Part shown: one piece after another, positions 1 to 44,488 of the stretch
How the letters are laid out: each line of letters begins with the position of its first letter
How positions within the stretch are numbered: position 1 is the first letter of the stretch
Sequence record: NC_073055.1
Length of the DNA: 44,488 bases
Direction: 5' to 3' (one strand)
Source of the DNA: Escherichia phage vB_EcoD_Opt212
Made by a program: the position numbers and the translations under genes
The notes under the pieces: model-generated
The model's database searches: none
Told to the model about the DNA's origin: nothing
The model's input: the letters and a program-made list of their open reading frames with translations, nothing else

Positions 1-11
1 GGTCGGTTTCC

Positions 12-1397
12 TTAGTAGAAATCTACGGTAGGAACAACGGCGATTGGACGAATCACAGGGAACAGGTGCGCAATTGGATAACCCGCGGCATCGTTCATGT
101 GGTCCACACCGGCGGTTTTATCCGGCTCGCCTTTCTTCAGGTCGTAAACCTGCTGTTCCAGACATTTCGCTAGTGTAGGGCATTTATCCAGGTTGACAAA
201 ATACTGGCGCACGCCCTTCGAGTTGCACATCATCGTATTCATCGCGATCAATCGGTCTTTCACAGGCGGGTTAACGCTGTCGTATTCCACCTCGAAGCCC
301 GCATCTTCCAGTTGCGCGATATCGGACGACGAAGCGTTAACCGTTTTGCGGGATTTGCCGCTGCTATCCGGGTACACGACAACACGACCGGCAGCGCAAT
401 GATCGGGGTAGCGCTCCTCGATCGCTTCAATCATAGCCGGGGTATCAAACAGGTCCACGAATTCATCCACGGCGTGAATCTCGTCGCGGAACTCCTTGTT
501 CTCGGTGGTACGCTGCCGTCTTACATACACGACCGCCGCCATTTTCGTGACGTTAAAGTCCATACCGATAATCAGCGTGTCTTCCGGTTGTACTTCTTCG
601 GTGCTGGCGTTCTCCTCGCGATTAAACATCTTGTATACCGCGCCCGATGTAAGGTTGACAAACAGGCCGTTCAGGTACGCGTCAATAAGGTTAGCCGGGT
701 ACTGACTGCGCAGCGTGTCGATAAAGTCTGCCGGTAAATGGTGGTTGTCGGTGGTCTTCGCCCGGATCAGGCGCTTTTGGCTATCCTTCTCCACCTCGAA
801 AATCTGGTACATCGCCCGGTAGCCTTCCGGGGTGGACACTATGACGAACTGGCGTACAAAGCCTGCACGCAGACGACCGAGCAATTTGTGATACGCCGCC
901 AGCGCAACGTCTTGCTTCGTGGTATCGAATTCATCGGCAACAATCCACGCGGCGTTAACCCCGATAAGGCGGGTGTAGTTCTCCATCGACTCACAGATAA
1001 CGCGGGTCCATTTGCCTTTCACAAGCACGTTATAGATCTTGTCCTGCTTATTGAACTTCCACCGGAAGCCTGCCTCGTCGAATGCCTTCTCCAGTTCCGG
1101 ATACATGATCTTAACCAGGAGGGGAATAGTCGGTTCTGTAACGATGCCGTCATGACCGGGGTTCAGGGTTAAAAGCTGGATGACCTTACGCGCAGCGACC
1201 CACGACTTTCCACCGCCGAAGCCGGAACACAGGCCGAGGATTTTAGTCTTTGTGTCGCGCAGTAGTTCAACCTGGTGCGGCAAGCAATCAGGCTGATACA
1301 GGCGGACGGCCTGCGCAACGCGTGTCGGTCGCGGCGGTCGATTTCGCTTTGCGATCGCCCGTTCGAGGGCGCGGTGTTCTGCCGCATAGTTACGCAT
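12..1397 (-). CDS. terminase large subunit
   Basis: 461 aa; N-terminal P-loop (LGLCSGFGGGKSW) typical of TerL ATPase; overlaps the upstream TerS-like ORF by 1 nt. Confidence 0.85.
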   Translation of the reverse strand: MRNYAAEHRALERAIAKRNRPPRPTRVAQAVRLYQPDCLPHQVELLRDTKTKILGLCSGFGGGKSWVAARKVIQLLTLNPGHDGIVTEPTIPLLVKIMYPELEKAFDEAGFRWKFNKQDKIYNVLVKGKWTRVICESMENYTRLIGVNAAWIVADEFDTTKQDVALAAYHKLLGRLRAGFVRQFVIVSTPEGYRAMYQIFEVEKDSQKRLIRAKTTDNHHLPADFIDTLRSQYPANLIDAYLNGLFVNLTSGAVYKMFNREENASTEEVQPEDTLIIGMDFNVTKMAAVVYVRRQRTTENKEFRDEIHAVDEFVDLFDTPAMIEAIEERYPDHCAAGRVVVYPDSSGKSRKTVNASSSDIAQLEDAGFEVEYDSVNPPVKDRLIAMNTMMCNSKGVRQYFVNLDKCPTLAKCLEQQVYDLKKGEPDKTAGVDHMNDAAGYPIAHLFPVIRPIAVVPTVDFY

Positions 1398-1969
1398 TAT
1401 TCACCCTGGCCTTTGCCGGAAGGTTCGACAACTACGTCGCCGTTATCATCTTCGTCGTCATCCAGCGGTACATCGTCGCGGACGCCGTGGTTCGCTTTAA
1501 GCAGGAATGTAGCGAAGCCTGCCGCGATGGTCACACCACCGGCTTCCATCAGGAAAGTTTTCTGCAACTCCATAGCGTCCGCCATCGCCTCGGCGAACTC
1601 CTCATGCGCACGCGCCCAGCGATACAGGCAAGCTACGCCCACGCCGATTTCCGCGGCAAATCGACCGAAGGTTGGCATTTTGTTGCGAGGGATTACTTGC
1701 GCAGCGCCTTTATCGGAGTAGTTTACCTGCCAGGCGTCGGCGTCGGCAAAATAGCGGCGAAGCTGGTCACAGTAAACGGATCGGTAGTCCGTAGGGCGTC
1801 CGCATTTACCGCCTTTGCGGCGCTTTCCGTACTCGATTTCAGGTCCGAGATTGGTGTGCTCGGTTTGCTCTCCTGGTTTACGGCGCGGGGTAACTGCGAC
1901 TCGTCCGTCCAGTTTGGCGCGACGGCCCTTAACTTTAATTTCTGCCATGATATAAGCCCTTTTGTTCAT
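1397..1969 (-). CDS. putative terminase small subunit
   Basis: 190 aa, immediately upstream of and overlapping TerL; acidic C-terminal tail; start uncertain (alternative ATG 21 nt downstream). Confidence 0.55.
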   Translation of the reverse strand: MNKRAYIMAEIKVKGRRAKLDGRVAVTPRRKPGEQTEHTNLGPEIEYGKRRKGGKCGRPTDYRSVYCDQLRRYFADADAWQVNYSDKGAAQVIPRNKMPTFGRFAAEIGVGVACLYRWARAHEEFAEAMADAMELQKTFLMEAGGVTIAAGFATFLLKANHGVRDDVPLDDDEDDNGDVVVEPSGKGQGE

Positions 1970-2077
1970 ATGCGCCGACCATCGGCAACATAGGAGACGG
2001 CCCTGCCATCTAAGGGGATTATAACAGGCACAAAAAAGCCCACCAAATCGGCAGGCTGGGAGGCTTATGGGTTGCCG

Positions 2078-3220
2078 TTACTTCAACATTTCCGGGCTAA
2101 TGGTTAAGCGCGCTACTTCGCCGTAGTTGGCGCTATAGGTGATGACGTTTGCGCTGCGACCGGACATCCAACCGCCACGACTGGCGTAGGCGTCTTTCGC
2201 TGCGAGCGTCCGGTGCTGTTCAACAATCATGTTGCGGGATTCTACAATCTTCTGGTGGTGCAAGTGGCCTACGTGCGCGTAGCTGTACTCACTGGATCCG
2301 AAAGCCTGTCTGAATTTAGAAATCATAACCTGCTCGATAGCATCGAATCGCGCTTTGTGCCCGTGGTGGAAGAATAGCGTGGTCTTACCGTGCTGCACCA
2401 TTTTGTAGACGTCCGGGGACGTATCCACATCGACGCGCGGCTCGTTCTCGTACAGAGTATTGAACATCTCAGCCAGCCAAATCATACCCGACTCGTCATG
2501 ATTTCCCTGGACGATTAGCAGTTTGACTTTGTGGTGTTTTTGCAGCGCCAGTTCGACGACGTTGCGCACCATGCGAATCATGTATCGGACCAGTTTCTGG
2601 TATCGGGTGTCGGCGTCCAGTATGTGACCACTTGCCGGAGTGACAGCATCGAGGCTATCAAAGTGCGCCATATCACCGAGGATATTAATTACGGCAGTGC
2701 CTGCGTCCGGGGCGCGTGCGAAGGCTTCGACAAACCAGCGGTAGAACAGGTCTTCGGCGATCGCCATATCCCAGTCTTCGCCAGTCTCCTCGCCCCATGC
2801 CAACATGCCCAGGTGGAAGTCTGACACGGTGTACAGGTTGAGCAAGTCGAGCGCCTGGATCGGTACTGGCGGGGCTTTTACTGGCGCTGCCGGTGTGATT
2901 TCGCTGTTCATACCCTCGACAACAGCGCGCATGGCTTCGAGTTGGCGCTCTTTGTCCTGCTCAGTGATGACCCACGACATGACCTCTTCGCCATTGCCGC
3001 GCACCAGGGCCGATACGCGCTTAACCCCAAACCCATCGGCAACGCGCTTGCGTATTACGGCATCGTTGCCGTGTCCAATGCCTTTTTTCGACAGGCGGGC
3101 TTTCCGCATATAAACATTGCGTAGGGCAATCCCGTATTTCTTCGCAATATCTTTAACCGTAGTCCCTGCCTGAATTTCTGCGATCAATTGCTCATCGGTA
3201 ATTTTAGTTTGCGGGTGCAT
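2078..3220 (-). CDS. HTH domain fused to calcineurin-like metallophosphoesterase
   Basis: 380 aa; N-terminal HTH-like segment (TVKDIAKKYGIALRNV); phosphoesterase motifs SDFHLG, GDMAHFD, GNHDE, HHGH, GHLHH. Confidence 0.7.
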   Translation of the reverse strand: MHPQTKITDEQLIAEIQAGTTVKDIAKKYGIALRNVYMRKARLSKKGIGHGNDAVIRKRVADGFGVKRVSALVRGNGEEVMSWVITEQDKERQLEAMRAVVEGMNSEITPAAPVKAPPVPIQALDLLNLYTVSDFHLGMLAWGEETGEDWDMAIAEDLFYRWFVEAFARAPDAGTAVINILGDMAHFDSLDAVTPASGHILDADTRYQKLVRYMIRMVRNVVELALQKHHKVKLLIVQGNHDESGMIWLAEMFNTLYENEPRVDVDTSPDVYKMVQHGKTTLFFHHGHKARFDAIEQVMISKFRQAFGSSEYSYAHVGHLHHQKIVESRNMIVEQHRTLAAKDAYASRGGWMSGRSANVITYSANYGEVARLTISPEMLK

Positions 3221-3281
3221 ATTTAATTAATTCCTGATTAGTGGACCGTGGACAATATACCACGGCCCACACTGCGGTGCG

Positions 3282-3455
3282 CTATGAGTTGTCTTGCTGT
3301 TTAAATTCCGCCATCACGCGACGGAACTCACCCATAACTTTTCCTTGCTCTTTCTTTGTCAGGAACGAAAGACCCCGGAAGAATGACGCCTCCATTTGGG
3401 AGGCCCGCGGTCGTTCCGCCATAGGGCGGGAATCGCGTTGCGGTTTAAATGCCAT
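3282..3455 (-). CDS. small hypothetical protein (57 aa)
   Basis: ATG preceded by GAGGTGA; not in ORF track (below length cutoff); translated by hand. Confidence 0.3.
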   Translation of the reverse strand: MAFKPQRDSRPMAERPRASQMEASFFRGLSFLTKKEQGKVMGEFRRVMAEFKQQDNS

Positions 3456-3596
3456 AAGTCACCTCACAAATTACCATTCCAATAAATGCCGCGGCGGACC
3501 AGATTGCCAATACCCAAATATCATTACGTGCCATAGTGTAATACTCCTCTTGTTGATTGGTCGCAGTATGGCGCCTATGTTGGTTGCAAGTCAAGC

Positions 3597-3624
3597 AATA
3601 AAAAGCCCGGAATTAACCGGGCTT
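3597..3624 (-). terminator. rho-independent terminator after lysis cassette
   Basis: stem GCCCGG/CCGGGC followed by U-run on minus strand, directly after stop at 3631. Confidence 0.5.
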
Positions 3625-3630
3625 GGCAGT

Positions 3631-3792
3631 TTACACTTCTGGATCTTCCGGCGGTGGCGGACTCGGCAGCTTCGCGTCAAATACGCCAGCATGACTGATA
3701 GTGTCCGCGATAATGGCGCGAGCGCCTGGGTCTTCGGTTTTAGCCAGCGCGGCGAGCGCGTCCGCATTATGATCAAGAATACTTTTTAACAT
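3631..3792 (-). CDS. small hypothetical protein (53 aa)
   Basis: ATG with GGAGACAC RBS 17 nt after endolysin stop; Pro-rich C-terminus; same frame as track ORF 3631..4029. Confidence 0.35.
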   Translation of the reverse strand: MLKSILDHNADALAALAKTEDPGARAIIADTISHAGVFDAKLPSPPPPEDPEV

Positions 3793-3808
3793 ACTGTGTC
3801 TCCTCGTA

Positions 3809-4300
3809 TTATGCGGCGTTTCGCCCGATTTTCTCGGCAACGTCCCACTGCTTACCATCAAATAGTGCCTGCCTGCCGATTGCACGACGGACAAGCCCCT
3901 TGAGCACTGCCCCGCCTTGCTTGCGGAATTGTGGCAGCGTAGCACGGACCTTTGCCCAGTCACCCAGGCGGATCGCATCGTCGAAGTCTCCGGCGACGTC
4001 GTCCGGCATGATCGGACCAGGACCGGCATTGATAACCAGGTCCACCAGCGCGTCGAATTGCGCCTGGTTGATGCTCGGGTGTGCGTACTTGTTTACCCAG
4101 TTCTCGGCATACGCCACGTCGCGCTTGAGTAGCTCCAGTGCTTCCGCACGGGTAATGCTCCGCGGCGGATTAGTGCCGGTGTGACCATAGCCCCAGGTAT
4201 ACAGGCCGCGGGCCTGCTCTTTCTTAGTCGCGAAATACGGCACTGGGCTGAATTGCTCCCATGCTGCCGTAAATCTCAGACCGTTGTCACTGAATCGCAT
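3809..4300 (-). CDS. endolysin (GH24 lysozyme-like)
   Basis: 163 aa; GYGHTG and surrounding motifs typical of phage T4/lambda-type lysozyme; downstream of two membrane proteins. Confidence 0.8.
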   Translation of the reverse strand: MRFSDNGLRFTAAWEQFSPVPYFATKKEQARGLYTWGYGHTGTNPPRSITRAEALELLKRDVAYAENWVNKYAHPSINQAQFDALVDLVINAGPGPIMPDDVAGDFDDAIRLGDWAKVRATLPQFRKQGGAVLKGLVRRAIGRQALFDGKQWDVAEKIGRNAA

Positions 4301-4532
4301 GTTTTACCCCATTCAAAACAGCATTACGCAGTGTGCGCAATGCAAACAGCCAGATTAACGCGGTCCAGGTGGTGTCAGATACGTCTCCGGTTTGCAACAG
4401 TCCGATAATGCAGACCATCGCCGTAAGCAGATATAACACCCGACCGAAGAAGCCATCCTGGACGGACGGCGCATACACGTTAAACAGGGACGAAGCCCCT
4501 ATGATAACAAACAACAGGACGGAGATAATCAT
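4287..4532 (-). CDS. holin/antiholin-like membrane protein
   Basis: 81 aa, two hydrophobic segments, overlaps endolysin start. Confidence 0.5.
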   Translation of the reverse strand: MIISVLLFVIIGASSLFNVYAPSVQDGFFGRVLYLLTAMVCIIGLLQTGDVSDTTWTALIWLFALRTLRNAVLNGVKHAIQ

Positions 4533-4819
4533 TTTGCGCCACCCGGAAGTCGGAACGACTCAATAGTCTCCCTGATCCGGGCGGCTATTGGCATCCAGAA
4601 GATTGCAGTTACGAAGCCCAAACCGGCGACAGTGCGCTCGCCAGATAAGCCAGCCCACTCGGCGATAGCTGGCGCACCAAATATGGCACACAGGAAGCCA
4701 ACTACGACATATAAAACGAAGTTCAACGGCCCTTTCGTTGCCTCGCCATGAATGCGTGCGCCTACGAAGCCACCAGCAAGACACGCAAGGGCGAATAACC
4801 ACTCGTTTAGCTTATCCAT
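4529..4819 (-). CDS. holin-like membrane protein
   Basis: 96 aa, multiple predicted TM segments, ATGA overlap with next gene. Confidence 0.5.
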   Translation of the reverse strand: MDKLNEWLFALACLAGGFVGARIHGEATKGPLNFVLYVVVGFLCAIFGAPAIAEWAGLSGERTVAGLGFVTAIFWMPIAARIRETIESFRLPGGAK

Positions 4820-4871
4820 AAAAAAGTCCCAGTAAGTTTTAGCTCACTGGGACTATATCACGCTTGCATAA

Positions 4872-5159
4872 TTAATCGAAAATGGACCACTTGCCGACGC
4901 CTTTCCACTCCCACCCTTCCGATCGGACGGCCTCGAACATTCGCCTGCCGATCATATCGCGATACCATAGCCACCACATGCGCAACCGGGTAGGGTGCTC
5001 CGTGATGCCACGGCGCTTGTATATCTGAAACGTCATGCGGGTAATGCTGGCGGCTTCCACCGCGGGCCAAATCAGGAATACCCATACCAACAGCGCCAGC
5101 ACCGTAGCAAAGAGTGTCGCGCACCCAAAACCAAACCAATAAATCAAATCGTGTAGCAT
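4872..5159 (-). CDS. membrane protein (95 aa)
   Basis: hydrophobic TM segments; start moved to internal ATG with GGAAGGGG RBS; alternative-frame ORF 4858..5202 looks antisense-like. Confidence 0.4.
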   Translation of the reverse strand: MLHDLIYWFGFGCATLFATVLALLVWVFLIWPAVEAASITRMTFQIYKRRGITEHPTRLRMWWLWYRDMIGRRMFEAVRSEGWEWKGVGKWSIFD

Positions 5160-5264
5160 CGAATTGCCCCTTCCGGTTTGCCAATATGGCGCGCCCATGC
5201 ACGCGCCACGAAGTAATTGCGAAATACCCGACCGCCTATCTCAAAGAGGTTATGCATCAGCATA

Positions 5265-5435
5265 TCACGAATCACAGCCGACACGGGATACGACCTCCAG
5301 ATGTGGGTTATGGCGTGGCGCCCAGTGCGCTTGCTTAGTAGCCACATTACGTAGTTTAACCTGGTAATGGGTTACGGCGACCACCAAGTATAAATCGCGG
5401 GTTAATTTATCCCGCACTAAATCGAATTTATTCAT
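5265..5435 (-). CDS. small hypothetical protein (56 aa)
   Basis: ATG overlaps stop of upstream gene (ATGA coupling); not in ORF track; overlaps alternative track ORF 5144..5347 in another frame. Confidence 0.3.
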   Translation of the reverse strand: MNKFDLVRDKLTRDLYLVVAVTHYQVKLRNVATKQAHWAPRHNPHLEVVSRVGCDS

Positions 5436-5986
5436 TTCAGCACCACACGCAACGGGCTTACGGACTTCATGCTACCGTCGGGGTAGACCAGGAGCACGCC
5501 GATTCCGTGGCGTTTTGCGTCCAGATTAGCCATGCGCATTGCATCGCATTGCTGGGTAATGGCCTTCCGGGCGTTGTCGATATGCTCGCGCACCTTGCTC
5601 TCGTCGTATTTGGTATATGGGTGCTCCGTACGGGTGATCGCTTTCGCCACGACGCCAGGGCGCTTAGGTGTGTAGTTCCGGCCTACGCGGGTGTAATTCA
5701 CCAGGGTGGCGGGGTTAATAGTCGCGCCTGCCACCAGAGTGCTGTCGATAGTAATCCATTCCGTCCCGACTGACTTCACGACCCAGGTGTAGTCATTGCC
5801 ATCACAACGCAGCACATCACCTACTCGTACGTCGTGGTGCACTACCTGCAAATGCTCATGCAGGGTGGCTTTCTTGTACCAGAATACGCGGTCGCTGGCT
5901 TCATGGTACATGCGCACATAGTTCGGCAGCACTTCGATCGGGGTAAGGAATCGCCCATTATGCTTATTGCGGAATATCATTTTCAT
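5432..5986 (-). CDS. hypothetical protein
   Basis: 184 aa; strong AGGAGA RBS; coupled to flanking small genes. Confidence 0.6.
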   Translation of the reverse strand: MKMIFRNKHNGRFLTPIEVLPNYVRMYHEASDRVFWYKKATLHEHLQVVHHDVRVGDVLRCDGNDYTWVVKSVGTEWITIDSTLVAGATINPATLVNYTRVGRNYTPKRPGVVAKAITRTEHPYTKYDESKVREHIDNARKAITQQCDAMRMANLDAKRHGIGVLLVYPDGSMKSVSPLRVVLK

Positions 5987-6147
5987 TCTGTCAATCTCCT
6001 GTAGTTACGAACTAATGTGAGGCGCGAGATAGTGCGGCGAGTACCACACTTAGGGTGTGAAATAGTCACGTTGCCGTTTGCTTCTTCTGTCACGAAGTAA
6101 GTCAGTCGCGTGGCCTTACTCCGCCAGCGTTCAGGTTGCTTGTTCAT
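5983..6147 (-). CDS. small hypothetical protein (54 aa)
   Basis: ATGA overlaps at both ends; GGAG RBS; not in ORF track. Confidence 0.4.
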   Translation of the reverse strand: MNKQPERWRSKATRLTYFVTEEANGNVTISHPKCGTRRTISRLTLVRNYRRLTE

Positions 6148-6413
6148 TTCGCCAGTCTCCAGTGTTTGCCTACCCGCTCAACGGCAGGCTTTCGGCGTAA
6201 TGTAATACGAATCCCCATTGGTTGCAAGGAAGTCCGCACCCTGAAATCGTGTTGTGCTGCGAACTGGTGCAAGTAGCGAGTCTGCGTCAGTGGCTTTACG
6301 TCATCGCGATAGCACCAGTACACAGAATCCCCCACATTCGCATTCTTAGCCCATATTCGTATGCAATGCAGGGGAATATGCCACGAAAGCTGTTTTGCTC
6401 GCCTACGGCCCAT
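6144..6413 (-). CDS. hypothetical protein
   Basis: 89 aa, AAGGGG RBS, translationally coupled. Confidence 0.45.
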   Translation of the reverse strand: MGRRRAKQLSWHIPLHCIRIWAKNANVGDSVYWCYRDDVKPLTQTRYLHQFAAQHDFRVRTSLQPMGIRITLRRKPAVERVGKHWRLAK

Positions 6414-6422
6414 TTTGGCCCC

Positions 6423-6728
6423 TTATTTCGCAAGCTGGGTGAATAGCTCACGCTGGGCTTTAATCCGGGCGACGTTTGTCACTGCCTTATCGCCAATACC
6501 GAAGCGATATGCCAGGCGCTCGCGGGAGAATGCACGCGCGTATTCGTGGATTGCCTTCGCCAGCGTCTTCAGTTCGTCAAGGCTGGCATCCATGCCGTCG
6601 AGCGCATACATGATTGCCTGCTGGGCCAGTATTACTACATGCGCCGCGCGGTCTGCGTTGCCGTTCAGAGCCTTCGCTTCGTCCAGCTTCGCCAGGGCCA
6701 TTGCGTAATTCCAGATTAATGCTCTCAT
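6423..6728 (-). CDS. hypothetical protein
   Basis: 101 aa, GAGGAC RBS, first gene after long intergenic region. Confidence 0.55.
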   Translation of the reverse strand: MRALIWNYAMALAKLDEAKALNGNADRAAHVVILAQQAIMYALDGMDASLDELKTLAKAIHEYARAFSRERLAYRFGIGDKAVTNVARIKAQRELFTQLAK

Positions 6729-6909
6729 CGTTCAGTCCTCATGTTGGTGTGCAACCAATATTAATCACGCGCATGAAAAAGTTGATCGCTATCTGCTGCA
6801 ACGGCAAACTGCATTTCCCACTCTCCATTATCCAACCCGCATTGGTTGCCTAGTTCATCCGCGACCGCACTTCGCATCATGCTGCCGTGTATTTTGCAAT
6901 CCCCGGATT

Positions 6910-7083
6910 TTATTCAGTCTCAGACGAGGGGGGCCATTGACCCCCGTCTAGTCTGAAAGACTGGGGTGCTGTCCCGCTGTCCCGCTCCTCTGGAAGCCGC
7001 GCCATCCGGGGCGGGACGGGGGTGCTGTCCCGCTTTGTCCCGCCCGCTTTTTGTCCCGCTTTTTGTCCCGCTTACTTTATGCA
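6910..7083. repeat. GTCCCGC-iteron element, copy A
   Basis: 75-bp block identical to 34727..34801, then 6 direct and 1 inverted (T)GTCCCGC copies; overall similar to 34727..34899. Confidence 0.8.
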
Positions 7084-7157
7084 GTTTTATTGCATAACTA
7101 TTCATAATAATCACACTACACGGCAACCAATACGACCAGTTAAAAACACCCAAAATG

Positions 7158-7240
7158 GCAACCAATGCGCGCAAAATTTAATCTTTTAGCGATATGGGAA
7201 TTCCCATATCGGCAACCAATACGCGCAAAATTTAATCTTT
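7158..7240. promoter_or_regulatory. 22-bp perfect palindrome CGATATGGGAATTCCCATATCG (7190..7211) flanked by two ~29-bp direct repeats
   Basis: direct reading; repeats GGCAACCAAT(G/A)CGCGCAAAATTTAATCTTT; second copy overlaps primase stop. Confidence 0.7.
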
Positions 7241-9496
7241 CAGGTCGTCATCGGTCGCAGAAAGCGTGATGGGTATATTCGTTTTGATGACTATATTCGA
7301 CGACCCATAGATGGCCCCGGTGTGCGGATCGGTATAAAAACCTAACACTCCGCGCTCAACCATATCGTCTATTGCCTTCGTAGATGTGCCACCTTTTGCC
7401 AATCCCGCCTGGCGGACAATTGCCGATTTGCTGAATCCGGTATGGTCCGGGTTATCTTCCATCAGTTTTTCCAGTGCCGCATAAAGCACTTTCTCTTTTT
7501 CGTTGCGCGGTCCTGCGGCATTCTCGTCCTTAACCGCGGCCTTGCCAGCCGCCTTCGCCTGTTCTATAGCGAACGGTGCCAGGGCGACCGGTACGAGGTA
7601 GAGAGTCTCGTCGCGTGGCGTGGAGGCAATCGGCTTGACGTCCCATCCGGCAACCACGTCGCCGAAGTCTGGCCCGGTGCTGGTGGACTGGTGCGCCTCG
7701 AACGCTTCTGACTTGCGGAGATCCACCTTCACCTTGCACTTGAGCAGGACGAAGCCACGCGGCGCTTGCTTGATGCCGTTACGTGCCTTTTCGTGATACA
7801 GGTTCAATTGGCCTGGCTGGTTGTCGTCCGGCTGTTCCAGGAAGAACGCAGAATCGACAGCGCCATGCAGCGCGCCGGACCCGCGGGGGGTTCTGCTGCC
7901 GTTTGCACCCTTCGCCGGGTGGTGGATGACGCCCGCACTGCCACCTGTATTTTCCGCGATGGCCTTCAGCGCTTTGACCACTTCACCCATATCGCTGGCG
8001 TTGTTCTCGTCGAACGGTTTAGCATCCGCGGACCGCAACGCAACAGTCTGGTTGAGTGAGTCGAACGCCACCAGGCCAACCGGTTCGCCGTTAGCGGTGC
8101 GGTTGATGAAGCTGATAACTTCACGCAAGCCGGATTTGCTGGTGATATCCCAGCCGCGTGATTGCAGATCGATAATGTGCAGCTTGTCCAGGTCGTGCTC
8201 ATATTTAATCTGCAATGCTTCTTTGCGCTGGTTAGAGGCTTCGCCACCTTCCGCGTCGAAATAGAAGCAATGAGACTGGACGACCTTCGCACCGCCGAAC
8301 GGAATACCAGCGGCAACCGCGCCCATCTGCCCCAGCACGTAGAACGATTTACCGATGTTCGACTCACCCGCCATATACCAGGTTGATTTAAAGTTAATCA
8401 ACCCCTCGATAATCGGGTCGTGCTTACTGAACAGCGCAACCGGCTCGTTATCCAGATCCGCATCGGTGCACACGCCGTATTCTTCGCCGTCGCCAACCGC
8501 ATCCACAATATGTTCATATAAGGATTCGACTTCCTCGTCGTCCAGCCCTGGGAGGATGGCGGCGATTTGCTTACGGGACATGTTGTGCGGCTCGACGTTC
8601 AGGTGGTCCGGTATCCCGATGAGACGTAGCGCCAGGTGCTGGTGTCTGTTCAGTTCCGAGCAACACTCGTTGCCGGTGTGCATACACTTGAAACGGATCT
8701 CGCCATCCTTAACCATGATAGCGGTGGACCCTTCACCACTGTGCAGGTGTTCGTTCGGGCATGGCACTTCATAACCACGACCGGACGACAGCGGTTCGAA
8801 TCCTGCCTGGAAGCACCAGTCCAGAATGCCGTCTGCCACTGCGTCGTCGCCCTGGGTAAGCTCGCGGCGTACTTCCTCTTTTTCCACCCCCAGCTTATCA
8901 GCCAGGCGAAGCAGACGACGGACGCGGGCACGTTTGCCGTAGTGACACTTAACAACCGATTGCTGGTGAGGCAGGTACATAAGGCGGTTTGTGTCTTTCG
9001 TGCAATCGTCGAAGTCCACATCTGACAGGCCCAGTTGGTGTAATAGTGCATACTGGACGCGGCCCAGGTCTTCCGCCGGTACAGGCTTGTCAGTGAGCAC
9101 CAGGAAACGAGCGCAACGCGTGCCGCCTTTCAGCGGGTGGCGGTCGCCGGTAGTGGTGTGGAAGACGTGCTCCAGTCCCGCGTCGATGAACGCCTTACGG
9201 CAGCGGCGCAGGGTGCGGGTGTCGGTGCGGTCAATATCAAAGAACAGGATCGAGCGGTCCACGGCACTGGTCTTGCGGCGTAAGCCGTCACGGGTATAAG
9301 CCACAATACCATCAGCCTTACGCTTGCGGCGCGCATACTCCGCTTTATCTTCCGTCTTGTTGATATGCACCGAGGATATTTCTTTCGCATCATTAATAAA
9401 TTCGAAAAACTCATCGGTGGTCATCTGGAAGTTTTCCGCCCTGGCTTTTTCGCCTTTTTTAGCGGGTCGTGTTACAGCGAATTTAATTAAGCTCAT
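7232..9496 (-). CDS. DNA primase/helicase (primase-polymerase-like N-terminus, P-loop NTPase, C-terminal wHTH)
   Basis: 754 aa; Walker A-like GESNIGKSF; Cys/His cluster; acidic FFDIDRTD segment. Confidence 0.75.
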   Translation of the reverse strand: MSLIKFAVTRPAKKGEKARAENFQMTTDEFFEFINDAKEISSVHINKTEDKAEYARRKRKADGIVAYTRDGLRRKTSAVDRSILFFDIDRTDTRTLRRCRKAFIDAGLEHVFHTTTGDRHPLKGGTRCARFLVLTDKPVPAEDLGRVQYALLHQLGLSDVDFDDCTKDTNRLMYLPHQQSVVKCHYGKRARVRRLLRLADKLGVEKEEVRRELTQGDDAVADGILDWCFQAGFEPLSSGRGYEVPCPNEHLHSGEGSTAIMVKDGEIRFKCMHTGNECCSELNRHQHLALRLIGIPDHLNVEPHNMSRKQIAAILPGLDDEEVESLYEHIVDAVGDGEEYGVCTDADLDNEPVALFSKHDPIIEGLINFKSTWYMAGESNIGKSFYVLGQMGAVAAGIPFGGAKVVQSHCFYFDAEGGEASNQRKEALQIKYEHDLDKLHIIDLQSRGWDITSKSGLREVISFINRTANGEPVGLVAFDSLNQTVALRSADAKPFDENNASDMGEVVKALKAIAENTGGSAGVIHHPAKGANGSRTPRGSGALHGAVDSAFFLEQPDDNQPGQLNLYHEKARNGIKQAPRGFVLLKCKVKVDLRKSEAFEAHQSTSTGPDFGDVVAGWDVKPIASTPRDETLYLVPVALAPFAIEQAKAAGKAAVKDENAAGPRNEKEKVLYAALEKLMEDNPDHTGFSKSAIVRQAGLAKGGTSTKAIDDMVERGVLGFYTDPHTGAIYGSSNIVIKTNIPITLSATDDDLKD

Positions 9497-9506
9497 TGCC
9501 GTGGCC

Positions 9507-9836
9507 TTACTTAGAAGTTTTATTATTGCGTACCCAGGAGCGCACTGTGCTCTGATTAATTCCGGTTAGCTCTGCAATCATCGCCCATGATTTGCCCTCG
9601 GCGCGCAAACGGATAACCTGTTTTTTGTATTCTTCCATTTCTTCATTGTGTTTTTGCAGCTTGCTTGCTGCCGTGCCGTTGAGCAATTCCAGCTTCGCGG
9701 TAAGCTCCTTCTCAGCACGCGATAATCTGGACACTTCAAATAACAGAGTATCCACCGCATTTGTGTAATACCAGGATTTACCCGCTTCGCCGCGGATTGC
9801 ATTAGATAACACTTCAATTGCTTCTTTGATATTCAT
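9507..9836 (-). CDS. small HTH DNA-binding protein (putative regulator)
   Basis: 109 aa; C-terminal HTH (GKSWAMIAELTGINQSTVRSWV); first gene of leftward operon. Confidence 0.6.
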   Translation of the reverse strand: MNIKEAIEVLSNAIRGEAGKSWYYTNAVDTLLFEVSRLSRAEKELTAKLELLNGTAASKLQKHNEEMEEYKKQVIRLRAEGKSWAMIAELTGINQSTVRSWVRNNKTSK

Positions 9837-9971
9837 AATTCAGTCTCCTGTTGGTTAATGACCAATGAAACTACACCTAAAACCACAAGGTGTCAAATCC
9901 TTTGGATATTGAAACGGGCGCGCACGCGTGTAATAATAATTCCCGTCTCATTGTCTTGTCTCTTATTGGTT

Positions 9972-10006
9972 AGCGCCGGTGCATTTTGCCTCGGCGCTTT
10001 TTTTTT
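9972..10006 (+). terminator. terminator-like hairpin with T-run
   Basis: AGCGCCG...CGGCGCT stem then T9; lies upstream of rightward early promoter. Confidence 0.4.
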
Positions 10007-10016
10007 GAATTAGTTG

Positions 10017-10046
10017 TTGACACCCATCCTGCAACCAATCTATCAT
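10017..10046 (+). promoter_or_regulatory. sigma70-like promoter (TTGACA-N18-TATCAT)
   Basis: hexamers read directly; spacer contains TGCAACCAAT motif. Confidence 0.45.
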
Positions 10047-10242
10047 TCACTCCGTCGACAGGATGCAGGACGCAAACTGGAGAGGGGCAACGAAGGGGCC
10101 GGATCGAAGTGTCAGGATTCCCAACCGTGATTATATAACCAGGTCCACTACCCGAACGGGAGAACGCGTAACCTGGCAATATGTTAAGGCCACCGACGAA
10201 GTTAACTGCCGACACCTAAACTTAACCAATCGGAGATATACC

Positions 10243-10758
10243 ATGTTTGAGCAAATCGTAAACCTGATCACTCGCGGAGTAGTAGCACTGGAAACCATTG
10301 CAAAGCATTATGAAACCGTTGGCGCTGCCGTTGGTAAACAGGAAGATAAGAAGCCGTCTAAGGCCAAAAAAGAAGTTGTCGAAGATGACGACGATGAAGC
10401 TGAAGACGAAAAACCGGCTAAATCTAAAAAAACACCGGCGAAATGTAAGGCTAAAAAAGAAGTCGTAGAAGATGACGACGACGATGCCGAAGACGAAAAA
10501 CCGGCTAAGTCTAAAAAAGCACCGGCGAAAGGCAAAGGTAAGAAAGATGCCGATCCGCTGGCAGAGATGCGCGACGAAATCAAACAGTATGCCGCGATTA
10601 TTGCCGGTGGTGACGATGACGACGCGAACGACGAATTTGATGATCTGCTGGAAGCGTTCGAAATTAAATCCATCGCCAAGCTGGAAGACGACGACGTTGA
10701 AGACTTCCACAAAGATTTAAAAGAAATCGTCGAAACCTATTTCGAACTGGAAGATTAA
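10243..10758 (+). CDS. acidic/basic tandem-repeat protein
   Basis: 171 aa from ATG with GGAG RBS (track ORF extends upstream without RBS); two ~28-aa repeats KAKKEVVEDDDDEAEDEKPAKSKK; acidic C-terminal half. Confidence 0.6.
   Translation: MFEQIVNLITRGVVALETIAKHYETVGAAVGKQEDKKPSKAKKEVVEDDDDEAEDEKPAKSKKTPAKCKAKKEVVEDDDDDAEDEKPAKSKKAPAKGKGKKDADPLAEMRDEIKQYAAIIAGGDDDDANDEFDDLLEAFEIKSIAKLEDDDVEDFHKDLKEIVETYFELED
10357..10533 (+). repeat. tandem ~84-bp coding repeat (2 copies)
   Basis: near-identical DNA and protein repeats inside 10243..10758. Confidence 0.7.
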
Positions 10759-10806
10759 TGTATTCCGGCCCGCTAATCTGCGGGCCTATTTTTAGAGGAC
10801 GAGACA

Positions 10807-11058
10807 ATGGCACGCTTCACGCTAATCGAGGCGGTGGACTCCCGCGACCAGCGCCCGTACTATTGGCTATTCGAACGCATCGGCAGCTTTCAGTCACGCG
10901 TTGCCGTAATAGATAAACGCCGTAACACCCCCGCGCAAATTAAGCGCACCACCTTTACTAACCCCGACTTTTATATTTGGGCGGATTCCAATCTGGAATA
11001 TGTTCGCTTCGCAGTTGCATCCGAAGCAAAAACAATCGACCGCTGGGAGACAAAATAA
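10807..11058 (+). CDS. hypothetical protein
   Basis: 83 aa, AGAGGA RBS. Confidence 0.55.
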   Translation: MARFTLIEAVDSRDQRPYYWLFERIGSFQSRVAVIDKRRNTPAQIKRTTFTNPDFYIWADSNLEYVRFAVASEAKTIDRWETK

Positions 11059-11237
11059 TGAAATTCTTCGTCATGGCAACTTGCCACGAATTAAACGATC
11101 ACACTTCTTTTATTGTTGAAAACACCAACGCAAGCAATTGCTTTGTGGACGCGCAAAATGAAGTTAAGCGCCGAGTCGAAAAAGCGGGCCTGGCTAATGT
11201 GAAATATGTAATTGTCCAGTTTACACGGGTGGAATAA
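11058..11237 (+). CDS. small hypothetical protein (59 aa)
   Basis: start overlaps previous stop; internal ATG of track ORF 10977..11237. Confidence 0.4.
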   Translation: MKFFVMATCHELNDHTSFIVENTNASNCFVDAQNEVKRRVEKAGLANVKYVIVQFTRVE

Positions 11238-12667
11238 TGGCGATTAAACCAAAACGTAAAACGCAATCCGGTAGCAACACGGAACACTCATTACTCGGGC
11301 CGTCCGGTGCTAAAAAATGGATGGGTTGCCCTGCCGCCCTGGTGGTGGAAAAAGATATCCCGAACGAATCCGGGCAAGCGGCGATTAACGGTACGAGTAT
11401 GCACACCGTATCAGAGGTCGTGCTAAACCGCATTATCGCCGGTGAGAAGCTGATAACCGCGAAGACGTATAAAGGGTGCTACGTCGAGAACGAAGGCAAG
11501 GGGCCAGTAAAGGCCCACCCGAAAGCACCGAAAGGCGGCGTACTGGTCAACGACGACATGGTGAAACAGTGCGACGCGTACATCGACCACTGGCGACCGC
11601 TCCTCGAAGTGGCGGAGTTTGTTCAGCTTGAGATGCGCGCCGATCTGACCCGCGTCCTTCACTCAGGCTTCGAGATCGACGGCAACCTGGTTAAGACGTT
11701 CGGTACTGCCGATATGGTTATGGTCATGAAGAAGACCGACGGCACGTACATGCTGATTGTTGGCGACCTGAAGACGGGACGACATAAGGTCGAGGCGAAA
11801 GAAAACAAACAGCTTATGTTGTACGCGCTCGGCCTGCTGCGCAAGCTGAAAACTATGTACGACATTACGACCGTGCGCCTGGTTATCTTCCAGCCGTATT
11901 GCGGCGGGGCGTCGGAGTGGGATATTTCGGTAGAAGCCCTGGAGATATTCGCGAAGTTTGCGTCCAAGCGTGCTATCGCCGCCCTGGAAGCGTACGCCCG
12001 CGGCAAAAAGGGACTCACCCGTGCCGACTTCAGACCGAGCGTTGATGCGTGTCAGTGGTGCCGATTTGCGGATCAGTGTAGCGCCCGCGCTAAGGCCGCA
12101 ATCGACACGATGACCCCACCAACGGCAACAGACGAAGACCTGGGCGACGACGTGAGTATTGCGACAGAGGAAGAATGCGCCAATCACGATCGCAATATGA
12201 CCCGCGAAGCCCGCAAAGCGGCACGACGTGCGAAGCGTGGTAAGAAAGAAGCGGCCCCAGGCGCTATGACCGCCGCAGAACTGCGCAAGGCATATGAAGG
12301 TTTAGACGCAATGCGCCAGCACATCAAGGCTATAGAGTCCGCGGTATTCAAGGCGGTTATGGCTGGCGAAGGCGAATCGCTGGGCCTCAAAATGGTTGCC
12401 GGTAAGGAAGGGATCCGCAAGTGGGCGGACGAAAGCGAAGTGATTGAAATCTTCACGAAGGCCCGGATCAAGCGCGATGTTATGTACAAAGAAACATTAC
12501 TCAGCCCTACTGATGCCGAGAAGGTACTGAAGGACGAGAAGCCGAAAGTGTGGGCAAAGTTGTGTGATAAAATAACGCGCGCACCAGCTAAACCGGTATT
12601 AGCACCCATCGACGACCCGCGCCCTGCGTGGTCTGTAGCTACTGACGAGGACTTAAGCAATGAATAA
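11237..12667 (+). CDS. PD-(D/E)XK nuclease, DUF2800-like with Cas4-type Cys cluster
   Basis: 476 aa; N-terminal HSLLGPSGAKKWMGCP; GDLKTG and QLMLYALG motifs; CQWCRFADQC cysteines. Confidence 0.75.
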   Translation: MAIKPKRKTQSGSNTEHSLLGPSGAKKWMGCPAALVVEKDIPNESGQAAINGTSMHTVSEVVLNRIIAGEKLITAKTYKGCYVENEGKGPVKAHPKAPKGGVLVNDDMVKQCDAYIDHWRPLLEVAEFVQLEMRADLTRVLHSGFEIDGNLVKTFGTADMVMVMKKTDGTYMLIVGDLKTGRHKVEAKENKQLMLYALGLLRKLKTMYDITTVRLVIFQPYCGGASEWDISVEALEIFAKFASKRAIAALEAYARGKKGLTRADFRPSVDACQWCRFADQCSARAKAAIDTMTPPTATDEDLGDDVSIATEEECANHDRNMTREARKAARRAKRGKKEAAPGAMTAAELRKAYEGLDAMRQHIKAIESAVFKAVMAGEGESLGLKMVAGKEGIRKWADESEVIEIFTKARIKRDVMYKETLLSPTDAEKVLKDEKPKVWAKLCDKITRAPAKPVLAPIDDPRPAWSVATDEDLSNE

Positions 12668-12902
12668 AGTATTCGCAATATTATTGATGTTTGTTATCGG
12701 CGCGCTGGGCTTTATCCTGCATTGTGTGCATGGCGTGTTAATGGTGGCGTGGATGATTCGCCATCCGACCCGCTGGCTTGACGACGGATATAGTGACGCT
12801 GCCGTCGACTGGGTGGAGAAGAACATCGACCGACCGCCGTTAAGCTGGGTAGAGAACGCTACCGACTACGTTACCAGAAATCTTTTTAATAAAAGTGCTT
12901 GA
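12660..12902 (+). CDS. small membrane protein
   Basis: 80 aa, N-terminal TM segments. Confidence 0.5.
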   Translation: MNKVFAILLMFVIGALGFILHCVHGVLMVAWMIRHPTRWLDDGYSDAAVDWVEKNIDRPPLSWVENATDYVTRNLFNKSA

Positions 12903-12927
12903 CCGCTTAGGCGCAACCAAGTAGATT
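12899..12927 (+). promoter_or_regulatory. sigma70-like promoter (TTGACC-N17-TAGATT)
   Basis: spacer contains GCAACCAAG motif; upstream of 12993 gene. Confidence 0.4.
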
Positions 12928-12992
12928 AGCAACCAAGCCGAACGGGGTGGCTCATAATAACCCCGATACATGTGAAAATGAGGAATTGGAAA

Positions 12993-13775
12993 ATGGCTAA
13001 AGTCAACCTGAAAAATGTGCGCGTATGTTTCCTTAAAATTTGGGAACGTGATACCCCTAAACAGGATGGACAAAAACCGGCATACCGTGCAGTGATTCTC
13101 CTTGATAAAGAAGATCCGCAGGTGGACAAAGTGGAAGCGGCAGCGCGCGCAGTGCTCACCGACAAGCTGAAATCCGAGAAGAATGCTGATAAGTGGATGG
13201 ACCGCCACTACGCCCAGGATTCTAAGGAATGCGCAGTTCGCGACGGTGACGAGCGCGACGAAGTAACCGAAGAATTCGAAGGCATGTTGTACATCAACGC
13301 CAAATCGTTCAAACAGCCGATCATTCAAACGTCACTCGGCGAGAAGCAGACGGAACAAGGTCTGACCGTAGAAGGCGACGAGATCGAAGGCCAGGAGATC
13401 TACTCCGGTTGTTATTGCAATGTGTCCCTGGATATTTGGGCGTGGAACAATACCAACGGCAAGGGTCTCGGGGCTGGCTTGCTGGGTCTGCGATTCCGTG
13501 AAGACGGCGAAGCCTTCGGAGGTGGCGGGTCTTCTTGCTCCGATGAAGACCTGGACAACGACGACGAAGACGAAGCACCGCGCAAGTCCAAAAAGTCAAA
13601 ACGTCGTGATGACGATGATGAAGATGACAAGCCGCGCAAGTCCAAGAAATCCAAGCGCCGCGATGACGACGATGAGGAAGATGAAAAACCTCGCAAACGC
13701 CGCAAGTCCCGCGATGACGAAGATGAGGACGAAGACGACGAAGACGAAGCACCACGTAAACGTCGCCGCCGTTAA
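12993..13775 (+). CDS. DUF2815-like ssDNA-binding protein with charged repeat tail
   Basis: ATG with AGGAA RBS; N-terminus MAKVNLKNVRVCF; C-terminal repeats PRKSKKSKRRDDDDE. Confidence 0.65.
   Translation: MAKVNLKNVRVCFLKIWERDTPKQDGQKPAYRAVILLDKEDPQVDKVEAAARAVLTDKLKSEKNADKWMDRHYAQDSKECAVRDGDERDEVTEEFEGMLYINAKSFKQPIIQTSLGEKQTEQGLTVEGDEIEGQEIYSGCYCNVSLDIWAWNNTNGKGLGAGLLGLRFREDGEAFGGGGSSCSDEDLDNDDEDEAPRKSKKSKRRDDDDEDDKPRKSKKSKRRDDDDEEDEKPRKRRKSRDDEDEDEDDEDEAPRKRRRR
13562..13772 (+). repeat. tandem coding repeats (acidic/basic modules, 3 copies)
   Basis: repeated DDDDEDDKPRKSKKSKRR units at protein and DNA level. Confidence 0.6.
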
Positions 13776-13794
13776 GGGCAAAGCCCACTATTCA

Positions 13795-13818
13795 AGCCCG
13801 CTTAATGCGGGCTTTTTA
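13795..13818 (+). terminator. rho-independent terminator
   Basis: stem AGCCCGC/GCGGGCT followed by T5. Confidence 0.6.
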
Positions 13819-13833
13819 ACGGGACAACGAAAA

Positions 13834-14004
13834 ATGCATATTAAAGCCAGCGAAGTAAAAGTCGGAATGCAAGTATGGTCCAAGCTACTGGGGGAATATT
13901 TCACAGTTGCCGAGATTCGCAACAATGGAGAAGAGATCGCCCTGTCCGACGGCATCTTCTCCATGATCGGCAGCGCTGACGCCGTAGTGAGGATAAAGCA
14001 ATGA
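13834..14004 (+). CDS. small hypothetical protein (56 aa)
   Basis: ATG after terminator; ATGA overlap with DNA polymerase start. Confidence 0.4.
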   Translation: MHIKASEVKVGMQVWSKLLGEYFTVAEIRNNGEEIALSDGIFSMIGSADAVVRIKQ

Positions 14005-16292
14005 AAGACTTCGAACGTCTGTTTCTCGACACAGAGACATTTAGCGGGGTGGACCTGAAGAAAGTTGGGGCGTACGCCTACGCAGAGCACCCAACCACCG
14101 AGATTATGATTTGCACATACGCCATCGACGAGGGCCGCGTGCAGACATGGGATTGCACTGAATCCCCCACAATGCCGCGTGAACTGCGCAAGGCGCTCCG
14201 CCATGTTTCCCGCAAGAAAGCAAAAATAGTGATGGCTAACGGCCTCCTGTTTGACCGCCTGGTTATTCGCGAGAAGTGGGGTATTGACCTGCCGGTAAGC
14301 CAGATCGAAGACACCATGATTATGGCCTTTCGCCACGCGCTGCCCGGTAGTCTCGACATGCAATGCCAGGTGCTGGGCGTTGACGCAGAACACGCGAAGG
14401 ATAAGGCTGGCAAGGCGCTGATCAAACGCTTCTGTAAGCCAACCCCTAAGACTTACAAAATCCGCCGCTACACTCGCGAGACTCACCCTGAAGAATGGGC
14501 CAAATTTCTGCGATATGCCGCGCTGGATATTATCGCGATGCGTGAGGTCTACTGGCGCATACCGGACTGGGGTAATACTCCGAAGGAAGATGAAATCCTG
14601 CTTATCGACCAGTTGATCAACGACCGCGGCTTCTATGTGGACGTTGACCTGGCGAACGCCGCGATCAAAGCGGTGCAGGCGCATAAGGAAGAATTGAAGG
14701 AGGAAGCCTGGGAGCGATTTGGCGGTAAACTGACAGGCAATGACTTCCTGCCAATCCTGCGTGATATCGCCCCGGCGTTCACAATCCACAACGCGCAGAA
14801 ATCCACACTTAACGACCTGCTTGAAGACCCGGACTTCCCCGACGAAGGCAAAGCGCTTATCGAAATGCGCCTCGGTGCGTCATCAACGGCATCGACTAAG
14901 TACAATCCGCTAGTTAACGGCTTATCCGCAGATGGTCGCCGCCGTGGGTGTCTTCAGTATGGCGGCGCAAAGCGCACGCTGCGCTGGGCGGGTAAAGGCT
15001 TCCAGCCTCAAAACCTGGCACGCGGCGAGTATAGCGACGATCACGAAGGGAAGATTAAGCGCCGCGAAGGCGAGAGCGACGTTGCTTTTTGGGTCCGGTC
15101 GCACATGCTCACCAACGGCATCAATTCCCTGTTACGCGGGACCGCGCACTGGGCGTATGACATATCTAAGCTAACAGCCTCTACCGTTCGCGGGTGCATT
15201 ATCCCGGCTAAGGGCAAGAAGTTTGTCGTAGCGGACTACTCCAACGTGGAAGGGCGTGGACTTGCCTGGATCGCTGGCGAGAAAACCGCGCTAATGGTGT
15301 TTAAGGCCGGTCGTGATATCTATTGTGAGACTGCCGGTAAGATGTTCGGCCTGGACCCGGACTACATTAAAGCTAACCGCAAGGACTTACGCCAGATCGG
15401 TAAGGCGTGCGAATTGGGGCTGGGCTATGGTGGCGGCGTCGCGGCGTTCTTGCAGTTCGCTAAAAACCTGGGCCTCGACCTTTACGCGATGGCGGACGTC
15501 ATGAAGGGCACATTCCCCGATCACATTTGGGCAGCGGCTAAACGGGGTTATGAGTACGCCCGTATTAACGAAGCGAAACGCCCACCGAAGCCCGGCAAGA
15601 AAGACGAGCGCCCAACATACATACTGCCTAAAAACGTTTGGCTGACGTGCGACGCGATCAAACGTATGTGGCGTGAGGCTCACCCGAAGACGGTAGCCTT
15701 TTGGGCCGAGCTTGAGGACGCGGTGTTGTGTGCAATCCGCAATCCGGGCAAAGCATACTGGGCGGGCGCGAACGTTCGCCCGGACGGTAGAAAAGCGCTC
15801 AAGATTGTCCGTACGAAGGCGAAGCACGACCCAACCTTTGACGAGGAGCGCGACGACCCGAACGCCGCGGGGTGGTGGTTGAAAATTGAGTTGCCGTCGG
15901 GGCGCATCATGAGCTACCCAGGCATCGCGCTGTCTGTCACTACCGAGATTGACGAGGACACCGGCAAGAAACGCACCAGCACACGCATCAAATACCAGGG
16001 CGAGAATCAGACGACGCGCCAGTGGGGTTTCCAGTACACCTACGGCGGCAAATTGACGGAGAACATCGTACAGGCGTTGTGCCGCGATATTCTCGCATGG
16101 TCCATGCCAGGCGTTGAAGCTGCGGGGTATGAGATCGTCCTGTCAGTACACGACGAATTGATCACAGAAGTGCCGGACACCGACGACTACACGACCGAGG
16201 AGCTTTGCGCGCTGATGTGCGACCTGCCTATTTGGGCGAAAGGTTTCCCACTTGCCGCAGAGGGCGATTGCATGTACAGATACAGGAAGTAA
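14001..16292 (+). CDS. DNA polymerase, family A, with 3'-5' exonuclease domain
   Basis: 763 aa; exo motif FLDTETFS; pol motif B RQIGKACELGLGYGG; motif C LSVHDEL. Confidence 0.9.
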   Translation: MKDFERLFLDTETFSGVDLKKVGAYAYAEHPTTEIMICTYAIDEGRVQTWDCTESPTMPRELRKALRHVSRKKAKIVMANGLLFDRLVIREKWGIDLPVSQIEDTMIMAFRHALPGSLDMQCQVLGVDAEHAKDKAGKALIKRFCKPTPKTYKIRRYTRETHPEEWAKFLRYAALDIIAMREVYWRIPDWGNTPKEDEILLIDQLINDRGFYVDVDLANAAIKAVQAHKEELKEEAWERFGGKLTGNDFLPILRDIAPAFTIHNAQKSTLNDLLEDPDFPDEGKALIEMRLGASSTASTKYNPLVNGLSADGRRRGCLQYGGAKRTLRWAGKGFQPQNLARGEYSDDHEGKIKRREGESDVAFWVRSHMLTNGINSLLRGTAHWAYDISKLTASTVRGCIIPAKGKKFVVADYSNVEGRGLAWIAGEKTALMVFKAGRDIYCETAGKMFGLDPDYIKANRKDLRQIGKACELGLGYGGGVAAFLQFAKNLGLDLYAMADVMKGTFPDHIWAAAKRGYEYARINEAKRPPKPGKKDERPTYILPKNVWLTCDAIKRMWREAHPKTVAFWAELEDAVLCAIRNPGKAYWAGANVRPDGRKALKIVRTKAKHDPTFDEERDDPNAAGWWLKIELPSGRIMSYPGIALSVTTEIDEDTGKKRTSTRIKYQGENQTTRQWGFQYTYGGKLTENIVQALCRDILAWSMPGVEAAGYEIVLSVHDELITEVPDTDDYTTEELCALMCDLPIWAKGFPLAAEGDCMYRYRK

Positions 16293-16296
16293 GATT

Positions 16297-16488
16297 ATGA
16301 AAGCAGAAATGAGCATTATGCGCGCTGGCGCGACTGACAATGACGAGATTCGAATCGTCCTTAGACTGGAACGTGGCAAGACCATAACGGCGCTTGTCAC
16401 GCCTGAAAACCTGGCGCTGGCGCTAACCGGTCGATCGGATATACCGGTAGACCTTCGTCTGCGTAACGTGGAATTACAAACCAAATGA
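16297..16488 (+). CDS. small hypothetical protein (63 aa)
   Basis: internal ATG with AGGAAG RBS. Confidence 0.4.
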   Translation: MKAEMSIMRAGATDNDEIRIVLRLERGKTITALVTPENLALALTGRSDIPVDLRLRNVELQTK

Positions 16489-16763
16489 CACCAGAAGGCA
16501 AGATTCAAAGTCACCTTATGAAGCTGGTGAAAGCCGTCGGCGGATTCTGCCGTAAAGTGGCATGGGAGGGGCGCGCAGGTGCGCCTGACCTGATTATCAT
16601 CATCAACGGCAAAATAGTGTTCGTCGAAGTGAAGCAACCCGGCGGCAAACCGAAGCCGCACCAGGTACGTGAACATGAGCGAATGGCCCGCCGCGGTGCT
16701 GACGTTCGCGTTATCGACAACATATCCGACTGCGATTTATTGGTTGCTGAATTGGTCGCATAG
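16485..16763 (+). CDS. VRR-NUC domain nuclease
   Basis: 92 aa; GAPDLIIIINGKIVFVEVKQPGGKPKPHQ matches the VRR-NUC pattern. Confidence 0.65.
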   Translation: MTPEGKIQSHLMKLVKAVGGFCRKVAWEGRAGAPDLIIIINGKIVFVEVKQPGGKPKPHQVREHERMARRGADVRVIDNISDCDLLVAELVA

Positions 16764-16803
16764 CGGTATAGTGTGCCGGTTATCCATATCGAGGATTTTA
16801 GAG

Positions 16804-16977
16804 ATGATTGAAGAAAAACGTTGTAGTAATTGCGGCTGTGTAAAGCCGCTATCCCAGTTCCACAAATACACCGGTAAGACTGCGCGCAGTCCAGACGGGT
16901 ATCGGGCAGAGTGCAAATCGTGCCGCAATAAGAAAGAGCGCGAACGGCAGCGCCGCTACCGTGCAGAACAAAAATAA
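16804..16977 (+). CDS. small zinc-ribbon protein (57 aa)
   Basis: CSNCGC...CKSCRN cysteine pairs; GAGGA RBS. Confidence 0.45.
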   Translation: MIEEKRCSNCGCVKPLSQFHKYTGKTARSPDGYRAECKSCRNKKERERQRRYRAEQK

Positions 16978-16984
16978 TTAATAC

Positions 16985-17008
16985 GGCGGGCTTGTCCCGC
17001 CATTTTTG
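16985..17008 (+). terminator. rho-independent terminator
   Basis: GGCGGG/CCCGCC stem then T5. Confidence 0.6.
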
Positions 17009-17020
17009 GGAGACATGACG

Positions 17021-17239
17021 ATGAAAGAACACTACCGACTCACCAAGCTGGGCGAATGTAAACCGGGCGATCGCGTATGGTTTATCGCGGGCATGAATGA
17101 TCCGCTGCCGTTGACGGTGTGCTGGCAAAAATTTAAGAGCTTCCGGGCTACCGGTGTGCACATCGGACACGCCACCAACTACGACGCCACAAAAAGGAAC
17201 TGGAACAGTGAAACCGAAGTCTGGAAAAAGGCGGAATAA
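17021..17239 (+). CDS. hypothetical protein
   Basis: 72 aa; GGAG RBS; alternative ATG at 17015. Confidence 0.45.
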   Translation: MKEHYRLTKLGECKPGDRVWFIAGMNDPLPLTVCWQKFKSFRATGVHIGHATNYDATKRNWNSETEVWKKAE

Positions 17240-17243
17240 AGAT

Positions 17244-18668
17244 ATGGCACGTTTCCGACGTCGCGAATATCAGAAGTTGATAACCGCGTTCATCCTCAAG
17301 CATAAGCGCTGCAATATTTGGGCGACAATGGGGTCGGGTAAAACCGGCGCGACCATGTGGGCGCTGAATAAAATGTTCCAGACTGGCATCCTGTCCAACC
17401 AGGATGACCGCGTACTGGTGCTGGCCCCGCTGCGCGTTGCGTCCGGCACATGGCCCCCGGAACAGGAGAAATGGCGCTTCCCAGCCTTGCTGGTAGTAGA
17501 CGGCACTGGGCCAGAGAAGGACCGCATCGCTGCGCTTGAGAGCGACGCTAACGTGGTTTGTATTAACTATGATGTAGTTGAGTGGCTGGTCGACTATTAC
17601 GGCGATGCGTGGCCCTTTACGGTCGTTGTTGCCGATGAATCGACTAAGCTGAAAGGCTATCGTAGCAAGCAGGGGAGCAAGCGCGCCCGCGCACTGGCAG
17701 CGATTGCACATAAACACGTCAAGCGCTGGATTAACCTTACCGGCACACCCGCACCAAACGGACTGAAAGACCTATGGGGGCAAACGTGGTTCATCGACGG
17801 CGGCGAACGCCTCGGCAGTAGCTATAAGGCATTTACCGACCGCTGGTTCATTAGCAAGCCTGTTAAGCCTGGCAGCTTCACTATGCAGCACGCTCCGCTA
17901 AAGAACTCCGAGAAAGAGATACAACAACGTCTGTCAGATGTATCCCTCACCGTTGACGCGGCGGAATACTTCGGGTGCGACAAGCCAATCTATACGCCGG
18001 TTGTTGTGGACCTGCCGAAGAAAGCGCGTAAGATTTATGACCAGTTTGAAAGCGAGCTATTTGCAGAACTGGAAAGCGGAACAGTGGAAGCGGCGAACGC
18101 GGCGTCGAAGACAATTAAGTGCCTTCAGCTTGCTTCCGGCGCGGTGTATAAGGTGGACGAAGACGGCGAACGGACCGACGAGTGGGTGAAGATTCACGAC
18201 GCGAAGCTGGACGCGCTGGAAAGTATCGTGGAGGAGTTGAACGGTGCGCCGTTGCTCGTTGCGTATCAGTATAAGCATGACCTGGCACGTCTTAAGAAGA
18301 AATTTCCGCACGGCGTTGCGTTGGGTAAAGGAAAGCAGGGCAATAAGGATATGGAAGCATGGAACAGGGGCGAGATCCCCATCATGTTTGCACACCCGGC
18401 ATCGGCGGGCCACGGCCTTAACTTGCAGGACGGCGGTCATCACCTGGCAATCTTCTCCGACACCTGGAACTTTGAACACTTTTCGCAGATCGTTGAACGT
18501 ATCGGGCCGGTTCGCCAGATGCAAGCCGGACACCCTCGACCAGTATTCGTCTACATTATCCAGGCTCGCGGGACACTGGACGAATTGGTCGCCGAGCGTC
18601 GCGACAGTAAGCGAGACATTCAGGACGACTTGATGGAATACATGAAAGCTAAGAAGGCGCGCAAATGA
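17244..18668 (+). CDS. SNF2-family (DEAD-like) helicase
   Basis: 474 aa; Walker A GSGKTG; DExx box VVADEST; LTGTPAPN motif; start moved to ATG after upstream stop. Confidence 0.85.
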   Translation: MARFRRREYQKLITAFILKHKRCNIWATMGSGKTGATMWALNKMFQTGILSNQDDRVLVLAPLRVASGTWPPEQEKWRFPALLVVDGTGPEKDRIAALESDANVVCINYDVVEWLVDYYGDAWPFTVVVADESTKLKGYRSKQGSKRARALAAIAHKHVKRWINLTGTPAPNGLKDLWGQTWFIDGGERLGSSYKAFTDRWFISKPVKPGSFTMQHAPLKNSEKEIQQRLSDVSLTVDAAEYFGCDKPIYTPVVVDLPKKARKIYDQFESELFAELESGTVEAANAASKTIKCLQLASGAVYKVDEDGERTDEWVKIHDAKLDALESIVEELNGAPLLVAYQYKHDLARLKKKFPHGVALGKGKQGNKDMEAWNRGEIPIMFAHPASAGHGLNLQDGGHHLAIFSDTWNFEHFSQIVERIGPVRQMQAGHPRPVFVYIIQARGTLDELVAERRDSKRDIQDDLMEYMKAKKARK

Positions 18669-18865
18669 CTATTGCGAAAATGACAATCTGGTCACTGTTT
18701 GACGGCAGCGGCTTTCGTATGCCAGAGAAAAAGCCTGTATTCGTTGAAAAAGGGTACTCGAAGCAGTATAGTCGCCTCGGAGGCAAATCAGCCCGCACAA
18801 AATTAATCCGGTCGCTCACTCCGCGCGGCTTCGCGATAGCGGTTAACGAGGAAAATTTAAAATGA
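18665..18865 (+). CDS. hypothetical protein
   Basis: 66 aa, ATGA overlaps. Confidence 0.45.
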   Translation: MTIAKMTIWSLFDGSGFRMPEKKPVFVEKGYSKQYSRLGGKSARTKLIRSLTPRGFAIAVNEENLK

Positions 18866-19179
18866 CATTCGAAGCCATCGATTTTTCGGTTGCAATGACT
18901 AACCAGTTATTCTCCTACGACAGCAAAACCGGCGTCATTCGTCTGAAGTCCACCGGCTGCAAAATTGGCAACCTCAATACCGCCGATGGCGGAACACGTA
19001 TCGAATACAACGGCAAGACGCTGTCTGGCGCACGCGTGGCGTGGATTATTGAGACGGGCAATACAATCCCTCCAGGCTTCGCAGTTGTGTGCCGCCAGCG
19101 CACTCCAGGGCACTACGGCAACCGCATAAGCAACCTTTATCTGGTAGACGTCGCACGCGACCCGAACTTTTATGCGTAA
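18862..19179 (+). CDS. HNH/NUMOD4-like endonuclease homologue, catalytic His not evident
   Basis: 105 aa; YDSKTGVIRLK, EYNGKTLSGARVAW, GNRISNLYLV pattern resembles phage HNH_3 proteins but DH motif replaced by CRQR. Confidence 0.45.
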   Translation: MTFEAIDFSVAMTNQLFSYDSKTGVIRLKSTGCKIGNLNTADGGTRIEYNGKTLSGARVAWIIETGNTIPPGFAVVCRQRTPGHYGNRISNLYLVDVARDPNFYA

Positions 19180-19184
19180 ATTGG

Positions 19185-19213
19185 TTGCATAATCATATTG
19201 GTTGCATTATCTT
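19185..19213 (+). promoter_or_regulatory. candidate promoter (TTGCAT-N17-TATCTT) within tandem ATTGGTTGCAT motifs
   Basis: hexamers read directly; immediately precedes a terminator hairpin, so assignment is uncertain. Confidence 0.3.
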
Positions 19214-19246
19214 AAGGGTGTTCCGAAGGGAACGCCCTTTTTTTTA
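19214..19246 (+). terminator. rho-independent terminator
   Basis: GGGTGTTCC/GGAACGCCC stem followed by T8. Confidence 0.65.
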
Positions 19247-19262
19247 ATATGAGGATTTGACG

Positions 19263-19505
19263 ATGAAACGATTCTTTTTAGATTACGACGGTGATTTGCG
19301 GTTATGGGTGTGCATGGTGCTGTTCTTATTCTTTTGTCTCCTGCTGCCGATTTCCTGCACGTATAACCTCGATAAATATGAATGCCGTATTGTCTACGCA
19401 GAACTAACAGGTCGTAACACCCAGTGGCGCTATGGCACTTGCTGGGTTGAAATGGATGGCAAATTTATACCACGCAAAGAAATTCGCATGACGGAGATTA
19501 AATAA
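19263..19505 (+). CDS. small membrane protein
   Basis: 80 aa; hydrophobic segment WVCMVLFLFFCLLLPI; GAGGA RBS. Confidence 0.5.
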   Translation: MKRFFLDYDGDLRLWVCMVLFLFFCLLLPISCTYNLDKYECRIVYAELTGRNTQWRYGTCWVEMDGKFIPRKEIRMTEIK

Positions 19506-19963
19506 TGAAAATTTTACAAGAAGAGAAAGCGTATTGGGTAGCACAGTGTCTTGAAGCCCGCGAGAAAGCGGAAGGAGCTACCGCGCTGGCAAATACCTAC
19601 CTGGCTAGCTATGAAGAAGAAGAGAAGGTCCGAAAGGAATTAGAGGAACGCTTCGAACTGCTGGGCGAACTGATTACCATTATGCAGCGCACCGGATACA
19701 CAACATCCGTATCGCTCACCCGGCTAACTGCCGATGGTCTGCGTGAGCATTGCAAACGTGCAGAAGAATACGTCCGACCGAAAGGACGCACAACGAAGAT
19801 CGACCGTAAAGACTTGGTGCTTATCGCGTGGCGAGCAAACGGCAGCTACTATTCCGATAGCCGACCGCTCAGTAGGGCGGAGCTATCCCGAGTCCAACGC
19901 GTGCTATCCAGTGGCAAGAAAACCGCCCTGTATGCGATAGATCCCGACTATGACGGAGAATGA
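19505..19963 (+). CDS. hypothetical protein
   Basis: 152 aa, coupled to flanking genes. Confidence 0.55.
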   Translation: MKILQEEKAYWVAQCLEAREKAEGATALANTYLASYEEEEKVRKELEERFELLGELITIMQRTGYTTSVSLTRLTADGLREHCKRAEEYVRPKGRTTKIDRKDLVLIAWRANGSYYSDSRPLSRAELSRVQRVLSSGKKTALYAIDPDYDGE

Positions 19964-20435
19964 GCAAAAAGATAGCTGGCGCACGCCGCCAGCTTTATTT
20001 AAACCGCTTCGTCGGAAATACCGATTCCGTTACGATATGGCGGCAAGCGACGCCAATCATCTGCTACCGCGTTACTTCACGGCGGAACACAGCGCGCTTG
20101 ATGTGGACTGGTCCGAGTTGAAAGGGTGGAAGTGGTGCAATCCGCCGTATTCCGATCCGCTGCCGTGGGTAGAGTGCGCAGCGCACGGACGCCGGACGGT
20201 CATGCTACTGAATCAGGACACGTCGACGAAGTGGGCGAAGCTGGCCAGGAAGACTGCAAACCTGATAATTCTTCTGGACTGGCGGATTAGATTCATTCAC
20301 GCCGTCACCGGCGAGGTCGGGCCGAGCAATAACAAGTGCCAGCAATTGATAATCTTTGACGAAGCGCTACCGACCGGCAGCGCAAAAATTGAAATAATGA
20401 GCGAAGGAGAACTCCTTGAATATCTTAATCGTTGA
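19950..20435 (+). CDS. DNA N6-adenine methyltransferase (phage Dam-type)
   Basis: 161 aa; WCNPPYSD catalytic motif; pattern typical of small phage Dam-like MTases. Confidence 0.8.
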   Translation: MTENEQKDSWRTPPALFKPLRRKYRFRYDMAASDANHLLPRYFTAEHSALDVDWSELKGWKWCNPPYSDPLPWVECAAHGRRTVMLLNQDTSTKWAKLARKTANLIILLDWRIRFIHAVTGEVGPSNNKCQQLIIFDEALPTGSAKIEIMSEGELLEYLNR

Positions 20436-20640
20436 CCGCAGCCTCGCGGTCGTAGACCAAATGCAAAAAGACTTCTGCATCGATCCACGCCGCGATCGTG
20501 TGCATCGCGTGTTGCGGCCTGAACACCTCCTGGGCATGGACCTTACCGGCTGGCTTGTCATAACCCGACGTTGCCATTTCGTGTGTAACTCCTTCACCGC
20601 GCGCAGCGCCCGACAGACCCTTATTGAGAGCTTAAAATGA
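20416..20640 (+). CDS. hypothetical protein (TTG start)
   Basis: 74 aa; GAAGGAGA RBS 6 nt upstream of TTG; overlaps Dam end and next gene start. Confidence 0.35.
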   Translation: MNILIVDRSLAVVDQMQKDFCIDPRRDRVHRVLRPEHLLGMDLTGWLVITRRCHFVCNSFTARSARQTLIESLK

Positions 20641-21107
20641 AACTACTGATTTGTGATCTTGATGGCGTTATTAATGGTTCGAGTGATGCACGCGCCGACC
20701 TGGTTCCGGGTATAAAAACCAAATCAACATTTTGGGCGAAGTGGCACAAAGCGCACGTACGCGAAGACCTGAACATGGATATGCTGCCGCTGCTGCGCAT
20801 GTACAAAGAGCAAGGCTTCGAGATAGCGTATCTGACTAACCGGCAGCGCGAATGCTGGGAGACAACCGCCGAGCAACTGGAGGTCTTCCCCGCAGGGCGG
20901 TTGTTTATGCGCCACATGCTGGACGACACCCCTCCGCCTGAGTTTAAGGCGTGCGCCGTGTTCAAGATGGTCTGCTATGCAGACGTGTCGGAACTGGTCA
21001 TCATTGAAGATTGCGAGAAGAACATCGCGGCAATTCGTCGGGCGTGCAGCGATCTGGTGCCGAAAATTTACGCAATAAATGTTGCAAAATTTACTTGCAA
21101 CCAATAG
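20637..21107 (+). CDS. HAD-superfamily phosphatase/nucleotidase-like protein
   Basis: 156 aa; N-terminal LICDLDGVI (DxDG motif). Confidence 0.6.
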   Translation: MKLLICDLDGVINGSSDARADLVPGIKTKSTFWAKWHKAHVREDLNMDMLPLLRMYKEQGFEIAYLTNRQRECWETTAEQLEVFPAGRLFMRHMLDDTPPPEFKACAVFKMVCYADVSELVIIEDCEKNIAAIRRACSDLVPKIYAINVAKFTCNQ

Positions 21108-21124
21108 GTTGGTTGCACTATAGT
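21095..21124 (+). promoter_or_regulatory. candidate promoter TTGCAA-N18-TATAGT overlapping palindrome TTGCAACCAAT-AGG-TTGGTTGCA
   Basis: direct reading. Confidence 0.35.
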
Positions 21125-21169
21125 TAACGCGTCGGGGCAATATGGCCCCGCGCTAATAAGGACCACATA

Positions 21170-21691
21170 ATGAAAGCATTCGAATACTGCAAAAACGCCG
21201 CCACCACTATGGAGCAGCGCGGAAAAGAAAACGGCTATGACAACGCGAAAGCAGAACGCAGCGCTAAACAGGTCGCCGCCGTGTTTAACGCGCTTACCGG
21301 GCGCGACCTTACCGAGCAAGAAGCCTGGACCTTCCTGATCTGCCTGAAGCTGGTGCGCCAGCACCGTAAGCACCAGGAAGACAATATCGTCGACCTGGTA
21401 GCGTATGCGGCCTTGCTGGGTGAGTCTTACATGACCGTGCATGATGAGATTCAGGTCGATACAACGGCAGCGCAATACGACAGCCTTAAAGGTTGGTCCA
21501 TCGCCACCGCTGGGGCGTGGCATCCTTCGGCATCTGCTGGCAAGACTGTCAAAGCCGCTAATTTCGGCGTCGTATCCCAGGACGTCCAGCCTATGGTCGT
21601 GCTCACCGGCGAAGATGGGTCCAAAATCCTTATGACGCCGGAAGACTTCCGCAACATGGAAAAAACACTGGTACGTAGCGCACTGAAATAA
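21170..21691 (+). CDS. hypothetical protein
   Basis: 173 aa; AAGGA RBS; preceded by leader hairpin. Confidence 0.55.
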   Translation: MKAFEYCKNAATTMEQRGKENGYDNAKAERSAKQVAAVFNALTGRDLTEQEAWTFLICLKLVRQHRKHQEDNIVDLVAYAALLGESYMTVHDEIQVDTTAAQYDSLKGWSIATAGAWHPSASAGKTVKAANFGVVSQDVQPMVVLTGEDGSKILMTPEDFRNMEKTLVRSALK

Positions 21692-21733
21692 TTCTAATCG
21701 CGGGCTTCGGCCCGCATCAATGAGGACCACACG

Positions 21734-22309
21734 ATGTACGGCGAATATGAAATATCCGGTAAACAATTCCACCTGGCGGCAATGATAGCAAGCATCGAGT
21801 TTGACCAATGGCGCTTAAAGTCCGACGCGTGCAAGCAAAGCCGACTGGTCGGTGTGCTGGGCGAAATGTTTGCGGGCATGTACCTTGAAGGGCAAGCAGG
21901 CGGGCGCAGTTGTATCCCGCAAGGCTTGCTCATGCGTACCGGCTTGTTCAGCGCCAATACCATCGACCGCGGCGATATCATCATGGTCGGTAAGCGCAAG
22001 GTTAAATCCGGCACCGACTTCCGCGAGCATGTGATCGATGCCGTCTGGACCTACGAGGTTAAAGCCACCAGCGGCATTCGCCGCGGACTGGTTGAGGCAC
22101 GTTGCGCTCGCGAGTATCTTGCCCGTCGAGTTGCTGGTGTTATCCTGGTGAGCGTAGATTTCGGACAACATAACGCGCACGGCGTGATTGAAGATATCGC
22201 GGAACCATACGTCATCGTTAATGACTGGCCCTTAGTGGAAGTTGAGGGCAAGGAATATTACGAAAGCCCGCTAGTACGGCGCAAAATGGACTGGGAAAAC
22301 TCAAACTAG
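21734..22309 (+). CDS. hypothetical protein
   Basis: 191 aa; GAGGA RBS; preceded by GCGGGC-TTCG-GCCCGC hairpin. Confidence 0.55.
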   Translation: MYGEYEISGKQFHLAAMIASIEFDQWRLKSDACKQSRLVGVLGEMFAGMYLEGQAGGRSCIPQGLLMRTGLFSANTIDRGDIIMVGKRKVKSGTDFREHVIDAVWTYEVKATSGIRRGLVEARCAREYLARRVAGVILVSVDFGQHNAHGVIEDIAEPYVIVNDWPLVEVEGKEYYESPLVRRKMDWENSN

Positions 22310-22343
22310 AAAAAGGGGCCGCATGGCCCCTTCTATTTATTTC
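22310..22343. terminator. bidirectional terminator between convergent blocks
   Basis: AGGGGCC-GCAT-GGCCCCT hairpin flanked by A-run and T-rich tail. Confidence 0.55.
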
Positions 22344-24502
22344 TTCAACGCCGCGATCTCGGCCTTCAAATCCTCCACCTGCTTATTGAGATATTGAACA
22401 CACCCCATCAAGTCCATTACGATCGGGTTAACGTCGATGGATGGGCGGTCCGTCATCTTCTCCCCGATCTTGTTGCCGTCTTCGTCGAGAATATCCTCGA
22501 TCGGGAACTCGTGGTGCTTAACGTACTGCGGCGCAATTAACTCCGCTTCTTCGGCGATAATACCGAAGCGCTGGCGGGCCTGCTCATCATCCTTATACAC
22601 GAAGTTAACAAGGCGCTGGCTGTTAATGCGGTCCATAGCTTCGCTTGCGTCCGCATCGGCTATATCTTTCTTATACTCGCGGCCGGATGTGCCTTGCAGC
22701 GCGATAGTCCCCGATGCGGTAGTCGGGAAGTTAAGCATAATTTCGCCGGTACGGTTCCCATCCTTACGTCGCATAAACAGGCGAAAATATCGAGTGCCGC
22801 TCTTTTCTAGTGCCGGTTCGAAGAACGTCCTACCGCCTACGACGTCGTTCGGCACGGTTTCGCCTACGGTGTAGTACGGTTCGAATGCAAATTGCAGGTA
22901 AGACCCGCGGCTTACTGCCAGGCTACCAACGACATCTGACCCTGAACTGTTCACCGTAAACTTGCCCGGCAAGGTCATCTCGCCTTTGGTGTTAAAGTCG
23001 ATGCCTGAACTCTGCGCCGTCTCCAGGTTAGTGATCGCCAGGCGGGCGTAAGTCTCACCGTCGATATTCGCACGGACGCGCAGCTTTGCTTCCGAGTGTA
23101 AAGAAGTGCCAACACGATATTCAGACACAATGCTTCCGCCGTCTGCCGTAGTGCCCGCTGGCGGTTTAGTGGCGTCGCCGTTGATTACCGACCACGACGT
23201 ATTAGCGGCGGCGAATCCGCCTGACGCTCGAATAACCCACACGCCCATGAAGTTATTGGGGCGCAACTCCGATACGGTCCGGCCATAGATCGCGTTGACC
23301 TTCGAGGCGTCCATGTTAATGATGCCGTAGGAGACTGCGCCGTTACCAACAGGTAGGTTGCCTGGCGACCGATATTGCGAAGCCGCTCCACCAGCCCCGT
23401 GGAACGCGCCACTTTCATGGTTGATAATACTTGCGGCCCCGCCGCCGTGTAATTCGACGCGGCCTGTGATGTTAGGTGCTCCTGATTCGTAGATATACCC
23501 ATCGTTGCCACTTTGCCCGCCGTCGCCCCTGCCGAACAAGCCGAATATGGACCCAGGCTGAACGCCGTTACGGTCCGGCACTCGGAAGGTAGTTGTGCCG
23601 TCACCCGTAGAATACTTGCCGCGCTGATTTGGGTTAGCCAGCCAGGTATCGTCACTAATTGGCGACAGCATTTGCGCATACGCCCACAACTCAGGCCAAT
23701 CAGCGCGGTTAAGAAGTTGCCCGTCGGATACGACTTCATAAGGCTGGATATATGCGCGGCTGTCCCGTAAATGGAAATCACCTACGCCATAGTTCATGAC
23801 GCCGTTCATTGTAGGGCCAACCGTGCCCACGTTGATAAGGTTCTGCACCCAGCGCTTTGTCGCGGCGTCGTAGTCACCTACAGGGTCGCCCGCCAATGGC
23901 GTTGCCCCGTCTGGTCGAACGTTAAGCCAGGCTTGCGGTTTGTCGGTGAGTCCTGCCAGGTTGCCGGATTTGGTTAGCAGGTTATCCGCGTTAACGCTTT
24001 GCGCCCACTCCTCGGCCTGATCGCGGAATCCCTGCGCTGCGGATTTCGATGCTTCGGCTTGCGCTGCGAGGTCGCGCATCTCAACGGGGTCTACGTTCTT
24101 AAGCAATTCCGACAGATATCCCCATGACATGCCCTGCATAACCTGCCCGTTAGGTAACGTCACTGTGATTTCTTCAGCGTCGCCGAAGATTGCACGCCAG
24201 TTGTTTTCATCTGCAATCATCAAGCGCAATGCTTTTTGCGCCTGTACGGTAACGCCCATCGTTGCCAGTGACATGGTGTCGCGCTTAACACCATCCCAAG
24301 CAAGGCCGGTTGCCGTTGGGCCGTCGAACGGCAACACCAGCGTAAGCGCCGTGTTACTTTCGATTGATGCGATCGCCACTGTGTAAGGCACTTGTCCTAC
24401 CACCAGCGTTAAGAAGTCGCCAGCTTTAAACGCGGTAAACGTTGTGCCGACTCCTACTACCGCCGTGCTATTGTTCGTTACGGATAGCGTACCCGCTGCC
24501 AT
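22337..24502 (-). CDS. side tail fibre with C-terminal intramolecular chaperone (S74-like) domain
   Basis: 721 aa; Gly-rich central region; C-terminal GTSGREYKKDI...RFGIIAEEAELIAP pattern. Confidence 0.7.
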   Translation of the reverse strand: MAAGTLSVTNNSTAVVGVGTTFTAFKAGDFLTLVVGQVPYTVAIASIESNTALTLVLPFDGPTATGLAWDGVKRDTMSLATMGVTVQAQKALRLMIADENNWRAIFGDAEEITVTLPNGQVMQGMSWGYLSELLKNVDPVEMRDLAAQAEASKSAAQGFRDQAEEWAQSVNADNLLTKSGNLAGLTDKPQAWLNVRPDGATPLAGDPVGDYDAATKRWVQNLINVGTVGPTMNGVMNYGVGDFHLRDSRAYIQPYEVVSDGQLLNRADWPELWAYAQMLSPISDDTWLANPNQRGKYSTGDGTTTFRVPDRNGVQPGSIFGLFGRGDGGQSGNDGYIYESGAPNITGRVELHGGGAASIINHESGAFHGAGGAASQYRSPGNLPVGNGAVSYGIINMDASKVNAIYGRTVSELRPNNFMGVWVIRASGGFAAANTSWSVINGDATKPPAGTTADGGSIVSEYRVGTSLHSEAKLRVRANIDGETYARLAITNLETAQSSGIDFNTKGEMTLPGKFTVNSSGSDVVGSLAVSRGSYLQFAFEPYYTVGETVPNDVVGGRTFFEPALEKSGTRYFRLFMRRKDGNRTGEIMLNFPTTASGTIALQGTSGREYKKDIADADASEAMDRINSQRLVNFVYKDDEQARQRFGIIAEEAELIAPQYVKHHEFPIEDILDEDGNKIGEKMTDRPSIDVNPIVMDLMGCVQYLNKQVEDLKAEIAALKK

Positions 24503-24522
24503 AGCTAAATCCTCGTAATTGG

Positions 24523-24550
24523 TTGCAATCCTGGCTGAGCGGTGTAATAC
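24523..24550 (+). promoter_or_regulatory. candidate promoter (TTGCAA-N16-TAATAC) for lipoprotein gene
   Basis: overlaps ATTGGTTGCAA motif in divergent region. Confidence 0.3.
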
Positions 24551-24581
24551 TAAAACTCAACCAAATATAGGGGATGATACC

Positions 24582-24800
24582 ATGAAAACTTTAATTATGA
24601 TTTGTGCGGTTCTTTTGTCCGGTTGCGCCGACATGCCCGCTAAAGTCTGCGACGCCACATACCAGAATAGCGGCATGGATTATGTGGTCCCTGTGTATGG
24701 TGTTGCGGACTTCTCCGGGCATAAAATGCTAAGGGCGGGTTATCCGTTTAGCTTCCAGTACGTGTCGGTAGACCATTTCAAAAACACCACCTGCGAATAA
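24582..24800 (+). CDS. lipoprotein (candidate Cor/Llp-like superinfection exclusion protein)
   Basis: 72 aa; signal peptide with lipobox LLSGC; opposite strand, embedded between tail fibre and tail genes. Confidence 0.55.
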   Translation: MKTLIMICAVLLSGCADMPAKVCDATYQNSGMDYVVPVYGVADFSGHKMLRAGYPFSFQYVSVDHFKNTTCE

Positions 24801-24820
24801 TCCCCGAAAGGGGATTTTCT

Positions 24821-25495
24821 TCAATCATAATTGGCCGTGTTAATCGCCATAATCGCGTTGCCGTTGTTAGTATACCCCACCACACCCCCCGTGGCGTTCC
24901 CCGACGACGCTGCCGATATACGCGTTCGCGACCCATCAAATCTGGCCCCCGTGTACGCCGTTACCGATATTACTTGCGGCTGGCCCTGCACAAAAAACCG
25001 GATCAGCGTAGACCCCAATATGCCCGGAGCGACGGCGTAGCTGCCATTTAGCGTCTGGTCAATGTTAATCCCCCCGTTAGCGCCTGGCGATCCGACGGTA
25101 ACTAAATCGCTTAGTACGCGACTCTCATTAGTAAGCACTAGCTTCCCCGTCTTATCCCAAATAGCGAAGCCCCACCGCGGAAGGGTCTGTGGGAATATGG
25201 CAAAGATGTAAGCCGTCATCGTGAAGCCTTGCCCGAATGGATTGCTGGCGCTCACCTTCACCACATTACCAACGCGAGAAGACCCTACGACGGTCGGCCG
25301 GGCGGTGTGCGTAGTTTTCACAAACGCTATTGCAGGGTAGTCACCACCCAAATTAATATCGGCAGCCGCCGACTGCGCAGTGCCGTTAGCCGAAGACCCA
25401 ACAACCACACGGCGGAATAGACAAAACGGCGTCGATTCTGGTGTGATAAACGGGTTGCCGTTTGGTAAGTCAATCAACGCGCCGTAATTAGCCAT
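24821..25495 (-). CDS. hypothetical tail-associated protein
   Basis: 224 aa; Gly/Ser/Thr-rich; coupled downstream of gpJ-like gene. Confidence 0.5.
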   Translation of the reverse strand: MANYGALIDLPNGNPFITPESTPFCLFRRVVVGSSANGTAQSAAADINLGGDYPAIAFVKTTHTARPTVVGSSRVGNVVKVSASNPFGQGFTMTAYIFAIFPQTLPRWGFAIWDKTGKLVLTNESRVLSDLVTVGSPGANGGINIDQTLNGSYAVAPGILGSTLIRFFVQGQPQVISVTAYTGARFDGSRTRISAASSGNATGGVVGYTNNGNAIMAINTANYD

Positions 25496-25797
25496 TATGC
25501 TCGCTCCACAAAAACAATAACGTCACATTCAGATGCGGAGTAAACCCCGCCACCTACCGCACTTGCCGCGGAAACCGTGATAGTGTTCCCGCTGGCGGTT
25601 ATTCTGCGGCCTGGCCCGACCGCGCCTTTATCCAGTGCGACCACGTATCCGACCTTCATCCCCGCCGGTACAGGGAATGACCATGCGCCTGATTTTTGTC
25701 CTTCCGCAAGATGAATCCTTCCGATCACGCTTACCGGTTTAATGCCGTAGTTGTTTGGGCGTCCTTGCGCGTCCCACGTTGCGATACCGAATGCCAT
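25495..25797 (-). CDS. hypothetical tail-associated protein
   Basis: 100 aa; TAATG overlap with next gene. Confidence 0.5.
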   Translation of the reverse strand: MAFGIATWDAQGRPNNYGIKPVSVIGRIHLAEGQKSGAWSFPVPAGMKVGYVVALDKGAVGPGRRITASGNTITVSAASAVGGGVYSASECDVIVFVERA

Positions 25798-25808
25798 AAA
25801 TAACCTCG

Positions 25809-25830
25809 TTAAAAAGGGGCCGAAGCCCCT
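25809..25830 (-). terminator. terminator/attenuator-like hairpin after gpJ-like gene
   Basis: AGGGGC-UUCG-GCCCCU hairpin followed by U4 on minus strand. Confidence 0.35.
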
Positions 25831-25833
25831 ATA

Positions 25834-28800
25834 CTACCAGCTACCAGTAAGCTCACCAATCTGCACGCGGAGAACGCCGTTTCCGTCCTTCACGCTGATT
25901 CTTGTGTTCGTCTGTTTCATCCCGCCGCCGCTACCGGTGCCCAGGTTGATAAACGTTCCATCTTTCCCTAAGCGCCAGCCGCGCGTGCTGCCGTCGTAGT
26001 TATTCGATTGCAGCGTGTCTGTTATCTGCGCGAAGTTGATGGACGCGTTCTTGATGCGTGCCGTGTCGATATACACCGCGCCACCGTCCACAATAAACGC
26101 AGACGACAGCGTCCCATTGGACGGATGCATGATGTAGAACTGGTCCGCCTTGAACGCAATACGCGATTTAACCTCGTTGCCAGACGTCACAACGGAAAGC
26201 TGCATACCCGCATCATAATAAGTCCTGTTATATGTCACGCCAGCCTTAAGGCTATACGTGGCGCTACCACCAGAGTGGTTAAACGAGGACGTCATCTTCT
26301 GCTCGATAGCGGCGGACTGCTGACCGAACTGTGTAGCGACCTGGGTCTTATATTCCGCCAGCGCTCCCGCCACGTCTGCGGTTGCCGTTTGTACCTGCTG
26401 GATGGCGGCTTCCTGTTCCCCGAACTTAGCGGCAACAGTTTGCTGGTACTGGGCGAACGCTTGTTCCTGTGTGCTCTGCGCGGTCTGCAACGTGTGGATC
26501 GCAGCTTCCGCGTCATCAAGTCGCGTGCCGATCAACGTCTCCAGTTGAGCGACCGCCTTGTGGGCGTCCGCCGCCACGTTATACGCGACCGAGATTTCCG
26601 CATAAATACCCTTGTACTCGGCGCGGGCGTTGAACAATTGCTGCGCGTCGGTGAGCATCGCCTCGTAAATACCCTGCGGGATCGTGTTGATTGCTTCCTG
26701 GAAGCGTTTACCATCCTCGGAAGTCAAGAACTCGTCATCAAGCCCCTTCATGTACTCGTCAACTTTGTCACTCACCTGCCCTTCAAACGGGGCCGACCAG
26801 TCCGACAGGTTGCCGATTTTATCCGCTACACGGGCGCGCAACTGCTGGTAAATTCCGAACTCCAGCGATGTTTGCGCATACTCCGCCCCCGGATATGGGA
26901 CGTTGGTAAGGAATTTCCATTCAGTCTCACCGGTCTTGCGCACTTCAAGCTCGGTGTACGAGATATCAGTAGCGGCGTTGTTGTGGTTCCACTTCCACAA
27001 GATCTGGTGAAGGCCCGAAATAGCGTTGGTGATGATTGGTGCGTTAAGCCCACCGAGACGACCTTCCACCGGCGTGATGGCGGACGACACCCACGGAGAT
27101 GAAATCTCGCCCATACCGATCGCGCGGACGCGTGCCTGGTAGTTACCGGAGAACACGTTAGGGATGTGCGCCCCATTCGACGCCGTGCGTGGGATATTCA
27201 CCCAGTCGTTACCCCACTGGATTTCCATATTCTGAAGGCTGGTACGCCTCCACTGGATTTCATACACCACGGCATCCTTCACCGGAGGGAATACAATATC
27301 CACGTTGGTGATTAGCTGCCCTTGCGATGAAATCTGCGACGGGGTGATGGTCACGGATTCCGGCCCCTTCATTACCCCGTCAGGCACTTGCGTAAAGATA
27401 CCCGGATCAAGGCGCGCGCCATTATCAACGGCATCATACTTGCTATCGTTGTACTCAATCCCGCGCACCGAGAAAGTGCTCGTAGAGTCGTCATACTCCA
27501 GGTCGGTGATGCGGAATTTCTGCAACTGGATATCGTCGCCATCAACGCAAAACGGCTGGTCAGGAATAGGGTTGGCGTCCAGTGCGGTTTTTAGCGTTAC
27601 CTTGTTGCCGTTGACGCTGGCGATCTCGCGAGTCTCCACATTACCGCTATCGGTGCGTACCAGGAACTTATCGCCAGGGCGGAATGTGATTTCGCTGTCC
27701 GTGTTCAGCACGGTACGAGTTCCGGGGTCCGACAACAGTCGACCGCCGCGCGTCTCAAAACCGCCAGAAATGTTTGTATCCGCGATCGCGACTACGCTAC
27801 CGGGAATAAAGAATAACCCTTCCATGCCAACTTTAAAGCTAACTTGCTGGTCAAGCTGGTTGGAAATTAGCGCCCAGTGCCCGCGACGCTGCGCTTCAGA
27901 TTCACGCGTACAGCCGATCGCCGTAATATCGAGACGGTTAATCTTATGGCGGCGTACCAGTTCGACACGTTGCCCCGTTGCGATAGCATCTTCATAGTGG
28001 TTCTTCGGGTTGCCGTATGCTACTGCGAACGTGGAGTACCGAGTTTTCTGGCTACCGGACGCGTAGTCGAAGCGCCCATCAATAACCGAGGCGTTGGTGA
28101 TAGTGTGCGACACTGCTGCGACCGGTTGGTCACTGACGATATTCAACATCTGGTTGCCCCACCAGGTCATTCCGGCGAAGATGGCGGCTAAATCCTTAAG
28201 CACGGTCCAGGCATCCGTCTGTGACTGAATGTACATATCATTCTTAAAGCGGATTTCTCGGCCACCGTTGCCGTCGCTGACCAACTGATCGCAGCGCTGC
28301 GCAATCTGGTAGAGCGCGTATCGGTTTAGCATTTGCGGTTTGATACGCCGACCGAGGCCGAAGCGCTCAGTAATACAAATATCGTACCAGTGCCACGCAG
28401 GGTTATCCGTCCATGCGCGTTTAAACGTGCCGTCCCAGTCCCCGGAATAGGTATGATTGATCGGGTCGTAGTTGTTCGGTATTAGAACTTTGCGACCTTT
28501 GCACTTAATGGACACGCGAGGGATGTTCTGGAACGCTTTGGCGTCGAACTCCACAAACAACAGCGCGGTTAGCGGGTAACGCAGGCGGGCGTCAATAATC
28601 TCAGTGATGGACTGCACCCGGATATCATTAACCACTTTCGCCGATGTGGAGTCTGCCGTTATGCGGTGCACCTCCACGCGCCAGCCGGTGTTAACGTTCG
28701 GAGGTAATTCGATGCGGTGGTCGCGCTCATATAGCGACATTGTTTTACCAACGGCGGCGAATCTGAACTCACGCGGGTCGGCGTTATCCGTATACACAAC

Positions 28801-29253
28801 TATCTTATAGTCGATGCGCCCGCCCACCAGGTCGCCATTATCTTCGTTAGTGTACAAGGCTGGAATGCCGATTCGAATGCGCACGGCGTCAAGACTGGTG
28901 TCATTAATCTGGCGCACCCACGGCGTGCCGTTTTCCAGTTTTACGCCTACGGATTGCTCACTTTCCACCGCTGAAAATCCGTGGATCACGTCCTGGTGCT
29001 GTGTGCCTGGGCGGAACTCCACGCGCGCGCCGGGGAAGTTTTCCGACAGGTCGGCGTTCTGGATCGGAGTGCCGTCCAGATATACACGCTGCCGTAATTC
29101 GCTGTCGCTGGTAATACTTTCGAATTCCCCTTCCCCTAGCGCAAGCAAGATGCGGATTTTAGCCAGGGAATGCAGGCTATCCGGCGTTTCCTGCGGGGTG
29201 TGCTGTTTGCCGCCGCCGCCTTTATGCCCTGTGACGTCGTAGATAATCGTCAT
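25834..29253 (-). CDS. tail tip / host specificity protein (lambda gpJ-like)
   Basis: 1139 aa; size and position after gpI-like gene; N-terminus resembles gpJ family. Confidence 0.8.
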   Translation of the reverse strand: MTIIYDVTGHKGGGGKQHTPQETPDSLHSLAKIRILLALGEGEFESITSDSELRQRVYLDGTPIQNADLSENFPGARVEFRPGTQHQDVIHGFSAVESEQSVGVKLENGTPWVRQINDTSLDAVRIRIGIPALYTNEDNGDLVGGRIDYKIVVYTDNADPREFRFAAVGKTMSLYERDHRIELPPNVNTGWRVEVHRITADSTSAKVVNDIRVQSITEIIDARLRYPLTALLFVEFDAKAFQNIPRVSIKCKGRKVLIPNNYDPINHTYSGDWDGTFKRAWTDNPAWHWYDICITERFGLGRRIKPQMLNRYALYQIAQRCDQLVSDGNGGREIRFKNDMYIQSQTDAWTVLKDLAAIFAGMTWWGNQMLNIVSDQPVAAVSHTITNASVIDGRFDYASGSQKTRYSTFAVAYGNPKNHYEDAIATGQRVELVRRHKINRLDITAIGCTRESEAQRRGHWALISNQLDQQVSFKVGMEGLFFIPGSVVAIADTNISGGFETRGGRLLSDPGTRTVLNTDSEITFRPGDKFLVRTDSGNVETREIASVNGNKVTLKTALDANPIPDQPFCVDGDDIQLQKFRITDLEYDDSTSTFSVRGIEYNDSKYDAVDNGARLDPGIFTQVPDGVMKGPESVTITPSQISSQGQLITNVDIVFPPVKDAVVYEIQWRRTSLQNMEIQWGNDWVNIPRTASNGAHIPNVFSGNYQARVRAIGMGEISSPWVSSAITPVEGRLGGLNAPIITNAISGLHQILWKWNHNNAATDISYTELEVRKTGETEWKFLTNVPYPGAEYAQTSLEFGIYQQLRARVADKIGNLSDWSAPFEGQVSDKVDEYMKGLDDEFLTSEDGKRFQEAINTIPQGIYEAMLTDAQQLFNARAEYKGIYAEISVAYNVAADAHKAVAQLETLIGTRLDDAEAAIHTLQTAQSTQEQAFAQYQQTVAAKFGEQEAAIQQVQTATADVAGALAEYKTQVATQFGQQSAAIEQKMTSSFNHSGGSATYSLKAGVTYNRTYYDAGMQLSVVTSGNEVKSRIAFKADQFYIMHPSNGTLSSAFIVDGGAVYIDTARIKNASINFAQITDTLQSNNYDGSTRGWRLGKDGTFINLGTGSGGGMKQTNTRISVKDGNGVLRVQIGELTGSW

Positions 29254-29867
29254 TCGTTCAAGTCCTCGGTTACTATTCCGGCTGAAATAATAGCGCCGCC
29301 GATCTCACGCTCGCCCCATAATACACCAAGCGCCGTGCCTTGCGCTGTTGTATTCACTGGCCCGCCGAACGCGTACGACGCTTTGTTATCCACGTCCTGC
29401 CTTGTCTGCAATCCTTTCGGTTGTGGCGACAGCAATTGCATAACGCCACCCAGCGCCATCGACATCCCGAACGAAAACGTCGCCGTCCCGATAGCGGCAG
29501 CGGTTGCAGCCGAAGCCCCGAAAGCGGCAGTAGCAAGTCCGCCCGTATAGAACGACGCCACTACGATCGCGACACCCGCCAGCAATTGTCCCAACCCTCT
29601 TTTTGCGCCCGTCATAACCGGCGCGATGGTAACTACGCGGTTGCCGTGGAACTCGCCCAGCTCATCATAGCCGGTCATCGTGTGGTCGCCTTTGCGCACC
29701 TTGAACATCATATTGTCCAGGTGGGCCGACATTAGAAAGTCCTGTAAGCCGGGTAACTTCACGCACAGGCCGGTGATACCCTCGCCCGGAGTGAAGCAGT
29801 CCAGCTTATGCACTTTACCGAATCGACGTCCTAAAACGCCGTATAATTTAAATGTGGTCATTGCCAT
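29250..29867 (-). CDS. tail assembly protein (lambda gpI-like)
   Basis: 205 aa; Gly/Ala-rich hydrophobic C-terminal half; gene order. Confidence 0.65.
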   Translation of the reverse strand: MAMTTFKLYGVLGRRFGKVHKLDCFTPGEGITGLCVKLPGLQDFLMSAHLDNMMFKVRKGDHTMTGYDELGEFHGNRVVTIAPVMTGAKRGLGQLLAGVAIVVASFYTGGLATAAFGASAATAAAIGTATFSFGMSMALGGVMQLLSPQPKGLQTRQDVDNKASYAFGGPVNTTAQGTALGVLWGEREIGGAIISAGIVTEDLNE

Positions 29868-30598
29868 TCTGTTATATTCCCCGGTAGGTCTTTATGACGT
29901 ACCCATTTAACCACATTGTCCCGGAAAAATCCTGACCGGAAGGGTATCACGCTCGACAGACTGCCGTAGATATGGTGTAGGAGTTGGTTGCCTGGAAGGA
30001 ATATCCCGGCGTGGTTAGGCACTGGCGCGCTAATCTGCATGATGACCATCGCCCCCGGCGTATTCTCCTCGCATTCCCTGAATCCAGCGCCGTACCAGTT
30101 ATCCATATACAGATTTTCGCCTGTCTCCCACCAGTTATACGGCACGCGGAAGTCTGGCAAATTTACTCCCTGCTTTTTGTGCCAGTCCATGACGAGGCCG
30201 TAACAATCCGTAATTCCGAGAACAAATCGGCGGCCTACCAGCGGCGGGTCTTCCGGGTCAATCTCAATAAAGTCGCCATATTCGTTAGTGATGGTCCACA
30301 CTACGCCGCTGCCGTTGCATCCGTTAACGTCGCCCAGTGAGGGGGTTAACTCGCGCTGACCTGGGTGTGAGTGGACTACGCGCACGACGTCGCCCATATC
30401 CTCGGCATCCATCCAGGCCATATCACTAATCGTAAAAGCGTCTTTGCGGGAGCGCACGCCGGTCGGGTCTTCGAATACGTTCAGACATGGTACGAACACT
30501 TGCTTACGACCCACCATGACAACCAGGCCACAGGCTTCTTCCGGCAGACACGCCGCGACGTGTGCGGCGATATCGCTTTTAACCTTTTTCGTTAACAT
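29858..30598 (-). CDS. tail assembly protein gpK-like (MPN/JAB plus NlpC/P60 peptidase)
   Basis: 246 aa; HSHPGQ JAMM-like motif and Cys-containing peptidase region. Confidence 0.7.
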   Translation of the reverse strand: MLTKKVKSDIAAHVAACLPEEACGLVVMVGRKQVFVPCLNVFEDPTGVRSRKDAFTISDMAWMDAEDMGDVVRVVHSHPGQRELTPSLGDVNGCNGSGVVWTITNEYGDFIEIDPEDPPLVGRRFVLGITDCYGLVMDWHKKQGVNLPDFRVPYNWWETGENLYMDNWYGAGFRECEENTPGAMVIMQISAPVPNHAGIFLPGNQLLHHIYGSLSSVIPFRSGFFRDNVVKWVRHKDLPGNITEWQ

Positions 30599-30600
30599 AA

Positions 30601-31389
30601 CTACCCCTTAATTAATCTGGACCCCGGAAAGCCGCCGAAGTCCAGCACCGCCGCTTTAGGGTCCGCAAGCCCTTGCCCAAATCGAAGATAACAGTCCGAC
30701 AAGCATCCGCCGCAGCGGTCCATATTCATTGCGATGACTTCGTTTCCGCGCTCGTCGTAATATTTGATACCGGGCTTCGCAAGGTTCCACGTGCAGCCAT
30801 CCCCGCTGGCGTACTTCCCATTTAACGCCCATTCGCACATGTTCATGATCTGGCGGCGTGGAACTACTTGCCCCTCCATATCCGCGGGTGAGGATAATGC
30901 GAAGGTTATTTGCTTGCCAGGATTGCGCCCGACCTGTGAGTCGATGTAATACTCCTGGACACGTTTTTGCGTCGGGTCTGGATCTGTCCCGTTATCCAGG
31001 AACTTCGCGAACGTATCAATGATCTCAACCTTCGCGCCAAGTAGCTGGTCGTGGTTCAGCGACAGCCGGGTTATTATGCCGCCAATATCGACGATTGTTA
31101 GTTGCGGTTCTGCCGCCGTCGATGTGGAGAAGTTAAGGCCGGACAAATCGAAGGGCCAAAATTCGAACTCCTGCCCGCCGAAGAAGATTGATTTAGGTTT
31201 TAGCTTGTCCTCGTCACCGCCTGCGGCGGCAATATCCTCGGCAGTGTGCGGAATAAAGCAATAGTGAAAATAGTGATGACCCGCGCCGATCGCGCCGTCG
31301 CCTGGTTCCACGTCCTGCGCGTCAATGTGAATCAGGCGAACGCGGCCCGATGGGTCAAAGCGTGTCGCCTCACGGTATAATTTATTCAT
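30601..31389 (-). CDS. minor tail protein gpL-like
   Basis: 262 aa; C-terminal Cys cluster DRCGGCLSDC; gene order. Confidence 0.65.
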   Translation of the reverse strand: MNKLYREATRFDPSGRVRLIHIDAQDVEPGDGAIGAGHHYFHYCFIPHTAEDIAAAGGDEDKLKPKSIFFGGQEFEFWPFDLSGLNFSTSTAAEPQLTIVDIGGIITRLSLNHDQLLGAKVEIIDTFAKFLDNGTDPDPTQKRVQEYYIDSQVGRNPGKQITFALSSPADMEGQVVPRRQIMNMCEWALNGKYASGDGCTWNLAKPGIKYYDERGNEVIAMNMDRCGGCLSDCYLRFGQGLADPKAAVLDFGGFPGSRLIKG

Positions 31390-32024
31390 CTTACGAATCC
31401 AATAGCAGTCTTAAGGGTGGCGGACACCGTTGCCGTGTAGTGCCCGTTGTCTGTGTACGACAAGCTCGAACGCTCGACCACGAATAAACCTGTTTCGCCA
31501 TCCGGCGCGGTGACAACAAACGGTTTGACGAAGTGCCCGCGAAGGAAGTTGTAAACCAGTTTAGGGTTGCACCACTTGTCAGTAGTCAGTCCGATGAATT
31601 GCACGGGGAACTGTTTCGTTTCGGCGTTCGGGCCGTCCGCGATGTTCTGACCGTAACCGTTACCAAACTGCAATTCCTCGGACCGGAAAGCCAACTGCAC
31701 GTCTCCGCCACCTTGCAATTGCATGTGCCAGTAATAGGGCCATTCGTTTGATCGCGGGTCGTGCGCTTCGATTAGCTCATAAGCTGCACCGGCTTTTGTC
31801 GGTCCGGCCCAGTTATCCGCCAGGGTGATGACGGTGTTAGAGTTGAATGCCGCAATTTTTCCGGTGTAGTCGTTGCCGTCGATGCGGGTAAATACGCGGA
31901 CCTTCCCGATCTCGCTCAAGAACGCGGTTCCCACGCCTGTGATGGTCTTACTTCCCTTAGTTAGTGTGATTGTACCTTGCGCCATAAAAAAGCCCCCACG
32001 TTGTAGTGAGGGCCATTTTATCAT
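31386..32024 (-). CDS. minor tail protein gpM-like
   Basis: 212 aa; ATGA coupling to tape measure and gpL-like genes. Confidence 0.6.
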   Translation of the reverse strand: MIKWPSLQRGGFFMAQGTITLTKGSKTITGVGTAFLSEIGKVRVFTRIDGNDYTGKIAAFNSNTVITLADNWAGPTKAGAAYELIEAHDPRSNEWPYYWHMQLQGGGDVQLAFRSEELQFGNGYGQNIADGPNAETKQFPVQFIGLTTDKWCNPKLVYNFLRGHFVKPFVVTAPDGETGLFVVERSSLSYTDNGHYTATVSATLKTAIGFVR

Positions 32025-34663
32025 CGTTTGTAAAGTACACCACCCGGTTTCGTCGCCTTCACGATCTCGGCCTTGACCGACTCGGTGATTTGCTTTCCGA
32101 ACGCCTGCGCGGTGCGCGGGTCTGGACCGCTAACACTGGTATCCGTCTTACCGGTCCCCATGTTAACGTTGGTCGTTACAATCATTCCCCCGACACCGCC
32201 TGCCGCGGCAACGCCAAGTTTACCGTCTGGCCCGCGCTTAAGCGGCATGATGGCCTCGGGGCCAGCCTCCCCCATCAATCCTGCGCCCTTAGCGAACGCC
32301 TGGACGCCATAACTGAAAAAGGTGGGCTGGCTTACCACTTGCCCCGAATAGGCCGCGAGGTTGCCCCCTGCGTACGCTCCGCCGTCCGCATTCTTAGTGA
32401 GGCCGGAGAAAATAGCGCCGAACAATCCGTTTTTGCCGCCGTCACCGCCGAAAGCGCTAACGATGGACTTGAACGCCTGCGAGGTAGCCAGCTTTATTAA
32501 TTCGCTCAGAATGGACTTAACCATATCTTTTGCGTTCAGCTTGCCAGTCTCGAAAAACTCGTTCATCGTGTCCTGCATAGCGCCGAACGTGAATTTTGTG
32601 AGTGACGTCATCTGCGTATAGCCGTTACCCATTTCATCAACACTATCCTTAAGCCCGCGGCTGAAGCCATCCCATAGCGAGGCGTTAGCACCGGTCTGTG
32701 CTTCCTGCACTTCGCGCAGCTTAGACACCGCCAGATCAATATCGGTATCGTTAGCGCCCACCCGCTTCAGGCGATCAATTAGCTGCAATTCTTCGCGCAG
32801 GTTAGCCGCTTCGCGAGTGGAAAGCGCATATCCCGCCGCGGTGGCTTTTAGCTCGGCGTTCTGGTTCTTGATGAATGCATCGACCTGGGCGTGTGCTTTG
32901 ATCTGCTTCTCTTTCGCGTCCAGCAATTTGGCTTCTTCGACGATCTGCTCGCGTACCGATTTAACCGCCTCGAACGCCGCCGTTTGCTGCTTTTCTGCTG
33001 CCGTGAGTGCGCGCTCCTTGCTCGCGGTGATTAACTGCTCATTATCGGCAATCAGCTTGTTCAGGGACGCTTGCGCGCGTTGCGTGCGGGTCTGCGTCGA
33101 TGCGTTGGCTTCGATCTGCTTTCCAGACTCACGAAGCTGGGCTAATTCGCTTCGCGCGACTTCCAGCATTTTCAGCCCGGCATCGACTCGAACTGCCGCC
33201 GCTTTCTTCGGCGCGGGGTCTTTGTAACGCTCGTTGACCTGCTTCACCGCCTCGGCTAGTTCTTTCTCGTTAATAACACCGCGCTTATTCAGCAAATTTA
33301 GGCGGGCGATCTCGTCGGCTCGCCGCTTCGCGTTGGTTGCGTACTCCTTCTCAAACGCGGCGCGGTCGCGGGCGGCGCGGTTTGCCTCCTCGTTCGCCTT
33401 TGCTGCTTCATCCGCGGCGCTGGCGCTGTCTCGCTCGGCACGGTTGCGAAGGGTGAGCGACGCTACTACCTTTTCCTGGGCGACCAGTTCGCTGTAAAGC
33501 ATGTTAATACGCGCTTTCTGCGCTTCGGTCATCACCCCACCGGCAGCGTTTACCGCCCTCATCTCGGCATAGTACGCCGTGGTCATGCGCTGCAAGGACT
33601 CACGCGCTTTCATCTCGGACTCATTCGAGGACTGCGCGCGGCCCACATCCAGGATGGCATCCCACATAGATTTAGCTGCCGATGTAACTACGTTCATCGA
33701 CCGCTCAAGCGTACCCATGTTGGACTTTACCTCATCGGTCATGCTGGAGAACGACGCAGCGGCTGTTTTGTTAGCCAGAGCAACCGCGTCCGTTTCACGC
33801 CCCATATCTACAAGCGATTGCACCTGCTGGATCTGCGCCTCGGTAACGACATGATACTTATCCGCCAGCGCACGCAGTCCGCCCACTGGGTCGTTCGACA
33901 ATTTTGAGATGGATTCAACCACGTCAGAGATCGGCTGATTAGACGCCTTCGCGAAGTCATTCACAACCTTCGCCAGCGCGCCGAAGTCCGCCCCCGCTTT
34001 CACACCCGCCGCCGCCAGCGCCTGGATTGTGTCACGCGTCTTGCGGAACGACCCGCCCATGCGCTCGGCGTTCTCGGATAGCACCAGGATCTGGTTTGCC
34101 GTTAGGCCGGAAATGTTACCTGACAGCGCCAGCGTCTTGTTAAGCGCTGCGACCTGGTTCTCTGCGCGGGACGTAATTGCTACGCCCACGCCTAACGTTG
34201 CCGTTACCGCAGCAAGGCCGATCCCAACTGGACCGAGGAAGCCAGCAACATAACGCAGAGTGTTACCCAATCCACCGAACGCCCCAGTTAGCTGCGGTAA
34301 CTGCTGAAGCATAACGCGGTGTACCGGCATCCCCATCTCAAGCGTAACTGCGATATCCTGTAACTGGAATGCGGCGTTACGCGAGGCAAAGCCCAGGTTT
34401 TTAGTCGACATGCCTAACCTGTTGGCGAGTCGCTCCTGTTTCGTCATGCCATCGGCGGCGCGCTGCGATTCGTTTGCCAGCTTTTCCATTCCGCCCGCGG
34501 CGTCACTCGTCACCTTTTTGGATTTGCCGAGGGTGTCGTTTAATTTCTTAACCTTGTTTTCTGTGTTCTCGGATTTCTGTGCGAAGGAGTCCAGCACAGT
34601 ATTTGCCGTTCTGATTTGTGCAACATCAGCCTTTAGCGTGATGCCTGCTGCCTGATCTGCCAT
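32021..34663 (-). CDS. tail tape measure protein
   Basis: 880 aa; long Ala/Gln/Glu-rich helical middle; Gly-rich C-terminus; position. Confidence 0.85.
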   Translation of the reverse strand: MADQAAGITLKADVAQIRTANTVLDSFAQKSENTENKVKKLNDTLGKSKKVTSDAAGGMEKLANESQRAADGMTKQERLANRLGMSTKNLGFASRNAAFQLQDIAVTLEMGMPVHRVMLQQLPQLTGAFGGLGNTLRYVAGFLGPVGIGLAAVTATLGVGVAITSRAENQVAALNKTLALSGNISGLTANQILVLSENAERMGGSFRKTRDTIQALAAAGVKAGADFGALAKVVNDFAKASNQPISDVVESISKLSNDPVGGLRALADKYHVVTEAQIQQVQSLVDMGRETDAVALANKTAAASFSSMTDEVKSNMGTLERSMNVVTSAAKSMWDAILDVGRAQSSNESEMKARESLQRMTTAYYAEMRAVNAAGGVMTEAQKARINMLYSELVAQEKVVASLTLRNRAERDSASAADEAAKANEEANRAARDRAAFEKEYATNAKRRADEIARLNLLNKRGVINEKELAEAVKQVNERYKDPAPKKAAAVRVDAGLKMLEVARSELAQLRESGKQIEANASTQTRTQRAQASLNKLIADNEQLITASKERALTAAEKQQTAAFEAVKSVREQIVEEAKLLDAKEKQIKAHAQVDAFIKNQNAELKATAAGYALSTREAANLREELQLIDRLKRVGANDTDIDLAVSKLREVQEAQTGANASLWDGFSRGLKDSVDEMGNGYTQMTSLTKFTFGAMQDTMNEFFETGKLNAKDMVKSILSELIKLATSQAFKSIVSAFGGDGGKNGLFGAIFSGLTKNADGGAYAGGNLAAYSGQVVSQPTFFSYGVQAFAKGAGLMGEAGPEAIMPLKRGPDGKLGVAAAGGVGGMIVTTNVNMGTGKTDTSVSGPDPRTAQAFGKQITESVKAEIVKATKPGGVLYKR

Positions 34664-34726
34664 TATGCAGTCCCCTTTTTTATGCAGTTGCCGATGGATA
34701 TTGTATCAGCGATTTCAAAACAAACC

Positions 34727-34899
34727 TTATTCAGTCTCAGACGAGGGGGGCCATTGACCCCCGTCTAGTCTGAAAGACTGGGGTGCTGTCCCGCTGTCCC
34801 GATCGGCTGAAAACCGCGGCAGCACTGGCGGGGACGGGGTGCTGTCCCGTTTTGTCCCGCCCCTTGTTTGTCCCGCTTTCTGTCCCGCTTACTTTATGC
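34727..34899. repeat. GTCCCGC-iteron element, copy B
   Basis: first 75 bp identical to 6910..6984; similar iteron array. Confidence 0.8.
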
Positions 34900-34924
34900 A
34901 ATAAAACTGCATAGGTATGCACAT

Positions 34925-35043
34925 TTACAGGGCGTGACAAAACGGGACGTCCCGCCTGTCCCGCTTTGAGTTTATGCAATGAAAGTGATTAGATATGCGG
35001 TTTTACAGAGGCGGGACAAAACGGGACGTCCCGCCTGTCCCGC
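34925..35043. repeat. two tandem ~78-bp units each with 12-bp palindrome CGGGACGTCCCG
   Basis: palindromes at about 34943..34954 and 35022..35033 with flanking GTCCCGC/GCGGGAC. Confidence 0.75.
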
Positions 35044-35047
35044 TTCA

Positions 35048-35724
35048 TTATGCGGGGTTCTGCTGCGCCATCTCATCAAGCGCGATTCGTTCCATTAGCT
35101 TGATATCTTTAAACGCGCGCTGCTCGTTTTCGATACCGTGCATCTTAAATAGCCACTCCAGCACGCCGTAGTCGATGCCGTATGCGCCACCAAAACCGGT
35201 GCGCCATTGCGTGGAGCAATCTGTGAAGACTGCGACTATCTTCGCGTTGTCAGGCCATAGCGCAACAGGCGGACAAACATCTTCAGGGGCCGCACCCCAT
35301 AAACTCGCGGCTAAATCTTCGGAGGGTGGCGGCGGGCCATAAAAGCGTCGCGCCGCCTCAATTAGTTTTTTTCACGCAATCCCATCAGTTCAAGATAGTA
35401 CGACGTGTGGAACACCCCGAACGCGCGTGGGTAGTTGACCACCAGGCGGCGGACGTTCTCCGCGTTAAATTCGTCCGGCAGATTCCAGCCTTCTGCGACG
35501 TGCATGATGGCCTCGACCATAACGTTAAAGCCGTCCGGGTCATTGTCGTCATATTCCGACAGCTTTCGTTCGGTGTCCTGCATGGTTTGCGAAAATTCGT
35601 CGATCGGGCGGTGGCGGACGGTAAACGTCATCTTGCCCGGTTCGTTCTCACCTGGGCGCGGGATCTCAATCGGCAGCTTAAAGGTCGGCTTAGGGTCAAG
35701 TGTAAAGAGTGGTGCTTTAGCCAT
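35048..35724 (-). CDS. tail assembly chaperone GT (-1 frameshift product)
   Basis: A_AAA_AAC slippery heptamer at about 35365..35371, 2 codons before the G stop; -1 frame stays open about 105 codons to stop at 35048. Confidence 0.55.
35362..35724 (-). CDS. tail assembly chaperone G
   Basis: 120 aa from ATG with GGAG RBS (track ORF starts at upstream TTG); between major tail and tape measure genes. Confidence 0.65.
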   Translation of the reverse strand: MAKAPLFTLDPKPTFKLPIEIPRPGENEPGKMTFTVRHRPIDEFSQTMQDTERKLSEYDDNDPDGFNVMVEAIMHVAEGWNLPDEFNAENVRRLVVNYPRAFGVFHTSYYLELMGLREKN

Positions 35725-35740
35725 TGTAGTATTCTCCAAT

Positions 35741-35763
35741 AAAAAAGGGGCCGTGCTGGCCCC
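35741..35763 (-). terminator. rho-independent terminator after major tail gene
   Basis: GGGGCC/GGCCCC stem followed by U6. Confidence 0.6.
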
Positions 35764-35793
35764 ATATTAACACTCGCTATTTAAGCGACCAAA

Positions 35794-36519
35794 TCAAGAC
35801 AATGCCTCGACCAGATCCTTACGGTAGATAACCATATCAGACTGCATGGTCAGAGTGGATTGTACTGTTTCCACGTTGTTTACTTCAGCGGAAGGAATCT
35901 TCTGGAAAGATACCTTTGCCGGGTAAATACGGATCTCACCTTTGCCGCTTGCCGCTGCCGGGTTAGTGAACTTAATCACAGTGGTTTTCTGTGTGTCGTC
36001 CAGGTCTTCCAGGATTGGGCGGATCGGGTCTTCTTCGTCGTGGGTGAAGGTGTAAGTCTGTACCAACGGGTTTTTCGTGGTGTTAAGACTGATTGCGGTG
36101 TTCACCTGCAACGGCTGGAAGGTAGTAGTCTGCTGGTCGCCACCCGACACGGCAACGTTAGTAATGAAAGGGAAGTCGATAAAGCTCGACACCTTCACCA
36201 CTTCGCCCGGAGTGCCTACGCTGAAAGCGCCGGTAGGGTATTTTGTGACGTCAGAGGAGTCGAAGCGCGCCAGCGTCACGTCGTTCTCGGCTACTTTACC
36301 CACGATGAATGCACGGTTAAGCGCTCGGACCCACGGGGTTTTAGTGAACATAACAACGTCGCCAACAACCAGGCCATGCGATGCCGCGCAGGTAATTACG
36401 CAACCTTGCGTAAGGTCAGAGATTGATGCGGTGGCGTTGGTAGCTGCCGTAACAGCGATGCCGCTGCCTAATACGGACCCGATCTGGACGCTGGACCCGT
36501 TGGGGAGTTGATAACCCAT
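35794..36519 (-). CDS. major tail protein
   Basis: 241 aa; AGGAG RBS; followed by terminator and chaperone G/GT. Confidence 0.7.
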   Translation of the reverse strand: MGYQLPNGSSVQIGSVLGSGIAVTAATNATASISDLTQGCVITCAASHGLVVGDVVMFTKTPWVRALNRAFIVGKVAENDVTLARFDSSDVTKYPTGAFSVGTPGEVVKVSSFIDFPFITNVAVSGGDQQTTTFQPLQVNTAISLNTTKNPLVQTYTFTHDEEDPIRPILEDLDDTQKTTVIKFTNPAAASGKGEIRIYPAKVSFQKIPSAEVNNVETVQSTLTMQSDMVIYRKDLVEALS

Positions 36520-36579
36520 AATAAAGCTCCTGTTTAGATATACGGTTTAATGATACAGCACGCGCAGAATTGCGCCAAA

Positions 36580-37002
36580 TCAGGCACAACAGGAATAGGG
36601 CACTGTAACCACGATGCGGGCGCGATCAACATCCTCAATCACCGAACTGGTGTATGGCGCGTCCTGAAGCTGGAACGCAGCGCCGGTAAGCCTTACGGCC
36701 TGCCACTTGTCAGACGTCGCGATGGCGTCCGCCAGTTCGCTCGCATACTGTGTGCCAGTGCCTGCAGGAAACACCACGGCAACCTGATACACACCGGCAT
36801 AGATACGGCCCTTCTGCTGGAAGCCCACAAACTGGGTAGGGGCCGGAAGCAGGTACGGTTCCAGGTAGACACCGCTGCCGTTTGCGTGGTCGCCGCTCAC
36901 GTTCTCCCAGTTAACCTTTATCGGGCGCTGGTTAGTGCTCAGGCTTACCGATAATTCTTCTACTACGCTGTTAAGCGCCTTGCGGATTAGAGTATTGCTC
37001 AT
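36580..37002 (-). CDS. putative tail terminator / minor tail component
   Basis: 140 aa; position between neck and major tail genes. Confidence 0.4.
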   Translation of the reverse strand: MSNTLIRKALNSVVEELSVSLSTNQRPIKVNWENVSGDHANGSGVYLEPYLLPAPTQFVGFQQKGRIYAGVYQVAVVFPAGTGTQYASELADAIATSDKWQAVRLTGAAFQLQDAPYTSSVIEDVDRARIVVTVPYSCCA

Positions 37003-37595
37003 TATTTCACCTTCGAATTAATTTCTGCCGCTACGACGCGAACAATCCCCGCGGGCGCTTGTTTACTCCAGCCATACTCCAGCCGCTGCGCGTACGGCAC
37101 ATTGTTCGTAAACCAGATCGACCCGTATTCGCCAGAATCATAATGCGCCAGCACTTCACGCCCTGCGGCTAGTGTTGCCGTTCCGGCCTTGTCCACTCGG
37201 TCGATAGCGCCTACAGCCGGACGGTCGAACGTTACCTGCCAGTTACCCCGGAAGCGCCCACCGGTGTAATTCTTCGCCGCCCAGCCACGCTGGCGGAACG
37301 TGACGTTGCCGTTTTTAGTTTTAAATGAGATGAGCACACTGGCGTGCTTCTTCTGCCCGCGCTTCAGTTTGCCGCCATTCTTGCGGCGCTGTGCGGCGTT
37401 CACCTTGTTCGCGTGTTTGCGTGCAAGCGCGTAAGCCTTGTTGATCTTCCACCGGCGTGGGTCGCCCACCGGGGAGATCTCGATCAGGCGTCCGAGTATT
37501 TGCATACCGTACGCCCGCACCGCCTTATCGTTGTTCTCCTTCGTCTTATCCACCCACGTAGCAATAGTGGCGGCGAATGAGTAGACTTCAGCCAC
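37002..37595 (-). CDS. putative tail completion protein (HK97 gp10-like)
   Basis: 197 aa; GTG start coupled to upstream stop; basic middle region. Confidence 0.45.
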   Translation of the reverse strand: MAEVYSFAATIATWVDKTKENNDKAVRAYGMQILGRLIEISPVGDPRRWKINKAYALARKHANKVNAAQRRKNGGKLKRGQKKHASVLISFKTKNGNVTFRQRGWAAKNYTGGRFRGNWQVTFDRPAVGAIDRVDKAGTATLAAGREVLAHYDSGEYGSIWFTNNVPYAQRLEYGWSKQAPAGIVRVVAAEINSKVK

Positions 37596-37596
37596 G

Positions 37597-37950
37597 TTAG
37601 CCCCTTAGCTGTAGTTGAAACAGCATGGTAGTGCCCGCCGGTTGCAGTGGGTTAGGGTTGACGACCCGGTAGTCAGTGCCGTTCAGGTTAACCAGGTCGC
37701 CCACCCGCAATTGCTCAACCGCCCGACATAAAAACTTCACATCACCGGCAACGATACGCGTTCCGTCGATCTCGCTAGGCTTGTATTCCTCGCGAAGACC
37801 GATGACGTCAAACGACATCGGCGGGATTACCACTTCATCGCCGTCTACGCGGTCAACCGACCCCGGACGCGTAACCGTAACGGTCATGCCGAATTTTTTA
37901 ATCAGCGGATTCACTTTCCGCTTTAATCCTGCGTAATTAAAGCCCGCCAT
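37597..37950 (-). CDS. putative head-tail joining protein
   Basis: 117 aa from ATG with AGGAGA RBS (track ORF extends to a TTG at 38040). Confidence 0.4.
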   Translation of the reverse strand: MAGFNYAGLKRKVNPLIKKFGMTVTVTRPGSVDRVDGDEVVIPPMSFDVIGLREEYKPSEIDGTRIVAGDVKFLCRAVEQLRVGDLVNLNGTDYRVVNPNPLQPAGTTMLFQLQLRG

Positions 37951-38057
37951 CTTCTTCGCTCTCCTGTGCCGGTGGTACTGGTTCTGGCTCCGGTTCTTGT
38001 TCCGTCGGCTGTTTAGTATTTGCAGCGATAATCGCCGCAAGTAATGCAGGATTCATA

Positions 38058-38558
38058 TTACCCCCTGAATACGTCGAAATTGCCTGCGGCGTTGCCGCCA
38101 GAATCAACCCAGTGCCCTAACAAGCCATCCCACCACGGGAACGACACCCCGCTACCAATCGACGCCGGGTCATACTCCATCGTGATCGGGCCGACCGTTT
38201 CGCGGATAGTCTCTTTACCATCGCCGACCGGAGAAATATCGATCTCGTCCGCCACCAACATCGCCAACCGGTAAACAGCTTGCTCAACGGCAACGGGGGT
38301 TGATGCGAAGTCTACGATCTGCCCGGCGGGCACTACCGCCACAACTTCAGTGAGCGTGTCCCGCACCGGCTTACCGTCTGACGGGTAATTAATGCGGGGC
38401 CATGCGTCGATTCCGGTCTGGTCTGCTTGTTCGCCGATCCAGTTGATGCCGTTAAGGAAGTCGTTAACGATGGTAAGGTGTCGCGTTGCATCGCCTAGCG
38501 TAATTTCAACGCCTCGCGCAGCGGCATAATCGACAAAGGTTTGCGGGTCGCCATACAT
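38058..38558 (-). CDS. putative head-tail adaptor / head completion protein
   Basis: 166 aa; ATG with GGAG RBS just after capsid terminator. Confidence 0.45.
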   Translation of the reverse strand: MYGDPQTFVDYAAARGVEITLGDATRHLTIVNDFLNGINWIGEQADQTGIDAWPRINYPSDGKPVRDTLTEVVAVVPAGQIVDFASTPVAVEQAVYRLAMLVADEIDISPVGDGKETIRETVGPITMEYDPASIGSGVSFPWWDGLLGHWVDSGGNAAGNFDVFRG

Positions 38559-38573
38559 TGTATTCACTCCTAT

Positions 38574-38599
38574 AAAAAAAAGGCGGGCATAAGCCCGCC
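38574..38599 (-). terminator. rho-independent terminator after major capsid gene
   Basis: GGCGGGC-UUAU-GCCCGCC hairpin followed by U8. Confidence 0.7.
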
Positions 38600-38618
38600 C
38601 CTTTGGGATGTGCGCCCG

Positions 38619-39719
38619 TTAAGACGCGGTAGTCGCAGTCAGCGTAACCAGTACGCCAGCGGTTTCCTTGATGTGACGGGTAGGCACTGCCTGTGCGGCC
38701 TGGGTCTTACGACGACCTTTAGTATCGCCATCACCCACAGCGCCAACGTCCTGCACGGTTGCCGGTGCGTTGTCTACCTGGCCCTGGTCCAGTTCCCAGT
38801 TAGCGGAAGTGGTAATATCGTCCAGTTTGAACGAGCGCACACCTTCGATCGGGGTACGAGCGGACGCCTTCAGACGGTAGCCTTTAACGGCCACGTTGAA
38901 GTCGAACTCGCCCTGCCACCAGCGTTCGATGTTCTCGTTACCGCCTTTCTCCTGCGCCAGCATATCGAGGCCGTTGGTGGTAACTGCAACCGCGCCAGGG
39001 ACCAGACCCAGCATGTTACCAGCGCCCATAGCATCGGCAGCGGCATCGGAGATAATGAAGCGACGGCCCAGGCCATCGCCCATTACCTGGAGATCGCCAA
39101 TTGCGAATACCTGTTCAGCGGAAGGGAGCGCCTGGTACGCAATGAAGTTTGCCCAGGTAACGCCGTCCATAAACCAGGACTTAATCAAAGACGCCTGATC
39201 GCCGAACTTAGAAGCCGCCAGCGGGAAGTCTGCCAGGGTCGGAAAGGTACGACCACCAACGCCGTCTACGCGCGCCGGTTGGGTGTATTTTGCCGCTGCG
39301 TTGCTTTCGATCGCCGCTTTACCCGCACCGATACCCGCTTTTAGGTAGTGCAGCATAATCGCTTGAGTAGCCTGTGCCGCGATCTCAGCCGCAACGCTGT
39401 TAACGTTGGTTTCGATCTTAGCCATCATAGCCTTAGTGATTGCTACCGGACCCACTTTCGCGGATAGGTTAACGGAGTTGGTCAGCATACGCGCCAGCAC
39501 TTTAGCGGTTGCCGGAGTGCCGACAGGGGCGTAGGCGTTACGGTCGGTAACGAGGTTGGCGATCAATCCTACGGACATTTTCTCAATAACATCCTTCAGC
39601 ACTTCACCAGTACCGAGAACAACAGCGCCATTGGCGGCCGCGTTGAATACGTTCAGGTTGTCGGGGATCATTTGCGTAACCGCGGTAACGAGTTTACGCT
39701 GGAACACTGTTAAAGACAT
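38619..39719 (-). CDS. major capsid protein
   Basis: 366 aa; follows scaffold-like gene; strong terminator downstream. Confidence 0.75.
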   Translation of the reverse strand: MSLTVFQRKLVTAVTQMIPDNLNVFNAAANGAVVLGTGEVLKDVIEKMSVGLIANLVTDRNAYAPVGTPATAKVLARMLTNSVNLSAKVGPVAITKAMMAKIETNVNSVAAEIAAQATQAIMLHYLKAGIGAGKAAIESNAAAKYTQPARVDGVGGRTFPTLADFPLAASKFGDQASLIKSWFMDGVTWANFIAYQALPSAEQVFAIGDLQVMGDGLGRRFIISDAAADAMGAGNMLGLVPGAVAVTTNGLDMLAQEKGGNENIERWWQGEFDFNVAVKGYRLKASARTPIEGVRSFKLDDITTSANWELDQGQVDNAPATVQDVGAVGDGDTKGRRKTQAAQAVPTRHIKETAGVLVTLTATTAS

Positions 39720-39787
39720 ATCGAAATCCTTTGAGTTGTGAGCATTCGCCCAGTGACGTTAATGTTACCTTAGATTTACGCGCTAGC

Positions 39788-39810
39788 AAAATCGCCCGCT
39801 TTCGCGGGCG
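39788..39810 (-). terminator. hairpin (possible attenuator) after scaffold gene
   Basis: CGCCCGC-GAAA-GCGGGCG with weak U tract. Confidence 0.3.
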
Positions 39811-39816
39811 GTCTTC

Positions 39817-40518
39817 CTACTCGTCGCCCATCTTAGCGATGATTTCACCAGCCTGTTTCGTAAGGTCAGTGATACCGAAGCTGTGGCCCATCGTGATTTT
39901 CGACTTCACATCTTCGACAACCTGCGTCGGTTTGCTAGGCGCGCCGCCTGCTGGCGTGCCAGCCAGGACGGACGCAAAATCGGCGTTATTACGGAACTCT
40001 TTTTCAAGTTCTTCCATAGTCAGCGCGGACGGTTTGCCATCCTGCAAGACACGCACTTTCAAGCTGCCGTCTTCGCCGTCTTCCAGCGTCAGGCGGTCCA
40101 TTACGTGGCGTTGCATGATGCCCGCATTCTTACCGAACAGCTTCGACGCCAGGTCTTTGGCAGCGCTGCCGATGGTTAGATCGTGGATCTGCTTGCGGTA
40201 GGCTTCGATTTTTCCCGATGTGTCTGCTTCGTGTTTCGCAAACTTATCTTTCCAGGACTTGTCGATCGCTTCGAGGTCGCCATTTTTGCGCGCGGCGGCT
40301 TCCTCTTTCTCTTTCGCAAGGCGCTCAGCTTCGGCGCGGCGTTCAGCTTCTGCTTTCTTCTCGCTCACCAGCTTCGCGTTGTTGTCTTTCAGACCCTTGA
40401 TTTCCGCCTGTACTTCTTCTGCGGTCATGAACGTTGATTTATACCCGTCGCCATCGGCAACAAAAAGCGCCTTCATACCTTCCGGCAACGCGTCATATTC
40501 TGCTTTAGTAAGTTTCAT
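39817..40518 (-). CDS. scaffolding protein
   Basis: 233 aa from ATG with AGGGGGA RBS; charged coiled-coil-like sequence (AEAERRAEAERLAKEKEEAAARK); directly upstream of capsid gene. Confidence 0.65.
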   Translation of the reverse strand: MKLTKAEYDALPEGMKALFVADGDGYKSTFMTAEEVQAEIKGLKDNNAKLVSEKKAEAERRAEAERLAKEKEEAAARKNGDLEAIDKSWKDKFAKHEADTSGKIEAYRKQIHDLTIGSAAKDLASKLFGKNAGIMQRHVMDRLTLEDGEDGSLKVRVLQDGKPSALTMEELEKEFRNNADFASVLAGTPAGGAPSKPTQVVEDVKSKITMGHSFGITDLTKQAGEIIAKMGDE

Positions 40519-40608
40519 GCTATCCCCCTGGGATTGTGGCAGAGCAGGCCACCCGCTCGACTTCACGCTTCTAATATTATCAGCGATAAAAATAATCGCA
40601 AAATTCGC

Positions 40609-40638
40609 TTGCAATCCGCGTATTGGTTGCACTATATT
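40609..40638 (+). promoter_or_regulatory. candidate promoter TTGCAA-N18-TATATT with tandem ATTGGTTGCAC motifs
   Basis: direct reading; upstream of plus-strand island. Confidence 0.4.
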
Positions 40639-40667
40639 GGTTGCACACCAACAACGAGGACACAAAA

Positions 40668-41183
40668 ATGAGACTGACAAAAGACATTAAAAACCAGATT
40701 CTGGCTAACATCCTGCGCGACCACGAAATCGCGACCGAAGCCAAATCAATCATGATGGACTCTCGAAATCTGGCGTACGCCATTACGATGGACTGTATGC
40801 CGGAAGGCATTCATTCGTTCGCCGAGCTACGTGAGCGCATTGCAGCAATCGGCGGTGACCCGTCGCAGATGTACGGCGTCTGTGTGTACACCAACAAGGC
40901 GACGTATAGACATGACGCCGACAGCCCATATGGTGTAGGCAGCGTTTACGACGCCACTTTCGAAATCAACGCAGGCGGAAACGTCCGTACCGTGTCATTG
41001 AGCGGAGACGGACACCGAGTCCGAGTATATCGCGGATACGGGGAGTATAAATACATGAATAAACTGTCTCCCGATCTCGGCGATATTGTGCCTGGGTATG
41101 AGGAAATTTTGTTAGCGTCAGTGTGCGAAGTCGATGACGACGGGAAAGCGCTGCCGATATATATATGCCACGCGGTCGTATAG
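40668..41183 (+). CDS. hypothetical protein (opposite-strand island gene 1)
   Basis: 171 aa; GAGGAC RBS; no recognisable motifs. Confidence 0.55.
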   Translation: MRLTKDIKNQILANILRDHEIATEAKSIMMDSRNLAYAITMDCMPEGIHSFAELRERIAAIGGDPSQMYGVCVYTNKATYRHDADSPYGVGSVYDATFEINAGGNVRTVSLSGDGHRVRVYRGYGEYKYMNKLSPDLGDIVPGYEEILLASVCEVDDDGKALPIYICHAVV

Positions 41184-41434
41184 ACTACCCGGCGGACCAT
41201 GATTTCTGTAAGCGCCTGGACCGTAACGACAAGGCCCGCCGTGAGTTGCGTGCTAAGTATGACGCGTTCAAACTAACTGTTACCGGCGTGCTGGATATGC
41301 ACAATACCGATAAGAAGCTGATCAAGGCGTGGCCTGAAGTGGAACAGTTCATTCCTTACCCGGGCAAGCCGAAGTCCACGGCGGTGGCGCTGGACGTGAA
41401 GACGTTAAACGAGATTTGCGGTATTCCGCGCTAA
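41165..41434 (+). CDS. hypothetical protein (opposite-strand island gene 2)
   Basis: 89 aa; overlaps gene 1 by 19 nt; start uncertain. Confidence 0.4.
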   Translation: MPRGRIDYPADHDFCKRLDRNDKARRELRAKYDAFKLTVTGVLDMHNTDKKLIKAWPEVEQFIPYPGKPKSTAVALDVKTLNEICGIPR

Positions 41435-41435
41435 T

Positions 41436-41460
41436 AAAAGGGGCCATTACGGCCCCCGAA
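41436..41460. terminator. bidirectional hairpin between island and spanin genes
   Basis: GGGGCC-AUUAC-GGCCCC; o-spanin stop lies within it. Confidence 0.4.
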
Positions 41461-41686
41461 TTATTTGCTGCAACTCCAGGACCTGCGCCCTCAGCTTCGC
41501 CCCGCATTCCATATTTTTCACGTCAATCATCAAATCTTCGTCGGGGTCCGCGGACGGGTTATCGAACTTGCACGGCGGTCGCAGTGCCGACTCCGTTAGC
41601 GGCATCAACGGCGCTTTGCTTGATCCGCACGCGCTCAGCATCAAAACTGCAATCAGGACGGTTAGGACGCGTAACATATTTAACAA
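41447..41686 (-). CDS. o-spanin (outer membrane lipoprotein, Rz1-like)
   Basis: 79 aa; signal peptide with lipobox LSAC; Pro-rich; start embedded in i-spanin-like ORF. Confidence 0.6.
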   Translation of the reverse strand: MLNMLRVLTVLIAVLMLSACGSSKAPLMPLTESALRPPCKFDNPSADPDEDLMIDVKNMECGAKLRAQVLELQQIIRGP

Positions 41687-41918
41687 CCTCTTTCGTGATA
41701 GTCCGGTATTCTACGTCGCGGGCTTGTTCGGCCTGCACGGAGCGCTCAATAACTTTAGTTTGCTGCCGTTGGGCATCTGCTTGCGCTTCTTGCGCCGCCT
41801 CCGCCGCTACGCCAGCGCGATAGGAGTCACCTAGCCAGAATCCTACCACCAGACCGATAACCAGCCCAATCGCTGCATACTTAATCACGCCATAACCCCC
41901 GGTTTTTAAGCTGTGCAA
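41559..41918 (-). CDS. i-spanin (Rz-like)
   Basis: N-terminal TM (IKYAAIGLVIGLVVGFWLG) then charged helical region; track start is TTG, alternative GTG at 41888 with GGGGG RBS. Confidence 0.55.
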   Translation of the reverse strand: MHSLKTGGYGVIKYAAIGLVIGLVVGFWLGDSYRAGVAAEAAQEAQADAQRQQTKVIERSVQAEQARDVEYRTITKEVVKYVTRPNRPDCSFDAERVRIKQSAVDAANGVGTATAVQVR

Positions 41919-42984
41919 TAGTCATCAGTTCGCCAGAATCGGTAAACATCTTCGGCACTTTCACGCCGCGCATAATCTGGTCGGCGCGTTGCACTCCATA
42001 TAATTCTTCCAGGATATGGCGCGGCTGGCGCTGCACCCATGAGAAGAAATCAGTCTGCGCGTCTACCTGCTCACTCAGCAATCTGCCTGCGTCAGCCTTC
42101 AGTGCCGGACGCTTACCACTGGGCCAATCTTCCATACCTTTGACTTTCCACGTCTCCGTCGAACGGCAGCAATAATGCAGCTTGCCCGGACCAGCGCCAT
42201 ATTGTGACCCAGCCACCATTTTCCCGCCGCGTTTTCCTTTGGTGTCGGGAGTAACATCAACCGGATAAAACAGGCGATCGCGTAGCTGGCACATGGGAGA
42301 AGTATGCGTGTCCAATGTAGCCAACCATTGGCGACCTTCGAGAATATCGTCATTAGCTTTTACCATTAATTCGCGGGCGGTCGCCGCATAGTGGTTGACC
42401 GCGGACTTAACAACGCTTGAGATTGCTTGCGCACTACGACCGCCGAGCGCGCGCCTCACGTCCGCGATAATTTCCATCGTTGGCTTGCCCTGGATGAATC
42501 CGGCGCGCACCTGATTCCCGATCTGCGTCCTGGTCCACTCGGAAAGGGAATCAGGCCATTGCATCATAGTATTACCCTGGAACGGGTTTTTCATTGCCGT
42601 CGCTGCAATCTGCGCGCCGGTAACAACGCCAACTACTTCAACAGCGGGTACGGCGACAGCGGGCTGGATCGCTGCCGTTAGTGTGTCCGCGAGATAATCA
42701 GCCTCGGTGTCGGCGAACTCCTGAAGGCTCTCCGCCAGCACTTTAAACTCGGCGCGCAGTTCCGTTTTGACGGTCTTGTCGAGTTGCGTTAACAGTGTGG
42801 TAAGTGCCTTGTTGCTCATGGACTTTTTGCCATCAAGTAACTCGGTCAGCTTACCAAGTAAAGTGGGCCGGAACTTCTCCCACATAGCCAGCACCCTCCG
42901 CGCCTGATCATTGCTCAGGCGCTGGGTGAAGATGTGACGGCGAATCATTCGATCCGCCAAATATTGATTAACTGTCTTCGCCAT
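41881..42984 (-). CDS. head morphogenesis protein (Mu F / SPP1 gp7-like)
   Basis: 367 aa; directly downstream of portal, overlapping by 17 nt. Confidence 0.65.
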   Translation of the reverse strand: MAKTVNQYLADRMIRRHIFTQRLSNDQARRVLAMWEKFRPTLLGKLTELLDGKKSMSNKALTTLLTQLDKTVKTELRAEFKVLAESLQEFADTEADYLADTLTAAIQPAVAVPAVEVVGVVTGAQIAATAMKNPFQGNTMMQWPDSLSEWTRTQIGNQVRAGFIQGKPTMEIIADVRRALGGRSAQAISSVVKSAVNHYAATARELMVKANDDILEGRQWLATLDTHTSPMCQLRDRLFYPVDVTPDTKGKRGGKMVAGSQYGAGPGKLHYCCRSTETWKVKGMEDWPSGKRPALKADAGRLLSEQVDAQTDFFSWVQRQPRHILEELYGVQRADQIMRGVKVPKMFTDSGELMTIAQLKNRGLWRD

Positions 42985-44488
42985 TGTCCGCTACCTTGTC
43001 CGGGTCTTCTTCGGTAGATTCTACCGCATCAGGGGACATTTGAGGCAATGGATTCTGATTTCGCAATTCGTCTTCCACCTGCTCGACGGTTTGCGAGTCG
43101 TCTATGACGCCCTGCGCCATCATCCACTTGATGAAGTCAGCCAGGCGGACCGTACCAGTCTGCACCCCCGACATCATCGCGGTCATAAGCTGAGCATCAA
43201 CCGTGATTTCGGTGTAGAACTTATTCAGCGTCACACGCTGGTCGGCGGTGTCGCCCGTGAATAGCTGGACGATTTGCAGCGCACGGTTGAAAGCCTTCTC
43301 AACGTTACCGGCGATAAGCGACAGGATACTGTTATCAGTCTGCGCATCGTAGGCCGCCTCGGTTGCCGTCTTAGGTGCGGTCCCCTTCTCGACAAGGGCC
43401 GCGCCAAGTTTAGCCATTTGCAATTCGCGACGCTCACACAGCGCAACAGACAAGTTGCGCTCCTCGGCCTGAATCAGTTTAGCGTCCATGTTCTGGCCCA
43501 GGATAACGCCCTTAGTCGCACCGAGGGCAATGCCGCCCTTCAGGTTCTTGTCAGCCCATGATTGGGTCAATCCCGTCGCAACGAGGGTAGGTTGGCCCAC
43601 GATGTGCGCAATCTCGGCGACGTCCGCTTCGGCGTTGTAGTGCTTAATGTTGATGGACGCGATATCCGCCAGCGGAGCGGCGTCAGGCGTTGCGTTGTTG
43701 TCCACCGCACCACACCAGCAAAACGGAAGTTGTGTAAGCGCATTACCGGAGGCATCCACCAGCGGCACCAGGTCGGTGCGGGTGAATCCACGCGGCAAAT
43801 CCATTTGCACCTCGGACGTGTCCGCGTTGTAGTACCAGCGGCGGGCGTGTGCCGCACCATTAATCATGCGAAGCTCGGTCCAGATTGTTACTTCGTGGTT
43901 TGCGAAGTCGTCCGGGTCTTCGGTGCTGATTTCGTCCGTTTCCTTCAGCACAATTAGCGTATCGACGCCGTGGGTCTGCCGCCAGTTGATGATCTGTTCT
44001 GCCGTGTACAGGCGTATAAGCGGGCGGTGTGACGCCATCTCGGCGGCTGTCTGCGGAACTACGTTACCCAGCTCATCAAAGTTAGCCTGGCGGTCGTAGT
44101 CCACCATAAAGCCCGCACGTCCTGATTGCAGCACTTCCGACATAGCACCGCGCAGGAGTTGCGGCAGAGGCATACCGCTGCCGTCTACGTCGTCAATCAG
44201 GTCAGCCATCGCCCCGGAAAGGTCCAGACTTACCGGTTTAGCAAAGGCAACGCCTAACAGCGCGTTAAGTGTGCGGGCGGTGGCGTTCAGGAATACAGCG
44301 CGTTGCTTGTACGCCTTATACCGCGCCCGTGCTTTCGGGTCAGTATTGTCGCCACTGGCGGGATGAGGCAGGTACAATGGGCCGCACGCCTTCACGGCGC
44401 GCTCCCCTGCTACGCAGTCACGGATCATTTTCCACTCTGGCGCGATGCGCGCATAGAGCGGGTGCTGGTTGTCAACGTTAACGGTCAT
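42968..44488 (-). CDS. portal protein
   Basis: 506 aa; start codon at window edge; acidic C-terminus; follows TerL if genome is circularly permuted. Confidence 0.7.
   Translation of the reverse strand: MTVNVDNQHPLYARIAPEWKMIRDCVAGERAVKACGPLYLPHPASGDNTDPKARARYKAYKQRAVFLNATARTLNALLGVAFAKPVSLDLSGAMADLIDDVDGSGMPLPQLLRGAMSEVLQSGRAGFMVDYDRQANFDELGNVVPQTAAEMASHRPLIRLYTAEQIINWRQTHGVDTLIVLKETDEISTEDPDDFANHEVTIWTELRMINGAAHARRWYYNADTSEVQMDLPRGFTRTDLVPLVDASGNALTQLPFCWCGAVDNNATPDAAPLADIASINIKHYNAEADVAEIAHIVGQPTLVATGLTQSWADKNLKGGIALGATKGVILGQNMDAKLIQAEERNLSVALCERRELQMAKLGAALVEKGTAPKTATEAAYDAQTDNSILSLIAGNVEKAFNRALQIVQLFTGDTADQRVTLNKFYTEITVDAQLMTAMMSGVQTGTVRLADFIKWMMAQGVIDDSQTVEQVEDELRNQNPLPQMSPDAVESTEEDPDKVADNGEDS

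Follow-up and report, generated by a model that had tools for sequence, protein, structure and literature searches.

Several described phage systems offer points of comparison for the metallophosphoesterase (MPE) protein analysed here. In T4, gp46 and gp47 are annotated as required for recombination and for degradation of host DNA. The A1 protein of T5, a putative metallophosphatase, is both necessary and sufficient for degrading host DNA and has also been reported to influence transcription (bioRxiv 10.64898/2026.04.02.716235), and gp48 of mycobacteriophage A10ZJ24, a Cluster A MPE, acts as a phosphodiesterase and disrupts the genomic DNA of its host (PMC12287305). In lambda, ninH, which encodes a small DNA-binding protein, and ninI, which encodes a protein phosphatase of the MPE superfamily, lie between the junction resolvase and Q.

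Here, we describe HTH-MPE, in which an N-terminal HTH is joined to an MPE domain. It is encoded in a 44,488-nucleotide stretch of DNA from Escherichia phage vB_EcoD_Opt212 (NC_073055.1), the whole of which is referred to as the window. The family is already catalogued as PHROG 704, 'DNA repair exonuclease', which includes homologues from T1-like phages, Webervirus, Jerseyvirus, Kagunavirus and Dhillonvirus. This name is a guess from homology, and database labels for the family vary among 'DNA repair exonuclease', 'phosphoesterase', 'transcriptional regulator', 'oxidoreductase' and 'hypothetical'. The literature on Dhillonvirus, Drexlerviridae, escape mutants, T1 host-DNA degradation and counter-defence yielded genome-annotation mentions only and no experimental study of the family, and MPE proteins go unmentioned in a preprint on PhiKMV ligase repair. 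In the literature on m6dAMP-sensing defence, 'phosphoesterase' refers to host proteins and not to this phage gene. With about 4,700 clusters at 50% identity, the family is a very large one; among the phages that have it, Drexlerviridae, Dhillonvirus, Kagunavirus and Jerseyvirus find wide use in phage therapy and in research on defence systems.

Gene and family membership

The protein is encoded by a single open reading frame:

2078..3220, minus strand: HTH-MPE coding sequence from the ORF list, with an ATG start, 380 amino acids and a stop codon

The phage belongs to Dhillonvirus and is a siphovirus of E. coli. HTH-MPE gives a full-length HMM match to phrog_704 (E 2.6e-161), with residues 5–380 aligned to positions 2–390 of the 390 in the profile and, as judged from this alignment, it is an ordinary member of PHROG 704 with the same architecture and length and no structural difference from the family. 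Annotated Dhillonvirus proteins are 99% identical to it, proteins of at least 95% identity are encoded by 151 phage records, and a tblastn search with the protein matches 2,061 phage records. Identical or near-identical proteins have already been deposited and annotated, and are catalogued in hundreds of phage genomes; the family as a whole comprises 4,677 clusters (50% identity, E <= 1e-3). Drexlerviridae have it as a core gene, most of the Dhillonvirus, Kagunavirus and Jerseyvirus records that were searched carry it, and it is present in many lambdoid prophages. Its status in several virulent phage families is that of a core gene, not of a patchy accessory one (PMC13164509). It is real and widely conserved, far beyond chance. 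The union of an HTH and a complete MPE motif set in one 380-residue reading frame, proposed in a first-pass annotation of the DNA, is confirmed by the reading frame, the motifs, the evidence for the HTH and the neighbouring genes.

Catalytic domain

The C-terminal two-thirds of the protein contain the following features:

2081..2854, minus strand: MPE (Mre11/SbcD-like) catalytic domain, residues 123–380
2807..2821, minus strand: motif I, D134-F-H136-L-G138 (DxHLG), near-invariant in the family; an SbcD/gp47 signature
2657..2677, minus strand: motif II, G182-D183-M-A-H186-F-D188, with G182 and D183 invariant and H186 and D188 in at least 90% of members
2603..2641, minus strand: loop 3' of motif II, T194-P195...D202-x-D204-x-R206, family-specific, with low pLDDT
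2495..2506, minus strand: motif III, G239-N240-H241-D242, with N240 and H241 invariant and G239 and D242 in at least 90% of members
2357..2368, minus strand: motif IV, H285-H286-G287-H288, with H286 invariant and H285, G287 and H288 in at least 90% of members
2255..2269, minus strand: motif V, G318-H319-L-H321-H322, in at least 90% of members

Motif conservation was assessed with the 150 most similar of the about 4,700 family clusters (50% identity), and for motifs III, IV and V the codons were compared by eye with the DNA. All five motifs of the set claimed in the first-pass annotation are present, and at least 90% of the aligned members share each of them. The protein carries the motifs that define the calcineurin-like superfamily (DxH, GDxxD/H, GNH[DE], H, GHxH), and its catalytic domain adopts the β-α-β-α-β sandwich fold. 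The Pfam models Metallophos and Metallophos_2 both remain below their gathering thresholds (22.8 bits versus a cut-off of 27, and 20.7 versus 21.5); the family is too divergent for these models, so that membership in the superfamily rests on the motifs and the fold. Such conservation of the catalytic residues, in at least 90% of members, predicts an active enzyme and not a relic. In the loop that follows motif II, T194 is invariant in family alignment A3, P195, D202 and R206 occur in at least 90% of members, and D204 is invariant solely in the narrower family alignment A1.

N-terminal HTH and hairpin module

Two structured elements precede the catalytic domain:

3086..3196, minus strand: three-helix HTH, residues 9–45 (AF2 helices; Pfam HTH matches in family members)
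2906..3031, minus strand: β-hairpin and helix module, residues 64–105 (AF2), family-specific, with a near-invariant W83

The AF2 model has a mean pLDDT of 79.8, a moderate confidence, with two conserved loops poorly modelled. At its N-terminus, helices 9–17, 22–29 and 33–45 (pLDDT 82–87) are followed by the hairpin module, consisting of strands 64–73 and 79–88 and helix 90–105 (pLDDT about 67–77), in which G77 and W83 are conserved in the family alignments. The protein of the window alone gives weak, sub-threshold Pfam matches to GerE, HTH_7 and HTH_28 (E 0.03–0.06, residues 10–46); among family members the matches reach 1.5e-9 for Sigma70_r4_2 and 2.4e-8 for GerE, and HTH_1 is matched in 24 of 119 members. 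Most members carry an HTH, recognized by many different Pfam HTH models, and the family profile gives weak matches to the HTH structures of LrpA and GerE in the PDB. The HTH domain is real. It is also the least conserved part of the family, and some clades do not have it: the HMM match of a Campylobacter phage homologue begins at profile position 77, with the HTH absent and the hairpin module kept. Because the HTH is missing in Campylobacter phages and elsewhere, HTH-mediated tethering to DNA cannot be essential to catalysis.

Comparison with Mre11, SbcD, gp47 and other MPE proteins

A structural search, which the first-pass annotation had proposed as a check, ranks Mre11 and SbcD closest in fold, with small-molecule phosphodiesterases (MJ0936, YfcE, Rv0805 and Ap4A hydrolase) scoring nearly as high. 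Comparison by hhalign of the family profile with a gp47/SbcD alignment gives a Prob of 96% and an E of 3.3e-9 over 209 columns, collinear via motifs I, II, III and V, and identifies the nuclease domain of Mre11, SbcD and gp47 as homologous to that of HTH-MPE. Only this pairing of the family profile with a small alignment resolved the relationship; single-sequence, HMM-to-sequence and single-sequence hhalign comparisons with gp47, SbcD, T5 A1 and NinI were all insignificant. Motif I reads SDFHLG in HTH-MPE, SDWHLG in SbcD and GDWHLG in gp47, compared with GDLHGC in the lambda phosphatase. Motif I, fold rank and hhalign together bear out the earlier placing of the catalytic domain nearer to Mre11/SbcD-type nucleases than to Ser/Thr phosphatases, and by a wide margin where phosphatases of lambda type are concerned. 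Single-sequence and profile searches of the PDB returned spurious repeat-protein or weak HTH matches and no MPE relative, and NCBIfam returned nothing meaningful (PdeM at chance level, E 0.17).

HTH-MPE differs from these nucleases at both ends. It terminates at the equivalent of gp47 residue ~250, leaving gp47 residues 255–339 unmatched and the gp47 capping domain without a counterpart; its N-terminal HTH and hairpin, and the conserved loop insertions T194–R206 and Q335–R355, are absent from gp47 and SbcD. No Rad50/SbcC/gp46-like partner was found: phmmer searches with SbcC and gp46 against the window ORFs of at least 80 residues gave nothing below an E of 0.3 (a divergent partner could escape such a search), the annotation of the close relative JLBYU37 lists none and none occurs among the neighbours in other lineages.

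T5 A1 resembles HTH-MPE as a phage protein of MPE type that works on DNA, as is proposed for HTH-MPE, with no Rad50-like partner and with a linked DNA-binding function (bioRxiv 10.64898/2026.04.02.716235). It differs in its length of 556 residues, in being encoded by a pre-early gene in the first-step-transfer DNA and in that DNA is bound by a separate protein, A2. The weak collinear similarity, which includes NHDxxxSxWL, is confined to motifs III–V (hhalign of the family profile with a seven-sequence A1 alignment, Prob 20.7%, E 1e-3, 126 columns). A1 was considered as the closest family and rejected, its match being far weaker than that of gp47/SbcD (Prob 21% versus 96%). By description, A10ZJ24 gp48 is likewise an early phage MPE with five motifs (PMC12287305); no HTH fusion is described for it, and Mycobacterium is not among the ten commonest organism names in the 2,061 phage records matched by tblastn. 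PolD DP1 and the eukaryotic polymerase B subunits, which are MPE-fold 3'-5' exonucleases or inactive relatives, are set apart by description in having no HTH and hairpin N-terminus, and no PolD large subunit is present alongside HTH-MPE.

Gene neighbourhoods

The gene is flanked by lysis genes on one side and by terminase genes on the other:

4287..4819, minus strand: two annotated holins
3809..4300, minus strand: endolysin
1397..1969, minus strand: small terminase, TerS
12..1397, minus strand: large terminase, TerL, with its own RNaseH-like nuclease domain (Terminase_6C)

Across the family, the gene is usually found in the nin/Q/lysis/terminase boundary region or in a DNA-metabolism module; the neighbourhood counts made in this analysis are approximate, coming from a crude ORF caller and pooled PHROG counts. 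Annotated neighbours in other phages include NinG/Rap, RusA/RuvC-like resolvases, endonuclease VII, NinB/Orf and an exonuclease. In Drexlerviridae the neighbours are a helicase, VRR-NUC and a Dam methylase, and an exonuclease–holin–endolysin–spanin order is found in 508 of 522 genomes (PMC13164509). The neighbourhoods are heterogeneous, and lysis, Q and terminase genes, which give no evidence on DNA repair, make up many of the neighbours. The annotated neighbours in other phages are mainly genes of DNA recombination and repair, from which we infer support for a role in DNA metabolism.

Proposed function

On balance, we lean modestly towards the view that HTH-MPE works alone, tethered to DNA, as a nuclease or phosphodiesterase like Mre11, SbcD and gp47, and that it takes part in phage DNA metabolism and is not a dedicated packaging component. 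The C-terminal domain (residues ~123–380) would form a two-metal centre from the five MPE motifs and hydrolyse phosphodiester bonds in DNA. The N-terminal HTH, probably aided by the hairpin module, would bind DNA in place of Rad50/SbcC and the capping domain and, because DNA binding would be built in, the enzyme could work without an ATPase partner. It may process DNA ends or branched intermediates during repair or recombination-dependent replication, break down host DNA or do both. T5 A1 and A10ZJ24 gp48, together with T4 gp46/47, are precedents for phage MPE proteins that act alone on DNA.

A stronger form of the nuclease proposal, which we consider unlikely, is that HTH-MPE is a Rad50-independent Mre11-type nuclease in which the HTH replaces the ATPase clamp, that it represses its own synthesis through a palindrome at the -10 element and that it serves as the enzyme for host-chromosome breakdown, or for end processing in recombination-dependent replication, in T1-like, Dhillonvirus, Jersey-like and many lambdoid phages. 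On this view it might correspond to the classical host-DNA-degradation function of T1. If true, the replacement of Rad50 by an HTH fused to an Mre11-like core would usefully extend nuclease biology, and the host-DNA-degradation or recombination factor of T1-like, Dhillonvirus and related phages could be identified.

Transcription signals and a possible regulatory role

The following signals were predicted around the gene:

3603..3624, minus strand: terminator-like hairpin upstream of the MPE unit, after the lysis genes (terminator scan)
3254..3262, minus strand: predicted extended -10 promoter TGGTATATT, which precedes the MPE start codon by 42 nt
3241..3270, minus strand: imperfect palindrome GTGGGCCGTGG-N8-CCACGGTCCAC bracketing the -10 element, a candidate operator or hairpin
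2037..2057, minus strand: terminator-like hairpin with a T-run directly 3' of the MPE stop codon (terminator scan), conserved in the relatives L009 and L011
2018..2026, minus strand: predicted extended -10 promoter TGTTATAAT before TerS, read from the sequence and conserved in L009 and L011

The MPE gene appears, from these predicted elements, to form its own transcription unit in the order terminator, extended -10 promoter, gene and terminator. At its promoter CCGTGxTATATTG is invariant in eight Dhillonvirus sequences, and each of the seven Dhillonvirus loci examined has TG(G/A)TATATT at -42 or -44. The hairpin at 3603..3624, AAGCCCGG...CCGGGCTTTTT, recurs directly upstream of the MPE promoter in the relatives L009 and L011, and in L014 its position is taken by another terminator-like hairpin, AAGCCCGCC...GGCGGGCTT. 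The half-site of the palindrome occurs once within the window, and its RNA fold has a z-score of -2.8.

These signals bear on the notion that HTH-MPE is mainly a transcription regulator, either a self-repressor or an early/late switch, in which the MPE domain would act as a sensor or add a second function. We regard this as quite unlikely. The HTH is genuine, the gene's own promoter has its predicted -10 element bracketed by the palindrome, which is changed on both arms in one relative (L013), the gene typically lies at the early/late boundary beside Q or lysis and late genes, and T5 A1 offers a precedent in which transcription is affected besides DNA degradation (bioRxiv 10.64898/2026.04.02.716235). 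Against this, the strictly conserved catalytic residues argue that enzymatic activity is the main function, the HTH is the part that varies most and that some clades have lost, the palindrome, found once in the genome, is present in four of seven Dhillonvirus loci and absent or degenerate in the other three, and lambdoid relatives have the MPE gene in addition to the Q antiterminator. Regulation is compatible with the nuclease reading, as autoregulation of a toxic nuclease.

Other possible functions

An end-healing role seems similarly improbable. HTH-MPE would here be a 2',3'-cyclic phosphodiesterase or 3'-end cleaner that mends broken DNA or RNA together with a split polynucleotide kinase/phosphatase and a ligase. 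Gene orders in some lineages point in this direction: in Eracentumvirus the order is 5'-3' exonuclease, endonuclease VII, MPE, HAD_PNKP phosphatase, a hypothetical P-loop protein and DNA ligase; in Webervirus a HAD_PNKP-type phosphatase comes directly after MPE, and next to it stands a P-loop gene with the annotation dNMP kinase (cf. PMC13164509); in a Campylobacter phage it comes after a Holliday junction resolvase and a DNA ligase; and genes named PNK lie downstream in four of 46 IMG/VR loci. However, this association is limited to a minority of lineages, the HAD protein already provides a 3'-phosphatase where it is present and, going by the close relative JLBYU37, the Dhillonvirus of the window has no annotated PNKP or ligase. 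A variant in which HTH-MPE supplies the 3'-phosphatase for a kinase-only PNK neighbour was rejected, as the neighbour called 'polynucleotide kinase' is itself a HAD phosphatase domain.

It is very unlikely that HTH-MPE is a small-molecule phosphodiesterase, either metabolic or counter-defensive, with cyclic (oligo)nucleotide immune signals or other nucleotides as its substrates. The MPE fold does include cyclic-nucleotide and small-molecule phosphodiesterases, at the near-equal fold-search scores given above, and the Webervirus order of MPE, HAD phosphatase and annotated dNMP kinase suggests nucleotide metabolism (PMC13164509). Such an enzyme would have no obvious use for a DNA-binding HTH, and the profile kinship is specifically with gp47/SbcD. 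PADLOC and the known anti-defence families gave no match other than DrmC on the HTH, at chance level, and core status in several virulent phage families is unlike the patchy distribution of accessory anti-defence genes (PMC13164509). The earlier suggestion that the protein degrades a host signalling nucleotide found no support in this analysis.

A packaging helper, which might cut or trim the concatemer at the pac site in aid of terminase, as HNH endonucleases do beside HK97-like terminases, is more improbable still. The idea stems from the gene lying directly upstream of TerS and TerL in the window, which the first-pass annotation had thought unusual and a possible sign of a packaging role. 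A minority of prophage loci from bacterial genomes have comparable arrangements, with about seven TerL, one TerS and two portal genes at most two genes downstream among 56 loci, and locus L043 has a small-terminase-like ORF about 1.4 kb downstream. The adjacency is not conserved, however, in Drexlerviridae, in Jerseyvirus, where the gene sits among tail genes, in Eracentumvirus, in Campylobacter phages or in lambdoid nin-region loci, and some Dhillonvirus genomes have an additional gene of 70 residues between MPE and TerS. The phage groups that share the gene package their DNA by differing strategies, which also counts against a packaging helper. In the window itself, the terminator-like hairpin and the separate predicted promoter divide MPE from TerS, and TerL has a nuclease domain of its own. 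The family has no consistent tie to DNA packaging; terminase adjacency in the window carries little information, and the proposed packaging role is unsupported.

A conventional lambda-type Ser/Thr protein phosphatase resembling NinI, the outcome that the first-pass annotation had named as fatal to its proposal if it came without a DNA-binding domain, was looked for and is scarcely credible, being rejected on motifs, fold rank and profile comparison: the PPP-type signatures GDxHG, GDxVDRG and GNHE and sequence or profile similarity to NinI are all missing from HTH-MPE, and the HTH is present. What recalls NinI is position, as lambdoid contigs have the order junction resolvase, MPE and Q, so that the MPE gene fills the slot that holds ninH and ninI in lambda. 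NinH and NinI likewise pair an HTH with an MPE-superfamily domain between a junction endonuclease and Q, but as two unfused genes and with a PPP-type instead of an Mre11-type domain.

Gene and domain architecture

The window belongs to an HK578-like E. coli siphovirus of the genus Dhillonvirus, and its top match is phage JLBYU37 (96% nucleotide identity). The HTH–metallophosphoesterase (HTH–MPE) gene lies between the lysis and terminase genes, and two further ORFs upstream of it are annotated as holins in close relatives.

Features around the HTH–MPE gene
12..1397, same strand, downstream: large terminase (TerL; Terminase_6N and Terminase_6C)
1397..1969, same strand, downstream: small terminase (TerS; phrog_3064, E 3.8e-73)
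2026..2018, minus: perfect extended -10 (TGTTATAAT), about 50 nt upstream of the TerS start
2057..2037, minus: terminator-like hairpin and T-run, directly after the MPE stop codon
2078..3220, minus: HTH–MPE gene, ATG-initiated ORF, 380 aa
3241-3270, minus: imperfect palindrome with 11-bp arms (GTGGGCCGTGG-N8-CCACGGTCCAC)
3254-3262, minus: predicted extended -10, TG(G/A)TATATT, of the MPE gene's own promoter
3282-3455, minus: small ORF
3445-3594, minus: small ORF
3624..3603, minus: terminator-like hairpin after the lysis region
3809..4300, upstream of the HTH–MPE gene: endolysin

All of the MPE motifs listed in the first-pass annotation are present in the 380-residue protein (D134-F-H136, G182-D183-MAHF-D188, G239-N240-H241-D242, H285-H286-G287-H288 and G318-H319-L-H321), and the codons for motifs III, IV and V were verified on the DNA. 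Searched with the single protein, Pfam places the MPE domain just short of threshold and gives only weak HTH scores (E 0.03-0.06), so that the HTH–MPE observation, although correct, could not be proved by a single-sequence domain search.

An AlphaFold2 (AF2) model built from 129 sequences (mean pLDDT 79.8, pTM 0.70) contains three N-terminal helices (9-17, 22-29 and 33-45) that make up the HTH, a two-stranded hairpin (64-73/79-88) followed by a helix (90-105) and a linker, and an MPE sandwich from about residue 123 to the C terminus. In a diverse set of 119 family members, N-terminal matches are spread over many Pfam HTH models, including HTH_1 (24 members), HTH_8 (14), Sigma70_r4_2 (12; best E 1.5e-9) and GerE (seven; best E 2.4e-8). 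The model and these matches bear out the proposed N-terminal HTH, and the variety of matching Pfam models indicates that it is real but variable in sequence. A Campylobacter phage homologue of 317 aa lacks the HTH and starts at the hairpin module; the conserved core is thus the hairpin plus the MPE domain.

Family size and naming

Over its full length the protein belongs to phrog_704, 'DNA repair exonuclease' (E 2.6e-161). Homologues were found by tblastn in 2,061 phage records, with identity of 95% or more in 151; those of Kagunavirus and Jerseyvirus are about 75% identical and those of T1-like Drexlerviridae and Webervirus 43-47%, with others in Casjensviridae, Autographiviridae (Eracentumvirus) and Vibrio, Rhodobacter and Campylobacter phages. 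An exhaustive HMMER search gave 4,677 clusters (50% identity) at E <= 1e-3 and 1,133 at E <= 1e-30, with a typical member length of 370-420 aa, and prophage-like regions of many Pseudomonadota genomes also hold homologues. When close and distant relatives within the family are aligned, each of the five motifs is kept in at least 90%, as are the family-specific positions W83, E145, T194, P195, D202, R206, R262, Y362 and the Q335-H336...R355 stretch.

GenBank labels the same protein variously as calcineurin-like phosphoesterase, DNA repair exonuclease, HTH LuxR-type protein, winged-HTH protein, transcriptional regulator, oxidoreductase and hypothetical protein. The gene and family are already catalogued and near-identical proteins already deposited; the window adds nothing to existing database content on the family. 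Being large, and core to several phage groups used as models or in therapy, the family merits biochemical study.

Relationship to Mre11/SbcD nucleases

PDB sequence searches returned no MPE relative, and HMM-to-sequence comparisons with T4 gp47, E. coli SbcD, T5 A1 and lambda NinI were all insignificant. Profiles were therefore compared, using small alignments made from annotated records (gp47/SbcD, n=8; T5 A1 homologues, n=7). The family profile matches gp47/SbcD over the entire catalytic domain (Prob 96.1%, E 3.3e-9; residues 126-378 with gp47 1-250), collinear at motifs I, II, III and V, and T5 A1 at motifs III-V only (Prob 20.7%, E 1e-3). Motif I is SDFHLG, compared with SDWHLG in SbcD and GDWHLG in gp47. 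On these comparisons, the protein is an Mre11/SbcD-like enzyme, and the first-pass placement of it nearer to Mre11/SbcD than to Ser/Thr phosphatases was right. A lambda-type Ser/Thr phosphatase with no DNA-binding domain, the contrary outcome named at that stage, is rejected: the comparison with NinI gives no match, motif I differs from the phosphatase GDLHGC and an HTH is present.

The protein departs from canonical Mre11/SbcD in several respects. It ends where the nuclease domain of gp47 ends, leaving the gp47 capping region (255-339) without a counterpart, and the family has two conserved loop insertions that gp47/SbcD lack, one following motif II and the other preceding the last strands, both poorly modelled by AF2. 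No SbcC/gp46-like ORF was detected in the window by phmmer (all E > 0.3), in the JLBYU37 annotation or beside the homologues examined elsewhere. Relative to characterised systems, the family is a divergent Mre11/SbcD-type nuclease branch of unusual architecture, in which an HTH is fused on and both the capping domain and an ATPase partner are missing.

Proposed function

With moderate confidence, we read the protein as a self-sufficient, metal-dependent Mre11/SbcD-like DNA nuclease or phosphodiesterase. As to substrate, HTH role and pathway, we infer that the HTH, perhaps with the hairpin module, would make the DNA contact normally given by Rad50/SbcC and the capping domain, and that the enzyme would act in the recombination-dependent replication and repair of phage DNA, or in breaking down host DNA. 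A literature search found no assays of any family member. Degradation of host DNA requires T5 A1, which is also sufficient for it (bioRxiv 10.64898/2026.04.02.716235), the phosphodiesterase gp48 of a mycobacteriophage damages host DNA (PMC12287305), and annotation describes T4 gp46/47 as required for recombination and for the breakdown of host DNA; we take these as precedents for phage MPE proteins acting on DNA without a Rad50 partner.

Predicted transcription signals

Hairpins and extended -10 elements flank the MPE gene, which looks like its own predicted transcription unit, insulated from the lysis and packaging genes. In the Dhillonvirus loci examined, CCGTGxTATATTG, which contains the upstream -10, is invariant 42 nt 5' of the start codon, and the -10 right after the downstream hairpin is also conserved in relatives. 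The terminator-then-extended -10 layout recurs 5' of the MPE gene and may be general punctuation of the long minus-strand gene array. The two small ORFs fall in the interval separating the upstream terminator from the MPE promoter; one (57 aa) has no family match, and the other (49 aa) has a hydrophobic, TM-like stretch and a start overlapping a promoter-like site. The equivalent ORF in JLBYU37 (55 aa) is labelled 'putative major tail protein', apparently a misannotation.

The palindrome brackets the predicted -10 element, and its half-site occurs at this single place in the window. A palindrome is retained in three relatives (L010, L012 and L013, with both arms altered in L013) and is degenerate in L009, JLBYU37 (L011) and L014. 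The element may serve as an operator to which the protein's own HTH binds, or may form an RNA or DNA hairpin. A role as a transcription regulator is compatible with the nuclease reading, as autoregulation of a potentially toxic enzyme.

In L010, L012, L013 and L014, an additional 70-aa ORF (MIRQVFMSTQAAR...; e.g. L014 7140-7352) separates the MPE gene from TerS. It starts with an ATG that overlaps the stop codon of the MPE gene (ATGA), an arrangement suggestive of translational coupling; in this window, L009 and L011 the terminator and promoter occupy that place. The proposed packaging role drew on the position between the lysis and packaging genes. Adjacency to the terminase genes is not conserved, and the predicted insulated unit, the ORF inserted in some relatives and the RNaseH-like nuclease domain that TerL itself carries argue against a dedicated packaging helper.

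Genomic neighbourhoods

The position, at first thought unusual, is not so for the family. In Drexlerviridae the MPE gene closes the replication module (helicase, VRR-NUC, Dam) ahead of holin-endolysin-spanin, and a pangenome study reports exonuclease-holin-endolysin-spanin in 508 of 522 genomes (PMC13164509). Rhodobacter phage RcMaeve has the order holin, endolysin, three small genes, MPE; in Jerseyvirus the gene sits in a small opposite-strand island within the tail genes. By approximate counts (crude ORF caller, pooled PHROG matches), the commonest named downstream neighbours at 46 divergent IMG/VR loci are Q-like antiterminators (10), endonuclease VII (5), HNH homing endonucleases, PNK-named genes (4) and holins (4), and the commonest upstream are NinB/Orf (about nine), NinG/Rap (6), exonuclease (4) and endonuclease VII (4); at 56 prophage loci in bacterial genomes, lysis genes and Q lead upstream, with TerL downstream in about seven and TerS in one. 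The family's habitat is the nin-Q-lysis-terminase boundary region or a DNA-metabolism module, and the positional argument behind the original finding does not survive comparison.

Two lambdoid contigs (L038, 5516-7472; L063) have a Holliday-junction resolvase, the HTH–MPE gene and a Q-like antiterminator in series. The equivalent slot in lambda (L089 1930-4010) holds ninH, a small DNA-binding protein, and ninI, an MPE-superfamily protein phosphatase; a fused protein from another MPE branch may have replaced this pair by non-orthologous replacement.

The neighbours informative as to function are recombination and repair enzymes. Besides the packaging helper, the regulator and the lambda-type phosphatase, the less likely rival readings include a small-molecule phosphodiesterase and an end-healing enzyme that acts together with PNKP and ligase. 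Eracentumvirus has the order 5'-3' exonuclease, endonuclease VII, MPE, HAD phosphatase, P-loop protein, DNA ligase, and a Campylobacter myovirus has Holliday junction resolvase, two small genes, DNA ligase, MPE. The 'polynucleotide kinase' next to the MPE gene in Klebsiella phage KpV522 (L002 7166-8226) and Erwinia phage S2 (L007 7175-8367) matches the PNKP HAD-type phosphatase domain only (PF25109, E 2.8e-20 and 6.7e-15, respectively), and the following gene, labelled dNMP kinase or hypothetical, encodes a P-loop protein. Together the two genes may represent either a PNKP that has been split or a nucleotidase accompanied by a kinase; the N terminus of the HAD protein is weakly similar to T5 Dmp (BLASTP E 2e-3 and 9e-5).

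T5 A1-like proteins were found by tblastn beyond Demerecviridae, in Vibrio, Flavobacterium, Caulobacter (jumbo), Rhizobium and Agrobacterium (Autographiviridae) phages (L166-L171), one of them labelled 'homeodomain-like protein'. The order in Vibrio phage D332 (A2-like DNA-binding protein, A1, 'polynucleotide kinase') parallels the neighbourhood of the HTH–MPE family. In Vibrio phage 99E28-2 (L004 3740-4067), the MPE homologue is flanked by a four-tRNA-gene cluster and by two separate genes annotated as endolysins, and the gene immediately 3' of it encodes an HNH endonuclease.

Follow-up and report, generated by a model that had tools for sequence, protein, structure and literature searches.

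Dhillonviruses carry a conserved but optional micropeptide gene with exchangeable cargo between their lysis and phosphoesterase-terminase genes

Morons, which were reportedly described in lambdoid phages by Juhala, Hendrix and colleagues, are independent promoter-gene-terminator units located between conserved genes. Among small membrane proteins of bacteria, KdpF, PmrR, MgrB, AcrZ and MgtS are presumed to bind a larger membrane protein via their transmembrane (TM) helix. The locus described here was found in Escherichia phage vB_EcoD_Opt212 (44,488 bp), a Dhillonvirus, i.e., an HK578-like virulent siphophage, and shows likeness to several known systems. As in a moron, a promoter-like element is present behind a terminator and the unit is dispensable and composed of small accessory genes; its own terminator is additionally found in WF5505 and in the L080/KarlBarth variants. 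Unlike a moron, the unit of Opt212 has no closing terminator and consists of a constant micro-gene followed by exchangeable, coupled cargo, and, since the phage is virulent, there is no lysogen to benefit. The 29-aa product of the micro-gene shares the size class and architecture of KdpF and the other bacterial peptides named above, but is phage-encoded and without sequence relationship to them. With the T4 Imm-like Imm_superinfect proteins (PF14373/phrog_1039) it shares the predicted character of a small inner-membrane protein and the slot upstream of an orthologous phosphoesterase gene; those proteins, however, are 59-72 aa long, contain two TM helices and share the conserved motif HK..L.IF..N...GW, whereas the Opt212 peptide has one hydrophobic segment and no model match. 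Finally, T1-like phages possess a micro-TM ORF whose product likewise has 22-29 aa, with basic residues at the N-terminus and a single hydrophobic helix past which hardly any tail follows. This ORF, too, is under purifying selection, but it lacks its own promoter, is coupled to both neighbours and has its own consensus.

Bacterial single-helix regulatory peptides are a subject of the review PMC12648545. In literature searches no description of the peptide or of the 57-aa ORF that follows it in Opt212 was found. [quoted passage not shown]

Layout of the locus and the micropeptide gene

The window, i.e., the whole stretch of DNA that was analysed, comprises the 44,488 nt of Opt212, and the genes of the locus are located on its minus strand. 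The terminator, the candidate promoter, the Shine-Dalgarno (SD) sequence AGAGGAG and the two small ORFs pointed out in a first-pass annotation of this DNA are all present on that strand, in the following arrangement:

4819..4529, minus strand: holin
4532..4287, minus strand: second holin
4300..3809, minus strand: endolysin
3792..3631, minus strand: 53-aa ORF, phrog_11068
3603..3624, minus strand: intrinsic terminator at the end of the lysis cassette, bounding the unit on its upstream side, AAGCCCGG-TTAATT-CCGGGCTT followed by a T-run
3565..3594, minus strand: candidate sigma-70 promoter P1 (promoter scan and conservation), -35 TTGACT at 3594..3589 and -10 CATACT at 3570..3565, spacer 18 nt
3544..3550, minus strand: SD AGAGGAG of the peptide ORF, 9 nt 5' of the ATG
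3445..3534, minus strand: 29-codon micropeptide ORF, MARNDIWVLAIWSAAAFIGMVICEVTYGI (hydrophobicity, SD, selection)
3459..3465, minus strand: SD GAGGTGA of the 57-aa ORF, within the final codons of the peptide ORF
3282..3455, minus strand: 57-codon cargo ORF, MAFKPQRDSRP..., overlapping the end of the peptide ORF by 11 nt (ATGGCATTTAA)
3243..3268, minus strand: palindromic element with candidate extended -10 promoter P2, its core conserved in relatives
2078..3220, minus strand: 380-aa protein with N-terminal HTH and calcineurin-like metallophosphoesterase (phrog_704, 'DNA repair exonuclease'; Pfam/PHROGs)
after the phosphoesterase gene, last in order: TerS and TerL

A sequence search of the PDB with the 380-aa phosphoesterase matched designed repeat proteins only, and its AF2 model (pLDDT 48) was too poor for a fold search.

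The terminator of the lysis cassette has an 8-bp stem with six GC pairs and a T-run. The stem is kept in all Dhillonvirus loci, with variants of loop and stem, and is annotated as a terminator in WF5505. P1 matches the consensus at 9 of 12 positions, and a scan of the region gives two such sites against 1.2 expected. Its hexamers are conserved in 16 distinct relatives (with CATACT or TATACT as -10), but there is no such constraint on the spacer adjoining the -10; fixed hexamers with a free spacer are the pattern expected for a working promoter, which is in line with the earlier proposal of a candidate promoter at this place. In L012, L016 and L019, P1 is missing together with the peptide ORF. 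At the SD of the peptide ORF, GAGAGGAG is invariant among relatives.

According to the first-pass annotation neither small ORF was in the ORF list at hand. The two are not new to the databases, as both are deposited in GenBank as hypothetical proteins: in the Opt212 record the 57-aa ORF is gp04 and the peptide is the 49-aa gp05, and both ORFs are likewise annotated as hypothetical proteins in the records of SSL-2009a and Shigella phage 1b. The deposited gp05 of Opt212 starts at a TTG that belongs to the -35 hexamer of P1, and in EK99P-1 the sequence upstream of the peptide is occupied by another gene in a different frame. The true start of the peptide is the ATG at 3534, and the start of the 49-aa gp05 is mis-annotated.

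The window was scanned on both strands for short ORFs of 20-45 codons that start with ATG, contain an 18-residue Kyte-Doolittle (KD) window of at least 2.0 and have GGAG, GAGG or AGGA 5-16 nt upstream of the ATG. Exactly one ORF of the 44.5-kb window passed, 3534..3445, with 0.06 per window expected by chance (50 composition-matched block shuffles). Relatives were gathered via annotated phage records, via the phosphoesterase gene, which as an anchor yielded 149 related loci, and via a conserved motif outside the peptide ORF. Among 12 distinct 75-nt cores of the peptide ORF, the minimum numbers of changes at codon positions 1, 2 and 3 are 6, 2 and 16 (chi-square p=0.0015). The pooled Nei-Gojobori pN/pS is 0.14 in frame and 1.4 and 4.5 off frame, as estimated from just 72 sites in 12 related sequences. 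In a set of 11 protein variants, 16 of the 29 residues never change, among them W7, the helix core and C23-E24. Matches to the peptide were obtained by tblastn in 109 phage records, nearly all of Dhillonviruses and mostly without an annotated feature, and by exact look-up the 26-aa form that occurs in most Dhillonviruses is present in no protein collection. That the ORF is very short, unannotated in most records and lost in some relatives would also suit a chance ORF in a conserved non-coding spacer. The frame-specific substitutions, the invariant SD and the whole-window expectation of 0.06 largely refute this explanation and leave it only the slightest chance. As judged from the substitution pattern, the peptide frame is a genuine gene under purifying selection across Dhillonviruses.

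The N-terminus of the peptide is basic (MAR[N/K]D) and is followed by a hydrophobic core of 18 residues, I6-C23, with a mean KD value of 2.3, past which there is almost no tail. A conserved small-xxx-small pattern, A15...G19, fits helix packing. The peptide, which the first-pass annotation had called hydrophobic, has the features of a single-pass membrane peptide: it is predicted to be a single-pass inner-membrane protein, with the N-terminus probably inside according to the positive-inside rule.

Searches for known families gave no match. No family was found for the peptide in scans of Pfam, PHROGs (no hit at E<=1) or NCBIfam, and an Rfam scan of 3000..3900 returned only sub-threshold Trp_leader hits, which are located on the terminator and not on the peptide ORF (best match 23.1 bits at 3597..3697, against a gathering score of 41). 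The first-pass annotation had placed the peptide among small hydrophobic peptides that can act as membrane-active regulators or toxins. Toxin or regulator activity found no support, and no type I toxin, holin or small-membrane-protein model was matched. TisB has 29 aa and ShoB 26 aa, so that a membrane poison of the type I toxin kind (TisB, Hok, Ibs), acting by depolarisation or in addiction or abortive infection, would agree with the peptide in size and, within the TisB/ShoB range, in hydrophobicity. Beyond size there is no support for such a poison, and it is very improbable: no toxin model of Pfam or NCBIfam was matched, no conserved antisense promoter is present (the one promoter-like site on the plus strand falls within the optional 57-aa ORF and is no better than chance), the strong SD and the unobstructed start are unlike those of tightly repressed type I toxins, and the phage is virulent and kills its host anyway.

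Forms of the interval and exchangeable cargo

In order to compare the Dhillonvirus loci, the interval from the lysis terminator to the ATG of the phosphoesterase gene was measured. In the shortest form, of 96-98 nt, neither P1 nor the peptide is present (L012, L016, L019 and also L021). The majority form of 239 nt, found for example in HK578-type phages and phage bob, contains P1 and a 26-aa peptide ending in ...CELI*. In the form of 412-415 nt the 57-aa ORF is added (Opt212, Oekolampad, Shigella 1b, SSL-2009a and L014), and the C-terminus of the peptide reads ...CEV[T/M]YG[I/F]*. In a form of 455 nt (EK99P-1 and L020) a 75-aa ORF of phrog_16851 is located between the SD and the peptide, which it overlaps by 11 nt. 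In L080 and the cultured phage KarlBarth the peptide is followed by a 56-aa cargo gene, a 70-aa ORF and a terminator in this order, and there is no phosphoesterase gene; in WF5505 the 56-aa cargo gene is followed by an annotated terminator and then by the phosphoesterase gene. In Sodalis phage SO-1 and in L086, internal deletions remove most of the helix and so destroy the TM segment. P1 and the peptide ORF thus act as one indel unit, with a constant lead gene and exchangeable cargo. The unit is dispensable, since certain close relatives lack it and in two others deletions have broken it. Being present in some genomes and cleanly absent from collinear relatives, gained or lost as a block and built from a constant lead gene and swappable cargo, it behaves in the manner of a moron.

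The junction between peptide and cargo is shared. The GAGGTGA...ATGGC of Opt212 also precedes the unlike 56-aa cargo gene of L080, KarlBarth and WF5505, and in cargo-less genomes GAATTGATATAG is found at the junction site, with the peptide ending in ...CELI*. The position of the cargo SD inside the last codons of the peptide ORF accounts for the alternative C-termini. An overlap of the peptide end with the start of the 57-aa ORF had already been pointed out in the first-pass annotation; it amounts to 11 nt, and translational coupling via re-initiation is the probable consequence. Two other features of this stretch were set aside. A +1 frameshift that would join peptide and 57-aa protein at UUU UAA A, as in sequences of the SSL-2009a type, is disfavoured, since Opt212 has AUU UAA A and the 57-aa family stands alone elsewhere, and a terminator-like hairpin at 3404..3388 in the 57-aa ORF is attributed to chance, its 5' arm being unconserved in Shigella 1b and SSL-2009a.

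The shared junction bears on the question of whether the peptide ORF could be a leader or uORF, whose translation would matter for ribosome hand-over or RNA opening while its product would not. Every cargo gene behind the peptide starts 8-11 nt before the peptide stop, the 75-aa ORF upstream in EK99P-1 is joined to the peptide ORF by its 11-nt overlap, and the analogous T1-like ORF is tightly coupled on both sides, all of which would suit a leader. However, the residues themselves are conserved and not merely the open frame (pN/pS and invariant positions as given above), and the TM-grade hydrophobicity is maintained. Moreover, in the commonest genomes, those with the 239-nt interval, nothing is coupled to the peptide, as the next gene is 62 nt away and has its own candidate promoter, and the sole Rfam hit is the sub-threshold Trp_leader match on the terminator. 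A leader function is therefore distinctly unlikely.

The candidate promoter of that next gene, P2 (TGgTATATT, 3262..3254), lies inside the imperfect palindrome GGGCCGTGG / CCACGGTCC. The core GTG[GA]TATATTG is retained even where P1 and the peptide are absent. In Opt212 the palindrome (3243..3268) folds stably, with -22 kcal/mol and z = -3.1, but a maintained RNA hairpin was rejected since changes of the 3' arm are uncompensated in relatives. For this reason an extended -10 promoter or an operator is the preferred reading: the palindrome fits an extended -10 promoter (TGnTATATT), perhaps together with an operator, from which the phosphoesterase-terminase operon would start. If P2 opens this operon, the accessory unit upstream of it would be a separate insertion. 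No conserved terminator is present between 3282 and 3220 of Opt212, and since no terminator closes the unit there, the unit might be no more than the 5' end of the late operon.

The cargo of Opt212 belongs to a family of its own. Within Dhillonviruses the 57-aa ORF is found in three deposited phages besides Opt212 and in a few metagenomic contigs. Homologues are present in the Pectobacterium podophages CB5, Clickz, Nobby and Khlen (54-60% identity), where the gene of CB5 is located between those for an endonuclease and a DNA polymerase, in the Pantoea siphophage Vid5 (56-62% identity), where the match is to the N-terminal third of a 125-aa protein, and in Serratia phage JS26 (36% identity). 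The E values were 1e-12 to 1e-13 by tblastn and down to 1e-42 by profile search, which gave 33 clusters, all hypothetical; an exhaustive HMMER pass over 1.84 billion representatives gave 12 clusters at 50% identity. In every case the module occupies the N-terminus, standing alone (57-69 aa) or fused to unrelated C-terminal parts. Invariant residues of the family are E22, L32, K34, Q37, G38, M41, G42 and R45, and the N-terminal motif M-x-F-K-P-x-R-D-S-R-P is nearly invariant, its longer conserved form M-x-F-K-P-x-R-D-S-R-P-M-x-E-R-P being basic, proline-rich and extended. The N-terminal module match and the invariant residues place the 57-aa ORF among the proteins like Vid5 gp76 and CB5 gp25.

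For the 57-aa protein an AF2 model with pLDDT 84 has helices at 17-28 and 34-56. A fold search with this model against the PDB gave nothing below E=7, scans of Pfam, PHROGs and NCBIfam gave no family for the protein, and the C-terminal domains fused to the module matched no known family either; the TPR protein P0038 was a spurious hit. The homology to Vid5 gp76, CB5 gp25 and JS26 gp26 (36-62%) is accompanied by a start that always overlaps the upstream gene. Those members are, however, located in early or replication clusters and often fused to varied C-terminal domains (109-160 aa in total), whereas the ORF of Opt212 stands alone in an accessory unit beside late genes. Across phage families the conservation resides in the protein and not in the DNA. 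The protein is predicted to be basic, soluble and composed of two helices, and the family is swapped horizontally among unrelated phages. It is only a guess that it serves as a small host-factor-binding or nucleic-acid-binding module (net charge about +5).

The first-pass annotation had proposed conservation of the reading frames in relatives as a check, and both frames are kept, the peptide frame under purifying selection in Dhillonviruses and the 57-aa protein at 36-62% identity in unrelated phage families. Both small ORFs are real genes, and the peptide gene is conserved but optional. Two points had escaped the first-pass annotation: the dispensability of the unit and the unequal spread of its ORFs, of which the peptide is the constant lead gene and the 57-aa ORF a rare, mobile cargo.

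The same slot in other phages and the proposed role of the peptide

Jersey-like relatives have a phosphoesterase about 75% identical to that of Opt212, and the slot upstream of it is occupied in two ways, either by a two-TM protein of 59-72 aa which matches Imm_superinfect (PF14373, E about 1e-13 to 1e-15; phrog_1039, 'immunity to superinfection') or by a 108-aa signal-peptide protein of phrog_14165. In 75-77 of 80 Drexlerviridae loci (about 94%), a hydrophobic ORF of 22-29 aa is located so closely upstream of the phosphoesterase gene that only 1-17 nt separate its end from the ATG. The ORF of T1 (NC_005833, 40740..40811) encodes MKLYFAVVLTPLISFSVMYFIIM; it overlaps the stop codon of ST17 (ATGA), and its own stop lies within the SD of ST16 (TAAGGA). 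It is unannotated in the T1 records, and its 23-aa product is absent from the protein collection. For the two best-sampled sub-families of these T1-like micro-ORFs pN/pS is 0.18 and 0.34 in the frame of the peptide but 0.67-9.2 in the other frames. Their peptide consensus comprises M[K/R], a mid-helix Pro and a near-invariant Tyr four residues from the end. In Opt212, too, a micro-TM ORF lies upstream of the phrog_704 phosphoesterase gene, with the 57-aa cargo and the 62-nt spacer in between, and from position and sequence features the T1-like micro-TM ORF is a positional analogue of the Dhillonvirus peptide gene.

This analogy raises the possibility that the peptide is a partner, as tether or regulator, of the HTH-metallophosphoesterase, in an old two-gene module of HK578-like and T1-like phages, and that it has no function apart from this enzyme. 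The frequent adjacency of micro-ORF and phosphoesterase gene in Drexlerviridae and the purifying selection on the T1-like micro-ORFs are consistent with a partnership. In addition, the phosphoesterases of Dhillonviruses and T1-like phages are orthologous, with 41-67% identity, and TM peptides diverge fast, those of the T1 type and the MKSLIL type being about 48% identical where their phosphoesterases are 87% identical. On the other hand, KarlBarth and L080 keep P1 and the peptide without a phosphoesterase gene, and the loci with the 96-98 nt interval and all Jersey-like phages have the enzyme without the peptide. No homology between the Dhillonvirus and the T1-like peptides was detectable by HMM comparison, in which the scores (-4 to -0.6) were no better than those of shuffled sequences (mean -0.6, sd 2.4), or by hhalign (probability 0.2%). 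The 62-nt gap with its candidate promoter parts, and thereby uncouples, the two Dhillonvirus genes, and among the phosphoesterase homologues listed, which are near relatives only, none is fused to a TM segment, forms of 406-411 aa being upstream start calls. Since peptide and enzyme each occur alone and the Dhillonvirus genes are uncoupled, an obligate partnership is unlikely. It would be equally unlikely that the peptides of Dhillonviruses and of T1-like phages (Drexlerviridae) form one ancient micro-gene family, diverged past recognition and working with the phosphoesterase at the inner membrane.

A role in lysis, as accessory protein, holin modulator or antiholin-like timing factor, is suggested by the neighbourhood. 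The peptide ORF directly follows the holin-holin-endolysin cassette, and in T1-like phages the micro-ORF and phosphoesterase gene are located directly upstream of the lysis cassette, as in ESP2949-1 and in TLS, for which a re-annotation puts gp66, the homologue of the phosphoesterase, immediately before the holin gp67 and does not mention the micro-ORF (PMC11447400). Like holins, the peptide is predicted to be membrane-embedded. However, a strong terminator stands between the cassette and the peptide ORF, which is preceded by a candidate promoter of its own, and viable relatives in culture, SO-1 among them, lack the peptide or carry a broken copy. Nor was any holin or antiholin family matched, and known holins differ from a peptide of 26-29 aa that has no charged tail at its C-terminus. 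A lysis role is accordingly quite improbable.

The preferred reading, given a probability of about 60%, is that the 29-codon ORF is the constant first cistron of a dispensable, self-promoted, moron-like accessory unit. The unit is located between the lysis-cassette terminator and the phosphoesterase-terminase operon of Dhillonviruses. Host RNA polymerase would initiate at P1, and ribosomes loading at AGAGGAG would make a peptide of 26-29 residues. The peptide would enter the inner membrane as a single helix that leaves the N-terminus in the cytoplasm and brings Cys23-Glu24 to the periplasmic edge. Ribosomes ending at the peptide stop would probably re-initiate at the overlapping ATG of the cargo, which in Opt212 is the 57-aa gene. 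The peptide itself would most likely act by helix-helix contacts on a membrane target, in phage-phage or phage-host conflict and not in the core lytic cycle. As to its precise role, superinfection exclusion or anti-/counter-defence is tentatively favoured, at roughly one in three, because Jersey-like relatives carry Imm_superinfect in the same slot; as the peptide has no homologue among the characterised proteins of exclusion, anti-defence, holin or toxin function, this assignment draws on position and analogy.

Small phage membrane proteins in accessory units are known as such; previously undescribed are this particular family and its architecture, as well as the analogue in T1-like phages. 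The find is modest and not surprising, and it does not represent a new kind of system. Were the peptides of Dhillonviruses and T1-like phages one ancient family after all, the classical phage T1 would gain one more conserved gene and the enigmatic 'DNA repair exonuclease' a membrane-linked function. The 57-aa family adds an example of rare small proteins that move between siphophages and podophages of different hosts. For Opt212, one mis-annotated start, that of the 49-aa gp05, is corrected. The peptide gene is a clean, testable case of a gene under selection that is too short for the cut-off of gene callers, and its locus, a recombination hot spot, combines a candidate promoter, a constant micro-gene and coupled cargo that can be exchanged. 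This slot is a natural place to seek exclusion or counter-defence functions in therapy phages and in the BASEL collection.

Peptide start, cassette junctions and the adjoining lysis ORF

In the GenBank/RefSeq record of Opt212 the membrane peptide is annotated as the 49-aa gp05 with a TTG start at 3594 (window 3445..3594, minus strand). This TTG is part of the -35 hexamer of the candidate promoter, and the comparative data assign the peptide start to ATG 3534. The junctions of the cassette share one pattern, in which the upstream ORF terminates 11 nt past the next ATG, within TATGGCAnnTAA:

3445..3455, minus strand: junction of the peptide and the 57-aa ORF, CTTATGGCATTTAA
L005:1888-1898: junction of a 75-aa ORF and the peptide in a related locus, CACTATGGCACGTAA

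The repeated pattern TATGGCAnnTAA may provide microhomology for cassette swapping. The peptide ORF is naturally disrupted in two cases, each time by a deletion between short direct repeats: ATTTGG(G)TATT in locus L086 and CCGCCGC in Sodalis phage SO-1 (L009:2001-2096). Due to the deletion between the CCGCCGC repeats, the SO-1 frame reads through the conserved palindrome described below and yields a 31-aa product.

The final ORF of the lysis cassette belongs to phrog_11068 and comprises 53 aa in Opt212. Its counterparts in SSL-2009a, HK578-type phages and KarlBarth are longer (133-137 aa) and carry an Ig-like C-terminal part. No lysis cassette among these phages had an annotated or evident spanin.

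3631..3792, minus strand: final lysis-cassette ORF
L003:1102-1503 and L178:912-1325: longer counterparts of this ORF

Palindrome and hairpin around the 57-aa ORF

3243..3268, minus strand: conserved palindrome GGGCCGTGG-TATATTGT-CCACGGTCC
3388..3404, minus strand: terminator-like hairpin GCCTCCCAAATGGAGGC inside the 57-aa ORF

The palindrome contains the invariant core GTG[GA]TATATTG, which resembles an extended -10 promoter (TGnTATATT) and is a candidate for that of the phosphoesterase-TerS-TerL operon. Changes in its arms are uncompensated among the relatives, so the palindrome probably acts as a promoter or operator at the DNA level, not as a hairpin in the RNA. Neither Shigella 1b nor SSL-2009a retains the 5′ arm of the hairpin within the 57-aa ORF, and this hairpin is therefore probably fortuitous.

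The position 5′ of the phosphoesterase gene in relatives

An unannotated hydrophobic ORF of 22-29 aa was found in phage T1 and in about 94% of the Drexlerviridae loci (n = 80 sampled). It is located between the upstream gene, which it overlaps at ATGA, and the homologue of the ST16 phosphoesterase, whose Shine-Dalgarno sequence contains its stop codon. The ORF is under purifying selection, with the peptide consensus M[K/R]...P...(M/I)Y..(I/V)M.

L092:1432-1503 (NC_005833 40740..40811): micro-ORF of T1
L094 ~1438-1509, L059:2402-2485, L078:2408-2488 and L095-L174: further loci considered for the micro-ORF

One T1-like lineage (L152 and its duplicate) carries an HNH-endonuclease-like ORF inserted into the micro-ORF site just 5′ of the phosphoesterase gene, upstream of position 1201; this ORF runs in frame through the site.

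In Jersey-like phages the slot directly 5′ of the phosphoesterase gene is occupied by one of two alternative proteins:

L027:2250-2456, L052:2247-2426, together with about 40 more loci of Jersey-like phages: two-TM Imm_superinfect protein (PF14373/phrog_1039)
L026:1163-1489: 108-aa signal-peptide protein (phrog_14165)

Dhillonviruses lacking the phosphoesterase gene

The order in KarlBarth (L178, NC_073057 42432..43104) and a second Dhillonvirus (L080) is promoter, peptide, 56-aa ORF, 70-aa ORF (phrog_20931), terminator and TerS. The gene for the 380-aa phosphoesterase is entirely missing from both phages, and the "DNA repair exonuclease" itself is therefore dispensable in the Dhillonvirus genus.

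Follow-up and report, generated by a model that had tools for sequence, protein, structure and literature searches.

Gene models and coding evidence

The window analysed here is the complete 44,488-nucleotide genome (NC_073055.1) of Escherichia phage vB_EcoD_Opt212, an E. coli siphophage of the genus Dhillonvirus whose nearest relative is JLBYU37, with about 94% identity. Between positions 4872 and 6728, seven contiguous genes, g1 to g7, are found on the minus strand with only 9 non-coding bases in 1857. Read along this strand, the primase-helicase gene (7232-9496) is followed by a repeat region, the genes g1-g7, a terminator, the holin genes, the endolysin gene and then the terminase, portal, head and tail genes. 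The repeats between the primase-helicase gene and g1 are origin-like, and the gene order bears out the original prediction, which had placed a small-gene array between the lysis cassette and an iteron region.

The first gene of the block, g1 (6423-6728, 101 aa, PHROG 9839), is an open reading frame with a GAGGA ribosome-binding site and is separated from g2 (6144-6413, 89 aa, PHROG 12533) by a 9-nt spacer, which holds an AAGGGG ribosome-binding site. The next gene, g3 (5983-6147, 54 aa), has a GGAGA ribosome-binding site and ATGA overlaps on both sides, while g4 (5432-5986, 184 aa) belongs to PHROG 10243 with its C-terminal module also matching PHROG 27442. In turn, g5 (5265-5435, 56 aa) is joined to g4 by an ATGA overlap; neither g3 nor g5 belongs to a PHROG. 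ATGA overlaps are thus present at three junctions (g2/g3, g3/g4 and g4/g5), and longer overlaps of 20 and 16 nt connect g5 with g6 and g6 with g7, respectively. For g6 (5144-5284, 46 aa, PHROG 13628), a GTG start codon with GGAGG 10 nt upstream was assigned. Finally, g7 (4872-5159, 95 aa, PHROG 2531) carries the ribosome-binding site GAAGGGG and most likely starts at ATG 5159 and not at the start of the longest open reading frame (108 aa). All seven products are basic with pI values of 9.6 to 11.4.

The tight chain of six or seven small, coupled reading frames described in the original prediction is confirmed in the form of seven genes with six close junctions. Of the two junction types it had named, ATGA holds at three junctions, while TAA-N1-ATG does not, as it depended on a 39-aa reading frame whose start most likely lies further upstream. 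This frame is most likely the 46-aa g6, beginning 7 codons further upstream at GTG 5284. The assignment is made because of the GGAGG preceding the GTG, because PHROG 13628 aligns to all 46 residues, and because orthologues in phages without g5 begin at the equivalent position with an ATG that overlaps g4 as ATGA. Public annotations often omit g5 or g6, choose other starts, or call the promoter region upstream of g1 a CDS.

The block occupies the equivalent locus in every Dhillonvirus coliphage compared (20 genomes). JLBYU37 gp50-gp54, Envy gp51-gp56 and Bas84_0055-0061 are the orthologues, with gene identity, order and neighbours unchanged and all of them labelled hypothetical. Compared to JLBYU37, g1 is 100% and g4 is 92% identical, while g3 and g5 are both 100% identical to their orthologues in JLBYU60. 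Among the sequenced Dhillonviruses, Opt212 differs in combining g3 and g5 in one cassette and in having lost 31 nt at the upstream promoter, a deletion unique to this genome.

Reading frames of 46 to 56 codons easily arise by chance, and it might be argued that most of the small ORFs are merely chance open frames. Codon-usage scores near zero for g2 and g3 (g1 reaches +0.64) would agree with such a view, as would a small ORF upstream of g1 that is annotated in many GenBank records and appears to be non-coding. The comparative data, however, point the other way. For all seven genes, dN/dS determined with up to 19 relatives per gene is lower in the annotated than in the shifted frames, amounting overall to 0.02-0.7 in the annotated frame and to about 1-5 in most shifted-frame comparisons. 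Individual in-frame values are 0.18-0.7 for g1 (with most comparisons in shifted frames at or above about 1), 0.11-0.15 for g5 (three orthologues), 0.02-0.49 for g6 and 0.05-0.58 for g7. Moreover, codon usage ranks the annotated frame first among the six for every one of the seven genes, which answers the suspicion, raised as a possible refutation of the original prediction, that codon usage might reveal the small ORFs as non-coding. Ribosome-binding sites occur at the correct spacing, and protein-level homologues are still found at 31-54% identity. Hence, chance origin is highly improbable and, judged from sequence comparison, largely refuted; all seven ORFs are, on the same grounds, real protein-coding genes. 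The weakest coding case is g3, for which the codon score is about zero, the close orthologue is uninformative and the relatives of the protein sharing its slot are only 50-64% identical. A proteomics study of one Dhillonvirus detected four phage proteins in infected cells, none of them from g1-g7, and is uninformative in this respect (PMC10673088).

Transcription signals and the membrane protein at the lysis boundary

Upstream of g1, an alignment of 20 genomes delineates a leader with a promoter remnant (6729-6860, minus strand). The leader contains two copies of the motif ATTGGTTGC (6751-6759 and 6841-6849), which marks several promoters genome-wide. In the relatives, a promoter of the type TTGCA[TC]-17-TA[TG]ATT is present; its hexamers are conserved and always 17 nt apart, and the spacer varies in sequence. 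In Opt212, a 31-nt deletion (junction at about 6750-6764) has cost this promoter its -35 element and spacer, and the promoter score is 6.9 versus 9.4-11.9 in 18 relatives. Among the best matches listed, GenBank relatives carry about 30 more bases at this spot, and the deletion junction was not found in IMG/VR. Within the region of Opt212, a scan for sigma-70-like promoters gave no site above the shuffled-sequence score. The ORF upstream of g1, which is annotated as a gene in relatives and of which a remnant is left at 6739-6828, was rejected as a gene on account of its lack of frame-specific selection.

At the other end of the block, a terminator scan identified an intrinsic terminator (4820-4854, minus strand) composed of a 12-bp stem and a subsequent run of six U, with a folding energy of -24.1 kcal/mol (z-score -4.7). 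It is present in 20 out of 20 genomes, including a divergent one (L017) with a change in the paired arms that results in an extra C-G pair. The start codon of the first holin gene (4819) follows directly after the U-run. This strong, conserved element forms the boundary between the block and the holin gene, and late transcripts may start near 4845, downstream of TGATATAGT.

The last gene before the terminator, g7, encodes a protein with one N-terminal membrane-spanning helix (hydropathy peaks at about residues 5-40). Its C-terminal domain is basic, rich in tryptophan and carries the motif WP[AF]VEAxS[IL]TR. A membrane-spanning segment fits lysis proteins, but it is not specific to them. With its small size and single membrane pass, a gene lying 52 nt ahead of the first holin gene and a co-occurrence with this holin-holin-endolysin type in Dhillonvirus as well as Jerseyvirus, g7 might functionally belong to the adjacent lysis cassette, for example as antiholin or lysis regulator, making the block partly a lysis module. 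We regard this assignment as very unlikely in view of the strong conserved terminator between g7 and the holin gene, the placement of PHROG 2531 outside the lysis category and the different location of homologues in other phages. With tblastn, g7 matches 462 phage records, which include about 300 Salmonella phages of the genus Jerseyvirus and an Erwinia phage of the Ackermannviridae. The small membrane protein of Jerseyvirus (wksl3 gp07, celemicas gp20) is a homologue of g7 according to database searches (34-40% identity, E about 1e-7) and resembles it in length, in its single N-terminal membrane helix and in the above-mentioned motif. Its gene, however, is located about 1.1-1.3 kb downstream of the endolysin gene, amid NinH-like genes and beside the small terminase gene, whereas g7 in Dhillonvirus lies upstream of the holin. 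In the Ackermannviridae phage, the homologue adjoins an exonuclease gene. Based on this synteny, a tie of g7 to lysis was rejected; with the intervening terminator and these homologue positions, neither conserved linkage nor co-transcription of g7 with holin and endolysin genes was found. The scan of bacterial genomes for g7 relatives yielded one locus only, located on a short scaffold; g7 therefore does not look like a prophage gene.

Backbone genes, variable inserts and candidate functions

Five of the genes (g1, g2, g4, g6 and g7) form a backbone that is present in 20 of 20 genomes compared. The remaining two, g3 in the slot between g2 and g4 and g5 in that between g4 and g6, are each found in only 4 of these 20; genomes that lack g5 have a direct ATGA junction between g4 and g6. 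The gaps between backbone genes are hot spots for inserting or swapping small genes, in this case g3 and g5. At the same time, the presence of the backbone in every genome could mean an essential rather than accessory role. With 87-98% identity in all relatives, g6 ranks, like g2, among the best-conserved members of the block. Searches of large databases with g1, g2 and g4 returned no relatives beyond sequences that look like those of Dhillonvirus-type phages, and an exhaustive HMMER search with the g4 profile gave just 23 representatives.

The absence of any recognisable motif, as reported in the original prediction, is borne out for Pfam, NCBIfam and PADLOC; including PHROGs, and at lax thresholds, no functional family was obtained for any of the seven proteins, five of which fall into PHROG families of unknown function. 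The protein g1, basic like g3 and g6 and present in 19 of 19 related loci, is probably all-helical. In an alignment of 43 homologues, its C-terminal ~45 residues are invariant while the middle part is hypervariable. Although g1 itself has no Pfam match, 27 of the 43 homologues display sub-threshold matches to HTH_Tnp_4 (best E 0.024) and six to Cro. In hhalign, residues 72-85 of g1 are placed over the helix-turn-helix motif of a 109-aa protein (9507-9836), with a probability below 1%. From these profile matches, the invariant C-terminal ~45 residues may form a helix-turn-helix. Family profiles of g1 and g2 gave nothing meaningful against PDB sequences, leaving g1 without a relative of solved structure. 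The very basic g2 (pI 11.4) has a compact alpha/beta fold; its interpretation as a lambda integrase arm-type DNA-binding domain was rejected, as the profile match and three-stranded-sheet-plus-helix fold expected of such a domain were not found.

For g4, a pair of small beta-barrels (residues 1-105) is followed by a disordered linker and a module made of a long helix and a beta-hairpin. Its best structural matches are RNA-polymerase-binding Tudor-like domains of CarD, RapA, the PcrA/UvrD C-terminal domains and Mfd. Compared to the CarD N-terminal domain, the Mfd RID, the PcrA/UvrD C-terminal and RapA N-terminal Tudor-like domains and KOW/SH3 barrels, however, the scores correspond to generic small-barrel similarity at 7-14% sequence identity. 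In addition, a match to Pfam CarD_TRCF_RID is lacking, and the helix and hairpin module does not occur in CarD, Mfd, PcrA/UvrD, RapA Tudor-like or KOW/SH3 proteins.

These predicted features bear on the question of whether the block holds a late-transcription switch, either lambda Q-like or a late activator, with a protein such as g1 or g4 enabling RNA polymerase to read through or circumvent the terminator and reach the operon for lysis, packaging and structural genes. Here, g1 would act by DNA binding and g4 by binding RNA polymerase via its predicted Tudor-like barrels. Such a switch would be in line with the lambda-like order of replication genes, packed small genes, terminator, lysis, terminase, head and tail genes (PMC8022706), with the terminator abutting the holin start codon in all genomes, with the occurrence of ATTGGTTGC at several promoters genome-wide, with the kind of domains best matched by g4 and with the weak helix-turn-helix signals in g1. 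We consider this explanation rather improbable. Even less probable is the more far-reaching proposal that g1 and/or g4, as possible helix-turn-helix protein and as oligomeric protein with Tudor-like barrels of the RNA polymerase beta lobe-binding kind, make up a novel transcription switch of a virulent siphophage. If true, this switch would act on ATTGGTTGC-marked promoters and on the terminator guarding the roughly 26-kb late operon, and would function like Q while being unrelated in sequence to known antiterminators.

A further alternative concerns host defence. The original prediction had pointed to small-gene arrays as common locations of host-takeover and anti-defence genes; its descriptive part (small coupled genes between lysis cassette and iterons) stands, while such a role of the block is possible but was not supported by the data. 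In an anti-defence scenario, the block would be an anti-defence island, some or all of whose proteins, especially g1, g4, g3 and g5, block host immune proteins by binding to them, and an arms race would account for the rapid diversification. Indeed, g1 and g4 evolve fast, the g4 family is mosaic with modules shuffled within the gene, and g4 is only 31-40% identical in most relatives, compared to 72-98% for its neighbours g2 and g6. Patchiness and diversification, if taken as anti-defence traits, apply to g3 and g5, which are patchy, and to g1 with its hypervariable middle and g4, which are mosaic, whereas g2, g6 and g7 are conserved and always present. In GenBank, g3 occurs in only 23 phage records (7 at 100% identity, the others at 50-64%) and g5 in only 10, and all genes are small and upstream of the late genes. 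In contrast to typical anti-defence genes, however, the five backbone genes are found in all 20 genomes, and the basic products are unlike acidic DNA-mimic inhibitors.

The only anti-defence gene experimentally shown in Dhillonvirus is anti-Tmn (ORF35 of phage SM_S22), a small protein essentially confined to this genus and with allele-specific activity, whose gene is located between Dam-like methyltransferase and HNH endonuclease genes and hence at another locus (PMC11846954). Its homologue in Opt212 is encoded on the plus strand (19505-19963, 74% identity). Anti-Tmn is missing or degraded in some Dhillonvirus members, while the cassette backbone is always present. None of g1-g7 is similar to anti-Tmn, the only anti-defence protein compared, which together with the missing functional family matches argues against an anti-defence island. 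The Avs2 trigger Ksap1 (PMC11564622) is, judged by position only, encoded elsewhere in the genome. The literature on how Dhillonviruses trigger or inhibit defence, which deals with Ksap1, the RAZR-triggering portal protein, escape mutations in SSB and polymerase, nmad5 and anti-Tmn, does not involve the block. Altogether, we consider it unlikely that the block is an anti-defence island.

Likeness to the lambdoid nin region

The closest analogue of the block is the nin region of lambdoid phages (lambda ren-ninA..ninH-Q; P22 ninA..ninZ), which is distinguished by exceptionally tight packing with many ATGA junctions and by its place after the replication genes and ahead of the late operon (PMC8022706). 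Both traits are found in g1-g7, which follow the replication genes on one strand, directly ahead of the late operon for lysis, packaging and structural proteins, and which are tightly packed with ATGA overlaps. In both cases, gene content is mosaic between relatives and functions are mostly unknown. There are also differences: Opt212 is virulent and uses primase-helicase replication, in contrast to O/P in lambda, and its block closes with a gene for a membrane protein followed by a terminator, whereas the nin region ends in an antiterminator gene. Regarding the laboratory dispensability of nin genes, most relatives naturally lack g3 and g5, but none lacks the backbone genes. Searches in Pfam, NCBIfam and annotated PHROGs revealed no homology of the seven proteins to Nin proteins (NinB/Orf, NinG/Rap, NinH and others) or Q.

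Based on these traits, we somewhat favour an explanation in which the block is an accessory small-gene block between replication and late genes, nin-like in position and layout. The Jerseyvirus relatives of g7, found amid NinH-family genes, speak for this explanation, while the missing homology of all proteins to Nin or to a family of known function, the universal presence of the backbone and the lack of a promoter-like site in Opt212 above the shuffled-sequence score speak against it. According to this nin-like reading, the block would be transcribed with, or just after, the replication genes, and ribosomes could pass from gene to gene owing to stop and start codons that overlap or nearly touch. 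In the relatives, transcription would start from the dedicated sigma-70-type promoter flanked by two ATTGGTTGC motifs; because this promoter is deleted in Opt212, expression of its block would depend on read-through from upstream. The products might be small basic regulators or adaptors acting on nucleic-acid or transcription processes, with g1 as a possible helix-turn-helix protein, g4 tentatively as an oligomeric beta-barrel adaptor and g7 perhaps acting on the inner membrane; enzymes or virion parts would not be expected among them.

The block g1-g7 is an ordinary 'nin-like' accessory gene block and no new system, and in itself it is a routine feature of a phage genome. Dhillonviruses, however, are among the most frequently isolated coliphages and are used in defence-system research as well as phage therapy work, while this block has so far been wholly 'hypothetical'. 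The analysis contributes corrected models for seven genes, including the GTG start of g6 and the gene g5, which is unannotated in several public records, as well as the distinction of a five-gene backbone from swappable inserts and the proposed limits of the transcription unit. Additionally, the block is shown to be distinct from the locus of the known Dhillonvirus anti-defence gene.

Gene models and coding potential

The run of small coupled ORFs put forward in the original prediction is borne out for the minus strand at 4872-6728, which is covered by seven ORFs, termed g1 to g7 in transcription order: g1 (6423-6728, 101 aa), g2 (6144-6413, 89 aa), g3 (5983-6147, 54 aa), g4 (5432-5986, 184 aa), g5 (5265-5435, 56 aa), g6 (5144-5284, 46 aa) and g7 (4872-5159, 95 aa). 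ATGA overlaps are found at three junctions (g2/g3, g3/g4 and g4/g5), the 9-nt gap between g1 and g2 contains a ribosome-binding site, and the g5/g6 and g6/g7 overlaps measure 20 and 16 nt, respectively. Well-placed ribosome-binding sites precede six of the seven starts. For g6, a 39-aa ORF with a TAA-N1-ATG junction had been proposed, but a 46-aa gene starting from GTG 5284 is the better reading, since this codon is preceded by GGAGG, the orthologue in phages lacking g5 starts with ATG at the same residue (in ATGA overlap with g4), and PHROG 13628 spans all 46 residues. The original observation is thus correct, except that two of the gene models need slight adjustment.

Selection was assessed by dN/dS according to Nei-Gojobori, comparing the annotated frame with the two shifted frames for orthologues from 19 related loci. 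In-frame values of 0.18-0.7 (g1), 0.08-0.32 (g2), 0.2-0.7 (g4), 0.11-0.15 (g5), 0.02-0.49 (g6) and 0.05-0.58 (g7) were obtained versus mostly ~1-5 in shifted frames, the exceptions being g6 and a small number of g1 comparisons, in which one shifted frame gave 0.3-0.9. The close orthologue of g3 displays too few changes for dN/dS, and in its distant relatives (50-54% protein identity) dS is saturated and dN is lower than in the shifted frames. Scored by a codon-usage log-likelihood for which the window's long genes served as training set, g1, g4, g6 and g7 were clearly positive, g5 was slightly positive, and g2 and g3 were near zero. The annotated frame ranked first of six for all seven genes; hence, codon usage does not mark the ORFs as non-coding, the outcome that would have refuted the original prediction. 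Gene g3 is the least certain of the seven; that most of the small ORFs are non-coding runs counter to the comparative data and has next to no probability.

Genomic setting and variation within Dhillonvirus

Using 4400-7300 as megablast query, 156 phage records were matched, nearly all of them Escherichia phages of the genus Dhillonvirus, with JLBYU37 as top match (93.9% identity, 93% of the query covered), and over its full length the window has its genes arranged as in complete Dhillonvirus genomes such as SM_S22. The minus-strand order starts with a 109-aa helix-turn-helix protein, followed by the primase-helicase (7232-9496), ~500 nt of non-coding repeats and the block itself; two holins, endolysin, phosphoesterase and terminase come next, and portal, head and tail genes resume from the opposite end of the window. 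In public records the block appears as a series of hypothetical proteins, and as such it is already known from more than 150 genomes.

When the stretch from primase stop to holin start was taken from 20 genomes, g1, g2, g4, g6 and g7 were present in all of them in constant order, and four slots were found to hold variable small genes. A 59-aa gene precedes g1 in 3/20 genomes; the g2-g4 slot carries g3-type genes in four and an unrelated gene of 44-50 aa in most of the remaining genomes, as well as further inserts or a duplicated g4; g5 occupies the g4-g6 slot in 4/20, and a 33-aa ORF lies between g6 and g7 in seven. GenBank contains 10 records with g5 and 23 with a g3-type gene. Identity among relatives is 72-96% for g2 and 87-98% for g6, and falls to 54% for g1 and to 31-40% in most genomes for g4. 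In the g4 alignment, alternative versions of the N-terminal part, middle barrel, linker and C-terminal module are variously combined, and g4 halves are also found as separate small proteins. Tandem g4-family genes of 114 and 180 aa were observed in IMGVR_UViG_3300045988_011231 (L016:1134-2017, cassette coordinates), one of the relatives, which indicates that g4 is still being duplicated and recombined. The architecture of the block is well supported.

Promoters, repeats and terminator around the block

In 18 of 19 relatives, a promoter of the form TTGCA[TC]-17-TA[TG]ATT is predicted 27 nt upstream of the g1 leader; hexamers and 17-nt spacing are conserved among relatives, the spacer sequence is variable, and each hexamer sits within a copy of the 9-mer ATTGGTTGC. 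Owing to a 31-nt deletion between two motif copies (~6750-6764, minus), flanked by direct ATATTGGTTGCA repeats, the window lacks the -35 element and spacer of TTGCAT-17-TATATT, the promoter present in 18/19 relatives. All twelve best-matching GenBank records listed are ~30 bases longer at this spot and align in two pieces, and the deletion junction was not found in IMG/VR; the deletion could stem from natural variation, from adaptation in the laboratory or from an error in the assembly. As the region has no further promoter-like site that scores above shuffled sequence, we infer that transcription of the block in Opt212 would be poor or would depend on read-through from upstream. The ORF upstream of g1 (6739-6828, minus), annotated as a CDS of 37-54 aa in many GenBank relatives, displays no frame-specific purifying selection (pN/pS of 0.76 in frame vs 0.54 and 0.60 shifted) and coincides with the region of the promoter and the motifs, so that it is unlikely to be a gene.

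Altogether, ATTGGTTGC occurs in 14 copies in the window vs 0.48 expected (6217, 6751, 6841, 7123, 7158, 7212, 10031, 16739, 19180, 19197, 21097, 24518, 40622 and 40636), several of them overlapping sigma-70-like promoters (10017+, 21095+ and 40609+). Tandem copies, each time with the same leader behind them (ACACCAACA..GAGGAC), lie ahead of g1 and also of a gene on the plus strand that starts at ~40672. The motif looks like a candidate operator or promoter-class element for a phage regulator. The repeated motifs may be bound by the 109-aa protein (9507-9836, minus) encoded upstream of the primase-helicase. This protein is restricted to Dhillonvirus, is variously labelled transposase, resolvase or 'Gam' in public records, and has a helix-turn-helix domain for which the Pfam hits (HTH_23, Sigma70_r4_2) are above threshold. 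At 19195-19260 (+), two ATTGGTTGC copies adjoin ATCTTAAGGG, the predicted 5' cohesive end of Dhillonvirus EE09 (PMC10673088), followed by a terminator-like hairpin and a T run.

The iteron-like octamer GCGGGACA is present in 16 copies vs 1.9 expected, with two clusters (6970-7071 and 34787-35043), the first with six copies beside the gene for the primase-helicase, the second with seven copies in the ~700-nt gap that separates the tape-measure from the tail-chaperone genes. This arrangement resembles that of phage P4, whose repeats form two clusters, ori and crr. The interval from the repeats to g1 contains a conserved hairpin (6923-6965; CAGTCT..AGACGGGGG / CCCCCCTCGTCT..AGACTG) that is long, imperfect and rich in GC; it is no obvious terminator, as a U-run is absent from both strands, and may be part of the origin.

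Downstream of the block, a hairpin with a 12-bp stem and a tail of six U (4820-4854, minus; -24.1 kcal/mol, z-score -4.7) is kept in 20/20 genomes, and in the divergent L017 a matching change in both arms yields an extra C-G pair. Within 4817-4860 (minus), the holin ATG (4819) immediately follows the U-run, and its weak ribosome-binding site (GGGA) lies inside the 3' arm of the hairpin. The 5' arm is overlapped by an extended -10-like TGATATAGT (4852-4860), of which the window has no second copy; it may represent a late promoter nested in the terminator, since transcripts from there would be without the hairpin.

Protein properties and possible roles

All seven proteins lack a family match in Pfam, NCBIfam or PADLOC, in line with the earlier remark that none has a recognisable motif; five of them belong to PHROGs of unknown function, and all are basic (pI 9.6-11.4). 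The g1 sequence suggests an all-helical protein with a hypervariable middle and an invariant stretch of the last 45 residues, which reads like a helix-turn-helix and is taken as a lead only: homologues gave sub-threshold hits to HTH_Tnp_4 (27/43) and Cro (6/43), and hhalign placed residues 72-85 on the corresponding motif of the 109-aa protein with negligible probability. A late-transcription switch, favoured by synteny with lambda, weak fold matches of g4 and the weak g1 signal, is quite improbable, its main weakness being that it rests on these same points. The small size of g3, g5 and g6 permits no inference on their products.

The g7 protein has a single hydrophobic helix and, behind it, a basic domain rich in tryptophan. 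Its homologues occur in 462 phage records, ~300 of them Salmonella Jerseyviruses, in which it is located beyond the endolysin gene, amid NinH-family genes and adjoining the terminase genes; in an Ackermannviridae phage it adjoins an exonuclease gene, and a scan of bacterial genomes gave a single locus on a short scaffold. Hence, g7 is not tied to the holin, and with synteny in other phages pointing the other way, a lysis function is very unlikely.

The known anti-defence protein of Dhillonvirus, anti-Tmn, is ORF35 of SM_S22, its activity being allele-specific (PMC11846954). It corresponds to CDS0035 of the deposited genome, between methyltransferase and HNH endonuclease genes; in SM_A8 it is reduced to a 36-residue remnant, in agreement with what the paper implies (PMC11846954). 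The window carries a homologue at 19505-19963 (+), 74% identical to SM_S22 CDS0035, and none of g1-g7 is similar to anti-Tmn. In position and length, a 74-aa ORF with TTG start at 20416-20640 (+), between the methyltransferase gene and the gene at the phosphatase/kinase position, agrees with what was reported for Ksap1, the KpAvs2 trigger (PMC11564622). The other genes for which escape or a trigger function was reported (portal, SSB, DNA polymerase and nmad5) all lie outside the block, and a proteomics study that detected just four phage proteins in infected cells names none that corresponds to it (PMC10673088). That the block constitutes an anti-defence island is unlikely, as none of the genes with a known anti-defence role is located in it and its backbone is never missing.

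The best-supported reading, which we regard as somewhat probable, is a nin-like accessory block: tightly packed, translationally coupled small genes, with a fixed backbone and swappable inserts, would close the replication block directly before the late operon. The lambdoid nin region has been described in the same terms (PMC8022706), but as no protein is homologous, the likeness is confined to position and layout; expression timing and protein roles are what we infer. The block is an ordinary kind of phage feature.

Follow-up and report, generated by a model that had tools for sequence, protein, structure and literature searches.

The sequence analysed here, called the window, is the whole 44,488-nt stretch of Escherichia phage vB_EcoD_Opt212 (NC_073055.1), a Dhillonvirus, that is, an HK578/SO-1-like E. 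coli siphophage. Two long non-coding gaps lie within its minus-strand gene runs. The first (6729-7231, 503 bp) follows the gene of a 754-aa replicative protein (7232..9496, minus strand) and marks the boundary between an early operon, comprising a 109-aa helix-turn-helix (HTH) protein gene (9507..9836, minus strand, the operon's first gene) and this helicase-primase gene, and the lysis and structural genes. The second (34664 to about 35047, ~385 bp) separates the frameshifted tail-chaperone ORF from the tape-measure gene. Each gap holds one copy of a 195-nt cassette on the minus strand: copy B (6910..7104), the core of 'region B' of phage SO-1, which begins 128 bp past the stop codon of the helicase-primase gene, and copy A (34727..34921), the core of 'region A', at a distance of 27.8 kb. 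The two form a direct repeat with 87% identity according to a repeat finder, match in register at 169 of 195 positions and are oriented alike relative to transcription. Only copy B adjoins an initiator gene; copy A has none in its neighbourhood. Within this alignment, 6910-6984 is an exact run of 75 bp, as noted in the preliminary description of this DNA, and the shared end CTTACTTTATGCA and the long gaps within minus-strand runs that it had mentioned were found at both copies. The element ends later than was given there: the repeat reaches 7104, about 20 bp further, and takes in a palindrome, TATGCA-N7-TGCATA. Both repeat regions had been flagged earlier in the GenBank note of phage SO-1, while our literature search found no published account of them and, in the searchable literature, no description of replication initiation in Dhillonvirus. 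Minus-strand ORFs of 84 aa (6920-7174) and 80 aa (34737-34979) run across the cassettes and were taken as repeat artefacts. A 'hypothetical protein' is annotated over the cassette in some relatives.

Read in the direction of transcription, the cassette consists of an AT-rich palindrome, four direct CGGGACA boxes, a GC-rich spacer, two further boxes and a 49-nt imperfect hairpin. The box, which appears on the plus strand as GTCCCGC, occurs 23 times in the window where 8.5 occurrences are expected (none of 100 shuffles reached 23), and 16 of these matches fall inside the two cassette gaps; its conserved core on the transcribed (minus) strand is CGGGAC(A). The array of copy B (6971..7071, minus strand) has six direct boxes around a spacer of ~48 bp, with plus-strand GTCCCGC at 6971, 6979, 7027, 7037, 7053 and 7065. 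That of copy A (34788..34888, minus strand) likewise has six, four of them exact (34788, 34854, 34870 and 34882) and two present as GTCCCG variants (34796 and 34844). Start-to-start spacings are 12, 16 and 10, then ~48, then 8, so that the uniform spacing of 8-16 bp first proposed gives way to a 4+2 layout with an interval of ~48 bp between the groups. As for the six or seven direct boxes and one inverted box initially counted, six direct boxes hold up, whereas the inverted one, located in the copy B spacer (7011-7017), is not conserved among relatives. Region A alone carries two extra 36-bp box units (34931-34966 and 35010-35045, minus strand; GCATAA..AGCGGGACAGGCGGGACGTCCCGTTTTGTCNCGCC), the first of which begins just past the double stop codon of the chaperone ORF. 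Directly upstream of the boxes of copy B lies an unstranded segment (7072..7115) with 75-80% A+T in a genome of 54% G+C. This segment contains the palindrome (7078-7097) and is, from its sequence, a candidate DNA-unwinding region. Its counterpart in copy A extends over 34889..34921, with the palindrome at 34894-34913, and the 7-nt palindrome spacer of copy A is the exact reverse complement of that of copy B. At the other end of the cassette, the long imperfect hairpin reported earlier within the shared block does fold, at 6915..6963 in copy B and 34732..34780 in copy A (both minus strand). It has the form CAGTCTTTCAGACTAGAC-G5-loop-C6-CGTCTGAGACTG and the same sequence in both copies of the window, and its computed folding energy is -26.9 kcal/mol as RNA and -12.7 kcal/mol as DNA.

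Alignment of 36 distinct copies revealed that the six boxes and the hairpin stem are invariant while spacers and loops drift, including the GC-rich spacer between the two box groups and the apical loop above the invariant outer stem. Since boxes and stem stay unchanged amid drifting neighbours, the cassette appears to be under purifying selection, and the conservation pattern of the boxes fits that of DNA words read by a protein. The hairpin, whose stem never varies, thereby has no covariation support. Its stability nevertheless raises the question of a cis-acting RNA element, in which the G-rich boxes and the hairpin would act within the transcripts that cross the cassette. Such an element might, for instance, mediate antitermination as HK022 put does, signal RNA processing or stability, or serve as a protein sponge or R-loop primer. 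Both copies run with transcription, as such an element would, the 211-nt regions fold better than shuffled sequences (z -2.6 and -3.4), and in a related contig (L040) a variant hairpin arm re-pairs to a similar energy (-25.5 kcal/mol). However, Rfam searches at gathering and permissive thresholds returned no family, with a single chance mir-4433 match far below the cut-off; RNAalifold on 15 copies gave a covariation term of -0.02, with pairs outside the hairpin poorly kept; and the inverted box that box-box pairing would require is precisely the one that is not conserved. Moreover, the arrays of other phages described below are found after stop codons or inside initiator coding sequence, with an 11-bp DNA periodicity. 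An RNA element is, on the whole, very unlikely.

The 754-aa protein was characterised with Pfam, with AlphaFold models searched by Foldseek and by domain-wise divergence, and it combines an AEP primase-polymerase with a RepA-like AAA_25 helicase, a C-terminal winged helix and a Cys/His cluster. Pfam assigns the AAA_25 core, and the modelled N-terminus matches an AEP PrimPol (6zp9_A, E 2e-5, probability 1.0). The C-terminal model matches MarR, the LexA DNA-binding domain, histone H1 and ORC with probabilities of 0.9-1.0, these matches being generic, with weak E-values (0.015-0.2) and a model pLDDT of 68.5. Because sequence and profile searches against the PDB yielded just a weak RepA match, the terminal domains were assigned by structure prediction. 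The predicted architecture is that of a self-contained initiator, and we infer that this helicase-primase is the reader of the CGGGACA boxes. Compared with lineages that carry other boxes, its helicase core is 64-71% identical and its winged helix 24-30%, with 18-31% in the recognition helix and wing; the AEP domain has diverged as much as the winged helix. In their C-terminal domains, distant helicase-primases with CGGGACA boxes resemble the window's protein no more closely than do those with other boxes, and no homology was detectable between the DNA-binding region of the window's protein and O-like initiators. The 109-aa HTH protein is the probable reader of separate promoter/operator words, GCAACCAAT.

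The cassette was present in about 157 phage records of relatives, nearly always in two copies. The same two sites were occupied in all relatives examined, and no further full copies were found elsewhere in any of their records. None of 5,426 E. coli genomes and 72,556 plasmids contained a match, which answers the concern that the element might be a ubiquitous host-derived repeat. These data also bear on the possibility that the cassette is a selfish or mobile non-coding (MITE-like) element inserted twice, or a neutral duplication with no function. Its two distant copies, one of them at a position where related siphophages normally have no gap, would fit such an origin. Yet the fixed sites, the lack of extra full copies and the absence from host genomes and plasmids are at odds with a mobile element, no terminal inverted repeats or target-site duplications were seen at the element ends by reading, and the invariance of boxes and stem amid drift points to purifying selection rather than to a neutral duplication. 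Both versions are extremely improbable, and the small mobile element offered in the preliminary description can be set aside.

Among more distant relatives, boxes differ between lineages whose helicase-primases are 44-48% identical. The replicative protein of Salmonella virus VSiA (Cornellvirus) is 43.5% identical to that of the window, and directly after its helicase-primase gene stand TGAATAGTTATGCA, which is common to this element and the AT-rich segment 7072..7115 of the window, and then five GGGGGAGA boxes in 90 bp. Five of the seven genome-wide matches to GGGGGAGA in VSiA lie at this 3' site, where 0.66 are expected. The position of copy A in VSiA shows neither gap nor array, so that this phage has a single cassette-like site. 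Contig L041, with a 48% identical protein, has about 12 TCGCAA/TTGCGA boxes and a hairpin after the helicase-primase gene; hairpins analogous to the 49-nt one thus follow the arrays in both L041 and VSiA. At 68% protein identity, L040 retains CGGGAC boxes and the hairpin at the same position, and two exact-pattern scans of the contig gave no match for copy A in this lineage (L040/L015). Bas76 (35% identical protein) is uninformative here, because its gene order differs and no gap follows its helicase-primase gene.

An unbiased search, in which IMG/VR was scanned with the box-array pattern, found dense CGGGACA arrays in five lineages outside Dhillonvirus, all of them at replication-initiator genes. 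In L048/L050, the stop codon of an AAA_25 helicase-primase marks the start of the array; over the helicase core this protein is only 27% identical to that of the window. In L045, a stretch of 300 bp at the 3' end of a second AAA_25 helicase-primase contains 14 boxes, and the array of L052 lies 2.1 kb downstream of a third. In L049/L042 and in L051, two box clusters surround an AT-rich stretch inside O-like/DnaD-like initiator genes that adjoin SSB or DnaB genes; as their boxes run with an 11-bp period, these arrays are DNA-level repeats. The cultured Sulfitobacter phage pCB2047-A has a similar arrangement, with three boxes, ~60 bp of AT-rich sequence and five boxes inside a lambda-O-like gene.

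The surroundings of the cassettes might instead suggest transcription control, with boxes that bind a phage activator or repressor, and with the hairpin and hairpins formed by the boxes acting as an insulator or terminator. The cassettes would then precede promoters from which transcription restarts, for the late genes in the case of region B and for the tape-measure and distal tail genes in that of region A. Indeed, the cassettes share one orientation relative to transcription, and a promoter-like site follows each of them. For B this is TTGCAT-17-TATATT, found in most relatives about 190 bp past the hairpin. For A it is the extended -10 promoter-like site CTGATACAAT (34700..34709, minus strand), which is invariant in all 14 distinct A copies; it stands about 25 bp past the hairpin, with about 45 bp left to the tape-measure ATG. 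Region B coincides with the boundary between the early operon and the lysis and structural genes, and HK578 was deposited with a terminator annotation at the start of region A, at the position of the 34931..35045 units. On the other hand, the cassette-to-promoter distances of A and B differ about sevenfold, and the other promoter-like sites (10031, 21084 and 40598) use GCAACCAAT and are without CGGGAC boxes. In a consensus promoter scan that covered both gaps, the cassettes showed no sigma-70 site. Scans of the minus strand of both gaps found no intrinsic terminator (GC-rich hairpin with U-run); the sequence after the hairpin reads AATAAAATCC or AATAAGGTTT, with no U-run, in agreement with the initial remark that the hairpin is not a canonical terminator. 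PHROG annotations of the small genes that follow region B are uninformative, and no candidate for a late activator emerged among the neighbouring small proteins. Finally, the position of the box inside or beside the initiator genes of unrelated phages, even within coding sequence, is hard to explain for a promoter element. We regard transcription control as unlikely.

The cassette could also be a pac site or another site of recombination or cleavage, with boxes bound by the small terminase. The pac site of P1 contains repeated hexamers, and the 4+2 box layout has a loose resemblance to pac sites made up of short repeats in clusters. Furthermore, the linear GenBank records of PTXU06, Zar3M and BMA1 and, judged by coordinates, that of WFI begin at one nucleotide in region B, about 110 bp beyond the hairpin, and they come from differing laboratories and years. 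A copied start convention suffices to explain this agreement, however, because the records are contiguous over the junction, the phages are closely related and two of the records are RefSeq references. The shared breakpoint also falls in sequence unique to region B, outside the duplicated cassette. The cassette abuts a replication gene and is several kb from the terminase genes, the sole published terminus prediction for the genus (the 'cos' of EE09) maps to 19209, and across unrelated phages the box is tied to replication initiators. The chance that the cassette serves in packaging is thus very small.

Taken together, the sequence comparisons favor the view, to which we give a probability of roughly 60%, that the cassettes are iteron-type origins and part of the replication module of the phage itself, the ancestral one lying after the helicase-primase gene and having been duplicated upstream of the tape-measure gene; copy B is probably the ancestral copy. 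Three lines of evidence support the origin-like, protein-binding reading: the adjacency to an initiator-type helicase-primase gene, the presence in relatives of boxes that are specific to each lineage yet occupy the same position, and the occurrence of the CGGGACA box at the initiator genes of unrelated phages. Thus, among the functions first envisaged for the element (a site for a multimeric DNA-binding protein, an origin-like element or a small mobile or regulatory element), the comparative evidence sides with the origin-like and protein-binding ones. The winged helix of the helicase-primase would bind the boxes, with several protomers assembling on the array; the adjacent AT-rich segment, the hairpin, or both, would melt or be extruded; and the protein might then load itself as a ring helicase while its primase domain starts DNA synthesis. 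Copy A, which is found in Dhillonvirus proper, would have arisen later by duplication into the tail operon; an extended -10 promoter of its own, brought along or gained afterwards, may keep the tape-measure and distal tail genes expressed. The two cassettes could each fire as an origin, or work together over the distance between them via a multimeric initiator, like P4 ori and crr. Two observations sit less easily with an origin. Between its two box clusters the cassette is GC-rich, whereas lambda-like origins are AT-rich there, which counts against this reading, and the tail operon is an odd location for a second origin. GC and AT skew follow gene orientation only, with flips near 10 kb and 22 kb, and say nothing about an origin.

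The closest known systems to the cassette are P4 ori/crr, pRN1 and RSF1010. Like the protein of the window, P4 alpha combines primase, helicase and C-terminal winged helix in one polypeptide, and both genomes have clusters of a short repeated word in mixed orientation at two separated sites. Ziegelin and Lanka reportedly described ori and crr in 1995 as two separated sites on one P4 genome. The primase of alpha is of the bacterial Toprim type whereas that of the window is an AEP PrimPol, and the P4 box is TGTTCACC rather than CGGGACA. Moreover, crr does not reproduce ori in full; in the window, by contrast, the duplication takes in the entire cassette with its hairpin and palindrome. The winged helix of alpha binds the origin repeats (PMC4234260). 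The archaeal plasmid pRN1 has an essential origin stem-loop directly downstream of its repressor and AEP-primpol/helicase/winged-helix operon, and its authors note the same operon/stem-loop layout in bacteriophages (PMC4234260). The window resembles orf56/orf904 of pRN1 in the order of a small DNA-binding-protein gene, an AEP-primpol/helicase/winged-helix gene and a stem-loop just 3' of it: the 49-nt hairpin of copy B lies downstream of the replication gene, and this hairpin occurs in every copy and in the lineage with 68% identity. The proteins agree in their AEP and winged-helix domains but not in the helicase, which belongs to superfamily 3 in pRN1 and is AAA_25/RepA-like in the window. In addition, pRN1 has no iterons and a stem-loop of ~100 nt that varies in sequence, in contrast to the iterons and the sequence-invariant 49-nt hairpin of the window.

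Likeness to lambda ori, which lies inside gene O, consists in a short direct-repeat array beside an AT-rich stretch and tied to an initiator gene, and the arrays in pCB2047-A-type O-like genes (pCB2047-A, L049 and L051) have a CGGGACA box identical to that of the window. In the lambda/O-like arrangement, however, the array is within coding sequence and an O/DnaD-like initiator recruits a separate helicase, whereas in the window it is non-coding and follows a helicase-primase gene. RSF1010 oriV (IncQ) shares with the window iterons and conserved hairpins together with an AEP-type primase and a helicase of the RepA family, which is the family represented by AAA_25. Its hairpins, ssiA and ssiB, are recognised by the AEP-type primase. 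RSF1010 uses three separate proteins (RepC, RepA and RepB') and 20-bp iterons where the window has one fusion protein, and its two ssi hairpins lie on opposite strands of one origin, as opposed to one hairpin in each of two cassettes in direct orientation. The comparison with RSF1010 has been drawn in PMC4234260.

Beyond this reading, a bolder proposal is rather unlikely as a whole: that a virulent siphophage has a two-site origin system and that CGGGACA is a portable origin word across phyla. For the two sites, one could imagine dual origins, or an origin and a distant enhancer looped through a hexameric AEP-helicase. The portable word would be used by gamma- and alpha-proteobacterial phages whose initiators look unrelated, an AEP-helicase fusion and a lambda-O-like protein. 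If true, this would imply either that a small module of origin plus reading head is swapped between phages or that the word is recognised by a conserved factor.

At a practical level, a 195-bp direct repeat is a likely spot for mis-assembly and for recombinational deletion, and several records have spurious ORFs called over it. Dhillonviruses are among the commonest E. coli phage isolates and are included in the BASEL reference collection. For these phages, our results provide a concrete candidate origin whose boxes and hairpin are defined, together with a candidate binding domain and a second copy that occurs naturally. The heptamer also marks initiator genes of phages whose hosts are distant, which suggests a movement of origin-specificity modules between replication systems that are otherwise unrelated. 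If confirmed, the cassette would be an engineering handle, for phage-dependent plasmid amplification or replication-defective mutants, and would offer a compact system in which an AEP primase-helicase fusion recognises and opens DNA.

The phage belongs to the Dhillonviruses (HK578/SSL-2009a/SO-1-like E. coli siphophages), and its ~44.5-kb genome is complete or nearly so, in an orientation reversed relative to most database records, with transcription of the relevant genes running along the minus strand. In transcription order, a divergent early promoter region (~9.9-10.05 kb) is followed by the gene of a 109-aa HTH protein (9507-9836, minus), the gene of a 754-aa helicase-primase (7232-9496, minus) and a 503-bp non-coding gap (6729-7231), which is region B in the naming of Sodalis phage SO-1. 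Next come small genes, genes for lysis and terminase, and those of the head and proximal tail; the tail chaperone G/T genes follow and end near 35048. Region A of the SO-1 naming (34664-35047), a gap of ~385 bp, separates these from the tape-measure gene (32021-34663), after which the distal tail genes are found. The replication arm varies among relatives by several HNH and methyltransferase insertions, and in SO-1 (30312-33500) an annotated group I intron with an HNH endonuclease interrupts the DNA polymerase gene. Acidic, lysine-rich (D/E-rich ... KPAKSKK) segments are encoded by 87-bp and 54-bp tandem repeats (10359-10532 and 13542-13759). A 231-aa early protein (10063-10758) contains one set, and a second plus-strand region, near 13.6 kb, has the other.

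The duplication reported in the preliminary description is real: the exact 75-bp run at 6910-6984 lies within a direct repeat of 195 nt, identical at 169 of 195 positions, with copy B at 6910-7104 and copy A at 34727-34921. The enrichment of GTCCCGC also held (23 occurrences versus 8.5 expected, 16 of them in the two gaps), as did the imperfect hairpin of the shared block, which spans 49 nt and has folding energies of -26.9 (RNA) and -12.7 kcal/mol (DNA). The iteron unit itself had to be corrected, since the conserved word is CGGGAC(A) on the transcribed strand, and the single inverted box that had been counted as part of the element is not conserved among relatives. Six direct boxes are indeed present, but their spacing is not uniform and follows a 4+2 layout with a gap of ~48 bp. 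Region A alone has two further 36-bp box units upstream (34931-34966 and 35010-35045). The 211-bp element was matched at 332 places in 157 phage records, with coverage of at least 80% in every record; all are Dhillonvirus-type, and almost all have two places. A scan of IMG/VR with the left arm of the hairpin gave 29 stretches in 16 contigs (42.5-45.2 kb), 13 of which have two copies; in the SSL-2009a contig, one of the three with a single match, a variant second copy was recovered by a box-array scan. The element is not a ubiquitous host-derived repeat, a possibility raised in the preliminary description, as searches of 5,426 complete E. coli genomes and 72,556 plasmids gave no match to it. 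The bare observation of repeats is not new and was already flagged in one GenBank record, that of SO-1, where regions A and B are repeat regions "of direct, inverted and palindromic repeat sequences" with a note on their mutual similarity and a "possible ..." function. In the record of phage bob, a repeat_region lies ~200 bp from the element and covers the end of the helicase-primase gene, and our literature search found no publication on repeat regions A/B. New here are the domain architecture of the adjacent protein, a "same place, different box" pattern across lineages, and the CGGGACA heptamer as a mark of initiator genes in phages of distant hosts.

The anatomy of the cassette was derived from 36 distinct copies. 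In transcription order it begins with TGAATAGT and then TATGCA-N7-TGCATAAA, a palindrome with invariant arms and a variable 7-nt spacer, in a segment of 75-80% A+T. The spacers of the palindromes at 7078-7097 (copy B) and 34894-34913 (copy A) are exact reverse complements (ATAAAAC versus GTTTTAT), and the spacer also inverts from phage to phage in both copies; such flips are typical of hairpin/cruciform-mediated inversion or template switching. Four direct RCGGGACA boxes follow, with start-to-start distances of 12, 15-16 and 10 and A-rich spacers, then a variable GC-rich segment of ~48 bp and two boxes 8-9 bp apart. The last part is the hairpin CAGTCTTTCAGACTAGAC-G5/6-loop-C5/6-CGTCTGAGACTG, whose outer stem is invariant and whose apical loop varies (TCAATGG, TCTGGCA, TATTGT, TCTGTCA). 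Boxes and stem thus stay fixed while adjacent bases drift, a sign of purifying selection on particular words of DNA (or RNA); that the cassette is a selfish or neutral repeat is highly improbable. Orthologous copies (A-A, B-B) are generally more alike than A and B within one genome, which argues against wholesale concerted evolution, the exception being the hairpin part in the window, homogenised between the two copies. ORFs of 84 and 80 aa (6920-7174 and 34737-34979, minus) traverse the two cassettes and are annotated as "hypothetical protein" in several relatives; they share a C-terminal peptide because the underlying DNA is repeated, and these annotations are probably spurious.

Copy B lies at the 3' end of the gene for the helicase-primase, which combines an AEP primase, a RepA-like helicase and a winged helix. 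Pfam detected only AAA_25 (RepA-like helicase, residues 357-531). The AlphaFold model of residues 1-340 (pLDDT 85.7) resembles the AEP primase-polymerase domain of cyanophage S-2L PrimPol (E 2e-5, probability 1.0), with other matches to herpesvirus helicase-primase, the LigD polymerase domain and Prim-PolC. The model of residues 590-754 (pLDDT 68.5 overall, 75-87 over the last 70 residues) contains a three-helix-plus-wing unit similar to MarR-type regulators, the LexA DNA-binding domain, linker histone and the ORC winged helix, at probabilities of 0.9-1.0 and E-values of only 0.015-0.2. Structural modelling thus points to a generic winged helix at the C-terminus, and the protein therefore joins primase and helicase to a probable DNA-binding head. 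This combination is the architecture of self-contained, origin-recognising initiators.

In relatives, the same site carries lineage-specific boxes. The helicase-primase of the Salmonella virus VSiA (Cornellvirus) is 43.5% identical to that of the window, within the same gene order, and directly 3' of it is a 290-bp gap that starts with TGAATAGTTATGCA, common to the Dhillonvirus cassette. This gap contains five GGGGGAGA boxes in 90 bp (four direct, one inverted; five of seven genome-wide matches, 0.66 expected), then hairpin-forming sequence; VSiA has no second cassette copy and no gap ahead of the tape-measure gene. In contig L041 (protein 48% identical), ~12 TCGCAA/TTGCGA boxes and then a hairpin occupy the equivalent site, and contig L040 (68% identical) retains CGGGAC boxes and hairpin. 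Where the boxes differ between lineages, identity is 64-71% in the helicase core and only 24-30% in the winged helix, and a GFSKSAI..AG..KGGTST stretch is kept in lineages with a common box. This divergence is supportive and not decisive, since the AEP domain diverges just as much.

The box also occurs at initiator genes of unrelated phages. Scanning IMG/VR with the pattern CGGGACARAAAGCGGGACA recovered the Dhillonvirus copies and arrays in unrelated contigs, and all dense arrays (at least six boxes) were at replication-initiator genes, whereas sparse matches of two or three boxes (L044, L046, L047) had no link to such genes. Contigs L048 and L050 have nine direct and four inverted boxes, which start at the stop codon of the gene for an AAA_25 helicase-primase (728 aa) with just 27% identity to that of the window over the helicase core. 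In L045, a stretch of 300 bp at the 3' end of the gene for a 752-aa AAA_25 helicase-primase contains 14 boxes, and in L052 eight boxes lie 2.1 kb downstream of a third such gene, for a protein of 771 aa. The C-terminal domains of these distant box-sharing proteins were not detectably closer to that of the window than those of proteins with other boxes. In L049, L042 and L051, two box clusters surround a ~60-bp AT-rich stretch inside O-like/DnaD-like initiator genes that adjoin SSB or DnaB genes; their runs have an 11-bp period, so they are DNA-level repeats and not a repeated peptide. Profile comparison of the window protein with an O-like initiator found nothing. In the cultured Sulfitobacter phage pCB2047-A (NC_020858.2), whose host is a marine alpha-proteobacterium, three CGGGACA boxes, ~60 bp of AT-rich DNA and five boxes lie at 2750-2900 inside SUAG_00025 (8 of the 9 boxes of 5.7 kb within 150 bp). 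This gene, just downstream of a repressor/antirepressor switch, is annotated as "hypothetical protein" and is a lambda-O-like/DnaD-like initiator; the array is a probable origin, without annotation as far as we have seen.

A promoter-like site lies downstream of each cassette. Downstream of hairpin A, the extended -10 CTGATACAAT (34700-34709), ~45 bp ahead of the tape-measure ATG, is invariant in 14 of 14 distinct A copies. Most relatives have a near-consensus TTGCAT-17-TATATT ~190 bp downstream of hairpin B, flanked by ATTGGTTGC / ATTGGTTGCA words and shortly before the first gene that follows region B (6423-6728 in the window, minus); in the window (~6742-6770, minus), a deletion between two ATTGGTTGCA words has removed the -35 element and spacer. 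The cassette-to-promoter distances are however very different and other promoters lack CGGGAC boxes, which weakens a promoter-element reading, and a transcription-control cassette seems unlikely. The word GCAACCAAT belongs to a separate system, with 14 exact matches in the window and, with one mismatch allowed, 30 versus 12 expected (sites at 10031-10039, 21084-21122, 40598-40653, 7123-7220, 6751-6759, 6841-6849 and 19180-19205). It lies within the spacers of sigma-70-like promoters at 10031 (TTGACA-18-TATCAT, 10010-10050), 21084 and 40598, flanks region B, and forms the palindrome TTGCAACCAAT-A-GGTTGGTTGCA at 21095-21117. The pattern suggests an operator system that spans the phage genome, with the 109-aa HTH protein as its plausible reader; analogous words in relatives are GGCAACAAT in VSiA and GGCCAAC/GGCCGCAA in L041.

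A cis-acting RNA element is improbable. Rfam gave no match at gathering thresholds and, at permissive ones, only a chance miRNA far under its cut-off, and RNAalifold on 15 copies returned a covariation term of -0.02; the hairpin pairs never vary among these copies and are therefore uninformative on covariation, and those predicted for the box region are poorly preserved. The natural right-arm variant of L040/L015 re-pairs at -25.5 kcal/mol, near the original energy, which mildly supports a conserved structure, equally possible as a DNA hairpin or cruciform. That the cassette serves packaging or cleavage is hardly probable either. The records that start at CAGCAGATAGCG are contiguous across the junction, without terminal redundancy. 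These linear GenBank records (PTXU06, Zar3M, BMA1 and, by coordinates, WFI) share one start nucleotide, at ~6798-6804 of the window in region B, ~110 bp beyond the hairpin, and Zar3M has 3 nt missing at the junction and N's near the record end; the shared start may reflect a copied convention or a genuine end made by packaging. For the Dhillonvirus EE09, PhageTerm predicted a 10-nt "5' cos", ATCTTAAGGG (PMC10673088). It maps to an intergenic stretch (within 19180-19256) where two ATTGGTTGCA words, a promoter-like site (TTGCAT-17-TATCTT) and a hairpin that resembles a terminator and has a T9 run are found, and the call looks doubtful because the terminase is of the Terminase_6/Sf6-like (headful) type.

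We therefore favor, with a probability of roughly 0.6, iteron-type origin cassettes read by the winged helix of the helicase-primase, copy A being a later duplication. The winged helix would bind the boxes and several protomers would assemble, the AT-rich palindrome and/or the hairpin would open, and the protein would load as a ring helicase and then prime DNA synthesis. Copy A, with a promoter of its own, might have arisen when the cassette was later duplicated into the tail operon, and the two cassettes might be two origins, or an origin and a distant auxiliary site. In its would-be working mode, the closest known system by analogy is P4 ori/crr with alpha, where the primase-helicase also has its winged helix at the C-terminus, the repeated words are short and the two sites lie apart; primase class and box sequence differ. 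Moreover, the P4 crr is not a full copy of ori, unlike the fully duplicated cassette of the window. In gene layout, pRN1 is closest, with a small repressor gene, an AEP-primpol/helicase/winged-helix gene and an essential stem-loop directly downstream, a layout that its authors also noted in bacteriophages (PMC4234260). It differs in its SF3 helicase and has no iterons. At RSF1010 oriV, iterons occur together with hairpins that a primase recognises, and the RSF1010 system, also with a RepA-family helicase, differs in using three separate proteins. Lambda-type origins inside gene O follow the same array-plus-AT-rich logic, and the array of pCB2047-A in its O-like gene has this anatomy and uses the identical heptamer.

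To conclude, the sequence comparisons rather favor an iteron-type origin beside its initiator gene, with iterons, invariant hairpin and palindrome in one cassette, the whole of which is duplicated 27.8 kb away inside the tail operon. While this would be no new principle, it hints that origin-specificity modules may be portable, and it provides a candidate, testable origin for a widely used phage genus.

What the first reader, a model, noticed from the sequence alone, without database searches (positions are those of the whole stretch)
7158..7240. Perfect 22-bp palindrome flanked by two 29-bp direct repeats at the primase 3' end
CGATATGGGAATTCCCATATCG (7190..7211) is a perfect palindrome. It is flanked by near-identical direct repeats GGCAACCAAT(G/A)CGCGCAAAATTTAATCTTT, the second overlapping the last codons and stop of the primase gene. 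This looks like an operator or recombination site rather than a terminator (no U-run).
Basis: seen in the sequence. Interest (0 to 1): 0.55.

Follow-up and report, generated by a model that had tools for sequence, protein, structure and literature searches.

The report
Orphan KilA-N/BstA palindrome beside phage origin
The palindrome is real, but it is an optional 54-bp insert in the replication-origin region of an E. coli phage, and it exactly matches a palindrome kept at DNA level inside KilA-N/BstA anti-phage defence genes across bacterial phyla, so the phage may have copied a defence gene's "self" tag.

Summary
Observation confirmed: there is a perfect 22-bp palindrome at 7190-7211, flanked by 30-bp direct repeats (7157-7186 and 7211-7240, 29/30 identical). 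The second repeat covers the stop and last two codons of a 754-aa helicase-primase.

The window is a Dhillonvirus (HK578/SO-1-like coliphage). The element lies in a 500-bp non-coding repeat region that looks like a replication origin: TGTCCCGC x6, with a second cluster at 34.8-35.0 kb.

The unit of one repeat plus the palindrome (54 bp) is dispensable. It is precisely absent from about half of Dhillonviruses, including HK578 and SO-1, and present 1 to 5 times in others. The repeat carries GCAACCAAT, a dispersed motif (14 copies in the window against 0.5 expected), probably a regulator site.

The palindrome is not phage-specific. Identical copies occur in at least 80 species genomes of many phyla, mostly inside KilA-N genes. 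There its codons are frozen, it is read in two different frames, and its arms co-vary. All seven DMGIPIS-frame proteins I tested also carry the BstA abortive-infection C-domain.

BstA systems are known to use a DNA self-immunity element (aba). My best reading, which is inferred and untested, is that the phage copy is a pirated aba-like site or decoy. It is not a terminator and not an essential operator.

The parts
7190..7211 (.). Perfect 22-bp palindrome CGATATGGGAATTCCCATATCG (9-bp stem + 4-nt loop as a hairpin). It is an orphan copy of the commonest allele of the palindrome embedded in KilA-N/BstA genes.
   Evidence: unique, perfect. (identical copies in E. coli prophages, at least 80 species genomes and at least 120 viral contigs). 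(DNA-level selection in KilA-N genes).
7157..7186 (+). Direct repeat 1 (extra copy): GGCAACCAATGCGCGCAAAATTTAATCTTT. With 7187-7210 it forms the 54-bp unit that is missing in about half of the relatives.
   Evidence: D2. (alignment: a precise 54-bp gap in L003, L005, L007, L009, L010, L013, L014, L016). (3-5 units in SM_S24 and Teewinot).
7211..7240 (+). Direct repeat 2 (the copy present in nearly all relatives sampled). It overlaps the stop codon and the last two codons of the helicase-primase.
7122..7134 (+). Third GGCAACCAATACG box, preceded by ACAC. ACACGGCA(A/G)C is conserved even in relatives whose primase is about 44% identical.
6838..6850 (-). Inverted GGCAACCAATGCG box on the far side of the iteron block.
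   Evidence: (I1-I3).
6750..6760 (+). TGCAACCAATA box 22 nt upstream of the start of the leftward gene 6423..6728. The same arrangement is found at 40622-40644.
6970..7071 (+). Six TGTCCCGC iterons (region B), the putative binding sites of the replication initiator.
   Evidence: 16 copies in the window against 2.3 expected; two clusters. (the SO-1 GenBank record marks this region as 'region B').
6910..6985 (+). A block of about 75 nt, read by eye as matching 34729-34803 (region A; not aligned), with a G+C-rich inverted repeat at 6920-6956.
   Evidence: (I6).
7081..7095 (.). TGCAGTTTTATTGCA: a small stem-loop whose loop is flipped (TGCAATAAAACTGCA) in some relatives and in region A.
34729..35043 (+). 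Region A: second cluster of TGTCCCGC iterons (7 copies, one inverted), with no GCAACCAAT box and no palindrome.
7232..9496 (-). Replicative helicase-primase, 754 aa. AAA_25 helicase core at residues 357-531. The C-terminal ~150 aa read like a winged-helix region (read from the sequence, not tested).
   Evidence: Annotated as helicase-primase in relatives.
9507..9836 (-). 109-aa HTH protein upstream of the helicase-primase; candidate binder of the GCAACCAAT box.
   Evidence: HTH_23, Sigma70_r4_2. (HTH motif conserved in HK578 although the N-terminus differs).

Best explanation
SHOWN.
(1) The element sits in the non-coding, repeat-rich region directly downstream of the helicase-primase gene of a Dhillonvirus. 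That region has the anatomy of an iteron-type origin, and a second iteron cluster lies 28 kb away.
(2) One direct repeat plus the palindrome form a 54-bp cassette that is optional. It is precisely absent from about half of the genus, present once here, and present two to five times in a few phages. Its presence is patchy on the primase tree.
(3) The direct repeat is a duplicate of the primase-proximal GGCAACCAATRCG module, one instance of a motif dispersed over the genome in promoter-like places.
(4) The palindrome is identical to the commonest allele of a 22-bp palindrome that lies at one fixed position inside KilA-N domain genes of many bacterial phyla. There it is selected as DNA: synonymous codons are frozen, the same 22 nt are read in two reading frames in two clades, and the two arms co-vary through many alleles. 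All 7 DMGIPIS-frame proteins I scanned (two from E. coli phages, five from other orders) also carry the BstA abortive-infection C-terminal domain. In one E. coli phage (PhiR5_2) the gene sits just downstream of cI.

INFERRED.
BstA proteins block phage DNA replication. They are switched off for their own prophage by 'aba', a short DNA element inside the bstA locus that acts as DNA and works in trans when multicopy (Owen et al. 2021, PMC8585504). I propose that the KilA-N palindrome is the equivalent self-recognition or immunity site of KilA-N-type BstA proteins. On this reading the lytic Dhillonviruses acquired an orphan copy next to their origin, where it binds or titrates the defence protein and protects phage replication in lysogens. 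The flanking 30-bp repeats make the cassette easy to lose by slippage (giving the palindrome-less phages) and easy to amplify.
For: Context:
- Dhillonvirus identity and the conserved repeat region.
- TGTCCCGC iterons, 16 against 2.3 expected, in two clusters.
- Distant relatives keep the same layout with different iterons.

Optional cassette:
- Exact 54-bp gap in 8 of 14 IMG/VR relatives.
- 81 of about 150 GenBank records hold the palindrome.
- 3 and 5 units in SM_S24 and Teewinot.
- Patchy distribution on the primase tree, with the outgroups lacking it.

Box motif:
- GCAACCAAT 14 against 0.53 expected. One copy sits inside a TTGACA-N18-TATCAT promoter (my reading; it falls outside the 16-18 nt spacer and the region scanned), and there is a palindromic pair at 21097.
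- The motif is conserved in the genus and in one distant phage.

Palindrome elsewhere:
- 24/24 nt match in E. coli phage KilA-N genes.
- 936 of 5426 E. coli genomes.
- At least 80 species genomes of many phyla, where 0.14 are expected, and at least 120 viral contigs.

DNA-level selection:
- Asp GAT 22/22, Pro CCC 22/22, Ile ATA 21/21, while other invariant columns use 2-6 codons.
- Read as DMGIPIS in one clade and RYGNSHI in another.
- 29 alleles: 92% of cells paired against 74% in shuffles, and 47 double-sided changes against 17.4 +/- 2.6, with 0 of 500 shuffles reaching either value.
- G-U pairs are not enriched, which fits DNA symmetry.

Link to defence:
- KilA-N (4e-27) plus BstA C-domain (3e-21) in the E. 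coli phage protein.
- 5 of 6 proteins from other orders that were scanned also hit BstA: all five read as DMGIPIS, not the one Saprospiraceae protein.
- The gene lies directly after cI in PhiR5_2.
- The BstA/aba biology is in PMC8585504.
- BstA-BTP1, whose aba was mapped elsewhere in the locus, has a different N-domain and no such palindrome, which fits the idea of cognate sites.

Other:
- The window encodes no KilA-N or BstA protein of its own.
- Orphan copies in other genomes occur as arrays of different alleles.
Against: - No experiment links this palindrome to BstA immunity. The only mapped aba (BTP1) is a different sequence, at the gene start, with direct rather than inverted repeats.
- Owen et al. 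argue that aba elements are cognate and specific, whereas this allele is shared across phyla.
- In Teewinot four of the five amplified units carry a degraded right arm, so amplification there does not preserve the palindrome.
- Several Dhillonvirus copies have one-sided, uncompensated changes.
- The right arm resembles the sequence that precedes repeat 1 (CCCATATCG against CCCAAAATG), which leaves room for a partly local origin.
- Loss in half of the genus shows that the cassette is not needed on common laboratory hosts.
- The origin function of the surrounding region is itself inferred from anatomy only.
Confidence: 0.4

Rival explanations
1. Neutral copy-number polymorphism. The 54-bp unit is a slippage or unequal-recombination product in a repeat-rich non-coding region. 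The palindrome has no function in the phage, and its identity to the KilA-N palindrome reflects a one-off capture of filler DNA from a prophage (or chance).
For: - Presence, absence and 1-5 copies with exact repeat boundaries.
- Degraded palindromes in Teewinot, and uncompensated changes in L002, L008 and L011.
- Patchy phylogenetic distribution.
- 30-bp direct repeats flanking a palindrome are a classic deletion-prone arrangement (established knowledge).
Against: - A 22/22 (24/24 with flanks) identity to a motif that is under strong DNA-level selection elsewhere has a chance probability of about 1e-3 to 1e-4 (E-values).
- Most differences among Dhillonvirus copies fall on the two central loop positions, which are the same positions that vary in KilA-N genes.
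- The unit is retained in about half of the genus although it is easy to delete.
Confidence: 0.3
2. Accessory part of the replication origin or a phage regulatory site. The repeated GGCAACCAAT module adds binding sites for a phage protein (the HTH protein or the C-terminal domain of the helicase-primase). The palindrome extrudes as a hairpin or cruciform that helps unwinding or priming. This is.
For: - Location next to the iterons and at the 3' end of the initiator gene.
- GCAACCAAT boxes are clustered here and dispersed at promoter-like sites.
- A distant phage (L035) has 7 GCAACCAAC boxes (plus 3 inverted) just past its primase stop.
- The hairpin is stable: 9-bp stem in the DNA fold of 7150-7250, -14.5 kcal/mol for the whole 101 nt.
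Against: - The unit is dispensable in half of the genus.
- The palindrome is unique in the genome and absent from region A.
- This reading does not explain why the same 22 nt are found in KilA-N genes across phyla.
Confidence: 0.2
3. RNA element in the 3' UTR of the helicase-primase mRNA: a stabilising hairpin, an RNase III site or a factor-dependent terminator.
For: - The palindrome starts 21 nt after the stop codon on the coding strand.
- The 3' UTR folds to -34.2 kcal/mol, z = -4.0.
Against: - No U-run, and the terminator scan finds nothing here.
- Absent in half of the relatives.
- No Rfam match.
- In the KilA-N alleles G-U pairs are not enriched among non-Watson-Crick cells (5 of 26), which does not favour RNA pairing.
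- The aba precedent acts as DNA.
Confidence: 0.07

Closest known systems
aba (anti-BstA) self-immunity DNA element of BstA abortive-infection systems (Owen et al. 2021, Cell Host Microbe; PMC8585504)
   Same: Both are short DNA elements inside the defence gene's own locus. The protein family shares the BstA C-terminal domain. BstA acts on phage DNA replication, and the phage copy sits beside the putative origin. aba acts as DNA, works in trans when multicopy, and can be transplanted to another phage to give immunity.
   Different: The mapped aba of BTP1 is 63 bp at the gene start with terminal CCCGCC direct repeats, and it has no sequence similarity to this palindrome. Here the element is a 22-bp palindrome inside the KilA-N coding part, and one allele is shared across phyla rather than being private. 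A natural orphan copy in a virulent phage has not, as far as I could find, been described.
Satellite phage P4 ori / crr with the alpha primase-helicase (my own knowledge of the P4 literature, not checked here)
   Same: One large protein combines primase, helicase and probably an origin-binding C-terminus. Short iterons are clustered just downstream of its gene, with a second cluster kilobases away.
   Different: The iteron sequence differs (TGTCCCGC). Binding is not shown. P4 has no counterpart of the palindrome cassette or of the GCAACCAAT boxes.
'Region A / region B' repeat regions annotated in the Sodalis phage SO-1 GenBank record NC_013600
   Same: Same locus. Region B lies between the helicase-primase and the next gene and is described as direct, inverted and palindromic repeats similar to region A.
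   Different: SO-1 itself lacks the 54-bp palindrome cassette (L007).
Binding sites placed inside the gene of the protein that recognises them, such as parS within parB/spo0J; and palindromic elements inserted in frame in genes, such as Rickettsia palindromic elements (both from memory)
   Same: A palindrome is conserved as DNA within a coding sequence, in a part of the protein that tolerates very different residues.
   Different: No binding has been shown. The palindrome is only 22 bp and always at the same position of one domain family, and its arms evolve by compensatory change in place rather than by repeated insertion.
Rho-independent terminator
   Same: A G+C-containing hairpin just after a stop codon.
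   Different: No U-tract, and it is not detected by the scan.

Membership tests
Intrinsic (Rho-independent) terminator | Stable hairpin followed within 0-2 nt by a run of U on the transcript | tested here: not met
   The hairpin is present, but it is followed by CUAAAAGAUU. The scan of 6300-7500 reports no site here.
Iteron-type replication origin (P4 ori/crr-like) | Cluster of short direct repeats next to the initiator gene, repeated at a second locus | tested here: met
   TGTCCCGC x6 at 6970-7071 and x7 at 34787-35043; 16 in the window against 2.3 expected. Distant relatives have the same layout with their own iterons.
Iteron-type replication origin (P4 ori/crr-like) | The initiator protein binds the iterons and replication starts there | not testable with these tools
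   GC skew follows gene orientation only. No experimental data were found.
Essential operator or origin component of the phage | Conserved presence in all close relatives | tested here: not met
   Exact 54-bp absence in 8 of 14 relatives, including HK578, SO-1 and SSL-2009a. 81 of about 150 records hold it.
aba-type self-immunity element of BstA systems | Lies within the locus of a BstA-family defence gene | tested here: met
   This holds for the palindrome family: it is inside genes encoding KilA-N plus the BstA C-domain. The window copy itself is an orphan, since the phage has no such gene.
aba-type self-immunity element of BstA systems | Sequence similarity to the mapped aba of BstA-BTP1 | tested here: not met
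   The 63-bp aba has CCCGCC direct repeats and no resemblance. The BTP1 bstA gene has no comparable palindrome.
aba-type self-immunity element of BstA systems | Suppresses the cognate BstA protein as DNA, in cis or in trans | not testable with these tools
   Needs plating or induction assays.
DNA (not protein) constraint on the KilA-N palindrome | Synonymous sites frozen, frame independence, compensatory changes in the arms | tested here: met
   codon table; two frames; 47 double-sided changes against 17.4 +/- 2.6; 0 of 500 shuffles.
CRISPR-like mini-array (repeat-spacer-repeat) | Different spacers between identical repeats | tested here: not met
   Multi-copy relatives repeat the same 'spacer' palindrome. 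Resemblance of the repeat to known CRISPR repeats was not tested.
Known RNA family | Match to an Rfam covariance model | tested here: not met
   Only two chance-level hits (E = 7-8) in 6700-7400.
Operator of a dimeric phage regulator (GCAACCAAT box) | Over-represented motif at promoter-like positions, in some cases as an inverted pair | tested here: inconclusive
   14 against 0.53 expected. One copy lies inside the spacer of TTGACA-N18-TATCAT at 10031, there is an inverted pair at 21097, and others sit near gene starts. However, orientation and position vary, and the binding protein is unknown.

The most novel reading that the evidence does not exclude
The 22-bp palindrome would be a widespread 'self' tag of KilA-N-type BstA abortive-infection proteins: a DNA site written into the defence gene itself, whose arms diversify into specificity alleles. 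Mobile elements that must replicate in the presence of such proteins would then pirate it. Examples would be the virulent Dhillonviruses, which placed one to five copies beside their origin, lambdoid prophages with orphan copies, and genomes that carry arrays of several alleles (L081, L122). That would be the first natural case of a lytic phage escaping an abortive-infection system by copying its DNA immunity element.
Probability: 0.3. Interest if true: 0.85.

Novelty: new variant of a known kind. Interest (0 to 1): 0.7.

Why it matters
Three points.

1. It identifies a short DNA element that evolves as DNA inside a protein-coding defence gene, with frozen codons, two reading frames and co-varying arms, in bacteria from Cyanobacteria to Enterobacteria. 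No paper in the searchable library mentions it. This gives a concrete candidate for the unmapped immunity sites of non-BTP1 BstA proteins and a handle on what the bacterial KilA-N domain recognises.

2. If the orphan copy protects the phage, it is a cheap counter-defence that needs only 22 bp and no protein. That matters for choosing or engineering therapeutic coliphages, since Dhillonviruses are common in such collections, and it can be tested with phages already available (BASEL Bas15 against HK578).

3. It shows that the "operator-like" appearance of the region is composite: an origin-like iteron block, a dispersed regulator motif, and a foreign palindrome.

Tried and rejected
- Terminator: rejected. 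There is no U-run.
- Promoter in the repeats: the scan found none. A sigma-54-like reading of TGGCAACCAATGCGC was considered by eye and dropped, because the first T and the -12 GC are not conserved among the copies.
- Known RNA family: none.
- CRISPR-like mini-array: rejected because the "spacer" is the same in all units.
- Palindrome as remnant of a KilA-N gene in the phage: flanks show no similarity, and there is no KilA-N or BstA protein in the window.
- Palindrome identical to the published aba: no.
- Co-occurrence test for the protein that binds GCAACCAAT: the HTH protein is absent from the distant phage that shares the box (L035 has an XRE-type HTH instead), and the primase C-terminus differs there, so the binder remains open.
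- GC skew as an origin indicator: it follows gene orientation only.
- Literature: nothing on Dhillonvirus origins beyond the SO-1 GenBank note. Nothing on the palindrome sequence or on KilA-N plus palindrome. The P4 search gave nothing usable.
- E. coli genomes hold no copy of the region itself, so it is not a prophage.

Full report
**1. The observation.**
CGATATGGGAATTCCCATATCG at 7190-7211 is a perfect palindrome. It is unique in the window even with three mismatches allowed. About 0.01 such palindromes are expected in 44.5 kb. It is flanked by GGCAACCAAT(G/A)CGCGCAAAATTTAATCTTT at 7157-7186 and 7211-7240. These repeats are 30 nt long, 29/30 identical and 54 bp apart; similarity extends to 41 nt at 88%. 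The second copy overlaps the stop codon (7232-7234) and the last two codons of a 754-aa ORF on the minus strand. That ORF has an AAA_25 helicase core and is annotated as replicative helicase-primase in relatives.

**2. Where we are.**
The 601 bp around the element match 157 phage records, nearly all Dhillonvirus (HK578/SO-1-like virulent siphophages of E. coli, about 44 kb). No E. coli chromosome holds the region. The element lies in a 500-bp non-coding stretch (6729-7231) between the helicase-primase and the next leftward gene. This stretch contains:
- Six TGTCCCGC repeats at 6970-7071. The window has 16 copies against 2.3 expected, and seven of the others form a second cluster at 34787-35043.
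- A block of about 75 nt that, by eye, matches the second cluster.
- Four exact GGCAACCAATRCG boxes, three direct and one inverted.

The SO-1 GenBank record already marks the same two places as "region A" and "region B", made of direct, inverted and palindromic repeats. Relatives whose primase is only about 44% identical keep the layout downstream of the gene: a GAATAGTTATGCA motif, then their own iterons (TTCCGACAG, AGGGATAA, GGGGATGA), then ACACGGCA(A/G)C. This anatomy resembles the ori/crr arrangement of satellite phage P4 with its alpha primase-helicase (my own knowledge). An origin function is therefore plausible but not shown. GC skew only follows gene orientation, and I found no experimental work.

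**3. The unit is optional.**
An alignment of the primase-proximal region from 14 relatives found through the protein, and so unbiased with respect to the element, shows the following. The 54 bp made of repeat 1 plus the palindrome are precisely missing in eight of them, which include HK578, SO-1 and SSL-2009a. Those phages have a single copy of the repeat. A ninth relative (L006, EP23) also lacks the palindrome through a larger deletion, so five of the fourteen carry the unit.

In GenBank, 81 records hold the palindrome, out of about 150 that hold the region. SM_S24 has three palindromes and Teewinot has five 53-bp units. PNS1 and PTXU06 each show two matching places; I did not inspect them.

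On a primase tree the carriers (window, L002, L004, L008, L011, L015) are interleaved with non-carriers, and the two outgroups lack the unit. A palindrome between 30-bp direct repeats is easy to delete and to amplify by slippage. The cassette is thus an accessory, unstable insertion. It is not an essential operator, origin part or recombination site of the phage.

**4. The direct repeat.**
Its head, GCAACCAAT, occurs 14 times in the window against 0.53 expected. Apart from the copies in this region:
- One lies in the spacer of a TTGACA-N18-TATCAT promoter in front of the rightward gene at 10063.
- One forms an inverted pair, GCAACCAATAGGTTGGTTGC, at 21097.
- Pairs lie at 19180/19197 and at 40622/40636. 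The 40622/40636 pair, like the single box at 6751, lies just upstream of a gene start.

The sites are conserved across the genus. One distant phage (L035) has GCAACCAA 16 times in 22 kb. Seven forward copies, all reading GCAACCAAC, lie from just before its primase stop to about 270 bp past it, with three inverted copies further downstream. The motif is therefore probably the site of a phage regulator. The 109-aa HTH protein encoded upstream of the primase is a candidate, because its HTH motif is conserved in HK578 although the rest of the protein is not. However, L035 has a different HTH protein at that place, so the binder is open.

**5. The palindrome is not a phage invention.**
A 30-nt query gave perfect 23-24-nt matches in unrelated temperate phages, with unrelated flanks. 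The match is found:
- in 936 of 5426 complete E. coli genomes;
- in at least 80 species-representative genomes from Nostocales, Saprospiraceae, Rhizobiales, Dehalococcoidia, Bacillota, Spirochaetia, Enterobacterales and others, where 0.14 matches are expected by chance;
- in at least 120 viral contigs.

Of 190 sites that could be classified, 70 lie inside KilA-N domain ORFs at one homologous position. The rest fall into 38 groups of unrelated flanks.

**6. In KilA-N genes the palindrome is selected as DNA.**
I took a sample retrieved with degenerate peptide patterns, which is therefore blind to codon choice (22 distinct proteins, 65-100% identical).
- The palindrome codons are frozen: Asp GAT 22/22, Pro CCC 22/22, Ile ATA 21/21. 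Every other invariant residue uses two to six codons; for example CCC appears in only 1/22 and 5/21 at the other two proline columns.
- In Saprospiraceae-type KilA-N genes the same 22 nt are read in another frame (RYGNSHI instead of DMGIPIS).
- An unbiased metagenome sample of that clade shows many alleles at the same position: CGTTATGGGAATTCCCATAACG, CGTTACGGGAATTCCCGTAACG, CGATATTCCAAATGGAATATCG, CGTTACTGGGATTCCAGTAACG, CGTTATCGGAAATCCGATAACG, CGTTATGCAGATCTGCATAACG and others. The peptide changes freely (RYSKWNI, RYWDSSN, RYRKSDN, RYADLHN) while the two 9-nt arms stay complementary.
- Over 29 alleles, 92% of cells pair against 74% in shuffles. Forty-seven cells are changed on both sides against 17.4 +/- 2.6, and 0 of 500 shuffles reach either value. 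Five of nine pairs co-vary, and slid controls give 27-49% pairing.
- G-U pairs are not enriched among the exceptions (5 of 26), which fits DNA symmetry better than an RNA hairpin.

**7. Link to defence.**
The E. coli phage protein whose gene holds the palindrome has a KilA-N domain (4e-27) and the C-terminal domain of BstA (PADLOC, 3e-21). In PhiR5_2 its gene lies directly after cI. Five DMGIPIS-type proteins from other orders have the same architecture. The one Saprospiraceae (RYGNSHI-frame) protein scanned with them has a different C-terminus.

BstA is a prophage abortive-infection protein that blocks phage DNA replication. Its own prophage is protected by aba, a short DNA element in the bstA locus that acts as DNA, works in trans when multicopy, protects P22 when transplanted, and is cognate to each BstA variant (PMC8585504). 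The mapped aba of BTP1 is a different sequence. BstA-BTP1 has a different N-terminal domain and no such palindrome, while its C-domain is 32% identical to that of the E. coli protein. The window phage encodes no KilA-N or BstA protein.

**8. Interpretation.**
- Shown: the cassette is optional, the repeat is a duplicated box module, and the palindrome belongs to a family selected as DNA in KilA-N/BstA genes.
- Inferred: the palindrome is the self-recognition or immunity site of KilA-N-type BstA proteins, and the Dhillonvirus copy, placed beside the putative origin, is a pirated site that protects replication in lysogens.
- In favour: the copy is identical to the allele common in E. coli prophages. 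Most variation among phage copies falls on the same two central positions that vary in the genes. Orphan copies occur in other mobile DNA, sometimes as arrays of different alleles (L081, L122).
- Against: there is no experimental link. The one mapped aba is unlike this palindrome. One allele shared across phyla sits badly with the "cognate" rule. Teewinot amplified units with a degraded arm. Several phage copies carry uncompensated changes.
- Weights: I give this reading 0.4, a neutral copy-number polymorphism with captured filler DNA 0.3, an accessory origin or regulator role 0.2, and an RNA role under 0.1.

**9. Novelty.**
The repeat region was noted before, in the SO-1 record. The cassette polymorphism, the genome-wide GCAACCAAT motif and, above all, the KilA-N palindrome with its orphan copies were not found in any paper I could search. 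DNA-based self-immunity is a known concept, so I class this as a new variant of a known kind.

Noticed in passing
window 7081-7095; also 34898-34912: The small stem-loop TGCAGTTTTATTGCA has its loop flipped (TGCAATAAAACTGCA) in several relatives (L002, L011, L013, L015) and in region A of this window. This is a hairpin-loop inversion polymorphism, which suggests that hairpins form here in vivo.
   Followed up: partly
window 6970-7071 and 34787-35043: Two clusters of TGTCCCGC iterons lie 28 kb apart and share a block of about 75 nt that looks the same in both when read by eye (6910-6985 / 34729-34803; not aligned). The arrangement is like ori/crr. The clusters correspond to 'region B' and 'region A' of the SO-1 GenBank record.
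   Followed up: partly
window 10031, 16739, 19180, 19197, 21097, 24518, 40622, 40636 (and 6217, 6751, 6841): GCAACCAAT is dispersed over the genome (14 copies against 0.5 expected). Most copies I checked lie between genes or next to gene starts. There is an inverted pair at 21097-21116 and there are tandem pairs at 19180/19197 and 40622/40636. It is probably a regulator site; the binding protein is unknown.
   Followed up: partly
L035 (IMGVR_UViG_2700989012_000001) 12269-13034 and elsewhere: A phage whose primase is only 46-48% identical carries GCAACCAA 16 times in 22 kb. Seven copies, all GCAACCAAC, are clustered around and just past its primase stop. It has an XRE-type HTH gene where the Dhillonvirus has its own HTH protein.
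   Followed up: partly
L021, L023, L026 (downstream of their primase genes): Distant relatives keep GAATAGTTATGCA (twice) and ACACGGCA(A/G)C around lineage-specific iterons (TTCCGACAG, AGGGATAA, GGGGATGA). The origin-like architecture is therefore older than the iteron sequences.
   Followed up: no
L081 2528-2704; L122 4455-4496; L233 13856 onwards: In an Alcaligenaceae MAG and in Tolypothrix, non-coding arrays hold two to four different 22-nt palindromes of the same 9+4+9 design with a GGAATTCC core (for example TGAAACGGGAATTCCCGTTTCA and CGTTGCAGGAATTCCCGCAACG), next to the exact palindrome of this window.
   Followed up: partly
L060, L066, L072, L124, L131 (lambdoid nin regions); L032 and 45 similar contigs (PPompW-type prophages); L059 (prophage end next to truncated tqsA): Orphan copies of the palindrome recur in enterobacterial prophages at fixed non-coding places. 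In the nin region the copy sits immediately 5' of an intrinsic terminator.
   Followed up: partly
L030 (Teewinot) 1892-2150; L029 (SM_S24) 1989-2240: The unit is amplified in tandem to 5 copies (53 bp, four of them with the right arm replaced by CCCAAAATG) and to 3 copies (as part of a larger 111-bp duplication).
   Followed up: yes
whole window (protein scan): Two ORFs match Nmad5 (nucleotide-modification-associated domain 5, best E = 2e-30). The phage also encodes Dam-like and Dcm-like methyltransferases, a DpdE/SNF2-like helicase and a DUF2800 PD-(D/E)XK protein. This hints at DNA modification in the genus.
   Followed up: no
L369-L373, L378, L382-L388 (metagenome KilA-N genes): Some members of the Bacteroidota-type KilA-N clade lack the palindrome segment altogether (…EEDYKKGGDPKEVLRIV…). 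The segment therefore behaves like an insertion in a permissive loop of the domain.
   Followed up: no
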